A stretch of DNA of 44,217 nucleotides from Alphaproteobacteria bacterium (lineage in GTDB: Bacteria > Pseudomonadota > Alphaproteobacteria > Rs-D84), in the NCBI GenBank assembly GCA_017450905.1, contig JAFSST010000026.1, positions 1-44,217 of the forward strand, in the 5' to 3' direction. How positions within the stretch are numbered: position 1 is the stretch's first letter; every line of letters begins with the position of its first letter. Below, piece after piece: positions 1 through 44,217 of this stretch. The position numbers and the translations under genes were made by a program. The notes below the pieces were generated by a model. The model saw only the letters and a program-made list of their open reading frames with translations. It was not told the DNA's origin and ran no database searches.

Positions 1-146
1 ATGTTTTTATGCCCTTGTGCATCAATTCTGCACATGATATGATTTCTGAAATCCGTAAGAGTAATTTGCTCAATCATAACGATTAACCACTTGTTTCTTG
101 TCCAGATTAAAAACTTTATCCCCTTTTTGCAAGGATAAAACGAACA

Positions 147-165
147 GGGTGGCGAAAAGCCACCC
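147..165. terminator. GC-rich hairpin just 3' of tRNA-Cys (likely its terminator)
   Basis: GGGTGGC-GAAAA-GCCACCC perfect 7-bp stem. It lies immediately downstream of the minus-strand tRNA-Cys, and T-rich sequence follows on both strands. Confidence 0.5.
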
Positions 166-175
166 CGTTTTAATT

Positions 176-249
176 TGGAGGCCTGGGTCGGAATCGAACC
201 GGCTTACAAGGATTTGCAGTCCTCTGCATAACCATTCTGCCACCAGGCC
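176..249 (-). tRNA. tRNA-Cys (anticodon GCA), CCA encoded
   Basis: The reverse complement reads GGCCTGG...CTGCAAA...GGTTCGATTCC...CCAGGCC-T-CCA. It has a 7-bp acceptor stem, a GCA anticodon in a 7-nt loop, a TTCGATT T-loop and a U discriminator as expected for Cys. There is one C.A mismatch in the T-stem. Confidence 0.88.
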
Positions 250-277
250 GTGTAGTCTAAATCCTAGCAAAAAAAAA

Positions 278-306
278 TTGTTTTTCAACAGAAAAAAATG
301 TATAAT
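278..306 (+). promoter_or_regulatory. Candidate sigma70 promoter for the efflux operon
   Basis: TTGTTT (278-283), 17-nt spacer, TATAAT (301-306), preceded by TG. Confidence 0.4.
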
Positions 307-331
307 TATCCCCGATAAAAGGCGAGAGAAT

Positions 332-1657
332 TTGAAAATCAAAAATATACCAATAATTATGGTGTTTATCCCATCAATTGCTTTTGCAGCGGATGATGAT
401 TGTATGTCACGCAAAAATGTCCCAAACACCGTTATGACGTTGCAACAGGTTGTTGAAATGGGATTGTGTCGAAATCCTGAAACTGCATCGGCGTATTATT
501 CGTTGGAATCGGCACGGTTAAACAAAAATGCCGGGTATGCAAGTTATTTGCCATCGGTTAATGCATCGGCATCGGTTGGTAAAAGTCATCAAAATGAACA
601 TTGGGGGGACGTGGCGTATGGTGCATCAATTTCTGCATCGTATTTGATTTTTGATTTTGGGAAACGATTGGCGGATTTAAATCAGTTGTCGGCTGCGTGG
701 CGTGCAACGGGTTTTGAATATAACGAACGTGTGCAAAATTATGTGTATGGCGTTATCGGGGCGTATTATGCGTTGTTGAACGCTGATGCCGATGTAATCA
801 GTGCAAAATCTTTACAGTCGGTCGCCCAAACCGCGTTAGATACCGCAAATAAAAAATTCAAGGCCGGGGTCGTTGCCAAGGCCGATGTATTAAAGGCCGA
901 AACCACATTGGCCAGTCGCAATCTGGATTTAGAGCGTGCAAAAAACAATCGTGAAATTGCCAAGGGAACATTGTTAACAAAATTGTCTTTCCCGGCCGAC
1001 CAGGAAATCACTATTGCCGATATGGCCGGCGATTTTGGCAGTGAACGCGAAAATAAAAGTATTGATGATTTAATTAAAATTGCCCGTGAAAAACGTCCGG
1101 ATTTATTGCGGGCAACCGCTAACAAGGATGCCGCGTGGCATCGCCGTAACAGTGCGTTTTTGAAAAACTTGCCCAGTATCAGTGCAACCGGAACATTGTC
1201 GTGGAATGATGACAGTGCGAACTTTTTCGGAACGGGTTCACAGCACATCGGGGGCAGTATTGGTATACGGGCATCAATGCCGTTGTTTGCCGGGTTCGCA
1301 AATATGTATGGTGTGCGTAGTGCTCAGGCAAATTACGACAGTGCCCAGGAACAATTACGTGGCACAAACAATGCGGCAATGTTGGATGTGTTCAGTGCAT
1401 ATCAAAACTATAAAACCGCACAAACCGTATTAACCCAGACCGAGGCTTTACTTAAATCTGCAACCGAGAGCGAAAAAGTTACCGCCGGTATGTACAAGGT
1501 TGGGCGTGCAACGATGTTGGATTGGCAAACGGCACAATCTGAATTGGTTTCCGCACAAAAACAAAATAATGCTGCGAAATACGACTTGTTTACCAAGCGT
1601 GCCGCGGTCGCATTGGCAATTGGTGATATTAAATCCGAAATAGAAAAGGAAAAATAA
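332..1657 (+). CDS. tolC: TolC-family outer membrane efflux protein
   Basis: The translation has typical TolC/OMF repeats (LQQVVEMGLCRNPE..., ...AKADVLKAETTLASRNLDLERAKNN..., second repeat ...AQANYDSAQEQLRG...). The ORF-track start at 98 overlaps tRNA-Cys, so it is too long. An in-frame TTG at 332 gives signal peptide MKIKNIPIIMVFIPSIAFAA, and ATG 359 is the alternative. The stop overlaps the next gene start (TAATG). Confidence 0.82.
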   Translation: MKIKNIPIIMVFIPSIAFAADDDCMSRKNVPNTVMTLQQVVEMGLCRNPETASAYYSLESARLNKNAGYASYLPSVNASASVGKSHQNEHWGDVAYGASISASYLIFDFGKRLADLNQLSAAWRATGFEYNERVQNYVYGVIGAYYALLNADADVISAKSLQSVAQTALDTANKKFKAGVVAKADVLKAETTLASRNLDLERAKNNREIAKGTLLTKLSFPADQEITIADMAGDFGSERENKSIDDLIKIAREKRPDLLRATANKDAAWHRRNSAFLKNLPSISATGTLSWNDDSANFFGTGSQHIGGSIGIRASMPLFAGFANMYGVRSAQANYDSAQEQLRGTNNAAMLDVFSAYQNYKTAQTVLTQTEALLKSATESEKVTAGMYKVGRATMLDWQTAQSELVSAQKQNNAAKYDLFTKRAAVALAIGDIKSEIEKEK

Positions 1658-2844
1658 TGGAAAAAAAGTCATGGTTTGGGCGTGTGATTGCCCGTATTTG
1701 GCGTCATAAATGGTTGTGGCTGTGTGGTGTAATCGTGGTTTTGGCGGGCGTGTTTTTATTCGGGTCTTCTTCAAAATCGGCCAGGGTTGAATATGTTACC
1801 GTAAACATAACGCGTGGAAATTTACGTCAGGTTGTAACCGCAACCGGTGAAATCAGTCCTGTAAACACCGTCAGCGTTGGTTCCCAGGTTTCCGGCACTA
1901 TCGAGGATATTTTTGTCGATTTTAATTCCCATGTTACCAAGGGGCAAAAACTGTTGAAAATAGAACCATCTGTTTTACAGGCATCAGTGAACGAGGCCGA
2001 GGCCGCATTAGATTCTGCTAAATCGCAATTAAAATTGTCCAAAAGTGATTATGAACGGAATAAAACGTTGTATGATTCTGGATATATAGCACGGGCGGAA
2101 ATGGAACAGTCCCAGGCAAACTATGAACAGGCAAAGCAATCCGTAAAACGTATGCAATCACAATATGATCGTGCCGTAACAAATTTGGGATACGCAACAA
2201 TTACATCCCCAGTCGAAGGAACGGTTATTTCACGCAAGGTGGACAAGGGTCAAACCGTTGCCGCATCGTTCCAAACGCCTGATTTGTTCGAAATTGCCGA
2301 AGATTTATCGAAAATGCAGATAGAAACGTCTGTATCCGAAGCGGACATTGGTGTAATCAAAGAAAAACAAAAGGTTACATTTACCGTTGATGCATATCCA
2401 ACAAAAACTTTTGATGGAACAGTTCGTCAAATCAGATTATCTCCAACAACAACGTCAAATGTTGTCGTTTATACGGTTGTCATAGATGTTGATAATACGG
2501 ATATGAGTTTAATGCCAGGAATGACCGCTTTCGTTACGATTTTGGTGTCCGAGGCCTTTAATGTATGGAAGGCACAAAATGCCGCATTCTTGGTCCGCAA
2601 TTTTAAAAATATAATTGAAAACACACCGGAAAATGTCGAGCCTGCAAATTATCTGGCTATTTTGCGTGATAACAAGGTTGTTTTTGTAAAATATGCCAAG
2701 GGTTTGGTAACCGCAACCGAAACCCAAATTGTTTCTGATGATATTGTTGCCGGTGATAAAATCATTGTTGGGCGTGTTGGTCAATCGACCAGTTCTGCCG
2801 CAACACAAAGTCGCCGTGGAAACAGACCTGGCGGACCAATGTAA
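1657..2844 (+). CDS. macA: HlyD/MacA-type periplasmic adaptor (membrane fusion protein)
   Basis: It has an N-terminal TM anchor, a lipoyl-like motif (VSVGSQVSGTIEDIFVDFNSHVTKGQKLLKIEP), a coiled-coil hairpin and a beta-barrel domain. It sits between the TolC and ABC genes. Confidence 0.85.
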   Translation: MEKKSWFGRVIARIWRHKWLWLCGVIVVLAGVFLFGSSSKSARVEYVTVNITRGNLRQVVTATGEISPVNTVSVGSQVSGTIEDIFVDFNSHVTKGQKLLKIEPSVLQASVNEAEAALDSAKSQLKLSKSDYERNKTLYDSGYIARAEMEQSQANYEQAKQSVKRMQSQYDRAVTNLGYATITSPVEGTVISRKVDKGQTVAASFQTPDLFEIAEDLSKMQIETSVSEADIGVIKEKQKVTFTVDAYPTKTFDGTVRQIRLSPTTTSNVVVYTVVIDVDNTDMSLMPGMTAFVTILVSEAFNVWKAQNAAFLVRNFKNIIENTPENVEPANYLAILRDNKVVFVKYAKGLVTATETQIVSDDIVAGDKIIVGRVGQSTSSAATQSRRGNRPGGPM

Positions 2845-2866
2845 TGAATAAACCTGGTGTGGTCTT

Positions 2867-3613
2867 ATGAAAAAAAACGAAAATATCATTTTGATGGACA
2901 AGATTTGTAAAAGTTTCCCATTAGAGGTTGGTGGTGTTCAACAGGTTTTGTTTGATATATCGTTCAAGGTTAATTCTGGGGAATTTGTGTCTATTATGGG
3001 ACCATCGGGGTCTGGTAAATCTACGTGTATGAATATCGTTGGTGCATTAGATACCCCGACATCTGGGACATACCAATTGTACGGTCGTGATATTACAAAT
3101 ATGACCGATGATGATTTGGCAAAAATCAGAAATGAATATATCGGATTTGTGTTTCAAAATTTTAATCTGTTATCAAAACGCAGTGTGTTGGATAATGTTA
3201 TGTTGCCGTTGATGTATCGCGGTATGTCGCCGTCTGAACGTGTGGAACGTGCACGTGATATGTTACGGCGTGTTGGGTTGGAAAAATTTGAAACATATTT
3301 ACCAACACAACTGTCGGGCGGTATGAAACAACGTGTGGCTATTGCACGTGCATTGGCGGGCGACCCTAAATTGATATTGGCGGACGAACCGACCGGTGCA
3401 TTGGACAGTAAAATGGGGAACGAGATATTAAAATTCTTTAAGCAATTAAATAAAGAAATGGGAATAACAATTGTTATGATTACCCATGAATTTGATATTG
3501 CAAAATACTCTGACCGTTTAATACACATATACGATGGACGTATAAATTATGATGGCCCGGTCCCTGAATCAGAATCCGCATTAACCAAAAAATTGCACAG
3601 GACAAACAAATGA
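2867..3613 (+). CDS. ABC transporter ATP-binding protein (MacB/LolD-type, COG1136-like)
   Basis: Walker [11 protein letters not shown]-loop, signature [15 protein letters not shown], Walker [14 protein letters not shown]-loop ITHE. Confidence 0.92.
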
Positions 3614-4827
3614 CATTTAATGATATTTTAAAGGAATCTTGGTTATCCATTGGCGGGAATAAAATCCGGTCTTTTTTGACTGTCTTGGGAATTATCATTG
3701 GTGTTATGGCCGTTGTTATAATGGTTGCGGTTGGTGAAACGGTTCAAAAACAAATCACTGACCAGTTTTCTTCCCTGGGGACAAACACGATAATGATACG
3801 TGCTGGTGCGGCCCAATCATCGGGCGTGCGAATGGGGAATCGCCAAACATTGACCATCCAAGATGCGGAATTTATCGCAAAATTACCGGACGTTGCCGCG
3901 GTTTCACCGGTCCAGGCATCAGGTGCCCAGGTTATTTATGGCAATAAAAACTGGTCAACATCTATGACAGGGGTTTATCCTGATTATACAACCGTTCAAA
4001 ATATCGAAATAGAACACGGTGCGTTTTTTGATACGTCTGCGGTCAGAAATGCATCTACACACGCGGTAATCGGTCCCAAAACGGCATCAGAACTCGGAAT
4101 GCCATCAAATCCTGTGGGCGAAGTAATTCGTGTCCAGAACGTTCCTTTTGTTGTTGTTGGCGTTACCAAGGAACGCGGTGATTCCATGATGGGGTCCCAG
4201 GACGATATGGTTATCGTTCCAATAACCACACTTAAAAAGCGTGTCCAGGGCAGTCGATTTCCAAACTCGGTCAGTATGATTGCATTAAAATTATATCAAG
4301 ATGCCGATAATTCCGTGGTAATTGACCAAATTTCTGCTTTGTTGCGTGACAGACATAAACTGCGTGCTGGCGATGATGATGATTTTCAAATTATGGATAT
4401 GAAACAGATTATGGAAACAATGACAACTGTAACAGGGTATTTAAAGTTATTGTTGATTGCGATTGCGGCGGTATCGCTGTTGGTCGGTGCAATTGGAATT
4501 ATGAATATGATGTTGGTTTCGGTCGCCGAAAGAACACGTGAAATTGGTATACGCAAGGCCATCGGTGCACGCGAAACTCATATCATCACACAATTTTTGG
4601 CCGAATCTATAATGATATCATTTATTGGTTCAATGATAGGATTGGTTTTGGGGGTTGGTTTATCCCAGGGGATTGGTCGTTTTATTATGGGATATAACGT
4701 TCCGTTCAGTGCGTGGCCGGTTGTTTTATCAATATCGGTTGCGGTTATTGTTGGTTTAGCATCTGGTGTTATGCCGGCAATCAAGGCGGCAAAATTAAAT
4801 CCAATTGACAGTTTGCGATACGAATAA
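3610..4827 (+). CDS. ABC transporter permease, FtsX/MacB-type with large periplasmic domain
   Basis: The N-terminal TM (MacB_PCD-type start [26 protein letters not shown]) is followed by a periplasmic domain and a C-terminal FtsX-like 3-TM bundle ([14 protein letters not shown]). The start overlaps the ATPase stop (ATGA). Confidence 0.92.
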
Positions 4828-4831
4828 AAAC

Positions 4832-4857
4832 ACCCTGGTAAAAAACCAGGGTATTTA
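4832..4857. terminator. Bidirectional hairpin terminator between permease and pal
   Basis: ACCCTGGT-AAAAA-ACCAGGGT perfect 8-bp stem, flanked by an A-run and a T-rich tail. A second long-range stem (AAAACGCCCA...TGGGCGTTTT, about 4871-4932) follows, next to the pal stop. Confidence 0.75.
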
Positions 4858-4933
4858 AATGTTTTAACAAACAAAGAAAACGCCCAAACTCGGCCCCGAC
4901 ATAATGTCAGCGGGAAAGGATGGGCGTTTTTTA

Positions 4934-5353
4934 TTATTTAACAGTCGTTGTTGCGTTACGATTGAATTTCCAAACGTCTTCGCCGGTACCTTTGACCAAT
5001 GGGCGTTCTTTACCATAAGAAATGGTAGAGATACGTTTTGCATCGATACCTTCTTTAACAATAACTTGTTTTGCAGCGTTTGCACGGCGTGCACCCAATG
5101 CCAAGTTGTATTCGGTTGAACCGCGTTCGTCACAGTTACCTGCGATTTGAACCTTGACATCTTCGTTTGCCTTCATATACAACGCTTGACCCAACAGGTT
5201 GTCGCGTGCCGAATCAGAGATTTCAGCAGAATTGAACGCAAAGAATACGCGTTGATTGTTTAAATCTTCTGGTGCAGTGATGCTTGAAGAACCGCCACAG
5301 GCAGCCAACAAACCAGCAGTACCAGCCAATAAAGCAAAGTTTTTTATTTTCAT
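4934..5353 (-). CDS. pal: Peptidoglycan-associated lipoprotein Pal (OmpA C-terminal domain)
   Basis: Lipobox LLAACGG and the Pal core FAFNSAEI...IAGNCDERGSTEYNLALGARRANAAK...ISYGKERP. Confidence 0.9.
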   Translation of the reverse strand: MKIKNFALLAGTAGLLAACGGSSSITAPEDLNNQRVFFAFNSAEISDSARDNLLGQALYMKANEDVKVQIAGNCDERGSTEYNLALGARRANAAKQVIVKEGIDAKRISTISYGKERPLVKGTGEDVWKFNRNATTTVK

Positions 5354-5445
5354 GAAAATACTCCCTTGAGTTTCTGTTACTCATCGGCTAGTCTATAACA
5401 AAATTTACTAAAAAGCAAGCAAAACAGATTAAAAAGATTTAAATT

Positions 5446-6198
5446 ATGGAAAACCAATTGCAAGATTTAGCCCTGAGTGGCGTTAAATGGGAATTAAATG
5501 AAATGGCCTTTGGTCAGGTCCAGGCCGATATTGACAGTGGGGCATTTGTTCGTCCGACAGAACGCACACGTGTCAGTTCTTCGGTTGTTCCACCAATTGC
5601 ACCAGTTGTACCGGTTTCAATCGAAACAGCAAATGCGATGGCGGCACGACCATTGGGAACAGATGCACTGTTACGAATGATTTCTGAATTTAATCATCCA
5701 TTACGTGCGGGTGGAACAAATGTCGTTTTGCCAAACGTTCCACAAAATCCAAACGGATTATTTGTAATAACCGATATCCCGTCCAACGAAGATGATGCCT
5801 GTGGCCGTATATTGACTGGAAAAACCGGCGATTTATTCGATAAAATGTTGGCCGCCATCGGAACAAGTCGTGATAATGTCGCCATATCTCCATTGATTTT
5901 TTGGCGAACACCGGGTGGACGAACCCCAACCAAAAACGAATTGGATTTATCGCGTCCGTTTCTTAATCGTATGATTCAATTATTGGAACCTAAAATAATA
6001 CTTACGTTGGGGACTTTGGCCGCGGCCCAGGTTGCCAATGTTGATTTGATGAAGCATCATGGTGAAATGGTTGTTTTGGATAACGATATTCGTGTTTTTC
6101 CAATTTATCATCCAAATTATATGATATTAAAACCAAACGCAAAACAGCCCGTATGGACGGTATTGCAAAATGTGCAAAATTTGTTGAAAAACGTCTAG
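5446..6198 (+). CDS. Uracil-DNA glycosylase superfamily protein (family-4-like, divergent)
   Basis: The C-terminal about 150 aa align with the family-4 UDG core (...NEDDACGRILTGKTGDLFDKML..., ...IYHPNYMIL...). Motif A is TDIPS rather than GE[AG]PG, and only one Cys is present. Confidence 0.65.
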   Translation: MENQLQDLALSGVKWELNEMAFGQVQADIDSGAFVRPTERTRVSSSVVPPIAPVVPVSIETANAMAARPLGTDALLRMISEFNHPLRAGGTNVVLPNVPQNPNGLFVITDIPSNEDDACGRILTGKTGDLFDKMLAAIGTSRDNVAISPLIFWRTPGGRTPTKNELDLSRPFLNRMIQLLEPKIILTLGTLAAAQVANVDLMKHHGEMVVLDNDIRVFPIYHPNYMILKPNAKQPVWTVLQNVQNLLKNV

Positions 6199-6240
6199 AA
6201 ATGTTTAATACTTTACCCATACAGTTAAAAGGAGTATACA

Positions 6241-6798
6241 ATTAAACCTGGAAATAACCGTGATAATCGCCGGGATAACGGTCCCCGCACAAATAATCGG
6301 ATTTTGGCTAAATCGGTCCAAGTAATAAATTTTGATGGTCAAAATTTGGGTGTTATGCCCACGCCCCAGGCGTTACAGATGGCATCTGATGCCGGATTGG
6401 ACGTGGTTGAATTAAACGCAAATTCTGTTCCGCCGGTCGTAAAAATAATGGATTTCGGAAAATATAAATACGAACAGAAAAAACGTGCCAACGAAGCCAA
6501 GAAAAAACAAAAAACAACCGAAATGAAAGAGGTTTGGATAAAACCTTTTATTGAAGAAAATGATTTGCAAATAAAGCTACGCAAAGTATTTGAATTTTTG
6601 GAAAATGGTGACAAGGTTAAAATTTCTATTATGACCACGGGGCCAAAACGTGTTTTGGCAATGGGTCGTGATGCTATTCCGGGATTGTTCGCACATGTGG
6701 TTGAATTGATTGGCGAACGTGGCACATTGGAAAGTCGTTCTAAACCAGATGAACGGACTAAATCAATTGTGATTGCACCGGCAAAGGCAACGAAATAA
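6241..6798 (+). CDS. infC: Translation initiation factor IF-3, ATT start
   Basis: IF-3 N and C domains are present (VQVINFDGQNLGVMPTPQALQMA..., VKIMDFGKYKYEQKK, ...GDKVKISIMTTG...). The frame is open from 6229 (stop at 6226-6228). AAGGAG lies at 6229-6234, 6 nt before an in-frame ATT at 6241. The ORF-track TTG at 6304 would delete the conserved N-terminus. Confidence 0.88.
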   Translation: MKPGNNRDNRRDNGPRTNNRILAKSVQVINFDGQNLGVMPTPQALQMASDAGLDVVELNANSVPPVVKIMDFGKYKYEQKKRANEAKKKQKTTEMKEVWIKPFIEENDLQIKLRKVFEFLENGDKVKISIMTTGPKRVLAMGRDAIPGLFAHVVELIGERGTLESRSKPDERTKSIVIAPAKATK

Positions 6799-6801
6799 AA
6801 A

Positions 6802-6823
6802 ACACCCGTCTGGGTGTTTTTTT
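6802..6823 (+). terminator. Rho-independent terminator after infC
   Basis: ACACCC-GTCT-GGGTGT followed by T7. Confidence 0.8.
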
Positions 6824-6878
6824 GTGGATTATTGAATTTTAATTTTGTATCTTTTGTGTGCTAACAAAGGTTGATATT

Positions 6879-7082
6879 ATGGATACAGAAAAATTGTCTT
6901 TTGAAGAGGCATACAAGCAATTAAGCGAATTGGTTAAAAAAATGGAATCGGGCGAATTGCCACTGGCGGATTCGGTTGCCGCATACGAACAGGGTATTAA
7001 ATTAAAGGCCTATTGCGAACAGTTGTTAAAAGAGGCCGAATTGAAAATCGAAACGTTAAAAATCTCAACTAATAAAGATTAA
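6879..7082 (+). CDS. xseB: Exodeoxyribonuclease VII small subunit
   Basis: The 67-aa protein MDTEKLSFEEAYKQLSELVKKMESGELPLADSVAAYEQGIKLKAYCEQLL matches the XseB helical-hairpin signature. The ATG at 6879 is preferred over the GTG at 6858. Confidence 0.85.
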   Translation: MDTEKLSFEEAYKQLSELVKKMESGELPLADSVAAYEQGIKLKAYCEQLLKEAELKIETLKISTNKD

Positions 7083-7092
7083 TGGTGTCGTT

Positions 7093-9612
7093 GTGGCGGA
7101 AAAAAGTAAATTAACCCCGGTAATGCAACAATATGTGGATTTCAAGGCTGAAAATCCTGATGCGTTGTTGATGTTTCGTTTGGGGGATTTTTATGAATCT
7201 TTTTTTGACGATGCAAAAACTATTAGTTCCAGGTTGGGTTTGGTTTTAACATCTCGTGGAACGGATGGTGATGGTGCGGATATTCCTATGTGCGGGATTC
7301 CGTGGCATGCGGCGGATAATTATTTTGGTCGTCTGGTTCGTGCCGGGTTCAAGGTTGCCTTGGTCGAACAAATGGAAACCCCTGCCCAGGCCAAAGAACG
7401 CGGTCATAAATTTATTGAACGAAAAATCACACGCGTGTTGACCCCGGGAACATTGACAGATGAAAATTTATTGTCGCCCAAAAGTTCTAATTTCTTGGTC
7501 GCGATTATGCCAAATGGCGAAGCGTTTGATGTGGCGGGTTGTGATATTTCAACGGGTGAATTTTTTGTTGGGAAAACCGATGATATTATCGATGATATGG
7601 TTCGTGTAAATCCGGCGGAAATAATTTATCCATCAATGGATGCCGAAAACGAAACAATTTTACACATACGCGATATGTTCAAATCAACACCTGTTTTTGA
7701 AAAAATCTATCGCCGCAGTGATATTGATACGATTGTTTCGTGTGTGTTTTCGGGCGATGTTAAAAATTCAGAATCAATAACAAATTCGGCTGTTGGTTTG
7801 TTGGCGGGGTATTTGTTTAACACCCAACGTGGTGCCGCATTAACGTTTCGTGCACCGTATGAATTCAAATCTGGAACGCAATTATTGATTGATTCAGCCA
7901 CGTGGAAAAGTTTGGAAATAGATGCACCGATAAATGATGGTGGGCGGTGTTTGTTGGATGTTTTGGATAATACTAAAACGGCGGCTGGTGGTCGTAAATT
8001 GCGTTCGTATTTGCGGACATTATCGGGCGATGTTTCGGAAATACACAATCGCCAAGAACATATCAATCATTTGTTGTTAAATTCTGATATTTGCGGAATG
8101 GTTGGGGTGGCACTGGGGCGTGTGCCGGATGTAGGACGCAGTTTGGCACGTTTATTGGCGGGACGCGGAACACCGCGTGATATGCGGTATATTACGAATT
8201 TTATTATCGAATTACCAAACATAAAACTTATCGCATCAAAATTGGATAACACACTTGCGACCAGGTTTGACGCGATAAAAACTTTTGATGAATTGGCGAT
8301 GACCTTGAATGCGGCATTGGTCGATGATTTGCCGACATTTTTCCGTGATGGTTCGGTTATTCGCGATGGTTTTGATATCAGTTTGGATGAAATGCGAAAA
8401 TTATCGCATGGTGCAAAAGAGGCCGTTGCCGCGATGCAGGCCGAATATGCAAACCAGACCGGTATTCATAATTTGAAAATCAAATACAATAATGTTTTGG
8501 GTTATTTTATCGAGGTTCAATCAACCAAGGCCGATGCGTTAATGCAACCAGAATCTGGGTTTATACATCGTCAAACAATGGCCGGTAATATGCGGTTCAC
8601 AACAACACGCTTGATTGAATTGGACAATGATATTCGCAGTGCTTCGGACAAGGCCGCCGCAATCGAGGCAACTATTATAGAGGCATTGATTGGGCGTATA
8701 CGTGATATTTCTGGGGATTTGTTGTCGGCGGCGGATTGTTTGGCGGATTTAGATGTGTGGTATTCGTTGGCCGTGTGTGCAGAAATGTGGAATTGGGTGC
8801 GTCCAAAAATTACATCTGATGCCGCGTTTGATATTGTTGGTGGTCGCCATCCGGTTATAGAATCGGTATTGCGTGAACACGGTGGTAATTTTGTTAAAAA
8901 CGATTGTAATTTGGACAAAACATCGGTTGCGTTATTGACTGGGCCGAATATGGCGGGAAAATCAACGTATCTGCGTCAAAATGCGATTTTGGTCGTGTTG
9001 GCACACATGGGGTCTTTTGTTCCGGCTGATTCGGCAACCATCGGGATTTGCGACCAGTTATTCAGCCGCGTTGGTGCATCGGATAATTTGGCGGCGGGTC
9101 AATCAACGTTTATGGTGGAAATGAGTGAAACTGCCAATATATTGCGGCGTGCAACCGGACGTTCGTTTATTATTTTTGATGAAATTGGTCGTGGAACGGC
9201 AACGTATGACGGTATGGCAATTGCCCAGGCGGTTTTAGAGCATTTGGATGGATTATCGGCACGAACATTGTTTGCAACGCATTATCATGAATTGACGTGC
9301 TTGGTTGGGGATGGTCCCGAAAAATTAAATAATGTTTCGTGTTTAACCATTGATGTTCGCGAACACAATAATGAAATCGTCTTTATGCATCGGATTGTTT
9401 CGGGTGTTGCGAATCGTTCGTATGGAATACATGTTGCAAAAATGGCTGGGATGCCTGAATCTGTTGTTAAACGTGCTGAATCAGTATTGGTTGGATTAGA
9501 AGGTTGCCGTGTTTCTGATGCGAATAAAACAACATCGCAACCCGATACACCAAGGGTTGCACAACGTGTTGAATCGCCAAGTCGGGGTCAATTATCATTG
9601 TTTGGGGATTGA
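7093..9612 (+). CDS. mutS: DNA mismatch repair protein MutS
   Basis: N-terminal TPVMQQYVDFK...LMFRLGDFYESFFDDA mismatch-binding motif, Walker A GPNMAGKST, STFMVEMSE and DEIGRGT motifs. GTG start. Confidence 0.97.
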   Translation: MAEKSKLTPVMQQYVDFKAENPDALLMFRLGDFYESFFDDAKTISSRLGLVLTSRGTDGDGADIPMCGIPWHAADNYFGRLVRAGFKVALVEQMETPAQAKERGHKFIERKITRVLTPGTLTDENLLSPKSSNFLVAIMPNGEAFDVAGCDISTGEFFVGKTDDIIDDMVRVNPAEIIYPSMDAENETILHIRDMFKSTPVFEKIYRRSDIDTIVSCVFSGDVKNSESITNSAVGLLAGYLFNTQRGAALTFRAPYEFKSGTQLLIDSATWKSLEIDAPINDGGRCLLDVLDNTKTAAGGRKLRSYLRTLSGDVSEIHNRQEHINHLLLNSDICGMVGVALGRVPDVGRSLARLLAGRGTPRDMRYITNFIIELPNIKLIASKLDNTLATRFDAIKTFDELAMTLNAALVDDLPTFFRDGSVIRDGFDISLDEMRKLSHGAKEAVAAMQAEYANQTGIHNLKIKYNNVLGYFIEVQSTKADALMQPESGFIHRQTMAGNMRFTTTRLIELDNDIRSASDKAAAIEATIIEALIGRIRDISGDLLSAADCLADLDVWYSLAVCAEMWNWVRPKITSDAAFDIVGGRHPVIESVLREHGGNFVKNDCNLDKTSVALLTGPNMAGKSTYLRQNAILVVLAHMGSFVPADSATIGICDQLFSRVGASDNLAAGQSTFMVEMSETANILRRATGRSFIIFDEIGRGTATYDGMAIAQAVLEHLDGLSARTLFATHYHELTCLVGDGPEKLNNVSCLTIDVREHNNEIVFMHRIVSGVANRSYGIHVAKMAGMPESVVKRAESVLVGLEGCRVSDANKTTSQPDTPRVAQRVESPSRGQLSLFGD

Positions 9613-9623
9613 TGGGGGAAAAA

Positions 9624-10493
9624 ATGGACGGGTGGATTGTATTAGATAAACCGACCAATGTTTTTAGCAAAAAGGCCGCAATGCGTGTGGCAAGATTGTT
9701 TGGGGCAACAAAAAACGGCCATATTGGAACGTTGGACCCAATGGCTTCTGGGGTTTTGCCAGTTGCTTTGGGGGCGGCGACCAAAATGATACCTTTTTTG
9801 GAAGAGGTTTCCGACCGAACAAACGAGTATTTATTTTCGGTGCTATTTGGTTTTGAAACAGATACGTTGGATATTACTGGTTCCGAAATCGCACGTTCGG
9901 ATATTGTCCCAGATACAGAATTAGTTAAATCGGTGTTGGGTGAATTTGTTGGTGAAACATCCCAGATTCCCCCTGTATACAGTGCCGTTCATGTTGGTGG
10001 ACGGCGTGCCTATGAATTGGCTCGTAATGGTAAAAGTGTTGATATGCCATCGCGGTTGGTCAGTATTTATTTGTTGGAATTAACCGAAATTGTTGGAAAT
10101 TCGTGGCATTTTCGTATGCGTTGTTCGCCAGGAACCTATGTTCGCAGTGTTGCACGTGATATTGCCAAACGTTGCGGGACACTTGCGACCGTGGATATGA
10201 TACGTCGCACCCAAACCAGTGGTTTTACATTAAAAAATGCGGTTGGACTTGATTTTCTGGAAAAACTGGTTAATAATGGCGGTGATGTCGGACAATATCT
10301 GGCACCAATTGATTCAGGACTGGGGGGCATTCCGGTTTTGAATTTGAACGATAAAGAAACCAAATTGTATAAAAATGGTGGATTTATCAACGTATCGGGC
10401 ACCAATGGTTATGTTCGTGTTTATTCCGATGAAAAATTTATCGGAATCGGAATTATAAGTGATGGTGTTCTGCGACCAAAAAGAACAATATAA
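9624..10493 (+). CDS. truB: tRNA pseudouridine(55) synthase TruB
   Basis: GWIVLDKP...[18 protein letters not shown] catalytic-Asp motif and a C-terminal PUA-like domain. The start is uncertain: TTG 9609 or ATG 9612 overlaps the mutS stop, and ATG 9624 follows GGGGGA. Confidence 0.92.
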
Positions 10494-10509
10494 AAATAAA
10501 GGAAATATA

Positions 10510-10782
10510 ATGTCCATTACAAAAGCAAAAAAGACCGAAATCATCAATGCATTTAAATCCAGCGACAAGGATAACGGTGGTTCTGTTGAATCCCAGGTTG
10601 CGGTTTTAACTGAACGTATTCGTAATTTGACCGAACATATGAAGTCGAATCACAAGGACGAGCATTCAAAACGCGGTCTGTTGAAAATGGTTAATCGCCG
10701 TAAAGGGTTGTTAGCCTATATCAAAAAACGTAATGTTTCTGAATACGAAGAGTTAATTAAAAAATTAGGTCTGCGTAAATAA
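10510..10782 (+). CDS. rpsO: 30S ribosomal protein S15
   Basis: [12 protein letters not shown]...[50 protein letters not shown] is a canonical S15. The ORF-track 5' extension is not needed. Confidence 0.95.
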
Positions 10783-10787
10783 AAATT

Positions 10788-10811
10788 TGGTCGGTTATGC
10801 CGACCATTTTT
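10788..10811 (+). terminator. Terminator/attenuator between rpsO and pnp
   Basis: TGGTCGG-TTATG-CCGACCA followed by TTTTT. Confidence 0.8.
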
Positions 10812-10859
10812 AATTCATAAAAAGTTTGCAAACGATTAAATATGTTTTATAATTGCACC

Positions 10860-10940
10860 CAGCGAAGAAGGAATTGTTCTTTTTTGCATTTGGGGACTTT
10901 TGTGGTCAGAGTGCAATGATGAATAATTTTTCTTCGCGTG
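10860..10940 (+). promoter_or_regulatory. Long stem-loop in the pnp 5' leader (candidate autoregulatory processing hairpin)
   Basis: GCGAAGAA (10862-10869) pairs perfectly with TTCTTCGC (10930-10937), enclosing about 60 nt. The stem can be extended by CA/TG with a one-nt bulge. It lies about 40 nt upstream of the pnp SD. Confidence 0.4.
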
Positions 10941-10976
10941 ATTTAACAAAAATACCAAAATAAACGGAGGAAAATT

Positions 10977-13142
10977 ATGTTATTTGGTTTATTTAACAAG
11001 GATGAAAAACACCCGTTAAACAATCCGGTTGCCGTTGAAATAAAATATGGCGATGAAGTGTTGCGTTTGGAAACGGGACGTTTCGCAAAACAGGCCGAAG
11101 GTTCGGTTATGGCAACAATGGGCGGAACAATGGTTTTGGCAACGGTGTGTGCCGAAAAAACGGCTGTCGAAGGCCAGGATTTTTTCCCGTTGACCGTTGA
11201 TTACCAGGAAAAATTTGCATCCAGTGGTCGTATCCCGGGTTCCCGTGATCGCCGCGAAGGCAAGGCCAGCACAAATGAAACATTGATTGCTCGTTTGATT
11301 GACCGTCCAATACGCCCGTTATTCCCGGAAACATTTAAGAACAAGGTTCAAATTATTGCCCAGGTTTTTTCTTATGATAAAAAGAATCAGCCTGATATTT
11401 TGGCGATGATTGCATCTTCGGCGGCACTTGCGTTATCTGGTGTTCCGTTCCAGGGCCCAATTGGTGCGGCACGTGTCGGATATATGAATGGTAAATATGT
11501 TTTGAATCCGTCTAAAAAAGATGTCGAAGAATCCGAAATGGATTTGGTTGTTGCGGCGACCAAGGACGGCGTTTTGATGGTTGAATCTGAAATTGGTGAA
11601 TTGGACGAAGCAACAACACTGGGTGCGGTTAAATTTGGTTTTGATGCACAACAGGCTGTTATCAAGGCAATTAACGAATTGGCGGCCCAGGTTGGCAAAG
11701 AACGTTGGGCTGTGCCTGAAAAGACCGCTGAATATGTTGCGATGGAAAAGAAATTCGAACAATTCGCATCGGATATTGAAAACGCTTTATTGATTAAAGA
11801 AAAATTGCATCGTTTGGAAACATTGGCGAACATTCACGCATCGGCCAAGGCGTTGATTCCGGAAATGTTCCCTGAAACAACGGTTGCGACATCGACATTG
11901 GAATCTTTTGCTGATGAAATTGTCGAAGGTATTACCGCACGTATTATGCGTTCAAACATTTTGGCTGGTAAACCTCGTATTGATGGTCGTTATACAAAAA
12001 CAGTTCGTCCGATTGAAATCGAATTGGGCGTTTTACCACGTGCACACGGGTCTGCACTGTTTACACGCGGTGAAACCCAGGCGTTGGTTTCTTTGACACT
12101 GGGTGGTGGCAAGGATGCGTTACCAATTGAATCTTTGGATGGTGCCGAAGATCGCGATTTTATCTTGAATTACAATTTCCCGGGTTATTCTGTTGGTGAA
12201 GCCAAGGGATTAAAAGGGCCAGGTCGTCGTGAAATTGGACACGGTAATTTGGCGTGGCGTGCCGTTCACCCAATGGTTCCAACACGCGATGAATTTGATT
12301 ATGTAATTCGCGTATGTTCCGATATTTTGGAATCGAACGGTTCTTCGTCAATGGCAACCACATGTGGTGCGACATTGGCAATGATGGACGGTGGTGTTCC
12401 AATGAAACGTCCGGTCGCAGGTATTGCGATGGGTCTTATCAAGGAAGGCGATGATTACGCGATTTTGACCGACATCTTGGGCGATGAAGACCATTTGGGC
12501 GATATGGATTTCAAGGTAACCGGAACCGACCATGGTATCACCGCATTACAGATGGATATCAAAATCACTTCTATTACATTTGAAATTATGGAACGTGCCT
12601 TGGCCCAGGCAAAAGACGGCCGTATGCACATTTTGGGTAAAATCCAAAAGGCAATCAAGGCACCGCGTGACCACGTGTCTGAATACGCACCGCAAATGTA
12701 TACAATGAAAATCAATCCGGACAAGGTTCGCGAAGTCATAGGCAAGGGTGGTAGTGTTATCCAGGCGTTGACTCGTGATACTAATACCCAGATTGAATTA
12801 GAAGATGATGGTTCAATCAAGATAATGGCAACCAGCAAAGATGATGCAGATGCCGCAATAGCACGCATCAAGGATATTGTTGCAGAACCAGAAGTCGGTG
12901 AAATTTATGCCGGGGTTGTTTCAGGCATAAAAGATTTCGGTTTGTTTGTTAAAATCTTGAACGGATTTGAATCAATGGTTCATATTTCGGAAATCACCGG
13001 TGAAAGATTGGCAAAAATCGAAGATGCCAAAATCAAAGAGGGCGACAAGGTTTATGTTCGCTATCTGGGTGCGGATAAACGTGGTAAAACACGTATGTCT
13101 ATGGTTGGCATCGACCAAAAAACTGGTAAAGAAACCAAATAA
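10977..13142 (+). CDS. pnp: Polyribonucleotide nucleotidyltransferase (PNPase)
   Basis: Two RNase PH domains (FFPLTVDYQEKFASSGRIPG..., ...GHGNLAWRAV, ILGDEDHLGDMDFKVTGT) are followed by C-terminal KH and S1 domains. SD GGAGG lies 7 nt upstream. Confidence 0.97.
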   Translation: MLFGLFNKDEKHPLNNPVAVEIKYGDEVLRLETGRFAKQAEGSVMATMGGTMVLATVCAEKTAVEGQDFFPLTVDYQEKFASSGRIPGSRDRREGKASTNETLIARLIDRPIRPLFPETFKNKVQIIAQVFSYDKKNQPDILAMIASSAALALSGVPFQGPIGAARVGYMNGKYVLNPSKKDVEESEMDLVVAATKDGVLMVESEIGELDEATTLGAVKFGFDAQQAVIKAINELAAQVGKERWAVPEKTAEYVAMEKKFEQFASDIENALLIKEKLHRLETLANIHASAKALIPEMFPETTVATSTLESFADEIVEGITARIMRSNILAGKPRIDGRYTKTVRPIEIELGVLPRAHGSALFTRGETQALVSLTLGGGKDALPIESLDGAEDRDFILNYNFPGYSVGEAKGLKGPGRREIGHGNLAWRAVHPMVPTRDEFDYVIRVCSDILESNGSSSMATTCGATLAMMDGGVPMKRPVAGIAMGLIKEGDDYAILTDILGDEDHLGDMDFKVTGTDHGITALQMDIKITSITFEIMERALAQAKDGRMHILGKIQKAIKAPRDHVSEYAPQMYTMKINPDKVREVIGKGGSVIQALTRDTNTQIELEDDGSIKIMATSKDDADAAIARIKDIVAEPEVGEIYAGVVSGIKDFGLFVKILNGFESMVHISEITGERLAKIEDAKIKEGDKVYVRYLGADKRGKTRMSMVGIDQKTGKETK

Positions 13143-13152
13143 GTAACCAGGT

Positions 13153-13185
13153 AATTTGTCCGGTTGAATGCCGGACAAATTTTCT
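13153..13185 (+). terminator. Rho-independent terminator after pnp
   Basis: AATTTGTCCGG-TTGAATG-CCGGACAAATT, a perfect 11-bp stem followed by TTT. Confidence 0.85.
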
Positions 13186-13207
13186 GTTATCGTGAAAGGA
13201 AAATGAA

Positions 13208-13576
13208 ATGAGTTTTGTTTATCAGGACAGAACGGATTGGAATGACGAAAAATGGGCCAATTATTTGGGGTGCGAACCAAATCGTATCCAGACGCTTCGC
13301 AATTGGTTGGCGGACAATTTTATTGCGACAGTTGGAATTGATTTCGTAACAAAAAAGCATTTTTTTGTCATAAGCCGCCGTATATATGGATTAAATGATA
13401 CCAGTCGTTTAACCAGTTGGCGTGGTGTTTATGGGTGCGAGAGTCGCCAAAGTGCATTGGAAATAGGGACTAAATGTCTGATTCCAAGTTTGAAATTTGG
13501 TGAAATCACCGCAAAAACTTTGGGTGTTCCTGAAAAAACACCACAAATGATACGTTTTATGGCAAAAGTTAAATAG
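13208..13576 (+). CDS. Hypothetical protein (122 aa), upstream of ybaB
   Basis: The ORF has an AAAGGA SD-like sequence and sits 18 nt upstream of ybaB. No motif was recognised. Confidence 0.45.
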   Translation: MSFVYQDRTDWNDEKWANYLGCEPNRIQTLRNWLADNFIATVGIDFVTKKHFFVISRRIYGLNDTSRLTSWRGVYGCESRQSALEIGTKCLIPSLKFGEITAKTLGVPEKTPQMIRFMAKVK

Positions 13577-13594
13577 TTAAAAAGAGGGAAAACA

Positions 13595-13894
13595 ATGGAT
13601 ATGGAATCTTTGATGGCCCAGGCGAAAACTTTGCAAAATAATGTCGCCGCGGCCCAGGAAAAATTGGCGGGTATGCGGGTCAAGGGGTTGTCTAAAAACG
13701 GTGCGTGCATCGTTGATATGACCGGGAAATATGATGTAATTGGTGTTACATTGAACCCGAATATCAAATCTGCGGATGTTGCAGATATCGAAAGTGCGAT
13801 TTTAACGGCATTCCAGGATGCCAAATCCAAGGCAGATGATTTAATAGACAACGTTATGTCCGAAGCAACGGCTGGTATGCCATTGCCACAATAA
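13595..13894 (+). CDS. ybaB: YbaB/EbfC family nucleoid-associated protein
   Basis: A 99-aa protein: ...LMAQAKTLQNNVAAAQEKLAGMRVKGLSKNGACIVDMTGKYDVIGVTLNPNI...IESAILTAFQDAKSKADD, the typical YbaB tweezer fold signature. Confidence 0.9.
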   Translation: MDMESLMAQAKTLQNNVAAAQEKLAGMRVKGLSKNGACIVDMTGKYDVIGVTLNPNIKSADVADIESAILTAFQDAKSKADDLIDNVMSEATAGMPLPQ

Positions 13895-13941
13895 AATGCT
13901 GGACAAATGAAAAATAATAGTTTATTATCACCTGGCTTTAT

Positions 13942-14018
13942 GGATGTTTAGCTCAGTTGATTAGAGCATCTCGTTTACACCGAGAGGGTCGGGGGTTTGA
14001 GTCCCTCAACATCCACCA
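13942..14018 (+). tRNA. tRNA-Val (anticodon TAC), CCA encoded
   Basis: GGATGTT/AACATCC acceptor, GCTC..GAGC D-stem, TCTCG-TTTACAC-CGAGA anticodon arm, GGGGG-TTTGAGT-CCCTC T-arm, A discriminator plus CCA. Confidence 0.93.
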
Positions 14019-14025
14019 AAAATTC

Positions 14026-14050
14026 AAACCGGCTTTGCCGGTTTTTAATT
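14026..14050 (+). terminator. Terminator after tRNA-Val
   Basis: AAACCGGC-TTT-GCCGGTTT followed by a T-rich tail. Confidence 0.75.
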
Positions 14051-14072
14051 TTTGGAATGGTTGTTTGTTTTG

Positions 14073-14100
14073 TTGACAATCTGATTTTATTGTATATAAT
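14073..14100 (+). promoter_or_regulatory. Consensus sigma70 promoter
   Basis: TTGACA (14073-14078), 16-nt spacer, TATAAT (14095-14100). Both hexamers are perfect, and it lies about 35 nt upstream of ATG 14136. Confidence 0.7.
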
Positions 14101-14135
14101 TCCTGGGGTGATTAATTAATTCAAAGGTGGTTTTT

Positions 14136-14516
14136 ATGAAAAGATTACAAACATCCCTGGATGCGGCAAATAAAAAGGATATCAAAGACAAGGCCAAAAA
14201 GGACGAGGTTGTTATTGGTTTGGCCAATACATTAAGCAAGCACGGTGTTGTTTACAAAGATGGTGTGTACAAAACAAAAAGCAAAGAGGGGTATCTTATT
14301 AAACAAACCTATTATCTTATCCCGGACGAAAAAATTTATGTATGTCTTTTGCAAAATGATGGTTACAAAACCAAAAAAGATTTGGTCGAAGTAAATATGG
14401 ACTATAATTTACGCAACAGATTGGATATCAGAAGTCGCGGCAAGGTTTTATATTCTTTTTCTGATGGGCCGTCCATAACAAATATATTAACCTTACTGGA
14501 ACGCAAATGCAGATAA
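14136..14516 (+). CDS. Hypothetical protein (126 aa), ORFan A of the tRNA-Val islet
   Basis: SD AAGGTGG lies 5 nt upstream of ATG 14136 (the ORF-track GTG at 14127 is less likely). It has its own consensus promoter and its own terminator. No signal peptide and no recognised domain. Confidence 0.6.
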   Translation: MKRLQTSLDAANKKDIKDKAKKDEVVIGLANTLSKHGVVYKDGVYKTKSKEGYLIKQTYYLIPDEKIYVCLLQNDGYKTKKDLVEVNMDYNLRNRLDIRSRGKVLYSFSDGPSITNILTLLERKCR

Positions 14517-14545
14517 CAAACAGCCGGCAAATGCCGGCTTTTGTT
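14516..14545 (+). terminator. Rho-independent terminator after ORFan A
   Basis: AGCCGGC-AAAT-GCCGGCT extended by ACAAA/TTTGT, with a T-run. Confidence 0.85.
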
Positions 14546-14556
14546 ATATTTTCATA

Positions 14557-14584
14557 TTGAAAAACTTTTTGTATGTGCAATAAT
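14557..14584 (+). promoter_or_regulatory. Candidate sigma70 promoter for ORFan B
   Basis: TTGAAA (14557-14562), 16-nt spacer, AATAAT (14579-14584). Confidence 0.45.
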
Positions 14585-14638
14585 GTAAAGTGCTACGAAT
14601 CGGGAGTGTGAGCGGGGTTACCATAGCAGGAGTTTACT

Positions 14639-15058
14639 ATGGCCGATAAAAAAGATATGCGTAGTTATTTGAACGATGCATATATCCATAATCGTGATGA
14701 ATACAGTTTGAAAAACGATGTATACAAGATTGTTACAGATGACATCAAATATAATAACGTTAATATAAATAACGATAAATATGATTTAGTAACAATGGAT
14801 GATTTTGTCGTAAATCAACAGATTATAAATATAGATAATGTGGATTACTATTTGCATTATTTGTGGAATACCGGTGTTGTGGCACGTGATAAGTCGCACG
14901 CGATATATACATTCAGCATCAATGCAAATTCAAAAATGAAAATGTTTGTAATCGACAAAAACACTCGCCACAGTCTGTTTGTATTCAAAGAACGATTTGA
15001 TGTGTTGGGGATTACAGATTTGATTCGTAAAAAACAAGAAAACGGCCAGGCAAAGTAA
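14639..15058 (+). CDS. Hypothetical protein (139 aa), ORFan B; very AT-rich, Asn/Asp/Lys-rich
   Basis: SD AGGAG lies 8 nt upstream. No signal peptide and no recognised domain. A weak hairpin (AAACCGC...GTGGTTT plus T7, about 15088-15118) follows. Confidence 0.6.
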   Translation: MADKKDMRSYLNDAYIHNRDEYSLKNDVYKIVTDDIKYNNVNINNDKYDLVTMDDFVVNQQIINIDNVDYYLHYLWNTGVVARDKSHAIYTFSINANSKMKMFVIDKNTRHSLFVFKERFDVLGITDLIRKKQENGQAK

Positions 15059-15151
15059 AAACGGTTGATATTAAATGGCTTGTTTCAAAAAAAACCGCTG
15101 TGAAAGGTGGTTTTTTTGCGGCACAGAAAATATAAAAAGGGTGATATATAA

Positions 15152-15499
15152 ATGGAAAAAAACTCCAAAGAAACAGTCCAGAAAAAACAAAATGTTTCGA
15201 AAAAAACATCAAAGTTTGATTCGTTCATGGACCGTATTCGTTTTGCCTTTGTATCGATGTTTAATCGTCCGAAAAAACGGGAAAAAGTTTCGGATATGAC
15301 CGATGATGAATATAACGAGATAACGGTATTGCGTTATGTTTTATTAAAATCTGCATTGAACAGCGAAGAATTACGTGGCACAATCAAAGGCTCGTTCGGT
15401 TTGGATGTTTCCACAGAAGAAATAGAAAACAAACTTGCAATGACATTGCGTGATTTGATAAAACAACATAACAAAAGCATAAAGCAGGAAAAACGATGA
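15152..15499 (+). CDS. Hypothetical small basic protein (115 aa), ORFan C
   Basis: SD AAGGGTG is upstream and the stop overlaps the start of the next gene (ATGA). It has a Lys-rich N-terminus and no recognised domain. Confidence 0.55.
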   Translation: MEKNSKETVQKKQNVSKKTSKFDSFMDRIRFAFVSMFNRPKKREKVSDMTDDEYNEITVLRYVLLKSALNSEELRGTIKGSFGLDVSTEEIENKLAMTLRDLIKQHNKSIKQEKR

Positions 15500-16272
15500 A
15501 AAAAACAACAAATATAAAATTATTGGTGTTAATGGGGATTGCCGGCCTGGTTATGGGGTGTGGCAATAAAAAGAAACAAAATGCCCAAAGTGCCAATTTT
15601 TATGATTGTCTGACAAAGGAAAAGGTCGCCAATGGATACGATACGTTGGCCCGTGAAAATACCGATACGACAGTGGAATTAGAACAGATAGAAGATATTT
15701 ATTATGCTAATTCATTGGCCGGAAAAATTCAGTCTGAATTTGAAAAATCGGCATTGTCTGTTGTGCTGGATTGCAATAGAAAAATAAAATCTGTATTGAA
15801 GCGTAACAGTGTTGCGATGGCCGGGGATATTATCCGTTTGGATGACTGTTATTTTATTATGATGGATAACGAAGTGTTTTCTGATTGGTCCGGGGCCATG
15901 TGTGGTGATATCCAGGAATTAATCGAGAAAGCCGGTGTTTTTGGTGACAAGGAAGACTTTATAATAAAAAACGTATTTCAAAGCATTCAAAATGCCAAGT
16001 CGCGTTTGCAACAAATTAGAAAATCAATAGAATCTAAATACACCAAAAGTCGTGGTATCAGATTTATTGAATGGCCTGGAATGGGGAAATATCTGCGTAT
16101 AGAACAAGTTGACAGTATCAACCAGGTCCCAGAACCAACGAAATTATCGGCCAAGGATGCGGCAAAATTGGATTCACTGTGGAATGTTATATGTCACAAG
16201 CGTGAAATCGAAAAAAAGAAAGATTCGTTATTAAACGAGGCATGGATTGCGGCAAATGAAAAAGAATATTAA
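15496..16272 (+). CDS. Hypothetical lipoprotein (258 aa), ORFan D
   Basis: Signal peptide with lipobox MKKTTNIKLLVLMGIAGLVMGC. It is translationally coupled to ORFan C. The mature part contains several Cys, and no domain was recognised. Confidence 0.68.
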   Translation: MKKTTNIKLLVLMGIAGLVMGCGNKKKQNAQSANFYDCLTKEKVANGYDTLARENTDTTVELEQIEDIYYANSLAGKIQSEFEKSALSVVLDCNRKIKSVLKRNSVAMAGDIIRLDDCYFIMMDNEVFSDWSGAMCGDIQELIEKAGVFGDKEDFIIKNVFQSIQNAKSRLQQIRKSIESKYTKSRGIRFIEWPGMGKYLRIEQVDSINQVPEPTKLSAKDAAKLDSLWNVICHKREIEKKKDSLLNEAWIAANEKEY

Positions 16273-16280
16273 AAACATCA

Positions 16281-16309
16281 ACAGGGATTAACCCTGTTTT
16301 TATTTTTTT
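16281..16309 (+). terminator. Rho-independent terminator after ORFan D
   Basis: ACAGGG-ATTAA-CCCTGT followed by TTTTTATTTTTTT. Confidence 0.8.
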
Positions 16310-16319
16310 GACAAAACGA

Positions 16320-16349
16320 TTGACATTTTTTTTTTTTGGATATTATAGT
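16320..16349 (+). promoter_or_regulatory. Candidate promoter with a T12 homopolymer in the spacer
   Basis: TTGACA lies at 16320-16325, with a second TTGACA at 16308-16313. A T12 tract (16326-16337) follows, then TATTAT (16341-16346) and TATAGT (16344-16349), giving 15- or 18-nt spacers. Confidence 0.45.
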
Positions 16350-16392
16350 AAGTAGAGTAGAAATACATCAAACAAACAAAAAGGGGGATAAA

Positions 16393-16488
16393 ATGCCAAA
16401 GAAAAAAATAACCAAAGAAGATTTTGCCAGGGGAATGAGAAAAGTTGGTATGGTGTTAGGGGGAACGGCCGTTTGGGCGTTTTTTTAA
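16393..16488 (+). CDS. Possible 31-aa small membrane peptide (or the body of a small RNA)
   Basis: SD AAGGGGGA lies 5 nt before the ATG. It translates as MPKKKITKEDFARGMRKVGMVLGGTAVWAFF, with a basic N-terminus and a hydrophobic C-terminus. It ends in an imperfect hairpin plus T7 and overlaps the rlmN stop convergently by 4 nt. It is below the ORF-track size cut-off. Confidence 0.3.
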   Translation: MPKKKITKEDFARGMRKVGMVLGGTAVWAFF

Positions 16489-17579
16489 TTGTTTTTTTGA
16501 TTATTTAATCTTAATTGACCGCACGCCGAACCGATGTCTGTGCCGCGTTCACGGCGTATCCGCGTGTGAATGCCGTTTTTAATCAAGATATCTTGGAATC
16601 TGTGAACCGCGTTTCCTGATGGTGATGTAAATTTCCGTTCATCGACCGCGTTCCACGGTATTAAATTTACCATACAATTTTTGTCGCGAACCAATTCAGA
16701 TAACTTTTCTGCACATTCCGGGGTTGCGTTTAACAAATTACCATCAGAATCGCCCAGTAATATATATTCTATCATTAATTGGCGATTGTGAGTGTCGGTA
16801 AAACGCCACGCCGCATCCATAATTTCCGAAATAGTATATTTGTTCGCAATTGGCATTATTTGTTTGCGTAAATCATCCGTTGGTGCGTGCAAAGATATGG
16901 CCAGGTTTATCGGTCGCCCCCATTCAATCAAACGCTGGATGCCCGGAACAATTCCGCATGTTGATACAGTTATACGCCGCCAACTGATGCCCATTTCGTT
17001 GTTTGCCCGTTCCATAAATCCGATAACATTTTCGGTGTTTTGTAATGGTTCGCCTGTGCCCATAATAACGATATGCGACACATCGTTATTGTTTGCATCG
17101 CCATTTGGTTTGATTGCTTTTTCCGACATACGGTCGTTGCGTAATTCCCATTGTGCAACCAGAATTTGTGCAAAAATTTCGTTAATTGTTAAATTGCGTT
17201 TTAATCCCAATAACGTGCTGGCACAGAATTTGCACCCCATGGCACATCCGGCCTGGGAACTGACACAAACGCTGTTGCCATAACTTGTTCTCATCAAAAC
17301 ACATTCTATGCGTTCGCAATCATTCAATTCCAACAGAAATTTTGTTGTTTGCCCATCCGCAGATTCTAATTTTTTTACAATTCGAACAGGTAATGTTTGT
17401 GCCATTGAATCCAGATCTTTACGTAAGTTTTCCGGCAAATTTTTCATAGACATAAAATCAGGCACGCCACGCATCAGCCATTCAGAAATCTGTTTGGCAC
17501 GAAATTTTGGTTGTCCCATTTTTACAACGAACTCTTCACGTTCTTTGTCGGTCAGATTAAATAAAACAGTCTTGGTCAT
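16485..17579 (-). CDS. rlmN: 23S rRNA/tRNA m2A methyltransferase RlmN (radical SAM)
   Basis: PKFRAKQISEWL N-terminal domain, radical-SAM CxxxCxxC (GCAMGCKFCAS), and conserved C-terminal GTDIGSACGQL. Confidence 0.93.
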   Translation of the reverse strand: MTKTVLFNLTDKEREEFVVKMGQPKFRAKQISEWLMRGVPDFMSMKNLPENLRKDLDSMAQTLPVRIVKKLESADGQTTKFLLELNDCERIECVLMRTSYGNSVCVSSQAGCAMGCKFCASTLLGLKRNLTINEIFAQILVAQWELRNDRMSEKAIKPNGDANNNDVSHIVIMGTGEPLQNTENVIGFMERANNEMGISWRRITVSTCGIVPGIQRLIEWGRPINLAISLHAPTDDLRKQIMPIANKYTISEIMDAAWRFTDTHNRQLMIEYILLGDSDGNLLNATPECAEKLSELVRDKNCMVNLIPWNAVDERKFTSPSGNAVHRFQDILIKNGIHTRIRRERGTDIGSACGQLRLNNQKNN

Positions 17580-18403
17580 AGTTTGTATCGGTCATCGTTT
17601 ATAACAACCACGGCCTTGCGGCGTAATTGTTTTAGTTGTTGGTCGGCAATAAACATCGCCTGTTTATATGTTGCGTTTTGTTTAATGATTTCGTCCAGTT
17701 TTCCATATCCCTTGGTCTTTTTGGTTTTGCATACCAATAACACCGAATCGTCCATGTGTTTTGACCATGTCAGTAACGGCAATCCTGCAACACGATTCCG
17801 AATGTCGGTGGCTAATTCGTATTCAACAGCACTGAATTTTTGTGGCACACCGCCCAATTTTTCCGCCATTTCAACCGCATCATCGCAACTTTTGGGTTTA
17901 GTTAATTTTTTGGCGACACTTTCCGGAATATCAATCAAACGAACCAATGTCATTTCAATTGGCAAACCATGTTCGCGTTCCAATAAAATTTTTTCATTTG
18001 AAATATCTTCGTCTGATATGTTTATTGTCGGCATAATTGTTCGTGCAACAATAACCTGCCACGCCATATTTGCACGCGTTGCAGACAGTGCCATTGCACG
18101 TTCAGATGCGGATAAATCCCCCAGTTTCATACGTTTTAATTCGGATTCTGCATCCTTGTCAGACGGCGAAACGTTGAAATTTGCGGCATAATTGAGTTTT
18201 ACATAATCATCAATAATGTTTTGTAATGCCTGGCGGCGATTGTCAGTTGATGTTTTGCCCTGGCGTGTCATAAGTTTTGTTCGTGCGGTTATGTCGGTGT
18301 CAGTGATTGGTTTACCGCCGACCGTTGCAACCACTGTTGCGGCGTTTGCAACGTTCATAAACGATGCAAAAAGTATTGTTGATAATAATAAACACTTTTT
18401 CAT
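17576..18403 (-). CDS. SurA-like periplasmic chaperone (SurA N-terminal domain protein, no obvious active parvulin domain)
   Basis: It has a signal peptide (ASFMNVANA) and ATVGGKPITDTDI...RQALQNIIDDYVKLNYA typical of the SurA N-domain. Its position immediately downstream of lptD matches the conserved lptD-surA arrangement. Confidence 0.7.
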   Translation of the reverse strand: MKKCLLLSTILFASFMNVANAATVVATVGGKPITDTDITARTKLMTRQGKTSTDNRRQALQNIIDDYVKLNYAANFNVSPSDKDAESELKRMKLGDLSASERAMALSATRANMAWQVIVARTIMPTINISDEDISNEKILLEREHGLPIEMTLVRLIDIPESVAKKLTKPKSCDDAVEMAEKLGGVPQKFSAVEYELATDIRNRVAGLPLLTWSKHMDDSVLLVCKTKKTKGYGKLDEIIKQNATYKQAMFIADQQLKQLRRKAVVVINDDRYKL

Positions 18404-18412
18404 TTTTCCCCC

Positions 18413-20425
18413 TTAATAATGTTGTCCGTCAACGCTTATGCCAAAACGGAATTGGAAGGTCGTTGTTCCGACATAATCTTCCTTTACGGTGTTATCGCGT
18501 TTATACCCAAAACTAAGATAATAACACGGGTGTTCATAATATAACGCACCATTGTGTTGTTGGAATTGTTCCGCTGTCATATTATAAATAGCGTTCATTC
18601 GTAAAGACCACCGGTCTGTCAGTGCCAATCCGATACCACCCATAATTTCGTTTATATAGTTGTCGGATGTGCCGACCTCGACAAATTGACGCGACCATAT
18701 ATGTCCCATATTAAAGAAATTTTTTGGTGAACCAATAACCATATTTGTTTCTATATGACGCAATTCCAGGTCTTGTTGATTAAATCTGAAACGGCTGTAA
18801 ACATTTAACCATTTGGTATTGTTATACCCAACGCGTCCGACATAATCCGATTGCCCATTATGAAATCCGCTGTTGGGGTCAGTGTTTTTTTGATTTGTAA
18901 AATCGTATGTTTGTCCTAAAAAGGCCTCGATTGTTTTCCCGCTGGGGTCAAACGCACTCCAACGCACACCATAATCTGCAAAAGTCCCATTTTCCCATAA
19001 ATCCAGCCCAGAAAAACGATTGTTTGAAAACAGTGTTGCATCTGACAGTAACGCACCGGCCGAATCATTATCTTCGGCGAATTGACTGTGTTTTGTATGT
19101 CGCATAATGGTAAGTCTGGCACGTGGTTCTAATACCTGGGTCCATGTTGTGCTGGGGCGAAACAGTGGCAACCCCCATTCCAGATATCCGTTTGGTAAAA
19201 ATCTGTTTTTTAATCCTGAATACTTTTCACCATCAATCATTGTGATGTCGTTAAAATTGTATATGTCATATCGTGTTGCCAAACTTGCGGTTATTCTGTT
19301 TCCGCCCCATAATGTCCATGGTGAAACGATTCTGGCTTCGCCAATCATACGTTGGGACGATTGGTTGTCGCCCGCGATACCCAATATGTCGCCCATAAAT
19401 GTTGCATAAGTTTCCGAAAACAACGGTGATGTTTGGTAAACACCGCGAATGTTTGGTAATATGTTGCCGTCCGGCACAGAATATCTGGTTGAATACTGGC
19501 GAAGTTCTTGGAATACGTGTGCATCAGCGAATATATATGACGATTGACCGAAAAATTCTAACGATGCCCCAGAATCCAAATAAGGTTGGCTGTTATAAAA
19601 ACCATATTTTTGCATATAGGTTTTGTCGGACGCGCGTTCCAAAAATATCGTTGCACGGGCATTTTGCCCAAGGTCGATAATATCATTATTGAATATGTGC
19701 CAACGGTTTTCGCCTTCTTTGTTATGGGTAAAAGACCCATGTGTCCGAAATTCAGAATGAGATGCGTTTAACCGATGTTCAAATTGAAACAATGGGTTTT
19801 CACGGGTCAAATATGAAAACGTAACCGTTGCATCGTGCGTATCAGACAAATACAAATAAAACGGTATGTTTATCTGGGTTCCCATTTTGTTAGTAGATTC
19901 CAAACTGGGGGATAAAAATCCGGTTTTGTGCTTTACACCAGGGTCCGGCATATCAAAATAAGGCAACCAAAGCACGGGAATATCGTATATCCAAAAAACC
20001 GAGTTATAAAATGCCAACATACGGGATTCCATATCGTGTTTAATTTTTTTTGCGGACAATCCCCACACTTCACCCTGTTCATCACAATTTTTACATGCCG
20101 TAAATGTTGCATCGCGTGCAATTGTTATGTCATTATCGCGTGAAATGTTTTCTGATTTAACATAAACGTGTGGTCCCAACCACAGTTCGATATCGTTTCC
20201 AGATAAATCGGCACCATTTTTGTTTAGATAAGAATCAGTCAGTGTCATTTTTTGACCTGATTGATTCGATATTTCCGTTTTTCCGGTTGTTTTAATACTC
20301 TCGGATTTCAAGTCATATTCGATTTTGTCGGCCTTGATAGTTACAGGTTCGTCCGCATTGACGGCCAACGCAAATGCCGACAATGGCATAAACATTAACA
20401 TTAAAAATGCACAGATTTTCATCAT
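18413..20425 (-). CDS. lptD: LPS-assembly outer membrane protein LptD
   Basis: Signal peptide, an OstA-like N-domain (PVTIKADKIEYDLKSESIKTTGKTEI), a large beta-barrel rich in aromatic-x-aromatic strands, and the conserved context with lptF/G and surA. Confidence 0.9.
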   Translation of the reverse strand: MMKICAFLMLMFMPLSAFALAVNADEPVTIKADKIEYDLKSESIKTTGKTEISNQSGQKMTLTDSYLNKNGADLSGNDIELWLGPHVYVKSENISRDNDITIARDATFTACKNCDEQGEVWGLSAKKIKHDMESRMLAFYNSVFWIYDIPVLWLPYFDMPDPGVKHKTGFLSPSLESTNKMGTQINIPFYLYLSDTHDATVTFSYLTRENPLFQFEHRLNASHSEFRTHGSFTHNKEGENRWHIFNNDIIDLGQNARATIFLERASDKTYMQKYGFYNSQPYLDSGASLEFFGQSSYIFADAHVFQELRQYSTRYSVPDGNILPNIRGVYQTSPLFSETYATFMGDILGIAGDNQSSQRMIGEARIVSPWTLWGGNRITASLATRYDIYNFNDITMIDGEKYSGLKNRFLPNGYLEWGLPLFRPSTTWTQVLEPRARLTIMRHTKHSQFAEDNDSAGALLSDATLFSNNRFSGLDLWENGTFADYGVRWSAFDPSGKTIEAFLGQTYDFTNQKNTDPNSGFHNGQSDYVGRVGYNNTKWLNVYSRFRFNQQDLELRHIETNMVIGSPKNFFNMGHIWSRQFVEVGTSDNYINEIMGGIGLALTDRWSLRMNAIYNMTAEQFQQHNGALYYEHPCYYLSFGYKRDNTVKEDYVGTTTFQFRFGISVDGQHY

Positions 20426-21480
20426 TTTTTGAACAACGCGAACATTATTACGGTTAACAGAACAATCTGCCCCGCAAACAGCAACAGCAAATCAGTCCCG
20501 TTTGATAACATATTGGACAATGACATAAATACCGACATTACCACAGACATACATATAACCGCGGCAACCGGGGCAAAACTTGTGCGGCGGCGTAACAACG
20601 ATGAACGCAATAACACAACCAGGCACAATGCCGCCAAAACCAGATTCATAATTGGCCCCAGAAAACGATTGTATAATTCCGCCGTGATAGATTTTCGTTG
20701 CTTTGCCGTTATATCACCACGCAAAGATTTCAACAGCGAATGTGTGGACATACGGCGAACACGCGAAGAAACCCCAGATTTTTTTTCATTTAAACTTAAA
20801 TCCATATCAAACGTATCGAACGTGCCGTTAATGTTGCCGTTGCCAGTTATGTTTAACGAGCCATTTGTCATAACAATTGACAGTCCGCGAACAGTTGACA
20901 CCAATTGACCTTCTTCGGCAAAAATAACGATTTGGGATTTTGTGTCGCGTGTGTCTGATAACATAACTTGTTTCAAATTATGTCCGGCAACCTTGTCAAC
21001 ATAAACAACCAATCCGTGGGACATTTCGGTAAAGGCGGCCTCTTGCAGTTTAAGGTGGGCGAGTCCATAACGCAAATTCCATTGGGTATCATAAAACTTT
21101 GATTGTGTTGCCGGGACAATCCAAACGTTCAAAATCAAGTGCAACAGTGTTAAAATCCCGGCTAAAATCAACCCAGGGCGTGCAATTTGACCCGGTGAAT
21201 AACCAGATGCCGATATAACAACAATCTCGTTATCAGATATTAATTTATTATAAACAAACAGAACAGAAATAAACGTTACAAACGGGATTATAATGGAAAT
21301 AATCAGTGGTATCATCATCATCGTCATCCCAAGGAAACTGGTCATTTTGATACCATAATTCATCAGAAATTTCATCATAGACATAATTTGAACCATCCAT
21401 GATAATCCGGCAAGAATTATCAATAACATGGCAAATATGCCCAATAACTGTTTGAAAAAATATCTGTCTATTATATTCAT
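20422..21480 (-). CDS. LPS export ABC transporter permease, LptF/LptG (YjgP/YjgQ) family
   Basis: MNIIDRYFFKQLLG is the canonical family N-terminus. It has 6 TMs with a periplasmic beta-jellyroll insert, and the stop overlaps the lptD start. Start set at ATG 21480; the ORF-track 21516 adds 12 unlikely residues. Confidence 0.87.
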   Translation of the reverse strand: MNIIDRYFFKQLLGIFAMLLIILAGLSWMVQIMSMMKFLMNYGIKMTSFLGMTMMMIPLIISIIIPFVTFISVLFVYNKLISDNEIVVISASGYSPGQIARPGLILAGILTLLHLILNVWIVPATQSKFYDTQWNLRYGLAHLKLQEAAFTEMSHGLVVYVDKVAGHNLKQVMLSDTRDTKSQIVIFAEEGQLVSTVRGLSIVMTNGSLNITGNGNINGTFDTFDMDLSLNEKKSGVSSRVRRMSTHSLLKSLRGDITAKQRKSITAELYNRFLGPIMNLVLAALCLVVLLRSSLLRRRTSFAPVAAVICMSVVMSVFMSLSNMLSNGTDLLLLFAGQIVLLTVIMFALFKK

Positions 21481-21604
21481 TGATTGCAGTATAGAGCCGA
21501 AAAGCCCGACCGTCAAATATATTTCAATAAAAATAGTAAAAAACGTTTGCTTTTTTGCGATTCGGTGTTAGAATTAACCTGTTCTTAGAAGTTAAATTTT
21601 AGGG

Positions 21605-21624
21605 GCGGGTTCAAAAGAACCCGC
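21605..21624 (+). promoter_or_regulatory. Perfect 8-bp hairpin in the nusA leader
   Basis: GCGGGTTC-AAAA-GAACCCGC, 43 nt upstream of the nusA ATG. No clean U-tract follows it. Confidence 0.35.
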
Positions 21625-21666
21625 TCTCTTAATAAAAGACGTCAAATAAACCAAGGAGAAAAACAA

Positions 21667-23205
21667 ATGTCTTTTGTTTCTATGCCTCGTCAAGATTTGC
21701 TGTTGGCCATTGATTCATTGGCCGCGGAAAAGCAAATTGATCGCGAAACTGTTATTGAATCGTTGGAAATCGCCATTGCAAAAATTGCTAAACACAAATA
21801 TGGCGAAGAATTCAACATTGTGGCAAACATTGACCGTAAAAACGGTGCAATTTATGTAAAGCGTTTGTTTGATGTCATTGAATCACCTGAATCTGTTGGT
21901 GAAGAATATAATCCAAACACAATGTTAACCATCGAAGAAGCGAAAAAATATACAAAAAATCCATCGGTTGGTGATGTTGTCGAAGATTCTTTGCCGGAAC
22001 CAGAATTTGGTCGTATGGCGTTCCAGACGGCTCGTCAGATTATGACTGCACGCGTTCGTGATGCCGAAAAAGGTCGTCAATACGAAGAATTCAAAGATAA
22101 CATTGGTGATATTGTCAGTGGTGTTGTTAAACGTATCGAATTTGGTAACGTTTTTGTTGATATTAACGGCAAAGCCGAAGGTTATATTAAAAATACTGAA
22201 TTAATTCCGGGTGAACGTTTGGCGGTTGGTGATCGTGTTCGTGCATTGATTATGGATGTTACACGTTCTAATTCTGGGCCACAAATTTTCCTGACACGAA
22301 CACATCCGATGTTTATGGAAAAACTGTTCGTCCAAGAAGTGCCGGAAATTTATGAAGGTGTTATCAAAATTAAATCTGTATCCCGTGCACCTGGGTCGCA
22401 TGCAAAAATCGCGGTTGAAACCGCAGACCCGTCAATTGATGCCGTTGGTATGACAGTTGGTATCAAGGGAACACGTATTCAACCGGTCATCAATGAATGT
22501 CATGGCGAAAAAATCGATGTCATTTTGTATTCCGAAGATCCTGCGGTGTTCATTGTTAATGCAATGCAGCCGGCCAAGGTGGCAAAAATAATCGTTGATG
22601 AAGACACACGCAGTGCGGTTGTTGTTGTGAACGAAGACCAACAATCACTTGCGATTGGTCGCCGTGGTCAAAATGTGCGTTTGGCATCTCAATTAACCGG
22701 GTGGAACATTGATGTCGTTAACGAAGCCGAAGAACAAGAACGCCGGACCAAGGAAGTCAAGGAAAAGACCGAACTGTTTATCGCCGGTTTGGACGTTGAT
22801 GAAATGATTGCACATCTGTTGGTTTCCGAAGGTTTCAGAACAATCGAAGAAATTGCCTTTGTTGAATTGAAGGAATTGGAATCAATCGAAGGCTTTAATA
22901 CCGAATTGGCGGTTGAATTGCAAAATCGTGCCAAGGCTTATTTGGAAAAAATCGAACGCGACTATTTTGACGAAGGTCATAAATTGGGTATGACCGATGA
23001 TTTGTTGAAATTCGATTTTATCAAACGTCCAATCATTATGAAATTGGGTCAGGCTGGTATTAAATCTTTGTCTGATTTGGCGGATTTGGCATCAGATGAA
23101 TTAGTGGAAATTTTGGGCGAAGATACGATGAGTTCACGTTTGGCTGGTCGCGTTATTATGAAGGCTCGTGAAATTGCATTCGGTATAACCCAAGGCGAAG
23201 AATAA
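21667..23205 (+). CDS. nusA: Transcription termination/antitermination factor NusA (with C-terminal AR repeats)
   Basis: The N-terminal domain is followed by S1 (GDIVSGVVKRIEFGNVFVDI), KH1/KH2 (GIKGTRIQPV, AIGRRGQNVRLASQLTGW) and two HhH acidic repeats. SD AAGGAG. Confidence 0.97.
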   Translation: MSFVSMPRQDLLLAIDSLAAEKQIDRETVIESLEIAIAKIAKHKYGEEFNIVANIDRKNGAIYVKRLFDVIESPESVGEEYNPNTMLTIEEAKKYTKNPSVGDVVEDSLPEPEFGRMAFQTARQIMTARVRDAEKGRQYEEFKDNIGDIVSGVVKRIEFGNVFVDINGKAEGYIKNTELIPGERLAVGDRVRALIMDVTRSNSGPQIFLTRTHPMFMEKLFVQEVPEIYEGVIKIKSVSRAPGSHAKIAVETADPSIDAVGMTVGIKGTRIQPVINECHGEKIDVILYSEDPAVFIVNAMQPAKVAKIIVDEDTRSAVVVVNEDQQSLAIGRRGQNVRLASQLTGWNIDVVNEAEEQERRTKEVKEKTELFIAGLDVDEMIAHLLVSEGFRTIEEIAFVELKELESIEGFNTELAVELQNRAKAYLEKIERDYFDEGHKLGMTDDLLKFDFIKRPIIMKLGQAGIKSLSDLADLASDELVEILGEDTMSSRLAGRVIMKAREIAFGITQGEE

Positions 23206-23236
23206 ACAAAAAAAACAAGGAACCAGAGGTTAAAAT

Positions 23237-25636
23237 ATGGCAACATTAACGCTTGGAAAATCTGTAACTTTGGATGCGGTGCAAAGCAAAAAGGGTGATT
23301 CTGTTTTTGTAGAACGCCGCCGCCGTGTCGTTGCACCCGGCAGTAACGAATTGCGTGACGAACCTGTGGTTCCTGTGACCCCACGTAACGCCGCGGACGA
23401 AAAGTTGCGTGCCGTGTTAGAGGCCGCACACGCCCGCGAAGAAGAACGCAAAAAACGTGAAGCCGAAGAAGCCGCCGCCCGTGCCGCACGTGAAGCCGAA
23501 ATCGCACGTGAATCACGTGAATATGAACAAGTCAAAGAACAATTGGCGGCACGTGAAAACGCGACACAATCTGTTGAAGAATTTGTCGAACCGGTTGCAC
23601 CTGTGAAACAAAACACTCAACAAAAGAAATCAAACCCGCGTCATAACGATAATTTGGATAATGTGGATGATGTTCAAAATAATGGAAAACGCAATTCTAA
23701 ATTTTCCGGTCAAAAGAAAGATTTTAACAAGACAGGAAAAATATCTTTACAGGATATCGTTATTGGTGGTGATGATGACGATGATGATGAAATCAGATTG
23801 CGTGGTGCAAATCGCCGCAGATCCGAAGCATCGTTAAAACGTTTCCGCGAAAAGGCTCGTGCCATGTTCAATGCACCACAAAAGGTCGCACACGAGGTTG
23901 TTCTGGGCGATACAATCGTTGTCAAAGATTTGGCGGCCGCAATGGCGGAAAAGGTCGGCAACGTTATTAAAAAATTGATGGAAATGGGAATGATGGTTTC
24001 GCAAAACCAATCGATTGATGCGGATACTGCTGAATTGATTGCCGGTGAATTTGGTGCAACCGTCAAACGTGTCGAGGTTAAACCTTTTGCAGACCAATTG
24101 GAACGCGAACCGAATGCTGAAAATTTAAAGCCTCGTGCACCAATCGTTACGGTTGTGGGACACGTTGACCATGGTAAAACATCACTGTTGGACGCGTTTC
24201 GTAATGCAAATGTTGTCGCAGGCGAAGCCGGTGGTATTACCCAGCATATTTCTTCATACGAAGTAAAAACAAAATCTGGGGCGATAATTACTTTCTTGGA
24301 TACACCGGGACACGAAACATTTACTGCGATGCGTGCACGTGGTGCCCAGATGGCGGATATCGTTGTTTTGGTTGTTGCGGCAAACGATTCGATTATGCCA
24401 CAAACAATCGAAGCGATAAATCATATTCGTGCCGCCAAGGTGCCTTTTATTGTTGCAATTAACAAAATTGATTTACCCGAAGCAAACCCGACACGCGTTA
24501 AAACCGATTTGTTACAGCAAGAAGTCCAAGTCGAAGAAATGGGCGGCGATGTTCAATGCGTTGAAATATCTGCAACAAAAAAGATTGGTTTGGATAAATT
24601 AGAAGAGGCTATTTTATTACAGGCCGAAATGATAGATTTGCGTGCAGATCCTGATATGCCGGCGGTTGCAACAGTTGTCGAAGCCAAAATGGAAAAAGGT
24701 TTGGGTGCGGTTGCAACGGTTATAATCCGCCAGGGAACATTAAAGATAGGCGATGTGTTTGTTGTTGGTGAAACATTTGGTCGTGTTCGTGGTTTGATAA
24801 CATCAAACGGTGAACGCGTAAAAATGGTTAAACCTGCCCAACCTGTTATGGTGTTGGGATTGGATTCTGTGCCGGCGGCGGGGGACCAGTTAAATGTTAT
24901 GGAAACCGAGGCACAATGTCGCGAAGTTGCATCGTGGCGAATCCAAAAAGCCAAAGACAAGGCGAATGCGATAAAACGTTCTTCATTAGAAGAATTGTTC
25001 GCAAAGCAAACAGGCGATAAAAAATTAACATTGCCAATTGTTTTGCGTGCCGATGTTCAGGGCAGTGTCGAAGCCATCACAGATATGTTGCGTGGCATAA
25101 AAACAGACAAGGCTGCGGTTGAAATTTTGTCGGCCGGTGTTGGTCAAATCACCGAAGGCGACATTCGTTTGGCAACGGCATCGGGTGCGGTTGTGATTGC
25201 ATTTAATGTTCGTGCCGATGCGGCGGTTCGTGATATGGCACGTGCGGGTGGTGTTGATATTCGTTACCACAGTGTTGTTTACCGTATTACCGATGAAATC
25301 AAGGAAATCTTGTCCGGTAAATTGGCACCTGAACGCAAAGAAAACTTTATCGGTTACGCCGATGTTATCGCACTGTTTACGGTTGGCAAGGGCGTTCGTG
25401 TTGCCGGTTGCCGTTTGACCGAAGGTGTGATAAAGAAAGATGCCTTTGTTCGTTTGTTGCGTAACAATGTTGTTATTTATGACGGCAAAATTGGCGAATT
25501 ACGCCGTGAAAAGAACGAGGTCAAAGAAGTTTCTGGGGGGGTAGAATTTGGTATGAGTTTTGACAAGTACAATGACTTGAAAGAAGGCGATCGTGTCGAA
25601 TGCTACGAGGTCCAGGAAATAAAAGCAGAATTGTAA
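23237..25636 (+). CDS. infB: Translation initiation factor IF-2
   Basis: Charged Ala/Glu/Arg-rich N-region, G-domain ([26 protein letters not shown]) and C-terminal domains ([10 protein letters not shown]...). Confidence 0.97.
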
Positions 25637-25650
25637 ATTATATGTTAAAA

Positions 25651-25672
25651 AATGGGGCGTTTGCCCCATTTT
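25651..25672. terminator. Bidirectional terminator between infB and the convergent ORFan
   Basis: AATGGGGC-GTTT-GCCCCATT with an A-run upstream and a T-run downstream. Confidence 0.8.
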
Positions 25673-26068
25673 CTATTTAAGTTTCGGATTTAATACGGTT
25701 TGTAAATAATTCACAAATTCATCAGATTTGTTTATAACATTGTTCAGAAATACGCGATTATATGCCGTTTTATAAATATCTGATAAATCATCCTGGGATA
25801 ACGCATCACACCGTTTGCCATTGATTTTCAATTCAAACCCCCATGCCCCAGAAACAGGGTGAATATAGCAGAATATATCAAAACCATTTTTCTTGCGGTC
25901 AGATACATTGATATGCACAGGCATCAAAGAAACATTTTTTAATGGCAAATAATCAAAATTTTTGTGGTCTATGGTTTGGGTTTTCATAATTTTTGCCCTG
26001 AAAGACTGTTTCATCAATATGGCTATTAACATACTTTTAATTTTCAATGCATTTTGTTTTTTATTCAT
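25673..26068 (-). CDS. Hypothetical protein (131 aa)
   Basis: SD AAGGGG lies 6 nt upstream of the ATG. No recognised domain and only a weakly hydrophobic N-terminus. Confidence 0.5.
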   Translation of the reverse strand: MNKKQNALKIKSMLIAILMKQSFRAKIMKTQTIDHKNFDYLPLKNVSLMPVHINVSDRKKNGFDIFCYIHPVSGAWGFELKINGKRCDALSQDDLSDIYKTAYNRVFLNNVINKSDEFVNYLQTVLNPKLK

Positions 26069-26098
26069 ATTTAACCCCTTTTGGTATTAGAAATTATA

Positions 26099-27433
26099 TT
26101 AATCAAACGGATTCTCGGATTTAGTGTATTCAATGGTTACCGGCAAATGTTCCCACTTTAATGCCGTTGCCAATCCACGCCGCAAGTATCGTGTATAAGA
26201 TTCAGGTATATCCGATGCACCACCAACATTAATCGTAATCTTCATTGGATGACGACCGGTTTGTGATGCAAATTTTATTTTCATTGGGCGTTTCAACCGT
26301 GACATAGGCGGTTGACGGCGTTCGACCAATTCACCAACTATTTTGTTGATTAAACTGGTTGGGGCGGTTGCGGTTGAAATGTCCCACTGTTCATAAATGC
26401 GTTTGAACAGGTTTTGGACACCGGTTCCTTTCTGGGCCGAAATTGCCAAAATCAAAGGTTTTATAATTTGATGAAATGAATTTGAAAAACGATGCTTTAA
26501 TCGTAACAATTTTTCATCGCGTTCAAATTCAGGAATTAAATCCCATTTGTTTAACGCAACACATAAAATTTTCCCCGCATCATATACGCGTGCCGCAATA
26601 CCCAATGCCTGGTTTTCAATGTCGCGTGTGGCATCTACAACCAAAATCACAACATCAGATTTTTCAATCGCATCCAATGATTTTAGTGCGGACAGTGTTT
26701 CGACATCATCCCGAACGTTTGCCTTGCGGCGTAATCCCGCGGTGTCCATCAGTATAATGTTTCGACCATAAAATTTGGTTGGTATTTTGACCGTATCGCG
26801 TGTTACGCCCGGTTCGTCTTTTACGATTTGACGATTTTCGCCCAGCACCTTGTTCACAAAGGTCGATTTGCCAACATTCGGTTGACCCAAAACAGCGATT
26901 TTTATACGTTTGTCATCCGAATTTAATGTTGTGGGTGATTCATCGCTTGGCTTGATTTTTTCCAAAAATTTAAAAACAGAATCAAACCCTGATTTGTGTT
27001 CGGCGGAAATCAACACCGGTTCACCAAACCCCAATTTATAGAAATCATGTGTGTCCGCCATACGCCGCGAAGATTCCGATTTATTAACCAACAACAAAAC
27101 AGGTGCGTGCGTTTTACGCCGAACCAATCTTGCCCACTCGATATCTTCTGGAATCAAACCGACACGACCATCGACAACAAACAAAATCGCATCCGCCCCC
27201 GAAATAGCGTCCATTGCCATATTAGTTGATGCGGCGGCGATGCCATCACGTTCGTTTTCCAATCCGGCGGTGTCGCGTATCTGGTATTCCGGATGCCCGG
27301 CAATCGTGCCGTATATTGTGTCGCGTGTAACACCCGGTCGGTCGTGGACCAATGCGTCACGTGTCCCCGTCAGACCGTTAAATAATGTTGATTTTCCGGT
27401 ATTTGGCCGGCCAGCAATAGTAATTTTTATCAT
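26099..27433 (-). CDS. der: Ribosome-biogenesis GTPase Der (EngA), two tandem G-domains plus KH-like domain
   Basis: Two sets of G motifs (GRPNTGKST / DTAG / NKSE and GQPNVGKST / DTAG / NKWD). Confidence 0.95.
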   Translation of the reverse strand: MIKITIAGRPNTGKSTLFNGLTGTRDALVHDRPGVTRDTIYGTIAGHPEYQIRDTAGLENERDGIAAASTNMAMDAISGADAILFVVDGRVGLIPEDIEWARLVRRKTHAPVLLLVNKSESSRRMADTHDFYKLGFGEPVLISAEHKSGFDSVFKFLEKIKPSDESPTTLNSDDKRIKIAVLGQPNVGKSTFVNKVLGENRQIVKDEPGVTRDTVKIPTKFYGRNIILMDTAGLRRKANVRDDVETLSALKSLDAIEKSDVVILVVDATRDIENQALGIAARVYDAGKILCVALNKWDLIPEFERDEKLLRLKHRFSNSFHQIIKPLILAISAQKGTGVQNLFKRIYEQWDISTATAPTSLINKIVGELVERRQPPMSRLKRPMKIKFASQTGRHPMKITINVGGASDIPESYTRYLRRGLATALKWEHLPVTIEYTKSENPFD

Positions 27434-27500
27434 ATTTTTTCCATTGATTTTTTGTAATTATAAAGCAAAAATATAAATAATCAAATCAGGAGATACGCCC

Positions 27501-28097
27501 ATGATGAAAAAAATAAAGAAATGGTACAAATCTGTTCGTGATGTGATTATGAACCCAAAACGCTTTTTTACAAAAATCGTTGCAGATGGCGATATGGAAG
27601 AATCTATGTTAAAGGCCTTTATCTACGGATTGATTGGCGGTGTTTTGGTTCTGGCAATGCGTTTAATTGGTGGGGCAACAATAACATTAGGGTCGGTTTT
27701 TTCGGCGTTCATAGTTGTTCCTGTGTTGGCGGTGGCGTTATTGTTTGTTGGCGGTGGGTTGATGATGTTGGTTTCCGAAATAACCGGTGGTGAACGCGAT
27801 TGGGAAATCGCAATCAAGGGATTGGCATCGATATTTTTTATCTATCCTGTTTTGTTGGTATTAAATGCGTTGGCGTTTAACTGTGCATCGCTGTGGGTAA
27901 TCAGTTTGATTGGCGACATTTACGTGTTATTCTTGTTTTATAACATTGCGTATTATTGTATGCACGGTCGCCGTATTGCGGTTATTCTTGTGGTTGGCAT
28001 ATTTGCACTGTTTATGTTGACGGTTTATTTGACCGACTATCATATCGGTTGGTTTTTGGTAAAAAACACTGGTGCCGCATTGTCGTGTCTGATATAG
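27501..28097 (+). CDS. Integral membrane protein, Yip1-domain-like (5 predicted TMs)
   Basis: The N-terminal MNPKRFFTKI motif, followed by multiple hydrophobic helices, resembles bacterial YIP1-family proteins. SD CAGGAG. Confidence 0.5.
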   Translation: MMKKIKKWYKSVRDVIMNPKRFFTKIVADGDMEESMLKAFIYGLIGGVLVLAMRLIGGATITLGSVFSAFIVVPVLAVALLFVGGGLMMLVSEITGGERDWEIAIKGLASIFFIYPVLLVLNALAFNCASLWVISLIGDIYVLFLFYNIAYYCMHGRRIAVILVVGIFALFMLTVYLTDYHIGWFLVKNTGAALSCLI

Positions 28098-28106
28098 GGG
28101 TTTGAT

Positions 28107-28134
28107 AAAAAACGCACCATTTGGTGCGTTTTTT
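28107..28134. terminator. Bidirectional terminator
   Basis: AAAAAACGCACCA-TT-TGGTGCGTTTTTT. Confidence 0.8.
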
Positions 28135-28867
28135 ATTTTATCAGTTTACCATTTTCGGCATCGAATTTTTCGGCCCTGATAATGACAGTTTTAGATTTGT
28201 ATTTCGGTGTCCCAGATTTTTTTACCGAATTTTTCCAATACACGGAACCGTCTGATAATCGTATTGCGTAAAGTTGTTTATCCGTATCCAATACAAAGGC
28301 CGTATCATTTGCGATTATAAATGGTTTTTCGACATTTATGTCTAAACACCACATTTTATTTCCGTCTTTATCGGCAATTTTACAAAAAGCACCGCCCATT
28401 CCCGCCGCATACACATAATTGCCACTTGTCTGGATTGGTGCGATAATGTCCAACACGGATGCACCACCGGTCATATTGCTTTGGCGAAAAATATCCGCAA
28501 TCCATACGATTTGACGGTTGCGTGTATTAACCTTGACCAATTCACCGGTCGACAGCCCCGCATACACAAATTCCCCGCGACACAAAACAGGCTTTTCCAC
28601 CGCAACAGAATTATTTGTGGCAAACCCGGAAAATATCCGTTTTTCGCCATTCCAAATTGTATTGGATGAATCCAGTTTATACGGACATTCCACCGCCGGG
28701 TTTTCGGCTAACTCTGTCGGCAAATTTGGCACGGGCTGGTCAATCATTTTTATTTGCGAGCCTTCGAATATGGCACTGCGTTCCCCGGGTAAAATCGGGT
28801 CGTGCTTGTCACATGCCGACACACCCAGGGCGATAAATGCACACAATAAAAATGGTGTTTTACGCAT
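28133..28867 (-). CDS. BamB-like PQQ-repeat beta-propeller lipoprotein, unusually short (244 aa)
   Basis: Lipobox ALGVSAC. Repeated blade motifs end in W (GEFVYAGLSTGELVKVNTRNRQIVW; GNYVYAAGMGGAFCKIADKDGNKMW; TAFVLDTDKQLYAIRLSDGSVYW). It sits in the conserved yfgM-like/bamB/der neighbourhood. Confidence 0.68.
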   Translation of the reverse strand: MRKTPFLLCAFIALGVSACDKHDPILPGERSAIFEGSQIKMIDQPVPNLPTELAENPAVECPYKLDSSNTIWNGEKRIFSGFATNNSVAVEKPVLCRGEFVYAGLSTGELVKVNTRNRQIVWIADIFRQSNMTGGASVLDIIAPIQTSGNYVYAAGMGGAFCKIADKDGNKMWCLDINVEKPFIIANDTAFVLDTDKQLYAIRLSDGSVYWKNSVKKSGTPKYKSKTVIIRAEKFDAENGKLIK

Positions 28868-28871
28868 AATT

Positions 28872-29522
28872 TTACCTTAATGTTTCCGCATCAGATTTTA
28901 TGCTTGCCGGGGCATCTGAATCGTTTATGATTTTATCCAACCACTTGTTTGCGTTTTCGCGGTCATCCACCGATAAATACTTTTGTGCGATGGTTAAACA
29001 CGCGGTGTAATAAAATGGCGAACTTTTGGTATTCAAATCAGACAAGAATTTTTCTAATTCATCGGCCGTCATTTTGTCCCCACGGATACCAACCAGATGG
29101 ATTTTCGCCAAATCACGAAAATCACGAGTTTTTCCATTTTGTGCCAATTCGTCCAATTTTTTCTCATCGTTACTTAACAGATATGCGTTCCACAATGCCA
29201 AATCAGCGGTGGCACCGTGTGCATTTTTTGAAATTCCAACCAATGCATTTGCATCAGAATTAGCCAACGCGGTTTCATAATTTGCCGCAGTTGCCAATTT
29301 TGCCGCACGATGTGCCCGTTGACCAAATTGAATTGCGATTGTTACAAGCATTATCATCAATGCACCCGCAATCATGTATTTCCCATATTTTTTCAAAAAT
29401 TTTTGTGTTTTTTCATTGTTCACATCTTCCCATACTTCGCGATACAGTGCGTCTTCGGCGTGTTCCTGCATAGTTTTTTTCTGGGGTTTTAATTTTTTGT
29501 TTCTTTCCAAAATCGTTGCCAT
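28872..29522 (-). CDS. YfgM-like membrane-anchored TPR-type protein
   Basis: A charged N-terminus is followed by a single TM (YMIAGALMIMLVTIAIQF) and a helical-repeat periplasmic domain. It lies 4 nt upstream of the bamB-like gene. Confidence 0.62.
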   Translation of the reverse strand: MATILERNKKLKPQKKTMQEHAEDALYREVWEDVNNEKTQKFLKKYGKYMIAGALMIMLVTIAIQFGQRAHRAAKLATAANYETALANSDANALVGISKNAHGATADLALWNAYLLSNDEKKLDELAQNGKTRDFRDLAKIHLVGIRGDKMTADELEKFLSDLNTKSSPFYYTACLTIAQKYLSVDDRENANKWLDKIINDSDAPASIKSDAETLR

Positions 29523-29552
29523 GGGATATTCTCCTGTATTTTATATGGTGTC

Positions 29553-29580
29553 TTGAAAAATTCTAATTTCTTGCTATACT
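29553..29580 (+). promoter_or_regulatory. Strong sigma70-type promoter of rpoH, positioned for a (near-)leaderless mRNA
   Basis: TTGAAA (29553-29558), 16-nt spacer, TATACT (29575-29580). Only 9 nt separate the -10 hexamer from ATG 29590, and there is no SD. Confidence 0.55.
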
Positions 29581-29589
29581 ATAAACATA

Positions 29590-30513
29590 ATGGCGAAACA
29601 AATCAAGAACGCTTTACCGGTTGCAAAAACATCCAATGGAATTGTTCCTTTTGGGTCGGATGATGTTGGGTTAACCCAATATATTCGGATGATTCAGCAA
29701 TTCCCGATATTGACCGCGGACCAGGAATATGATTATGCGACAAAATGGGTTAAAAATCATGATAATGTCGCGGCGGAAAAGTTATTGGTCAGTCATCTGC
29801 GTTTGGTTGTGTCGGTTGCGTACGATTTCAAAAACTATGGCATCCCTGTCCAGGATTTAGTTGCCAGTGGTAATATGGGCCTGATGCAGGCATTACAAAA
29901 ATTTGACCCGGAAAAAGGTTTTCGTTTTTCGACCTATGCAATGTTTTGGATCAAGGCCGAGATATATGAAACCATATTAAACAATTGGTCTATTGTGAAA
30001 ATAGGAACATCGGCGAATCAAAAACGTGTGTTCTTTAACCTGGCACGGGCAAAGCGTGCATTGGGCATTATGAACGGTAACCTGTCCGATGACCAGGCCG
30101 AACAAATTGCTAATTATTTGAAGGTTCCAACCGATGATGTAAAACGTATGTCGACACGTGTGGTTGCACGCGATTTGTCGCTTAATGCACCGGCACACAA
30201 CAGTGAACCTGACAGTATTGATTTATTATCAAATTTGTCCGATGAACGTGTTTCGGTGGTTGATGATATTGAACGCAGGGAATTTCGCAAACGTGGTTAT
30301 GCACTGTTAAAAAAACATTTGGCTAACTTGTCCGACCGTGATCGCGAAATTTTAATTGCTCGCCGATTAAAAGACCCAACCGAAACGTTAGAGGTTTTAT
30401 CAAAAAAATACGGTGTTTCACGTGAACGTGTGCGTCAAATAGAAGAACGTGCGTTTAATAAATTGCGTGAGGCGATTTTACAAGAAAGCACAGGGAAAAA
30501 AGATGTCGACTAG
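29590..30513 (+). CDS. rpoH: RNA polymerase sigma-32 (heat-shock sigma factor RpoH)
   Basis: Region 2 (LVSHLRLVVSVAYDFKNYGIPVQDLVASGNMGLMQALQKFDP), an RpoH-box-like segment (SANQKRVFFNLARAKR) and the region 4 HTH (LEVLSKKYGVSRERVRQIEERA). Confidence 0.92.
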   Translation: MAKQIKNALPVAKTSNGIVPFGSDDVGLTQYIRMIQQFPILTADQEYDYATKWVKNHDNVAAEKLLVSHLRLVVSVAYDFKNYGIPVQDLVASGNMGLMQALQKFDPEKGFRFSTYAMFWIKAEIYETILNNWSIVKIGTSANQKRVFFNLARAKRALGIMNGNLSDDQAEQIANYLKVPTDDVKRMSTRVVARDLSLNAPAHNSEPDSIDLLSNLSDERVSVVDDIERREFRKRGYALLKKHLANLSDRDREILIARRLKDPTETLEVLSKKYGVSRERVRQIEERAFNKLREAILQESTGKKDVD

Positions 30514-31537
30514 AATAAAAAGGGTGTCGTTTGGGATATTGACATCGGTTGCAACGATTTTGTCGTTACAATCTGCATACGCGTTATCACAAAAGGTTGG
30601 TGATTTTGATTTCAGATTAAATGGATATGGAACGGCCGGGTTTATTGAAACCGAAAAGCCTATATTTCTGGGTGATTTTTCCATCAAGACCCAGGCTTTA
30701 TACACCCCGTCAAATGTTCACACGTTTGGATTGGTATATGTTATGGACGCAACCGCGTTGGATGAAAAAGAATGGTTTCACCAGGCCTTTGGTTTTTGGC
30801 AATGGCGTGGTGTTGGCCGTATAGAGGCCGGTTTCACAGAATCGGTGGCACACAAATTGGGATTGGGGTTGCCGGATGTTGGTGGCTTAAAATTAAATGA
30901 AAATTCGTGGATTTATAAAAAGATAGGTTCCGATGGTCCGGTTATTGCAAATACTGTTTTGACAACCGGCCACGAAGCGGTGCGGTTAAATGTGGTGTCC
31001 GCATCAAATTCTGTTTCGCAATATGGGGTTTCGGTATCGGGATTAACCGATGAATATGATTTTGGTGTTGATGCCGGAATAAAACTGAAACAGTCGCGTG
31101 GCAAAACAAAAACAGCGATGTCATTGGCGGCATCTTTCTTGAATGATTTGGATGATTATGCAAGTGATACTTTTACGCCAAAAACAACGGCGGATTGGCG
31201 GGCCCAGGTTGCGGTCGGATTAAATGTTCAATATAACAGTTGGATTTTCGGGTTGAACGCACGTGCGGTTTATGATGAAAACCCAACAGGTTTTGTTACT
31301 ACTGATGGTATTGCCGCCGGTGCGGGGGTCAGTTATGATTTGTTGAATTATACATTGTCGTTGTCCTATGTTTTATCCGATACGGGTATATGGCATTCAT
31401 GGGCGGACGAATATGTCGATAATACGGTCGTTGCATCGTTCAGGTATAAGTATTCCAAGTTTGTTGATGTGTGGTCTTCACTGGGCATAACACGCCACGA
31501 ACCATTTTTATCGGCGGGATTACGGCTAACGTTTTAA
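30503..31537 (+). CDS. Outer membrane beta-barrel (porin-like) protein
   Basis: Signal peptide MSTRIKRVSFGILTSVATILSLQSAYA, alternating amphipathic strands, and a C-terminal ...GLRLTF with terminal Phe (OMP sorting signature). The ATG at 30503 overlaps the rpoH 3' end by 11 nt. Confidence 0.7.
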   Translation: MSTRIKRVSFGILTSVATILSLQSAYALSQKVGDFDFRLNGYGTAGFIETEKPIFLGDFSIKTQALYTPSNVHTFGLVYVMDATALDEKEWFHQAFGFWQWRGVGRIEAGFTESVAHKLGLGLPDVGGLKLNENSWIYKKIGSDGPVIANTVLTTGHEAVRLNVVSASNSVSQYGVSVSGLTDEYDFGVDAGIKLKQSRGKTKTAMSLAASFLNDLDDYASDTFTPKTTADWRAQVAVGLNVQYNSWIFGLNARAVYDENPTGFVTTDGIAAGAGVSYDLLNYTLSLSYVLSDTGIWHSWADEYVDNTVVASFRYKYSKFVDVWSSLGITRHEPFLSAGLRLTF

Positions 31538-31544
31538 TGGTAAT

Positions 31545-31572
31545 AAAAAAAACGCCCGGATGGGCGTTTTTT
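31545..31572. terminator. Bidirectional terminator
   Basis: AAAAAAAACGCCC-GGAT-GGGCGTTTTTT. Confidence 0.85.
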
Positions 31573-31589
31573 GATGTATCAAAATCGAT

Positions 31590-32558
31590 TTACATTTCGG
31601 AAATCAATTTCTGTAAACGGTCCATTGTTTCCGCATCGTTCAACGAAGAAGCAATTGCGATGGCTGCTTCTAAATCGCTGCGAGCAGACGCAACATTACC
31701 GATGTTCAAATTCAATGCCGCAGACTTTTCAAAATATGTCATCGCACGATTTGACAGGTCTTCTTTTTGTTCGGATGATGTTGCACCCTGGATTTGTTCA
31801 GAAATTACACGAATTGCCGATGTGTAATCATTGATGGCTTCTTGGTATTCACCAAGTGCCGTGTATGCCTCGGCACGTTCGGCATATACGGACGGTGTAA
31901 CGACACCTTCGGGACGTGCCAACGAGTTTTTATAATCGGCAACCGCACCCTCCCAATTCTTTAACCACAGGTTCAATTGGCCGCGTTTCGCATACAAATC
32001 ACGCATCTGTAAAACATCGTTCGGATTAGATGCGTATGTTGCCAATGCGTTGTTAATATCGTTCATTGCCGCGGTATAATCTTCAACACGTGTGTTTAAT
32101 AACGAACGGTCATAATATGCGATAGAGTTTTTATCGTCAATTTCCAACGCCGCATTGAAATCGTTCATTGCGTTTTGATAATTGCCGATTTGCATATACG
32201 CTTCCCCACGCAGGATATAGGCATCAATTGCGTTTTTGTTTGTTTCGATTGCCGTTGTTAAATCAGCAATAGCATCTTCGATATTTCCGGATAAAATTTC
32301 ACTTTTGCCACGGATGTAATAATCGTTTGCCTGCATCAAGGTTTCTTCAACAATTTCGTTGTTTTGTGATTTGATGTTTGTATTATGACTGCGTCCCAAG
32401 ATATAAAATGTTGCCGCAATAAAGAACAAAATTATAAACCAATAAACATAAATTGAAACCGACCAATTGGTTTTGGCTGTGCGTTCAGATGTTTTAACCT
32501 GGACACCACGTGGTGCAACGACCTTTTTATTTTGTTTTTTGATGATGTTTTTTTTCAT
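31590..32558 (-). CDS. Membrane-anchored tetratricopeptide-repeat protein
   Basis: An N-terminal basic region is followed by a TM (WSVSIYVYWFIILFFIAATFYIL) and then about 6 TPR units (e.g. AYILRGEAYMQIGNYQNAMNDFNAALEIDDKN). Confidence 0.75.
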   Translation of the reverse strand: MKKNIIKKQNKKVVAPRGVQVKTSERTAKTNWSVSIYVYWFIILFFIAATFYILGRSHNTNIKSQNNEIVEETLMQANDYYIRGKSEILSGNIEDAIADLTTAIETNKNAIDAYILRGEAYMQIGNYQNAMNDFNAALEIDDKNSIAYYDRSLLNTRVEDYTAAMNDINNALATYASNPNDVLQMRDLYAKRGQLNLWLKNWEGAVADYKNSLARPEGVVTPSVYAERAEAYTALGEYQEAINDYTSAIRVISEQIQGATSSEQKEDLSNRAMTYFEKSAALNLNIGNVASARSDLEAAIAIASSLNDAETMDRLQKLISEM

Positions 32559-32583
32559 GTAAAACTCCCTTCCGTTGATAAGA

Positions 32584-33285
32584 TTATAGAAGGTTTTTTG
32601 TTAACTCGTCAATTGTTTTTTGTTCGATTTGAATAATTTTTCCCACGGGTAAATTTTTCAAACTTATTGGCCCGAAACTGGTTCTGTGCAGGGTTTTGAC
32701 CGGCAATCCACAATGTTTTAAAACTATGCGGATTTCATTCTTTTTACCTTCGGTTACAGTGATGCGTAATTTTTTTGTGGGCATAACTTCTATTTTCATT
32801 GGGCGATATTTTATTCCATCAATGGTTACACCCGAACGGGCCTTGTCCAATTTTGACATATTGTTTCCGTTAACATCGGCAATGTATGTGCGTGGAATGT
32901 TTGAAGCAGGCTGGGTTAATTTTCGTGCCAACAACCCATCATTTGTCATCAATAATAATCCGGTTGTTTTATAATCTAATCGTCCAACGTATTTCAGGTT
33001 TTTATATTCCGCCGGTAATATGTCGTATATTGTTTTACGTCCGCGTGGGTCCGCCGTGGTTGTCATTGTATTGATAGGCTTGTGAAAAGCGTATAATTTT
33101 GTATCGGTTCGTTTTTCTATCTTTTTCCCGTTGATGGTTATGATGTCCGAATCTTCAACGAACAATACCGGTGTTGTCGCGACCGCACCATTGATGGCAA
33201 CCGCACCGTGTGCAATTAATTCTTCGGCTTTGCGGCGTGATGCGATACCGGCATCAGCGATAAATTTTGCGATTCGTATTTTCAT
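32584..33285 (-). CDS. Pseudouridine synthase, RsuA/RluB family, with N-terminal S4 domain
   Basis: MKIRIAKFIADAGIASRRKAEELI (S4 domain), catalytic motif YVGRLDYKTTGLLLMTNDG. Start set at ATG 33285; the ORF-track extension is Cys/Arg-rich and overlaps rsmE. Confidence 0.88.
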   Translation of the reverse strand: MKIRIAKFIADAGIASRRKAEELIAHGAVAINGAVATTPVLFVEDSDIITINGKKIEKRTDTKLYAFHKPINTMTTTADPRGRKTIYDILPAEYKNLKYVGRLDYKTTGLLLMTNDGLLARKLTQPASNIPRTYIADVNGNNMSKLDKARSGVTIDGIKYRPMKIEVMPTKKLRITVTEGKKNEIRIVLKHCGLPVKTLHRTSFGPISLKNLPVGKIIQIEQKTIDELTKNLL

Positions 33286-33938
33286 TGTGTTATCTTTCCA
33301 ATTGCAACAACCGCGGCAACTTCGGCACGCAGAATAGTTTTTCCCAATGATATCCCGCACGCATCCGCCGAATCCAGTGCCGAAAATTCATCATCTGAAA
33401 ATCCGCCTTCGGGACCAATGAGTATCGATTTTGCATCCGTTGGTATTGCACAGGCCGGACGACCATAGGCAACACGTTCATCTGCAAAGCAAATGTTTGA
33501 CAGGTTTAAGTCTGAAAACTTAATTGGTTGGCGTATTTCGGGAACACTGTTACGATTCGATTGTTCGGCGGCCTCGATAACTATTTTTTTCATACGTTCC
33601 CAATTTATGTGATGTGCAACGGTGCGTTCGGTGATAACCGGTTGAAAACAGGCGACCCCCATTTGGGTTGCCATATTCAACATATCATCCAATCGCTTGA
33701 TTGGTGCAAACATCAATTTAATATCGCCCGATGGGTCAGAATGATTCGTTTGTTCGCCAATTATCAGGGAACGTTCATCATCCGCCAAATTTGCGGAAAA
33801 TTCAACCCCACTGTTGAAACACAGGCATTTTTTTGTTCGCATCACGTGCGTCAGATAATGAGACAATGATTTATCAATCGCAACGATTTGGTTTGATTTT
33901 ATTTCCTGGTCAATAAAAATTCTTGGTATATTTTTCAT
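33282..33938 (-). CDS. rsmE: 16S rRNA m3U1498 methyltransferase RsmE
   Basis: IPRIFIDQ...HYLTHVMRTKKC (PUA-like N-domain) and a SPOUT C-domain (IEAAEQSNRNSVPEI..., ILIGPEGGFSDDE..., LGKTILRAEVAAV). The stop overlaps the next gene start. Confidence 0.85.
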   Translation of the reverse strand: MKNIPRIFIDQEIKSNQIVAIDKSLSHYLTHVMRTKKCLCFNSGVEFSANLADDERSLIIGEQTNHSDPSGDIKLMFAPIKRLDDMLNMATQMGVACFQPVITERTVAHHINWERMKKIVIEAAEQSNRNSVPEIRQPIKFSDLNLSNICFADERVAYGRPACAIPTDAKSILIGPEGGFSDDEFSALDSADACGISLGKTILRAEVAAVVAIGKITQ

Positions 33939-33976
33939 AAAAAGAAATTTCCTGACTTTATAATTGTTAAATTTTC

Positions 33977-33985
33977 TGATATAAT
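33977..33985 (+). promoter_or_regulatory. Extended -10 promoter (TGaTATAAT) 9 nt upstream of the coupling-protein ATG
   Basis: TG at 33977-33978 and TATAAT at 33980-33985. ATG at 33995 has no SD, so the expected transcription start site (TSS) is 1-3 nt from the ATG. Confidence 0.5.
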
Positions 33986-33994
33986 CATAACACA

Positions 33995-36238
33995 ATGGCA
34001 GAAAAGTTCAAGATTTTATCCGCAGGAAAAGACAGCAAGGGTTTGAATATATTCAAATCCAGTGCTTACGAGGAACACGAACAAACACCAATGGCACAAA
34101 CTTTTTGGGTTTTGCGTTGGACTGTTACGGTTTGGTTAATATGTGCGGTTGTGTTTTGCTTTTCATTTATATTTGAACATATCTGGCGGTATGGTTGGTC
34201 GCCGGCGACATTTACGTGGATACGTGTGTATCTGTCGAATTTGTTTCATACGTTTGGTTTTTCTGCGATTGCATCGGTCCCAGATTGGATTGTTCGTTGT
34301 TTTATGAATCCTGATTATGCGTGTATTGTTCCGCTGTTGCCGATAATTGCGTTTTTTATTTTGACCGATGAAACGCTGAAAAAGGAATTTAATCCGTATG
34401 GCAAGGACAAGTACGATAAAAAATCTTCACGTGTTGCGAACGAAGAAGATGTTAAAAAAATGGGCTTGTTTGATGGTTTTATGATGGTTTTGGGGTATTT
34501 CAAGAAAAAACCTTTGAAATTGCCTAAAACATTATCGGTTTTGTGTTTGGCACCTCCGGGAACCGGTAAAACCCAGGGCGTTGTATTGCCGACCATTTTT
34601 GAATGTGATGATGTTTCTATGATTATAAACGACCCTAAACCCGAAGTGGACAAGGCTTCCAGTGGTTATCGTGCAACCAAGGGACCGGTGTTTATTATGG
34701 ATTGGGGTGGTCAAGACGAACCAGACAAGGGAATTTATTATCCATCGTGGAATCCGTTGTCGCCGGGACATATCCCGTTCAGTGTCGAACAACGCGAATT
34801 GTATGTTGACTATATTTGCGATGTGTTGGTGCCTGATGCCGTGGGCAGCAGTGCCGACCCCCACTGGACACAATCTGGACGTGCCGGATTGGCGGGATTT
34901 ATTCAATTTATTGTTTCCAAAATTGAACGTGCCAAGGCCGATGATTATTTCTATTCGCGTTTGCAATCTGGGACATTTGATGCCCAAGATGCGGCGGTTT
35001 TATCGGACTATTATTTTTCAATGGTAAATGACCCAAATGCCTTTGCCGCCCAGGCATTGATTAAAAATGGTGAATTAAACGCAATGAATTATGTCCACGT
35101 TGGTTCGTGGGCGAATATACCATCGGCATGGTTGGGCAAAGAGGCATCTTTTTCTATGATGTTGGATTGGATTACCGAGGCACAAATCGCCGTTGCAAAT
35201 GATTTGGCGGAACGTCAAAAGCAGGGCGACCAGACCGTTATGATGGCGGACCCATTAAAAGATTGGTTGGATGCGGCGGTGAACGAGGCACGTGCGTTTT
35301 CTTATTCAAACCGTGCGGTGGCGGAACTTACCAAATTGGCAAATACGCCGTCAACGGAACGCGGTTCTATTTTGTCGACAATTTTGACGGGCTTGGCGAT
35401 ATTCAGAAACGCGGCTGTTCGGAACAGAACATCTCATTCGGATTTTCATTTTTCTGATATGCGTGGGATGATTGACCCGGCTGATGGCAAGATGAAACCA
35501 GTAACGGTTTATCTGTCTATTAATATGGTTGATGCCAAGGCATTAAATCCGATTACCGCGATATTTATTGAAACTATGTCGAATTTCTTGTTGGCAAATC
35601 CGCCGGAACACGTTGGACGCAGTGGCGAAAAAATGGGGCCGTATCCGGTGTTGTTCCTGTTGGACGAAATGCCGAAAATGCAAAAGTTGCAGGCTGTTAT
35701 CCAGGGGCCTGATGTTGGACGTGGTCAAAAAATTTCCTATTTGTTCATTGGTCAGGATTTACACCAAATAGCGGAAAAATACGGAAATGATGCGGCATCT
35801 ACGTTGATATCAACAACCGCGGCCAAGGTCGTTTTGCGACAAAATGATATTGACACGGCAAAACGTTTTGCGGAAATGATGCCACGTAAAATCACAATGA
35901 AAAAAGAAAAAGGTGCGGACGGCAAAGAGGTCGAAGTTCCAAAAGAAGAACCTTTGTTCAGTGAATATGATATTTTGAAGTTAAAAGATGCCAAGGATGA
36001 TAAACCGGGCGAGGTCCTTATTCTTTACGAGGGGTGGTATCATCGACCGATTAAGGGTGAATTGCGATTTGCTTATGCTGATCCAAAATTGTCCACTTAT
36101 ATTAAAATGGGTCGTTCATCGCCTTTGCCGGAATTTTTGGTACCGACACATCATGCGATATTGGAATATGCGGGAACGCCACGTTTTTATAATCCACAAA
36201 CCAAGGAATTAAAAGAACTGGTTCCGGAAAATAAATAA
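33995..36238 (+). CDS. Type IV secretion coupling protein-like ATPase (VirD4/TraG/TraD family)
   Basis: N-terminal TM helices (FWVLRWTVTVWLICAVVFCFSFIF; ACIVPLLPIIAFFILT), Walker A LCLAPPGTGKTQGVVLPT (nt 34550-34573) followed by IINDPKPE, Walker B PVLFLLDEMPKM, and the T4CP C-terminal motif YLFIGQDLHQIAEKYG...VVLRQND. Confidence 0.85.
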   Translation: MAEKFKILSAGKDSKGLNIFKSSAYEEHEQTPMAQTFWVLRWTVTVWLICAVVFCFSFIFEHIWRYGWSPATFTWIRVYLSNLFHTFGFSAIASVPDWIVRCFMNPDYACIVPLLPIIAFFILTDETLKKEFNPYGKDKYDKKSSRVANEEDVKKMGLFDGFMMVLGYFKKKPLKLPKTLSVLCLAPPGTGKTQGVVLPTIFECDDVSMIINDPKPEVDKASSGYRATKGPVFIMDWGGQDEPDKGIYYPSWNPLSPGHIPFSVEQRELYVDYICDVLVPDAVGSSADPHWTQSGRAGLAGFIQFIVSKIERAKADDYFYSRLQSGTFDAQDAAVLSDYYFSMVNDPNAFAAQALIKNGELNAMNYVHVGSWANIPSAWLGKEASFSMMLDWITEAQIAVANDLAERQKQGDQTVMMADPLKDWLDAAVNEARAFSYSNRAVAELTKLANTPSTERGSILSTILTGLAIFRNAAVRNRTSHSDFHFSDMRGMIDPADGKMKPVTVYLSINMVDAKALNPITAIFIETMSNFLLANPPEHVGRSGEKMGPYPVLFLLDEMPKMQKLQAVIQGPDVGRGQKISYLFIGQDLHQIAEKYGNDAASTLISTTAAKVVLRQNDIDTAKRFAEMMPRKITMKKEKGADGKEVEVPKEEPLFSEYDILKLKDAKDDKPGEVLILYEGWYHRPIKGELRFAYADPKLSTYIKMGRSSPLPEFLVPTHHAILEYAGTPRFYNPQTKELKELVPENK

Positions 36239-36243
36239 TAACG

Positions 36244-37491
36244 ATGTTCAGGTTTTGTTGTTCTTTATTGACGTTGTGTTTGTTATCTGGTTGTGCGATG
36301 ACGGTCGAGAGACATTTGGATTCTGTGCGGAATGATTTCCTGGGGACGAACGAGATTGATAAAGATTTTTCAAATAAAAATAATCTGGATTTATTGTTTA
36401 CGGCGGATTCATTGTTTCACACAATGGATTATTCGTCTGCTGATGCCGCATACGAAGAATTTAACAAAAGAAATACGGATGTAACACGGGCAAGTTTTTC
36501 CCGTGAAGCCACAAGTGTATTATTCGGGGCAAATGTAAACGAATATCGGCCATATATGATGGATATGCTGTTCGTGTCGTATTATCAGTTGTGGATGGCG
36601 TTGGCCGAATCCAGATATGACGATGCACGTGTCATAATAAACCAATCATATGCACGCCAGCAAGATATGTCGCGTGCCTATGCCAAAACCATAGAAAACA
36701 ATAAACAAGAATTATTAAAACATTCTGAATTGAATCGTGCTTTGGAATCAGATAACACGACATGGACGGCATATCGTGATATTATGAATCCGGCCTTGAT
36801 GTATTTGTCGGGAATTTACTTTTTGAATAACGGCGAATTTAGTGATGCGGAAACATATTTGAAACGTGCGTCTGGGATGATGCCTAATAACAGTTTTATT
36901 GCGTCTGATTTAAAATATGCGGAAAAAGAAACGGTTCCGAATAATACCGTGTGGGTGTTTATCGAAGATGGTTTCGCACCAAAATTGGTTGAAAAGCGTG
37001 TCAGTTTGCCGATTGTTTCGGGGGATGTTAAATCAATGGTTACGGTGGCAACATCCGAACCAAAGTTTTTTAATTCCACCATCAAAATAGATGCCGCCCA
37101 GGATTTAGCAAATGTTGATGCGATGTTTATGACCGAATACAACGAATACAGGATAAATGATACGGCACGTGCGTTAACATCTGCGGTGGCACGTATGGCG
37201 TTACAATCATCGGTATATAATTCAAAAAACAGTGTCGCACCAATTCTGGGGTTGTTGTCAACCGCTTATTCGGAAATTACAACAAATGCCGATATCAGGA
37301 CATGGGTTACGTTACCCAAAAACATATCGGTTATGCGTGTGCAAAAAAATAAAAGCGGCTTGATTGATTTAACATCAAATGGTAATCTTATATCACAGGT
37401 GTCTGTCCCGAACGATGGAAATAATTATCTGGTTTATGTTCGTGTTGGGAAAAACAAATATGATACCAAGGTAATAAAATTAAAAAAATAA
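36244..37491 (+). CDS. Lipoprotein (415 aa), helical-repeat N-half; resembles the large lipoproteins often paired with LpoB-like genes
   Basis: Lipobox LCLLSGC. It has TPR-like helices (FHTMDYSSADAAYEEF, NNGEFSDAETYLKRASGMMPNN). It starts 5 nt after the T4CP stop and ends 16 nt before the next lipoprotein gene. Confidence 0.6.
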   Translation: MFRFCCSLLTLCLLSGCAMTVERHLDSVRNDFLGTNEIDKDFSNKNNLDLLFTADSLFHTMDYSSADAAYEEFNKRNTDVTRASFSREATSVLFGANVNEYRPYMMDMLFVSYYQLWMALAESRYDDARVIINQSYARQQDMSRAYAKTIENNKQELLKHSELNRALESDNTTWTAYRDIMNPALMYLSGIYFLNNGEFSDAETYLKRASGMMPNNSFIASDLKYAEKETVPNNTVWVFIEDGFAPKLVEKRVSLPIVSGDVKSMVTVATSEPKFFNSTIKIDAAQDLANVDAMFMTEYNEYRINDTARALTSAVARMALQSSVYNSKNSVAPILGLLSTAYSEITTNADIRTWVTLPKNISVMRVQKNKSGLIDLTSNGNLISQVSVPNDGNNYLVYVRVGKNKYDTKVIKLKK

Positions 37492-37507
37492 AACCAAGGG
37501 GGAAAAT

Positions 37508-38125
37508 ATGAAAAGAATAATGTCTGTTGCATTATGTGCCGTGTTGGCGGCGTGTGGCGGAACCAGTGTTGTCGATTTGGATAACGCCCAGGAAGTATCT
37601 GCCATGCAAAATGTTATGGAATTGGAATACCGTGATTGGACATCAACCGCTGAAAAAATGACTAAATCGATGTTGACCAGTGGTGCTTTTTCACGTGTTA
37701 AAAATCCTGTTATTGCGATGGGGACTATTAAAAACGATACGATGCAACGTTTCGACACAGATATTTTAACCAAAAAGATTCGTTCAACATTGGTAAATTC
37801 TGGGCGTGCCCAGGTCGCAACCAGTTTCCGTAACAACAAGGCCGCCGAAGATGAAACAACATACGCAATGCGTCAAACACGCGATAATGCGGAATATGAT
37901 TCTTCGACAATCGCACAAAAGGGAACATTGGTTGCACCAAATATGTCGTTGTCTGGTAAAATGATTCAACGTAATTTGAAATTGGAATCTGGGTGGTTTT
38001 CGTCTGTTGATACGCGTGTAGAATACTATCTGCAATTAACATTGACCGATTTGAAAACAGGTTTGTCCGTATGGGAAGATGAACAACCAATTGTCAAAGA
38101 GGGTTCTCACGCACCAACGTGGTAA
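37508..38125 (+). CDS. LpoB-like (COG3417-type) lipoprotein
   Basis: Lipobox AVLAACGG. The pattern EYRDW...MTKSML, IAMGTIKNDTMQRFDTDILTKKIRSTLVNSGRAQV and VEYYLQLTLTDLKTGLSVWEDE parallels the E. coli LpoB C-domain (YDWNGAMQPMVSKML / VDSVNNRTNG... / LQMQLMLVQTGEIIW). Confidence 0.62.
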   Translation: MKRIMSVALCAVLAACGGTSVVDLDNAQEVSAMQNVMELEYRDWTSTAEKMTKSMLTSGAFSRVKNPVIAMGTIKNDTMQRFDTDILTKKIRSTLVNSGRAQVATSFRNNKAAEDETTYAMRQTRDNAEYDSSTIAQKGTLVAPNMSLSGKMIQRNLKLESGWFSSVDTRVEYYLQLTLTDLKTGLSVWEDEQPIVKEGSHAPTW

Positions 38126-38150
38126 AATTTATATAAGATTTGTTTCTTGT

Positions 38151-38177
38151 ATTACCCCCAATTTTTTCGGGGGTAAT
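38151..38177 (+). terminator. Hairpin after the T4CP-lipoprotein operon
   Basis: ATTACCCCC-AATTTTTTC-GGGGGTAAT perfect 9-bp stem. There is no clean T-tail after it, so its function as a terminator is uncertain. Confidence 0.5.
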
Positions 38178-38200
38178 ATGTTTCGCAGGGGGTATATAAA

Positions 38201-38689
38201 ATGATAAACAAACATAATTCATTGGGTGCGATTGTTTTGGGAATGCACGATGCGTTGGTGTCCACATTGGGATTGGTCGCAGGTTTGGTATTTGCATCAG
38301 TAAATAATTATACGATTATTTTGACCGGTATAATCGCATCTGTGGCGGCGGGGCTTTCAATGATGGCATCGCAATACCTTGCAGAAAAGGCGAACGGTAA
38401 ATCAGAATATGCCACAAAACAAGGGTTAACAACCGGGTTGGCGTATGTTTTGACATCGGCGTTGCTGTTGTTACCGTTTTGTTTTATAAGAAATTCTTTT
38501 TATGCGATGGGAATTACGTATGCAATCGCTGTATTGATAATAGTGTTGTTTAATATGTTGAAATCCAGATTGCGTTCGGAATCATTTTGGCCGCATTTTT
38601 TGGAAATGTTGATAATATGCAGTGTCGTAACAATTGTCGCATTTTTTATCGGCGAATTTGCCAGGCTTTGTTTCGGCATACATATATAA
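38201..38689 (+). CDS. VIT1/CCC1-family (iron/manganese transporter-like) membrane protein, short form
   Basis: LGAIVLGMHDALVSTLGLVAGL and GIIASVAAGLSMMASQYLAEK match the conserved VIT-family helices. At 162 aa it has the membrane domain only. Confidence 0.72.
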   Translation: MINKHNSLGAIVLGMHDALVSTLGLVAGLVFASVNNYTIILTGIIASVAAGLSMMASQYLAEKANGKSEYATKQGLTTGLAYVLTSALLLLPFCFIRNSFYAMGITYAIAVLIIVLFNMLKSRLRSESFWPHFLEMLIICSVVTIVAFFIGEFARLCFGIHI

Positions 38690-38720
38690 AAAAACACCCA
38701 AATGGGTGTTTTTATTTTTC
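38690..38720. terminator. Bidirectional terminator between the VIT gene and fabZ
   Basis: AAAAAAACACCC-AAAT-GGGTGTTTTTATTTTT. Confidence 0.85.
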
Positions 38721-39149
38721 GCCATTGTCCATAATCGCAGAAAATATAACCGATGCAGCCCTTACCCCGTTAACGACAGCGGTCCCAGAATACCTGTACA
38801 TTGTCATTTTTGAACCCAATTCTTCAATATGTAATTCCAAAGTGTCGCCGGGGACAACCATACGTGAAAAACGTGCTTTTTCAATAGATACAAAATATCC
38901 AAGTATTTTTCCGTTGTTATTACCGATGCGATTTAATGTTGTGAAACACGCGGTTTGGGCCAACGCCTCGACAATTAAAACCCCCGGCATAATTGGATGA
39001 CCAGGAAAATGACCGCTGCACCAAAATTCGTGGTCCGTAACATGTTTTATGCCAACGGCGGTTGTGTCGGTTATTTCACGAATTTCATCGACTAAACGCA
39101 TATCACCACGATGAGGAATTATTTTTTCTATTTCTTTTGCATCTATCAT
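38712..39149 (-). CDS. fabZ: 3-hydroxyacyl-ACP dehydratase FabZ
   Basis: IPHRGDMRLVDEI..., GHFPGHPIMPGVLIVEALAQ hot-dog active-site motif. Confidence 0.95.
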   Translation of the reverse strand: MIDAKEIEKIIPHRGDMRLVDEIREITDTTAVGIKHVTDHEFWCSGHFPGHPIMPGVLIVEALAQTACFTTLNRIGNNNGKILGYFVSIEKARFSRMVVPGDTLELHIEELGSKMTMYRYSGTAVVNGVRAASVIFSAIMDNGEK

Positions 39150-39159
39150 CTTTTCATCC

Positions 39160-40206
39160 CTAGTCGTTATTTACGTGCTTTTTTAACCACGCATAGTGGC
39201 GTAAAAATTCTGTTCCTGGGGCCGCTGGATATCCAATGTGTTTCTGTCCATCTGGAACATTACGAAAAACACCACTGTTTGCACCGATTTCCGCATCGTT
39301 TCCAATTTTTACACCGTTCGCAATACCAACGTGTCCCGCAAGTAATGCACGGTCGCCAATCGTTACACCGCCAGCAATACCAACGCCGCCCGCCAAAAAG
39401 CATTCGGCACCAATCACAACACCATGGGCAATTTGACACAGATTATCTATCTTGGTTCCGTCGCCAATGGTTGTGTCGGTCAAAGCCCCACGGTCAATAC
39501 AACTGTTCGCACCAACGGAAACACGATTACCTAATACCACGCGTCCAACATGCGGAATAAAAACATTATGACCATTTTGGCGGGTGTAACCAAACCCGTC
39601 CTTGCCAATTGATGCACCATTGTGGATTACACATTCGGCACCAATGGTTGCATTTTCAATGTGTGCGTTCGAATGAATAACCGTGCCGCGACCAATTGTT
39701 ACATTACGGCCAATGTATGCACCCGGATATATTTTTACATCTGGCTCTATTACCGCACCACGTTCAATCGTGGCAAATGGTGCGACATAAACAGTCCTGC
39801 GATTGCGGAAAAAGACCCCGCGTTCAATGTTTGCACGTCTGGATATACCAAAACGTGGTTTTTCACGATAAATCTCGCCAAGGATTTTGACGATTTCACC
39901 GCGTGGACTGGTACAGACCAACAACGTTGCACCACGTGGGGCATGTGATGCCATTTCAGGTTGAACCAAAATAACAGACGCACGCGTGTTTTCCAATACC
40001 GTCAAAGGCAAAATTTTAAATGCGTTGCTGTTTTGTTCGGTTGAATAAAACGCCAATTGCCCGGGGCGTGCATCCGCAATAGGTGCAATTCCGGAAATAA
40101 CAGTTTCGGGTTTTCCACGTAATTCCAGACCGAATTTTTCGGCCAATTCCCCGGCCGTGGTTTTTGTGGCACGGGGTGTCATCAAAGATTTTATAATTTT
40201 CAACAT
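39160..40206 (-). CDS. lpxD: UDP-3-O-acylglucosamine N-acyltransferase LpxD
   Basis: The N-terminal uridine-binding domain (TAGELAEKFGLELRG..., ARPGQLAFY) is followed by a long left-handed beta-helix of hexapeptide repeats. Start set at ATG 40206 (MLKIIKSL...); the ORF-track 40284 extension is a hydrophobic artefact. Confidence 0.93.
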   Translation of the reverse strand: MLKIIKSLMTPRATKTTAGELAEKFGLELRGKPETVISGIAPIADARPGQLAFYSTEQNSNAFKILPLTVLENTRASVILVQPEMASHAPRGATLLVCTSPRGEIVKILGEIYREKPRFGISRRANIERGVFFRNRRTVYVAPFATIERGAVIEPDVKIYPGAYIGRNVTIGRGTVIHSNAHIENATIGAECVIHNGASIGKDGFGYTRQNGHNVFIPHVGRVVLGNRVSVGANSCIDRGALTDTTIGDGTKIDNLCQIAHGVVIGAECFLAGGVGIAGGVTIGDRALLAGHVGIANGVKIGNDAEIGANSGVFRNVPDGQKHIGYPAAPGTEFLRHYAWLKKHVNND

Positions 40207-40212
40207 GGTTGC

Positions 40213-40218
40213 ATTATA
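40213..40218 (-). promoter_or_regulatory. TATAAT -10 box 6 nt upstream of the lpxD ATG (possible leaderless start)
   Basis: The minus strand reads ...GGGTTATAATGCAACCATG. No SD is present, and no good -35 was seen. Confidence 0.35.
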
Positions 40219-40271
40219 ACCCAAAAAAAACAAAATAAAAGAGAAATAATATATTGACCAAAACGGTCTTT

Positions 40272-40310
40272 TTTGAAAAAACAAACCCCGCTATTTGGCG
40301 GGGTGTTTGT
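40272..40310 (-). terminator. Rho-independent terminator between skp-like gene and lpxD
   Basis: The minus strand reads ACAAACACCCCGC-CAAATA-GCGGGGTTTGT followed by TTTTTTC. Confidence 0.8.
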
Positions 40311-40323
40311 ATAAAGTCCAGGA

Positions 40324-40992
40324 TTAAAAACCCTTTGGTTTTTCCATTTTGATTGTTGATAATTTTTTATTCAATGCCGACACAACATCGTTTGTAATAT
40401 CTAAATTCGGGATATTTGATGCCGCACGTGCAAAACGGCCGTCAACAACCAACGACAAATTTTTCTTTGCGATTATGCCCTCGATAAGTGGGTCCAAATG
40501 TTTTTCTTGAATTGTTGCCAATGCTTTTTGATAAGACGCTTCTACACTTTGTGCACGTTCTGTTAAATCGCGTTGTAATTTTGTAACCTTGGTTTGATAA
40601 TCCATAACACGGCGTTGCAATGCTTCACGTGAAAGAACGTCTTGGGATTTTTCGATTTCTGCTTTTTCTTTTTCCAATGCTTTTTGCTTGGATGTCAATT
40701 CGTTGCGTAATTTTGATTCATAGTTTTCTTTCTGTTTACGCAAATCTTTCAATGCGTTTGCCTCGGATTGAATTGCATCCATACGAACGACCGCGATGCG
40801 TAAATCAGCACCGTTTACTGCATCGGTTGAAACTTCGCTTAATGCTTTCTCGACACTGACAGTTTTACCGCCAATGCGTGACAAAGCGAATATACCAACC
40901 GCCGCAATTGCGATAACTATTGCGATGATTATACCAGTTTTTGCGTATTTTTTTGTTGCCGGTGTTGTGGCATTAGAGTTTTTGTTTACCAT
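40324..40992 (-). CDS. skp: OmpH/Skp-family periplasmic chaperone-like protein with an uncleaved-looking N-terminal anchor
   Basis: It has a long Lys/Glu/Gln-rich coiled coil (LRKQKENYESKLRNELTSKQKALEKEKAEIEKSQD...) and a conserved position upstream of lpxD-fabZ. N-terminal TM: TGIIIAIVIAIAAVGIFAL. Confidence 0.72.
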   Translation of the reverse strand: MVNKNSNATTPATKKYAKTGIIIAIVIAIAAVGIFALSRIGGKTVSVEKALSEVSTDAVNGADLRIAVVRMDAIQSEANALKDLRKQKENYESKLRNELTSKQKALEKEKAEIEKSQDVLSREALQRRVMDYQTKVTKLQRDLTERAQSVEASYQKALATIQEKHLDPLIEGIIAKKNLSLVVDGRFARAASNIPNLDITNDVVSALNKKLSTIKMEKPKGF

Positions 40993-41070
40993 GATTTTCC
41001 ATCCTTTGTTTTTGTTAACGAAATCAGTATAGCAATAAAATTTATAAAGTAAAAGAGAAAGTTATCGTTT

Positions 41071-41757
41071 TTATCGAACAGGTGTAATACGAATTTCAAT
41101 CCGCCGATTTGTCAATCTGCCAATTTCATCCTGGGCGGCGATTGGGCGTGCGGCCCCACGTCCAACGATAAACAAACGCGATGTGTTTATTCCGTGTTGT
41201 GCAAAATACACACCAGCACGTGCGGCCATATCCAGTGATAAACTGTGTGCGGCGTTTGAATCACGCATTGCATCGGTATATCCGGCAATTTCGATAAAAG
41301 TAGCATCGTATTTTTTTAATATATCGGATATAATACCCAATGTTTCATCGCCGATTTCTGATATATCTGGGGCGTTTAATTCCATAATCGCATCACGTAC
41401 CAACAAAATGACAACATCAGTCCCTGCACGTTGCACAGACATCCCAGGTTTGCGTAATTCATCATATAATTTTGATTCTAAATCAGCCATATATTTAACA
41501 TACAGGTTTGAATCATTTGTATTTTTATCGCCATATTCCATTTTTGCCGATTGGGGCATAACCTGGGCAACTGTTCGACCGCCGGTTCCCTGGTAAACAG
41601 GTTTTTTGGCGATGCGTGCGGTATCAGACATATCTGTGAAACTGGCACCACGCAGATATGTTGGCCATGTTTCGCGGTCAGGACTGTGATATTGTGTGCA
41701 CGACACGAACGTGACCAATGTAAAAACAGAAAAAATAATTTTTGTTATTTTTATCAT
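41071..41757 (-). CDS. OmpA/MotB C-terminal-domain lipoprotein (peptidoglycan-binding)
   Basis: Lipobox TLVTFVSC. The OmpA-like core is IEIAGYTDAMRDSNAAHSLSLDMAARAGVYFAQHGINTSRLFIVGRGAARPIA...NRRIEIRI. The start overlaps the pilin-like gene stop (ATGA). Confidence 0.85.
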   Translation of the reverse strand: MIKITKIIFSVFTLVTFVSCTQYHSPDRETWPTYLRGASFTDMSDTARIAKKPVYQGTGGRTVAQVMPQSAKMEYGDKNTNDSNLYVKYMADLESKLYDELRKPGMSVQRAGTDVVILLVRDAIMELNAPDISEIGDETLGIISDILKKYDATFIEIAGYTDAMRDSNAAHSLSLDMAARAGVYFAQHGINTSRLFIVGRGAARPIAAQDEIGRLTNRRIEIRITPVR

Positions 41758-42209
41758 TCTATGACAAAAGATATTTCATTGTTGCCGGTTGAAAAACAAT
41801 CGGAATATCCGTTGAATCTGTATTTGTTTACGAACATTTCCGTTGCCCAATTTGGAACCGCATTGGCAAAAAATTCACATTCGCCACTGGTCAGCCCCAT
41901 CAGATTAATCACAAATGTGTTTTTTTCCGTGCCAACATCAATTGACCATGATGTTCCTATTGGCGGTTTGTCATTTGCCAATGCCCCCGCCTTGACCAGA
42001 TATTCAACCGATACCCCCGTATAATCATCACGCATTTCCATCAGTAATTTTGTGTTTTTTACAATTTCACGCAGTTGTGCGGATGCGATTGTATTCGACT
42101 GATTCCGGCGTATAGAGTTGTATATTGCGATTGCACTGGCGGTCATAACAGCGGTTATTGCCAACACACCAACAATTTCTATTAATGAACGACCTGATTC
42201 TGATTTCAT
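41754..42209 (-). CDS. Type IV pilin / pseudopilin-like protein (prepilin-type N-terminus)
   Basis: MKSESG|RSLIEIVGVLAITAVMTASAIAIY has a short basic leader ending in Gly, Glu at +5 and a hydrophobic alpha1 helix. A C-terminal Cys pair (SGEC...YSDC) is typical of the pilin D-region. Start set at ATG 42209; the ORF-track extension runs into dnaX. Confidence 0.7.
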   Translation of the reverse strand: MKSESGRSLIEIVGVLAITAVMTASAIAIYNSIRRNQSNTIASAQLREIVKNTKLLMEMRDDYTGVSVEYLVKAGALANDKPPIGTSWSIDVGTEKNTFVINLMGLTSGECEFFANAVPNWATEMFVNKYRFNGYSDCFSTGNNEISFVIE

Positions 42210-42228
42210 CTCTCTCTGCTCTTTGGTT

Positions 42229-43767
42229 TTATTGTTTGGATATGCCGACAATTTCGGCGTTTTCAAATAATGACATCGCATCAGCAACCATTGGGTCCGC
42301 AACAGTTTCAGATTTTGTTTGTTCGTTAACTGTTTGGTTTTGATGGGATGTTTCGATTTTCTTTAATACCCATTTTGCCCCGGTGTTATTGTTCAACCAC
42401 AAAACCAGACGTTGTTGAAAATCGTTATCGTTGCCACGGTCAAAATAACAAATAGTGTTATTTGCGATTTCTGATACTTCGATGTTTTTAGTGAAATATG
42501 AATACATCATCATTTCACGTGCTGATTGTAACGCATCGGCCAAATCAGTTGCTGTTTTGATTGTTGGTTTTTCAACCTTGGTCGTGTCAACCGCCGGTGT
42601 TGATACCGGTGTCGGTGTTTCGGTTTTTTGCTGTTTTAAAATTTCCGGCACAGATGGCATATCAGCAATGTGCATCAATCGCACGACCAACATATCAAAA
42701 CATTGTTTTTGGTTTGTTGATGCCTGCATTTCTGGGACGGCGGCAACCATAACCTGCCATATACGGGACAAAGTGTTTAATGTTACGTGTTTATTGATTT
42801 CGTTTATGCGTTCGCGTTGATCGGCCGTATACGGCGTATTTTGTGTCCCAGATATACGTAACGTTGGGTGCATACGTGTTGCCCAATGTGTCCATTCCAT
42901 CATATCGGTTAATAACATTGATAAATCGGCACCATTTGTATAAATCTCGTCTGCTTTGGCCAATGCGGATGCAACATTACCCGACAAAAGCGTTTGCATA
43001 AAATCAACCACAACCCCACGGTCCGCACGTTTTAACATATCCATAACGGCGGCTTCGTCCACATGGCCGCCAGTTTGTGCGATGGCCTGGTCCAACAAAG
43101 ATAACCCATCACGCACAGAACCGTCCGCCGCCCGTGCCAATAATTCATTTGCGGTATCGGATAATTCGACCTTTTCTTGTTCGGCAATCCACGCAAAATG
43201 TTTTTTTAACGTATCGACCGGAACGCGAACTAAATCAAAACGTTGGCAACGCGATAAAATAGTAACCGGAACCTTACGAATGTCGGTTGTTGCCAAAATA
43301 AAGATGACATGGGCAGGCGGTTCTTCTAATGTTTTAAGCAGTGCGTTAAATGCACTGGCGGATAACATGTGAACTTCGTCAATGATGTAAACCTTGTATC
43401 GACCATTTGTTGGGCGGTATTGTGTAGCGTCCAAAATTTCACGCATATTATCAACGCCGGTATGTGATGCCGCGTCAATTTCCAAAACGTCAATATGTTG
43501 CCCGGCGGCAATAGCACGACAGTTTTCACATACACCACATGGATTTGCAGTTGGACCGTCACCGGCGGTGCAATTCAATGCCTTGGCCAAAATACGTGCA
43601 GTACTGGTTTTCCCGGTTCCACGAATACCGGTGAATATATACGCATGTGCAATACGACCAGTATTAATAGCGGTGGTAAGTGTTTTAACCAAAACATCCT
43701 GTCCAATCAAGGATTTGAAATCTTGACTGCGATATTTGCGTGCCAGAACGGTGTAAGTGTTATCCAT
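42229..43767 (-). CDS. dnaX: DNA polymerase III subunit gamma/tau
   Basis: ARKYRSQDFKSLIGQD, Walker A GIRGTGKTS, zinc module CGVCENC, Walker B IIDEVHMLS, sensor SRCQRF. SD AAGGAAG lies upstream of ATG 43767. Confidence 0.95.
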   Translation of the reverse strand: MDNTYTVLARKYRSQDFKSLIGQDVLVKTLTTAINTGRIAHAYIFTGIRGTGKTSTARILAKALNCTAGDGPTANPCGVCENCRAIAAGQHIDVLEIDAASHTGVDNMREILDATQYRPTNGRYKVYIIDEVHMLSASAFNALLKTLEEPPAHVIFILATTDIRKVPVTILSRCQRFDLVRVPVDTLKKHFAWIAEQEKVELSDTANELLARAADGSVRDGLSLLDQAIAQTGGHVDEAAVMDMLKRADRGVVVDFMQTLLSGNVASALAKADEIYTNGADLSMLLTDMMEWTHWATRMHPTLRISGTQNTPYTADQRERINEINKHVTLNTLSRIWQVMVAAVPEMQASTNQKQCFDMLVVRLMHIADMPSVPEILKQQKTETPTPVSTPAVDTTKVEKPTIKTATDLADALQSAREMMMYSYFTKNIEVSEIANNTICYFDRGNDNDFQQRLVLWLNNNTGAKWVLKKIETSHQNQTVNEQTKSETVADPMVADAMSLFENAEIVGISKQ

Positions 43768-43863
43768 TTTAATCTTCCTTTGTCCCGTCCAGGATAGCAA
43801 ACATATATTAAAATTCAAGTGGGAAATGTGTGTGATGGGTGATTAGTGTGATGTGGTTCGTCA

Positions 43864-43880
43864 CCCCCCCCCACACACAA
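43864..43880. repeat. Homopolymeric C9 tract followed by a short CA dinucleotide run (ACACACAA)
   Basis: Read directly: C at 43864-43872, then ACACACAA. It lies in the divergent intergenic region between dnaX and the right-hand ORF. Confidence 0.95.
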
Positions 43881-43945
43881 ACCACTAGACACCAACCACA
43901 AAATATGATAAAATACCGGACAGGAAAAACAAGGAGAGGCCGAAC

Positions 43946-44017
43946 ATGAACCAAACGCCGGAAACCCGCAGAAATCTAGAGAGAGAGAGAGAGAGAGAAA
44001 TAACCCTTGCGGGTTAA
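43946..44017 (+). CDS. 23-codon reading frame with a strong SD that traverses the (GA)10 tract. It is probably the out-of-frame 5' end of the downstream gene.
   Basis: AAGGAGAGG lies at 43931-43939, 6 nt before ATG 43946. It translates as MNQTPETRRNLEREREREITLAG*. Removing one GA unit (or adding two) fuses it to the downstream frame. Confidence 0.4.
   Translation: MNQTPETRRNLEREREREITLAG
43979..43998. repeat. (GA)10 dinucleotide repeat
   Basis: Read directly: ten consecutive GA units, preceded by A. Confidence 0.97.
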
Positions 44018-44043
44018 TATCGCGGATATGTATTCCTGCGATA

Positions 44044-44217
44044 ATGTTGGTTGTTGGGACGATAGTTCCGTTTGAAGCGTTTTGTGCCGATTTAAATAAT
44101 CCCGAAATACAAAGATTAATAGCGGAAAAGCAACAGAAGATTGCGACCCTGGAAAAATGCGGTAAAAAGGTCAAGGGATTCAAGATAGCGGGTATATCCA
44201 CGATAGGCTTGACTGCG
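44044..44217 (+). CDS. Partial ORF (runs off the window) encoding a secreted or membrane protein. The true start is probably upstream at 43946 in a different repeat phase.
   Basis: Frame 1 is open from 43912 to the window end. It reads ...LISRICIPAIMLVVGTIVPFEAFCADLNNPEIQRLIAEKQQKIATLEKCGKKVKGFKIAGISTIGLTA, a signal-peptide-like hydrophobic stretch followed by a charged helix. The first in-frame ATG (44044) has no SD. This ORF is absent from the ORF track. Confidence 0.4.
   Translation, partial: MLVVGTIVPFEAFCADLNNPEIQRLIAEKQQKIATLEKCGKKVKGFKIAGISTIGLTA

What the first reader, a model, noticed from the sequence alone, without database searches (positions are those of the whole stretch)
33977..38125. 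Orphan VirD4/TraG-type coupling ATPase in a tight operon with two envelope lipoproteins, with no other T4SS or relaxase genes in 44 kb
**Seen in the sequence**
- The 747-aa protein has the full T4CP layout. It has two N-terminal TM helices, Walker A APPGTGKT followed by VVLPT...IINDPKPE, Walker B LFLLDEMPKM, and the C-terminal YLFIGQDLHQIAEKYG / VVLRQND block.
- It is followed at 5 nt and then 16 nt by two lipoprotein genes. One encodes a 415-aa helical-repeat lipoprotein and the other a 205-aa LpoB-like protein.
- The trio ends in a 9-bp hairpin and starts at an extended -10 box (TGaTATAAT) only 9 nt from the ATG.
- The flanks are core genes (rsmE on one side, VIT/fabZ/lpxD on the other). No VirB4/VirB11, VirB6-10, relaxase, oriT-like repeat, integrase or plasmid gene is visible, and composition looks like the host by eye.

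**Established knowledge**
- T4CPs normally work with a relaxosome or effector adaptors and a VirB-type channel.
- LpoB-type lipoproteins act on the peptidoglycan synthesis machinery from the outer membrane.

**Inference**
- One reading is that this is a piece of a scattered T4SS, as in some obligate intracellular alphaproteobacteria, with the lipoproteins playing VirB7/DotD-like roles.
- The other is that a T4CP-like hexameric motor has been recruited into a new envelope module with an outer-membrane lipoprotein pair.
- The operon structure argues that the three proteins work together, and I do not know of a described system with that composition.
Basis: partly seen in the sequence, partly recalled or inferred. 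Interest (0 to 1): 0.78.

Follow-up and report, generated by a model that had tools for sequence, protein, structure and literature searches.

The report
Scattered secretion system's coupling ATPase
This is an intact VirD4-type coupling ATPase from a tiny-genome gut bacterium (Candidatus Enterousia, order Rs-D84); it is not truly orphan, because relatives carry virB3-virB4 elsewhere on the chromosome, and its two lipoprotein partners form an ancient but dispensable add-on.

Summary
These are a 747-aa T4CP (two TM segments, Walker A and B, Pfam T4SS-DNA_transf 142 bits), a 415-aa lipoprotein at +5 nt, an LpoB-family lipoprotein at +16 nt, a TGaTATAAT box 9 nt before the ATG, a 9-bp terminal hairpin, and only core genes elsewhere in the 44 kb.

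The contig comes from Candidatus Enterousia / order Rs-D84, gut and rumen Alphaproteobacteria with genomes under 1 Mb. The T4CP lies divergent from rsmE in every related locus with enough upstream DNA, and it is as conserved as housekeeping genes (66-90% identity).

It is orphan only locally. An Rs-D84 contig (L048) carries virB3-like and virB4 genes 5.6 kb from its T4CP. This VirB4 family is about as widespread as the T4CP and also sits among core genes. The closest plasmid relatives are VirD4 genes of complete VirB operons. This matches a dispersed chromosomal T4SS, as in Rickettsiales.

Where the lipoprotein pair is present, it always follows the T4CP. It is all-or-none: 48 loci have both genes, 41 have neither, none has one. 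It was lost about eight times without relaxing the T4CP.

I could not test whether VirB6 and VirB8-11 exist, or whether the window's own genome has virB4.

The parts
33282..33938 (-). rsmE (16S rRNA methyltransferase), the invariant divergent neighbour of the T4CP. Its real start is the ATG at 33938, which leaves a 56-nt shared intergenic region.
   Evidence: PF04452 at 114 bits. Gene calls of 217-219 aa in relatives. rsmE lies directly upstream and divergent in every related locus that holds enough upstream DNA.
33977..33985 (+). Extended -10 box TGaTATAAT, 9 nt before the T4CP ATG. There is no Shine-Dalgarno sequence, so the mRNA is expected to be leaderless or nearly so.
   Evidence: Sequence. 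Best promoter-like site, 10 of 12 with TG. Exact geometry in 68 of 91 distinct upstream sequences, 83 of 91 allowing small variation, and 0 of 91 with an SD core.
33995..36238 (+). VirD4-type type IV coupling protein (T4CP), 747 aa.
   Evidence: PF02534 142 bits, PF10412 63 bits, PF12696 58.6 bits. A family profile hits solved Cag5/Cagbeta 8DOL (2.4e-10) and TrwB 1E9R (2.4e-3). It is 29-33% identical (E 1e-65 to 1e-83) to VirD4 genes of VirB operons on alphaproteobacterial plasmids. 565 species-level genomes carry relatives.
34100..34381 (+). N-terminal membrane domain: TM1 (about aa 36-66), a periplasmic loop of roughly 40-45 aa, and TM2 (about aa 103-129).
   Evidence: Kyte-Doolittle 19-residue windows above 1.5 only start at residues 36-48 and 103-111. 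AF2 predicts helices here, though the model has low confidence.
34550..34573 (+). Walker A motif APPGTGKT (aa 186-193).
   Evidence: Invariant columns A186-T193 in alignment A1.
35648..35668 (+). Walker B motif VLFLLDE (aa 552-558).
   Evidence: V552, L553, F554, L556, D557 and E558 are invariant in A1.
36244..37491 (+). Lip415, a lineage-restricted lipoprotein. It has an N-terminal TPR-like helical domain (aa 1-227) and a C-terminal beta-rich domain (aa 235-412) with no solved relative.
   Evidence: Lipobox LSGC with Cys17 invariant. No Pfam or NCBIfam family. 469 homologues, all unnamed proteins from alphaproteobacterial MAGs. AF2 pLDDT 76, pTM 0.79. Foldseek against PDB gives only weak TPR matches, best E 6e-3. 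It lies directly after a T4CP in every locus seen.
37508..38125 (+). LpoB-family lipoprotein, 205 aa, preceded by an SD-like AAGGGGG.
   Evidence: PF13036 117.5 bits; TIGR02722 131.5 bits against a cut-off of 110.55. Lipobox LAAC. It is 21% identical over 153 aa to E. coli LpoB, E 5e-4, over the globular domain only. It is strictly co-present or co-absent with Lip415: 48 both, 41 neither, 0 single.
38151..38177 (+). 9-bp hairpin ATTACCCCC / GGGGGTAAT with a 9-nt loop, 26 nt after the LpoB-like stop codon. It is a putative terminator of the three-gene transcript, with a weak T-tail.
   Evidence: Sequence. The terminator scan did not list it; its 9-nt loop is longer than the scan's 3-8-nt limit.

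Best explanation
**What it is**
- The 747-aa gene encodes the VirD4-type coupling ATPase of a vertically inherited type IV secretion system.
- The genes of that system are dispersed around the chromosome of Candidatus Enterousia / order Rs-D84. These are genome-reduced gut Alphaproteobacteria (under 1 Mb) that are thought to depend on partner cells.

**What is shown**
- The protein is an intact T4CP: membrane anchor, nucleotide-binding domain with invariant Walker A and B, and an all-alpha domain.
- It sits at a fixed core-genome position, divergent from rsmE, behind a conserved near-leaderless promoter.
- It is as conserved as housekeeping genes.
- Genomes of the same lineage carry a similarly conserved virB3-like/virB4 island among core genes.

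**What is inferred**
- The hexameric ATPase recruits substrates at the inner membrane and hands them to a VirB4-energised channel, for delivery to or exchange with partner cells.
- The substrates are more likely proteins than DNA, because no relaxase was seen.
- The two downstream lipoproteins (Lip415 and the LpoB-family protein) act together as one periplasmic or outer-membrane unit.
- That unit was placed in the T4CP operon in the ancestor of the clade. It is an accessory, because many lineages deleted it cleanly while keeping an equally constrained T4CP.
For: **Identity as a T4CP**
- Pfam domains pass their cut-offs, the motifs are invariant and there are two TM segments.
- A family profile hits the solved coupling proteins Cag5 and TrwB.

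**Ancestry**
- The nearest plasmid relatives are 29-33% identical (E 1e-65 to 1e-83).
- In the two plasmids inspected, the relative is the last gene of a VirB-type operon with a MobA/MobL relaxase. The Erythrobacter operon is annotated in full: VirB2, a small ORF in the VirB3 position, VirB4, VirB8, VirB9, VirB10 and a VirB11-type ATPase.
- The representative search shows a continuum of relatives from 65% down to 30% identity.

**Core, vertically inherited gene**
- 565 species-level genomes carry a relative.
- TPR-rluB-rsmE divergent from the T4CP is seen in every locus with enough upstream DNA.
- T4CP identity of 66-68% in far relatives compares with mutS 69-72%, dnaX 71-78% and rsmE 55-65% in the same loci.
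- GC is host-like.

**Not orphan in the lineage**
- L048 is an Rs-D84 contig whose T4CP is 68% identical to the window's. It has a virB3-like ORF (PF05101, 21.6 bits) and VirB4 (805 aa; PF03135 30.4 bits; tblastn 7e-123 to the Erythrobacter VirB4) 5.6 kb upstream of the T4CP.
- This VirB4 has 1460 homologue clusters; the top 120 are 77-96% identical.
- The island always sits among core genes: rpmJ, ychF, a SufBD-like gene, topA, dnaG, lpxK and lpxC.
- A 46% T4CP relative has VirB8 and VirB9 next to it.

**Lipoprotein pair**
- It directly follows the T4CP, with median junctions of 6 and 17.5 nt, and is all-or-none: 48 both, 41 neither, 0 single.
- It occurs in both deep branches of the T4CP tree, with about eight independent deletions.
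- Rearrangement breakpoints fall after the LpoB-like gene, not inside the trio.
- T4CPs without the pair show no relaxation: loop identity 0.61 against 0.58, overall 0.775 against 0.754.

**Lifestyle**
- Rs-D84 genomes lack most biosynthesis and are proposed to be obligate symbionts or parasites (PMC12306168).
Against: - VirB4 was not shown in the window's own genome or its 78-90% sub-clade. It is absent from the 44-kb contig and from the 5-8 kb seen beyond each end in near-identical strains.
- Co-location on a single contig is proven only for L048. The other hint is one matching longest-contig length, P0454 and P0069 at 418,380 bp.
- No VirB6, VirB8, VirB9, VirB10 or VirB11 was seen in any Rs-D84 locus, so a complete channel is unproven.
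- The virB3-like ORF scores just below Pfam's cut-off.
- All curated NCBIfam T4CP models score far below their cut-offs (best 113.6 against 250), so this is a divergent sub-family.
- Loci were found through the T4CP itself, so the data cannot show that the T4CP is universal in the order.
- The pair could have moved elsewhere in genomes that lack it next to the T4CP. This is not testable with the tools available.
Confidence: 0.6

Rival explanations
1. The lipoprotein pair has nothing to do with secretion. On this view it is an envelope or peptidoglycan module: an LpoB-family regulator of a class A PBP plus a TPR lipoprotein partner. It ended up co-transcribed with the T4CP only because reduced genomes compact unrelated genes into shared transcripts. 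This rival concerns the role of the pair only, and it is compatible with the T4CP belonging to a dispersed T4SS.
For: - The 205-aa protein passes the curated LpoB models.
- The pair is dispensable for the T4CP: 41 of 89 loci lack it, and the T4CP is not relaxed where it is missing.
- The surrounding genes are envelope genes: fabZ, lpxD, ompH, a BamB-like gene and a porin-like gene.
- The genomes encode RodA, MreB and PBP2 (PMC12306168; L174).
Against: - Lip415 is restricted to this lineage (469 hits).
- It was never seen anywhere except directly after the T4CP, even when everything downstream was rearranged.
- The 5-nt junction with no SD sequence implies translational coupling to the T4CP.
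- Identity to E. coli LpoB is only 21%, and no PBP1B was shown.
Confidence: 0.3
2. One reading: the T4CP-like hexameric motor and the two lipoproteins form a self-contained, previously undescribed envelope machine that works without a VirB-type channel.
For: - The three-gene block is tight and ancestral, sharing one promoter and one terminal hairpin.
- No other T4SS gene lies in the 44 kb or just beyond it.
- No described system has this composition: PADLOC, Pfam and PDB searches found none.
Against: - The pair was deleted about eight times, while the T4CP stayed equally conserved, including its periplasmic loop.
- A highly conserved VirB3/VirB4 island exists in the lineage, once on the same contig as the T4CP.
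- The nearest relatives of the T4CP are bona fide VirD4 genes in VirB operons.
Confidence: 0.08
3. The dispersed T4CP/VirB4 apparatus moves DNA, not effector proteins. It would take up or release DNA, like ComB or the gonococcal genetic island, and so give a nucleotide-auxotrophic cell a source of nucleotides or a route for gene exchange.
For: - Rs-D84 lacks nucleotide biosynthesis (PMC12306168).
- The closest relatives are conjugative DNA-transfer T4CPs sitting next to relaxase, primase and topoisomerase genes.
- The all-alpha (DNA/relaxase-binding) domain is retained (PF10412).
Against: - No relaxase or oriT-like element was seen near either island.
- From general knowledge, T4SS-based DNA uptake by ComB does not use a T4CP.
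- Nothing here distinguishes between substrates.
Confidence: 0.12
4. The T4CP is a decaying remnant of an integrated conjugative element or plasmid, kept by chance.
For: - It descends from conjugative-type VirD4 genes.
- It stands alone in the window.
Against: - It is full length with invariant catalytic motifs.
- It shows 66-90% identity across hundreds of species at one fixed core position.
- Its promoter is conserved and its GC is host-like.
- There is no integrase, repeat or tRNA boundary at the locus.
Confidence: 0.02

Closest known systems
Rickettsiales vir homolog (rvh) T4SS (Gillespie et al. 2009, PMC2653234)
   Same: - Both are chromosomal, vertically inherited P-type T4SSs in genome-reduced, host-dependent Alphaproteobacteria.
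- In both, the genes are split into separate islets among core genes. The rvh system is described as 'an archipelago of five islets'.
- Here there is a T4CP islet and a virB3-virB4 islet.
   Different: - From my own knowledge, rvh virD4 sits at the end of a virB8-virB11 islet. Here the T4CP stands alone beside rsmE and heads an operon with two lipoproteins.
- VirB6 and VirB8-11, and the rvh-type gene duplications, were not found or could not be searched for.
- The hosts are gut and rumen bacteria of unknown partner, not intracellular parasites of eukaryotes.
VirB/VirD4 conjugative T4SS of alphaproteobacterial megaplasmids (Erythrobacter aureus NZ_CP031358.1, Sphingosinicella sp. NZ_CP035502.1)
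   Same: - These are the closest relatives with a known context.
- The T4CP is 29-33% identical over 76-95% of its length.
- VirB4 is 31% identical over 800 aa.
   Different: - There, all the genes form one operon with a MobA/MobL relaxase, a primase and a topoisomerase on a plasmid.
- Here there is no relaxase, the genes are dispersed on the chromosome, and a lipoprotein pair follows the T4CP.
Solved VirD4-type coupling proteins: H. pylori Cag5/Cagbeta (8DOL) and R388 TrwB (1E9R)
   Same: The nucleotide-binding and C-terminal regions match a profile of this family: E 2.4e-10 for Cag5 and 2.4e-3 for TrwB.
   Different: - The single sequence finds no PDB chain at all.
- The match covers only about positions 430-700 of the profile.
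- The region between Walker A and the matched core (about aa 240-420) and the invariant C-terminal PLPEFL motif are specific to this family.
E. coli LpoB, outer-membrane lipoprotein activator of PBP1B
   Same: - It is a lipoprotein and passes PF13036 and TIGR02722.
- It aligns with the globular domain of E. coli LpoB.
   Different: - Identity is only 21% (E 5e-4).
- The genomic context differs: ycfL-lpoB-thiK in E. coli against T4CP-Lip415-LpoB here.
- No PBP1B partner was shown.
- It is strictly paired with a lineage-specific 415-aa lipoprotein.
T4SS outer-membrane lipoproteins (VirB7, DotD)
   Same: They are lipoproteins encoded with T4SS genes.
   Different: - No sequence or fold similarity was detected.
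- From general knowledge, VirB7 is tiny and binds VirB9, and no VirB9 was found in Rs-D84.
- The pair is dispensable in about half of the lineages.

Membership tests
Type IV coupling protein (VirD4/TraG/TrwB family) | Sequence membership: the T4SS-DNA_transf, TrwB_AAD_bind and TraG-D_C domains score above Pfam's curated cut-offs | tested here: met
   142.2, 63 and 58.6 bits against cut-offs of 20.1, 20.5 and 22. A family profile hits Cag5 and TrwB.
Type IV coupling protein (VirD4/TraG/TrwB family) | Intact P-loop NTPase motifs (Walker A GxxGxGKT, Walker B hhhhDE) | tested here: met
   APPGTGKT and LFLLDE are invariant across 16 relatives of 68-100% identity.
Type IV coupling protein (VirD4/TraG/TrwB family) | N-terminal membrane anchor with two TM helices and a periplasmic loop | tested here: met
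   Hydropathy peaks occur only at about aa 36-66 and 103-129.
Type IV coupling protein (VirD4/TraG/TrwB family) | Membership of a named, curated T4CP sub-family (NCBIfam VirD4, TraG, TraD or CD1115 equivalogs) | tested here: not met
   The best hit, conju_CD1115, scores 113.6 bits against a cut-off of 250; PRK13897 VirD4 scores 85 against 728. This is a divergent sub-family of its own.
Type IV coupling protein (VirD4/TraG/TrwB family) | Co-occurrence with a VirB4-type ATPase / T4SS channel in the same genome | tested here: inconclusive
   Met in a 68% relative, where both are on contig L048, and VirB4 is widespread in the lineage. It was not shown for the window's own genome or its sub-clade.
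Conjugative (DNA-transfer) T4SS | A relaxase and oriT associated with the T4CP | tested here: not met
   No relaxase was found in the 44-kb window or in the 10-kb flanks of the T4CP and VirB4 loci. A genome-wide test was not possible.
Dispersed chromosomal T4SS of the rvh type | T4SS genes split into separate islets among core chromosomal genes and inherited vertically | tested here: met
   The T4CP islet lies beside rsmE in every locus with enough upstream DNA. The virB3-virB4 islet lies beside rpmJ, ychF and a SufBD-like gene in four independent contigs.
Dispersed chromosomal T4SS of the rvh type | A full channel set (VirB6, VirB8, VirB9, VirB10, VirB11) present in the genome | not testable with these tools
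   Whole genomes could not be read. None was seen in any Rs-D84 locus. VirB8 and VirB9 were seen only in a 46% relative lineage.
LpoB (activator of PBP1B) | An outer-membrane lipoprotein with the LpoB globular domain, above curated cut-offs | tested here: met
   Lipobox LAAC; PF13036 117.5 bits; TIGR02722 131.5 bits against 110.55.
LpoB (activator of PBP1B) | A cognate PBP1B with a UB2H domain, and activation of it | not testable with these tools
   The genome was not available. Identity to E. coli LpoB is only 21%.
Anti-phage defence systems | A match to a known defence protein model | tested here: not met
   PADLOC gave no hit for any of the three proteins.

The most novel reading that the evidence does not exclude
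Rs-D84 bacteria run a minimal, rebuilt T4SS. On this reading only VirB3, VirB4 and the T4CP survive from the ancestral machine. The canonical VirB7/9/10 outer-membrane core has been replaced by lineage-specific envelope proteins: the Lip415 and LpoB-like pair in some lineages, and the ~200-aa secreted ORF after virB4. The machine would serve a contact-dependent, parasitic or epibiotic lifestyle in the gut.
Probability: 0.15. Interest if true: 0.75.

Novelty: new member of a known kind. Interest (0 to 1): 0.4.

Why it matters
- Rs-D84 / Enterousia bacteria are common in rumen and gut metagenomes. They have genomes under 1 Mb with almost no biosynthesis, and how they obtain metabolites from partner cells is unknown (PMC12306168).
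- In such a genome, a T4CP and a VirB4 conserved like housekeeping genes are strong candidates for the machinery of that dependence. The pilus-like genes noticed nearby add to the candidate list. The T4CP and VirB4 are not mentioned in the one genome paper I could read on this lineage.
- For T4SS biology, this is a second possible example, outside Rickettsiales, of a vertically inherited T4SS dispersed among core genes.
- It also offers a natural experiment. About half of the lineages carry a T4CP-linked lipoprotein pair and half have deleted it.
- If the canonical outer-membrane core proves to be absent, the system would be a new minimal architecture for a diderm T4SS.

Tried and rejected
- **AF2 model of the T4CP.** Built from a 16-sequence alignment, it gave mean pLDDT 46, so it was unusable and was not fold-searched.
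- **Single-sequence PDB searches.** No hits for any of the three proteins.
- **Foldseek of the Lip415 model.** Only generic TPR matches, best E 6e-3, and nothing for the C-terminal domain.
- **PADLOC.** No hit, so a defence system is rejected.
- **Literature.** The supplements of PMC12306168 are not held. Begmatov 2023 is not held. A search for 'Rs-D84' with 'secretion system' found one paper, on camel rumen microbiota, which I did not open.
- **Walking beyond both window ends in near-identical strains.** This found rnpA, accB, accC, sspB and a RecF/SMC-type ATPase gene on the left. On the right were three large pilin-like ORFs, a small Zn-ribbon ORF, a pseudouridine synthase and a large unannotated ORF. 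No T4SS genes appeared.
- **Pfam on large unannotated ORFs.** The 1307-, 983- and 366-aa (fragment), 455- and 436-aa ORFs and the small ORFs after virB4 gave no T4SS family.
- **tblastn of those small ORFs against reference VirB operons.** Nothing was found.
- **Relaxed constraint on the T4CP periplasmic loop after loss of the pair.** No difference.
- **ICE-remnant hypothesis.** Rejected on conservation, fixed synteny and host-like GC.
- **Direct test for VirB4 in the window's own sub-clade.** This failed because the top 120 VirB4 hits were all from the other sub-clade and no protein searches remained.
- **Caveat on sampling.** Most loci were found through the T4CP itself, so they cannot show that the T4CP is universal in the order.

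Full report
**1.

- The window carries three co-directional ORFs at 33995-36238 (747 aa), 36244-37491 (415 aa) and 37508-38125 (205 aa). The junctions are 5 and 16 nt.
- The first ORF passes Pfam's cut-offs for T4SS-DNA_transf (142 bits), TrwB_AAD_bind (63 bits) and TraG-D_C (58.6 bits).
- It has only two strongly hydrophobic segments, at about aa 36-66 and 103-129.
- Its Walker A (APPGTGKT), Walker B (LFLLDE) and QD.HQ blocks are invariant in relatives.
- The 415-aa protein has an invariant lipobox cysteine and matches no known family.
- The 205-aa protein passes both curated LpoB models.
- TGaTATAAT ends 9 nt before the ATG.
- A 9-bp hairpin follows the last stop codon.
- Every other gene in the 44 kb is a core gene.
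- tblastn with a full VirB/MobA query set finds nothing in the window except the T4CP.
- GC content is uniform.

**2. Where it comes from**

- The window is an entire ENA contig, ERZ27256819:k141_255466.
- Its relatives are labelled Candidatus Enterousia or uncultured Alphaproteobacteria/Rickettsiales, from rumen and gut samples.
- The group corresponds to GTDB order Rs-D84. Its genomes are under 1 Mb and lack amino-acid, nucleotide and lipid biosynthesis and respiration. The authors propose an obligate symbiont or parasite lifestyle (PMC12306168).
- Two complete chromosomes appear among the loci: OZ007020.1 (958,618 bp) and OZ246409.1 (716,531 bp).

**3. The T4CP behaves like a fixed core gene**

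- A motif-based genome scan found relatives in 565 species-level genomes.
- In every locus with enough upstream DNA, the T4CP is divergent from rsmE, with rluB and a TPR gene behind rsmE.
- In the far sub-clade the T4CP is 66-68% identical to the window's. In the same loci, mutS is 69-72%, dnaX 71-78% and rsmE 55-65% identical.
- The near-leaderless promoter geometry TGnTATAAT-9nt-ATG is exact in 68 of 91 distinct upstream sequences, and present with small variation in 83 of 91. None has a Shine-Dalgarno core.
- A single consensus match would mean little, since 12 promoter-like sites were found against 13.3 expected. It is the conservation that makes this feature credible.
- Caveat: these loci were found through the T4CP, so they cannot prove that the gene is universal in the order.

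**4. It is orphan only locally**

- The closest plasmid relatives are 29-33% identical (E 1e-65 to 1e-83), compared with 24% and 1e-17 for Campylobacter-type T4CPs.
- In the two plasmids inspected, the relative is the last gene of a VirB-type operon with a MobA/MobL relaxase.
- I used the VirB proteins from those operons as queries against all fetched loci. This gave a full-length VirB4 (31% identity over 800 aa, E 7e-123) in L048.
- L048 is an Rs-D84 contig whose T4CP is 68% identical to the window's. The VirB4 lies 5.6 kb upstream of that T4CP and is preceded by a 98-aa VirB3-like ORF.
- With this VirB4 as query, 1460 homologue clusters were found. The best 120 are 77-96% identical and 802-810 aa long.
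- In three further independent contigs the island is rpmJ, a virB3-like gene, virB4 and one or two small unknown ORFs. It is embedded among ychF, a SufBD-like gene, topA, dnaG, mreC/PBP2/rodA and lpxK/lpxC.
- A more distant chromosomal T4CP (46% identity, in a flagellated lineage) has VirB8 and VirB9 beside it.
- This pattern of vertically inherited T4SS genes split into islets among core genes is what is described for the Rickettsiales rvh system (PMC2653234).

**5. The lipoprotein pair**

- Lip415 is a small, lineage-restricted family of 469 hits, all unnamed.
- Its usable AF2 model (pLDDT 76) shows a TPR-like N-terminal half and a beta-rich C-terminal half with no solved relative.
- In loci found through Lip415, it always lies between a T4CP and an LpoB-family gene, even though the genes after that differ (der, infB or a 198-aa ORF).
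- Across non-redundant T4CP loci with enough DNA, 48 have both lipoprotein genes, 41 have neither and none has only one. Median junctions are 6 and 17.5 nt.
- On a T4CP tree the pair occurs in both deep branches. It is missing in about eight separate places, often as clean deletions such as T4CP then VIT, or T4CP then fabZ.
- The two lipoproteins therefore clearly act as one unit, and that unit was ancestrally part of the T4CP operon.
- It is nevertheless dispensable. T4CPs that lost the pair are no less conserved, either overall (0.775 against 0.754) or in the periplasmic loop (0.61 against 0.58).
- The LpoB-like protein is only 21% identical to E. coli LpoB, so its function cannot be read from its name.

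**6. Interpretation**

- Best-supported reading (confidence about 0.6): this is the VirD4-type coupling ATPase of a dispersed chromosomal T4SS in a partner-dependent, genome-reduced lineage, and the lipoprotein pair is an optional envelope accessory.
- The identity, ancestry, conservation and synteny of the T4CP are shown. So is the presence of virB3/virB4 in the lineage.
- It is inferred that the window's own genome has virB4, that a complete channel exists, and that the substrates are proteins delivered to partner cells.
- Rivals:
  - The pair is an unrelated peptidoglycan or envelope module that is merely co-transcribed (0.3; compatible with the main reading).
  - The apparatus moves DNA, not proteins (0.12).
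  - The trio is a self-contained new machine (0.08).
  - The T4CP is an ICE remnant (0.02).

**7. What could not be done**

- Whole genomes were not readable with these tools. VirB6 and VirB8-11, relaxases, class A PBPs and possible relocation of the pair therefore remain untested.
- The 5-8 kb seen beyond each window end in near-identical strains holds no T4SS gene. On the right it holds three large ORFs; two have clear prepilin-type leaders and the third a similar N-terminal hydrophobic segment.
- Large unannotated ORFs near either island match no T4SS family.

**8. Verdict**

- This is a new member of a known kind: a dispersed chromosomal T4SS, with a divergent T4CP sub-family that fails all curated NCBIfam sub-family cut-offs.
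- The undescribed but facultative T4CP-lipoprotein operon is the unusual feature.
- Interest is moderate. The T4CP and VirB4 are plausible keys to how these abundant, uncultured, tiny-genome gut bacteria exploit partner cells.
- About 15% probability remains that the system lacks the canonical outer-membrane core and is a genuinely new minimal architecture.

Noticed in passing
L179 3373-7236 (- strand), just beyond the window's right end in a near-identical strain; also L174 19390-22421 and L182 18462-22433: Three consecutive large ORFs (455, 398 and 436 aa) lie here. Two have clear prepilin-type N-termini (GGGLVEVLL..., RGAILIEFLL...) and the third has a similar hydrophobic N-terminus. A PilO-like gene, a PilB-type ATPase (T2SSE, 544-547 aa) and a PilC-type platform (T2SSF) sit about 6 kb from virB4. 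Rs-D84 therefore seems to encode a type IV pilus or T2SS-like apparatus, although the genome paper reports type IV pili only for another lineage.
   Followed up: partly
window 13942-16300: A low-GC stretch (0.34-0.36) lies downstream of tRNA-Val. It holds only small unknown ORFs (129, 139 and 115 aa) and a 258-aa predicted lipoprotein (15496-16272, lipobox LVMGC) with no Pfam match. It may be a small variable island at the tRNA.
   Followed up: no
window 98-1657 and 176-249: The long TTG-started ORF for the TolC-like OEP overlaps a tRNA-Cys on the opposite strand. Gene calls in the source contig start the OEP gene at 359, so the ORF's 5' extension is spurious.
   Followed up: partly
L048 4412-5691; L174 12414-13040; L175 12450-13678; L182 12433-13041: One or two conserved small ORFs always follow virB4 in Rs-D84. 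One is about 200 aa with a signal peptide, and a ~216-aa membrane-anchored one is sometimes present. They match no Pfam family. The first has weak homologues 8-9 kb downstream of the T4CP in a second gut lineage (L134, L136, L137, L162). They are candidate unrecognised T4SS parts.
   Followed up: partly
L097-L158 (metagenome loci): A second, large group of human-gut and rumen contigs carries a chromosomal T4CP 42-52% identical to the window's. It sits in its own conserved context: a ~415-aa unknown ORF directly upstream and a sigma factor about 7 kb upstream. In L157, flagellar hook genes and VirB8/VirB9 lie nearby. Chromosomal T4CPs may therefore be widespread in gut Alphaproteobacteria.
   Followed up: partly
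window 36103-36238 (T4CP aa 704-747): The C-terminal tail of the T4CP contains an invariant motif (MG..(S/T)PLPEFL.P.H.A..Y.G.P), which is not part of the Pfam T4CP domains. It may be a lineage-specific interaction site.
   Followed up: no
L088 14488-16093: A TaqI-like restriction endonuclease and an N6/N4 methyltransferase pair is inserted in one Rs-D84 genome, a few kb downstream of the trio.
   Followed up: no

Follow-up and report, generated by a model that had tools for sequence, protein, structure and literature searches.

Repeat-driven contingency loci are textbook material for mucosal pathogens such as Neisseria, Haemophilus, Helicobacter and Campylobacter. The opa genes of Neisseria encode a multi-copy exported family and have CTCTT pentamers repeated in the part that codes for the signal peptide; the copies are independently in or out of frame and recombine. 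The variable surface lipoprotein families of Mycoplasma have a conserved 5' expression region, and their repeats are usually located in the promoter, where they control transcription. In H. pylori, the oipA/hopH, sabA and babA genes carry CT dinucleotide repeats in the signal-peptide coding region (PMC10564699). An oipA gene is read as ON when FWLHA, the motif at the conserved end of its signal peptide, is in frame (PMC10564699). Literature searches returned this H. pylori precedent, zero reports on the protein family or lineage considered here and no report of repeat-driven contingency loci in uncultured rumen Alphaproteobacteria.

The DNA analysed (44 217 nt, hereafter the window) is an entire metagenome contig, ena:ERZ27256819:k141_255466. 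The initial annotation had described, at its right end, a (GA)10 tract lying between a start codon and the signal-peptide open reading frame (ORF) of a candidate surface gene, and had read it as a contingency locus in the OFF phase. On the sequence comparisons given below, the window very probably carries the OFF allele of a slippage-driven contingency locus for an exported protein. The features of the region are as follows.

42229-43767, minus strand: dnaX
43768-44217: region between dnaX and a divergently oriented plus-strand gene, together with the 5' end of that gene
43886-43914, plus strand: predicted sigma-70 promoter, with -35 TAGACA (43886-91), a 17-nt spacer and a TG-extended -10 TAAAAT (43909-14)
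43931-43939, plus strand: ribosome-binding site AAGGAGAGG, separated from the start codon by the 6-nt spacer ccgaac
43946-43948, plus strand: ATG start codon, in frame with the whole protein in L005, L020, L006 and L011-13
43946-44017, plus strand: 23-codon truncated frame of the (GA)10 allele, the OFF state, ending at TAA 44015-17
43979-43998, plus strand: (GA)10 tract, starting 11 codons past ATG 43946 (codons 12-18 of the preprotein)
43999-44043, plus strand: frame-1 coding segment from the tract to the internal ATG, NNPCGLISRICIPAI, covering the last residues of the charged N-terminal part and the first of the hydrophobic core of the predicted signal peptide
44001-44003, plus strand: TAA for the second out-of-frame state, at which the (GA)11 products of L018 and L021 end after 19 codons (…EREK, then stop)
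44044-44217, plus strand, continuing past the window end: gene body, with the rest of the predicted signal peptide MLVVGTIVPFEAFC, a helix and the start of a conserved hydrophobic segment

The elements reported in the initial annotation were found again in the sequence. The ribosome-binding site is placed 6 nt before ATG 43946, and the frame opened by this codon, MNQTPETRRNLEREREREITLAG, crosses the tract and stops after 23 codons. Frame 1 has no stop codon from 43912 up to the window end (…NNPCGLISRICIPAIMLVVGTIVPFEAFCADLNN…, also given as …NNPCGLISRICIPAIMLVVGTIVPFEAFCADLNNPEIQRLIAEKQQ…). Its first ATG is at 44044 and is preceded by gtattcctgcgata, which contains no purine-rich ribosome-binding site. 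The arithmetic by which loss of one unit or gain of two would fuse the two frames also holds; the in-frame allele found in nature has five additional units, i.e. (GA)15.

The promoter is predicted by consensus match alone (10 of 12 consensus positions plus the TG motif). It reads TGGACA-17-TAAAAT in L006, an orthologue with 73% identity, and is unchanged in L013, L022 and L023. Purine-rich sites (acaggagag or agagagg) are present 5' of the start in all related loci. An Rfam scan of positions 41000-44217 (E ≤ 1) gave zero matches, with no SRP RNA or riboswitch upstream of dnaX. Fourteen nucleotides 5' of the predicted -35 lies a C9 tract (43864-43872), the longest G/C homopolymer of the window. 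Its length is ten in L018 and nine in the other eight assemblies having the region, and it may be a second mutable tract, possibly acting on transcription. The longest homopolymer of any kind in the window is a T12 run at 16326-16337, between ORFs ending at 16272 (plus) and 16485 (minus). Elsewhere in the window, the gene 3' of dnaX (41754-42209, minus; L001 2009-2464) encodes a 151-aa protein that has zero matches in Pfam and whose hydrophobic N-terminus (…SLIEIVGVLAITAVMTASAIAIYNS…) resembles that of type IV pilins, and a VirD4/TraG-type coupling protein is encoded at 33995-36238.

Tandem Repeats Finder called the tract as (AG)10.5 at 43978-43998. All other dinucleotide runs in the 44 kb window have at most 4 units, the longest run in each of 200 first-order Markov simulations had 4-7 units, and the expected count of a (GA)10 in the window is about 7e-12. 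The tract is thus far above chance and within the length range known to slip. It is flanked by a perfect 8-bp inverted repeat, AACCCGCA / TGCGGGTT (43963-43970 and 44008-44015). This repeat was rejected as a structural element (z = -1.7; 11 of 200 shuffles folded equally well).

The complete gene was recovered by an exact look-up of the DnaX protein, which gave three more contigs. One of them, L003, contains the whole downstream gene, with 387 codons from the ATG equivalent to 44044 and no early end beyond the window. A homology search with the 387-aa product then returned P0001, which is 100% identical to it but is 423 aa long, with the N-terminus MNQTPETRRNLERERERERERNNPCGLISRICIPAIMLVVG…. 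The DNA of P0001 (L005) is the window sequence save for (GA)15. The contigs of all members of the 90% cluster of P0001 were collected, giving eleven assemblies of the gene, window included; some ERZ assemblies may share biosamples, so that independent samples are possibly fewer than 11. A scan of JGI metagenomes gave 0 matches with a specific leader pattern and, with a looser one, a single unrelated chance match (L024). Among GTDB species representatives, the scan retained MAG RUG12172 alone, with two paralogous loci. The alleles of the eleven assemblies are as follows.

(GA)10, in the window, L002, L003, L004 and L019: OFF, 23 codons
(GA)11, in L018 and L021: OFF in the other frame, 19 codons, TAA directly after the tract
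(GA)13, in L016 and L017: OFF, 25 codons
(GA)15, in L005 and L020: ON, 423 aa

The tract alleles therefore cover all three frames, and 9 of the 11 are OFF. The single-step ON neighbours, with 9 and 12 units, are absent from the 11 assemblies. In the (GA)15 alleles, the product from ATG 43946 is uninterrupted, MNQTPETRRNL(ER)5NNPCGLISRIC… (P0001 and P0054, called as 423 aa). The gene bodies differ at 0-7 of 1164 nt. The flanks (95 nt on the 5' side and 215 nt on the 3' side) are identical in 10 of the 11 assemblies apart from one 5-SNP patch; the 5' flank of L019 differs at 43 of 95 positions because it belongs to another upstream region. Length differences consist of whole GA units and are confined to the repeat. 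Repeat-number polymorphism, with ON and OFF alleles of an otherwise intact gene, is thus observed among near-identical genomes. Tracts of 10, 11 and 15 units were all found with MLVVG and with MLFIG alleles, and with both states of nt 916. This independence from the SNP haplotype indicates that the tract is much more mutable than its surroundings, and suggests that it changed repeatedly or was reshuffled through recombination. The MLFIG form results from five SNPs in 28 nt (44049-44076) in L004, L020 and L021, which change MLVVG to MLFIG and add silent changes. The same patch is found in the paralogue sequence of L025 and L007, and looks like a short gene conversion from another family member. 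In rumen metagenomes, the tract could serve directly to tell strains apart and to follow their population dynamics.

Such length differences could be produced by PCR or sequencing stutter, or by assemblers mixing paralogous copies. Library PCR does stutter at dinucleotide repeats, the 5' part of the gene is common to several loci and contigs often break within it; the window itself ends at 44217, an end point shared with L002 and L004. A technical origin is nevertheless very improbable. The differences reach 5 units as consensus calls, and they recur in two assembly pipelines (MEGAHIT k141 contigs and METAG scaffolds). L003 and L005 share the dnaX context and are identical except for (GA)10 versus (GA)15. 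The SNPs that distinguish window-type leaders (ATGAAC…AAATCTAGA) are at most 33 nt from the tract and the allele patch is about 50-77 nt away, so that single reads or k-mers span each leader-tract-patch haplotype. For this reason, the tract alleles themselves appear secure.

A second explanation is an ordinary inactivating frameshift in a gene that is being lost, the repeat being incidental. The gene is indeed out of frame in most of its alleles and in all long-tract paralogues, a preponderance of OFF that would also fit relaxed selection. Against decay, every OFF allele keeps an intact 387-codon body, with no extra stops or indels and 0-7 substitutions, and identical DNA with an in-frame tract exists. 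The length changes are limited to the repeat and come in whole units, and the same arrangement is found at several loci. A decaying pseudogene is judged very improbable.

Relatives with short tracts were informative on whether the tract is coding. L006, with (GA)2, 73% identity and the same lipid A acyltransferase gene downstream, has the in-frame leader MHQTPETYGNLESKPCGLISRIC… (also given as MHQTPETYGNLESKPCGLISRICISAIM…). L011-13, with (GA)3 and a GTG start, have the in-frame leader VKQTPEARRKSRESNKPCGLISRIC… (also given as VKQTPEARRKSRESNKPCGLISRICVSAIM…), and L015 is like them in its (GA)3 and GTG start. In-frame leaders of the same type are also present in P0016 and P0019, which are more distant. 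Over the 45 nt from the tract to ATG 44044, eight related leaders show 10 variable columns. In the frame of the gene body, 8 of these fall on codon position 3 and 2 on position 1, with none on position 2 (binomial probability of at least 8 of 10 at position 3, about 0.003). This third-position variation before ATG 44044 implies that the stretch is translated and that the tract is coding. Between the stop at 43909-11 and ATG 44044, the body frame contains no start codon; translation therefore needs ATG 43946 and a unit number divisible by 3. The fused N-terminus is a conventional predicted signal peptide: its charged part contains arginines, its hydrophobic core (ICIPAIMLVVGTIVPF) is about 16 residues long, and small residues precede ADLNN. 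Cleavage is predicted near 44085/44086 from the residue pattern alone. On this evidence from related sequences, ATG 43946 is the true start of the gene.

The gene might instead begin at ATG 44044 (387 aa), with the tract in a 5' leader or small upstream frame that would tune expression at most, via coupling or reinitiation. Gene callers picked this codon in L003, L016-19 and L021, its Met is conserved in close paralogues, and the upstream frame stops 26 nt short of it, so that some reinitiation is conceivable. ATG 44044 has no ribosome-binding site, however, and its product, MLVVGTIVPF…, would have no charged N-terminal part. The Met is absent at this position in more distant homologues (P0012). 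The codon-position pattern of the preceding 45 nt, and the reading through from the upstream start in (GA)15 alleles and short-tract relatives, also speak against an internal start, which is judged quite improbable.

Another candidate start, giving MIKYRTGK… N-termini (P0009-P0013; MIKYRTGKTGEFEHETNAGNPQK… in P0009, P0010, P0011 and P0013, with L022 689- and L023 1146-), was rejected. Its ATG is inside the -10 element (tATGATAAAAT), has no ribosome-binding site and overlaps the predicted promoter, and the corresponding window frame ends at TGA 43947-49. These N-termini are probably spurious extensions, made possible by the open frame that results from an OFF-phase tract. On the window contig, the public call is a 133-aa antisense ORF (43815-44216, minus; L001 2-403) lying over the 5' end of the real gene, an annotation artefact due to the gene being frameshifted and cut. 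Public gene calls for the family are thus systematically wrong, by truncation to the internal Met, by extension to the promoter ATG or, on the window contig, by an antisense ORF. Gene calling that takes the frame shifts at the tract into account would put this right.

The product of the gene belongs to no family in Pfam or NCBIfam. An AlphaFold model based on 30 homologues (mean pLDDT 74) consists of N-terminal helices, a long helix and cysteine-rich β domains with pLDDT above 90. The signal peptide and the highly conserved segment KGFKIAGISTIGLTAVGVAGN are modelled with low confidence. Foldseek gave no match in the PDB with E below 0.38, though the C-terminal model is confident. With its plausible predicted Sec signal peptide, Thr/Pro-rich linkers and cysteine-rich β domains, the ON product can reasonably be considered as exported. 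The initial description as a surface gene was retained in part. The predicted signal peptide, the cysteine-rich domains and the diversified family agree with it; the surface localisation stays a prediction for a protein with no homologue of known location.

The following switch is proposed. Transcription would probably begin just 3' of TAGACA-17-TAAAAT, and ribosomes would initiate at ATG 43946 behind the strong ribosome-binding site. With a number of GA units divisible by 3 (9, 12, 15…), the tract would add a series of Glu-Arg pairs to the charged region of the signal peptide, and translation would continue to a complete preprotein of 417-423 aa. With other numbers, translation would end at a TAA 3 or 17 nt past the tract, and the (GA)10 of the window would give the 23-residue peptide alone. 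Slipped-strand mispairing during replication would add or remove units, so that ON and OFF cells would be mixed in the population.

The 10-, 11-, 13- and 15-unit alleles, the in-frame (GA)15, the short-tract relatives and the codon-position signature all support the initial reading of an OFF-phase contingency locus. A comparison of tract length and frame between orthologous loci, proposed at that time, favours the switch as well: the tract is variable, the upstream start is kept in orthologues and the downstream frame is long. The sequences themselves show the anatomy of the locus, coding constraint across the tract, four length alleles in all three frames on near-identical DNA and an intact in-frame allele; the mutational mechanism and its rate, the use of the promoter, the export and surface exposure of the product and the selective reason for switching are inferred. 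The lineage evidently faces fluctuating, probably antagonistic, selection on this exported protein family. The agent of this selection might, speculatively, be host immunity, phage or grazing by protists.

Related loci carry tracts of their own. At an rpsB-tsf-[103-aa ORF]-gene-PFOR locus, an out-of-frame (GA)12 was found in four independent assemblies and in MAG RUG12172 (L007-10, L014). The length of this tsf-PFOR paralogue is the same in 4 of 4 independent assemblies; long tracts are thus not always visibly variable. L022 has (GA)12 and L023 (GA)9, both out of frame. L025 has an out-of-frame (GA)13; its leader and N-terminal module are those of the family, and they precede a Gln-rich C-terminal region of unrelated sequence. 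The same gene body was also found behind three upstream contexts: dnaX, a clpB-side 246-aa gene and a 101-aa ORF (window near 43840 and 44217; L016, L018, L019 and L025). Recombination between copies would fit these three contexts, but the shared module is also just where assemblers tend to misjoin, and the contexts are taken as provisional. Several contigs, window included, end within the shared N-terminal module. As the contigs are short and the 5' cassette is shared, assemblers may have wrongly joined some upstream regions, tracts and gene bodies.

Directly 5' of some family members lies an ORF of 101-103 aa (L007 2568-2879; L019 94-399; L025 2067-2372). It corresponds to a stand-alone N-terminal module, with a signal peptide, a helix and a Gly/Ala-rich hydrophobic segment (IIGGVGVAATGTAAIVQG). 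Assignment to alpha-xenorhabdolysin/ClyA-type toxins was rejected: the 103-aa ORF of L007 (2568-2879) scored 24.8 bits, for a cut-off of 125, with the NCBIfam model of alpha-xenorhabdolysin subunit A, and P0001 had zero matches with the model of this family. The hydrophobic module might form a hairpin that inserts into membranes, as in alpha-pore-forming toxins. If so, the loci would encode phase-variable membrane-active effectors and not passive surface antigens.

A broader possibility, held only tentatively and rather doubtful at present, is multi-locus variation in these uncultured rumen Alphaproteobacteria. A 5' cassette, made of a promoter or operon junction, the leader, the GA tract, the signal peptide and the helix with its Gly/Ala-rich hydrophobic module, would recombine onto unrelated C-terminal domains and beside different neighbours, each copy being independently phase-variable. 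The cassette was found beside dnaX, beside a clpB-side gene and at the tsf-PFOR locus.

In mechanism, the switch proposed here is closest to that of the H. pylori genes oipA, sabA and babA, which are controlled by CT repeats. As in the H. pylori CT/GA genes, the dinucleotide repeat is located a few codons past the start, within the signal-peptide coding region, the number of units fixes the frame, and ON and OFF alleles coexist among strains. An in-frame PCGLISRIC…AIM motif is the ON marker here, as FWLHA is for oipA. Several differences were noted. The repeat encodes Glu-Arg in the charged part of the signal peptide, whereas that of H. pylori encodes Leu/Ser in the hydrophobic core. The product, for which Pfam, NCBIfam and the PDB gave no match, is not a Hop-type β-barrel, and it comes from an uncultured alphaproteobacterium of the rumen and not from an epsilonproteobacterial pathogen. 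Unlike in H. pylori, switching is here proposed from sequence comparison. Membership of the Helicobacter Hop/Hor family was rejected for want of a Pfam or NCBIfam match and of a PDB fold match below E 0.38, which restricts the resemblance to the mechanism.

The organization of the family recalls two other systems. As with Neisseria opa, the exported family is multi-copy, each copy has its own coding leader repeat and is independently in or out of frame, and the copies may recombine; the repeat is a dinucleotide and not a pentamer, and the protein family is unrelated. The conserved promoter/leader/N-terminal cassette, followed by divergent C-terminal regions and controlled by simple repeats, is similar to that of the Mycoplasma families, but the tract is coding here and the product has no lipobox. 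The mechanism is a textbook one; the lineage, the protein family and the architecture of the shared cassette are new.
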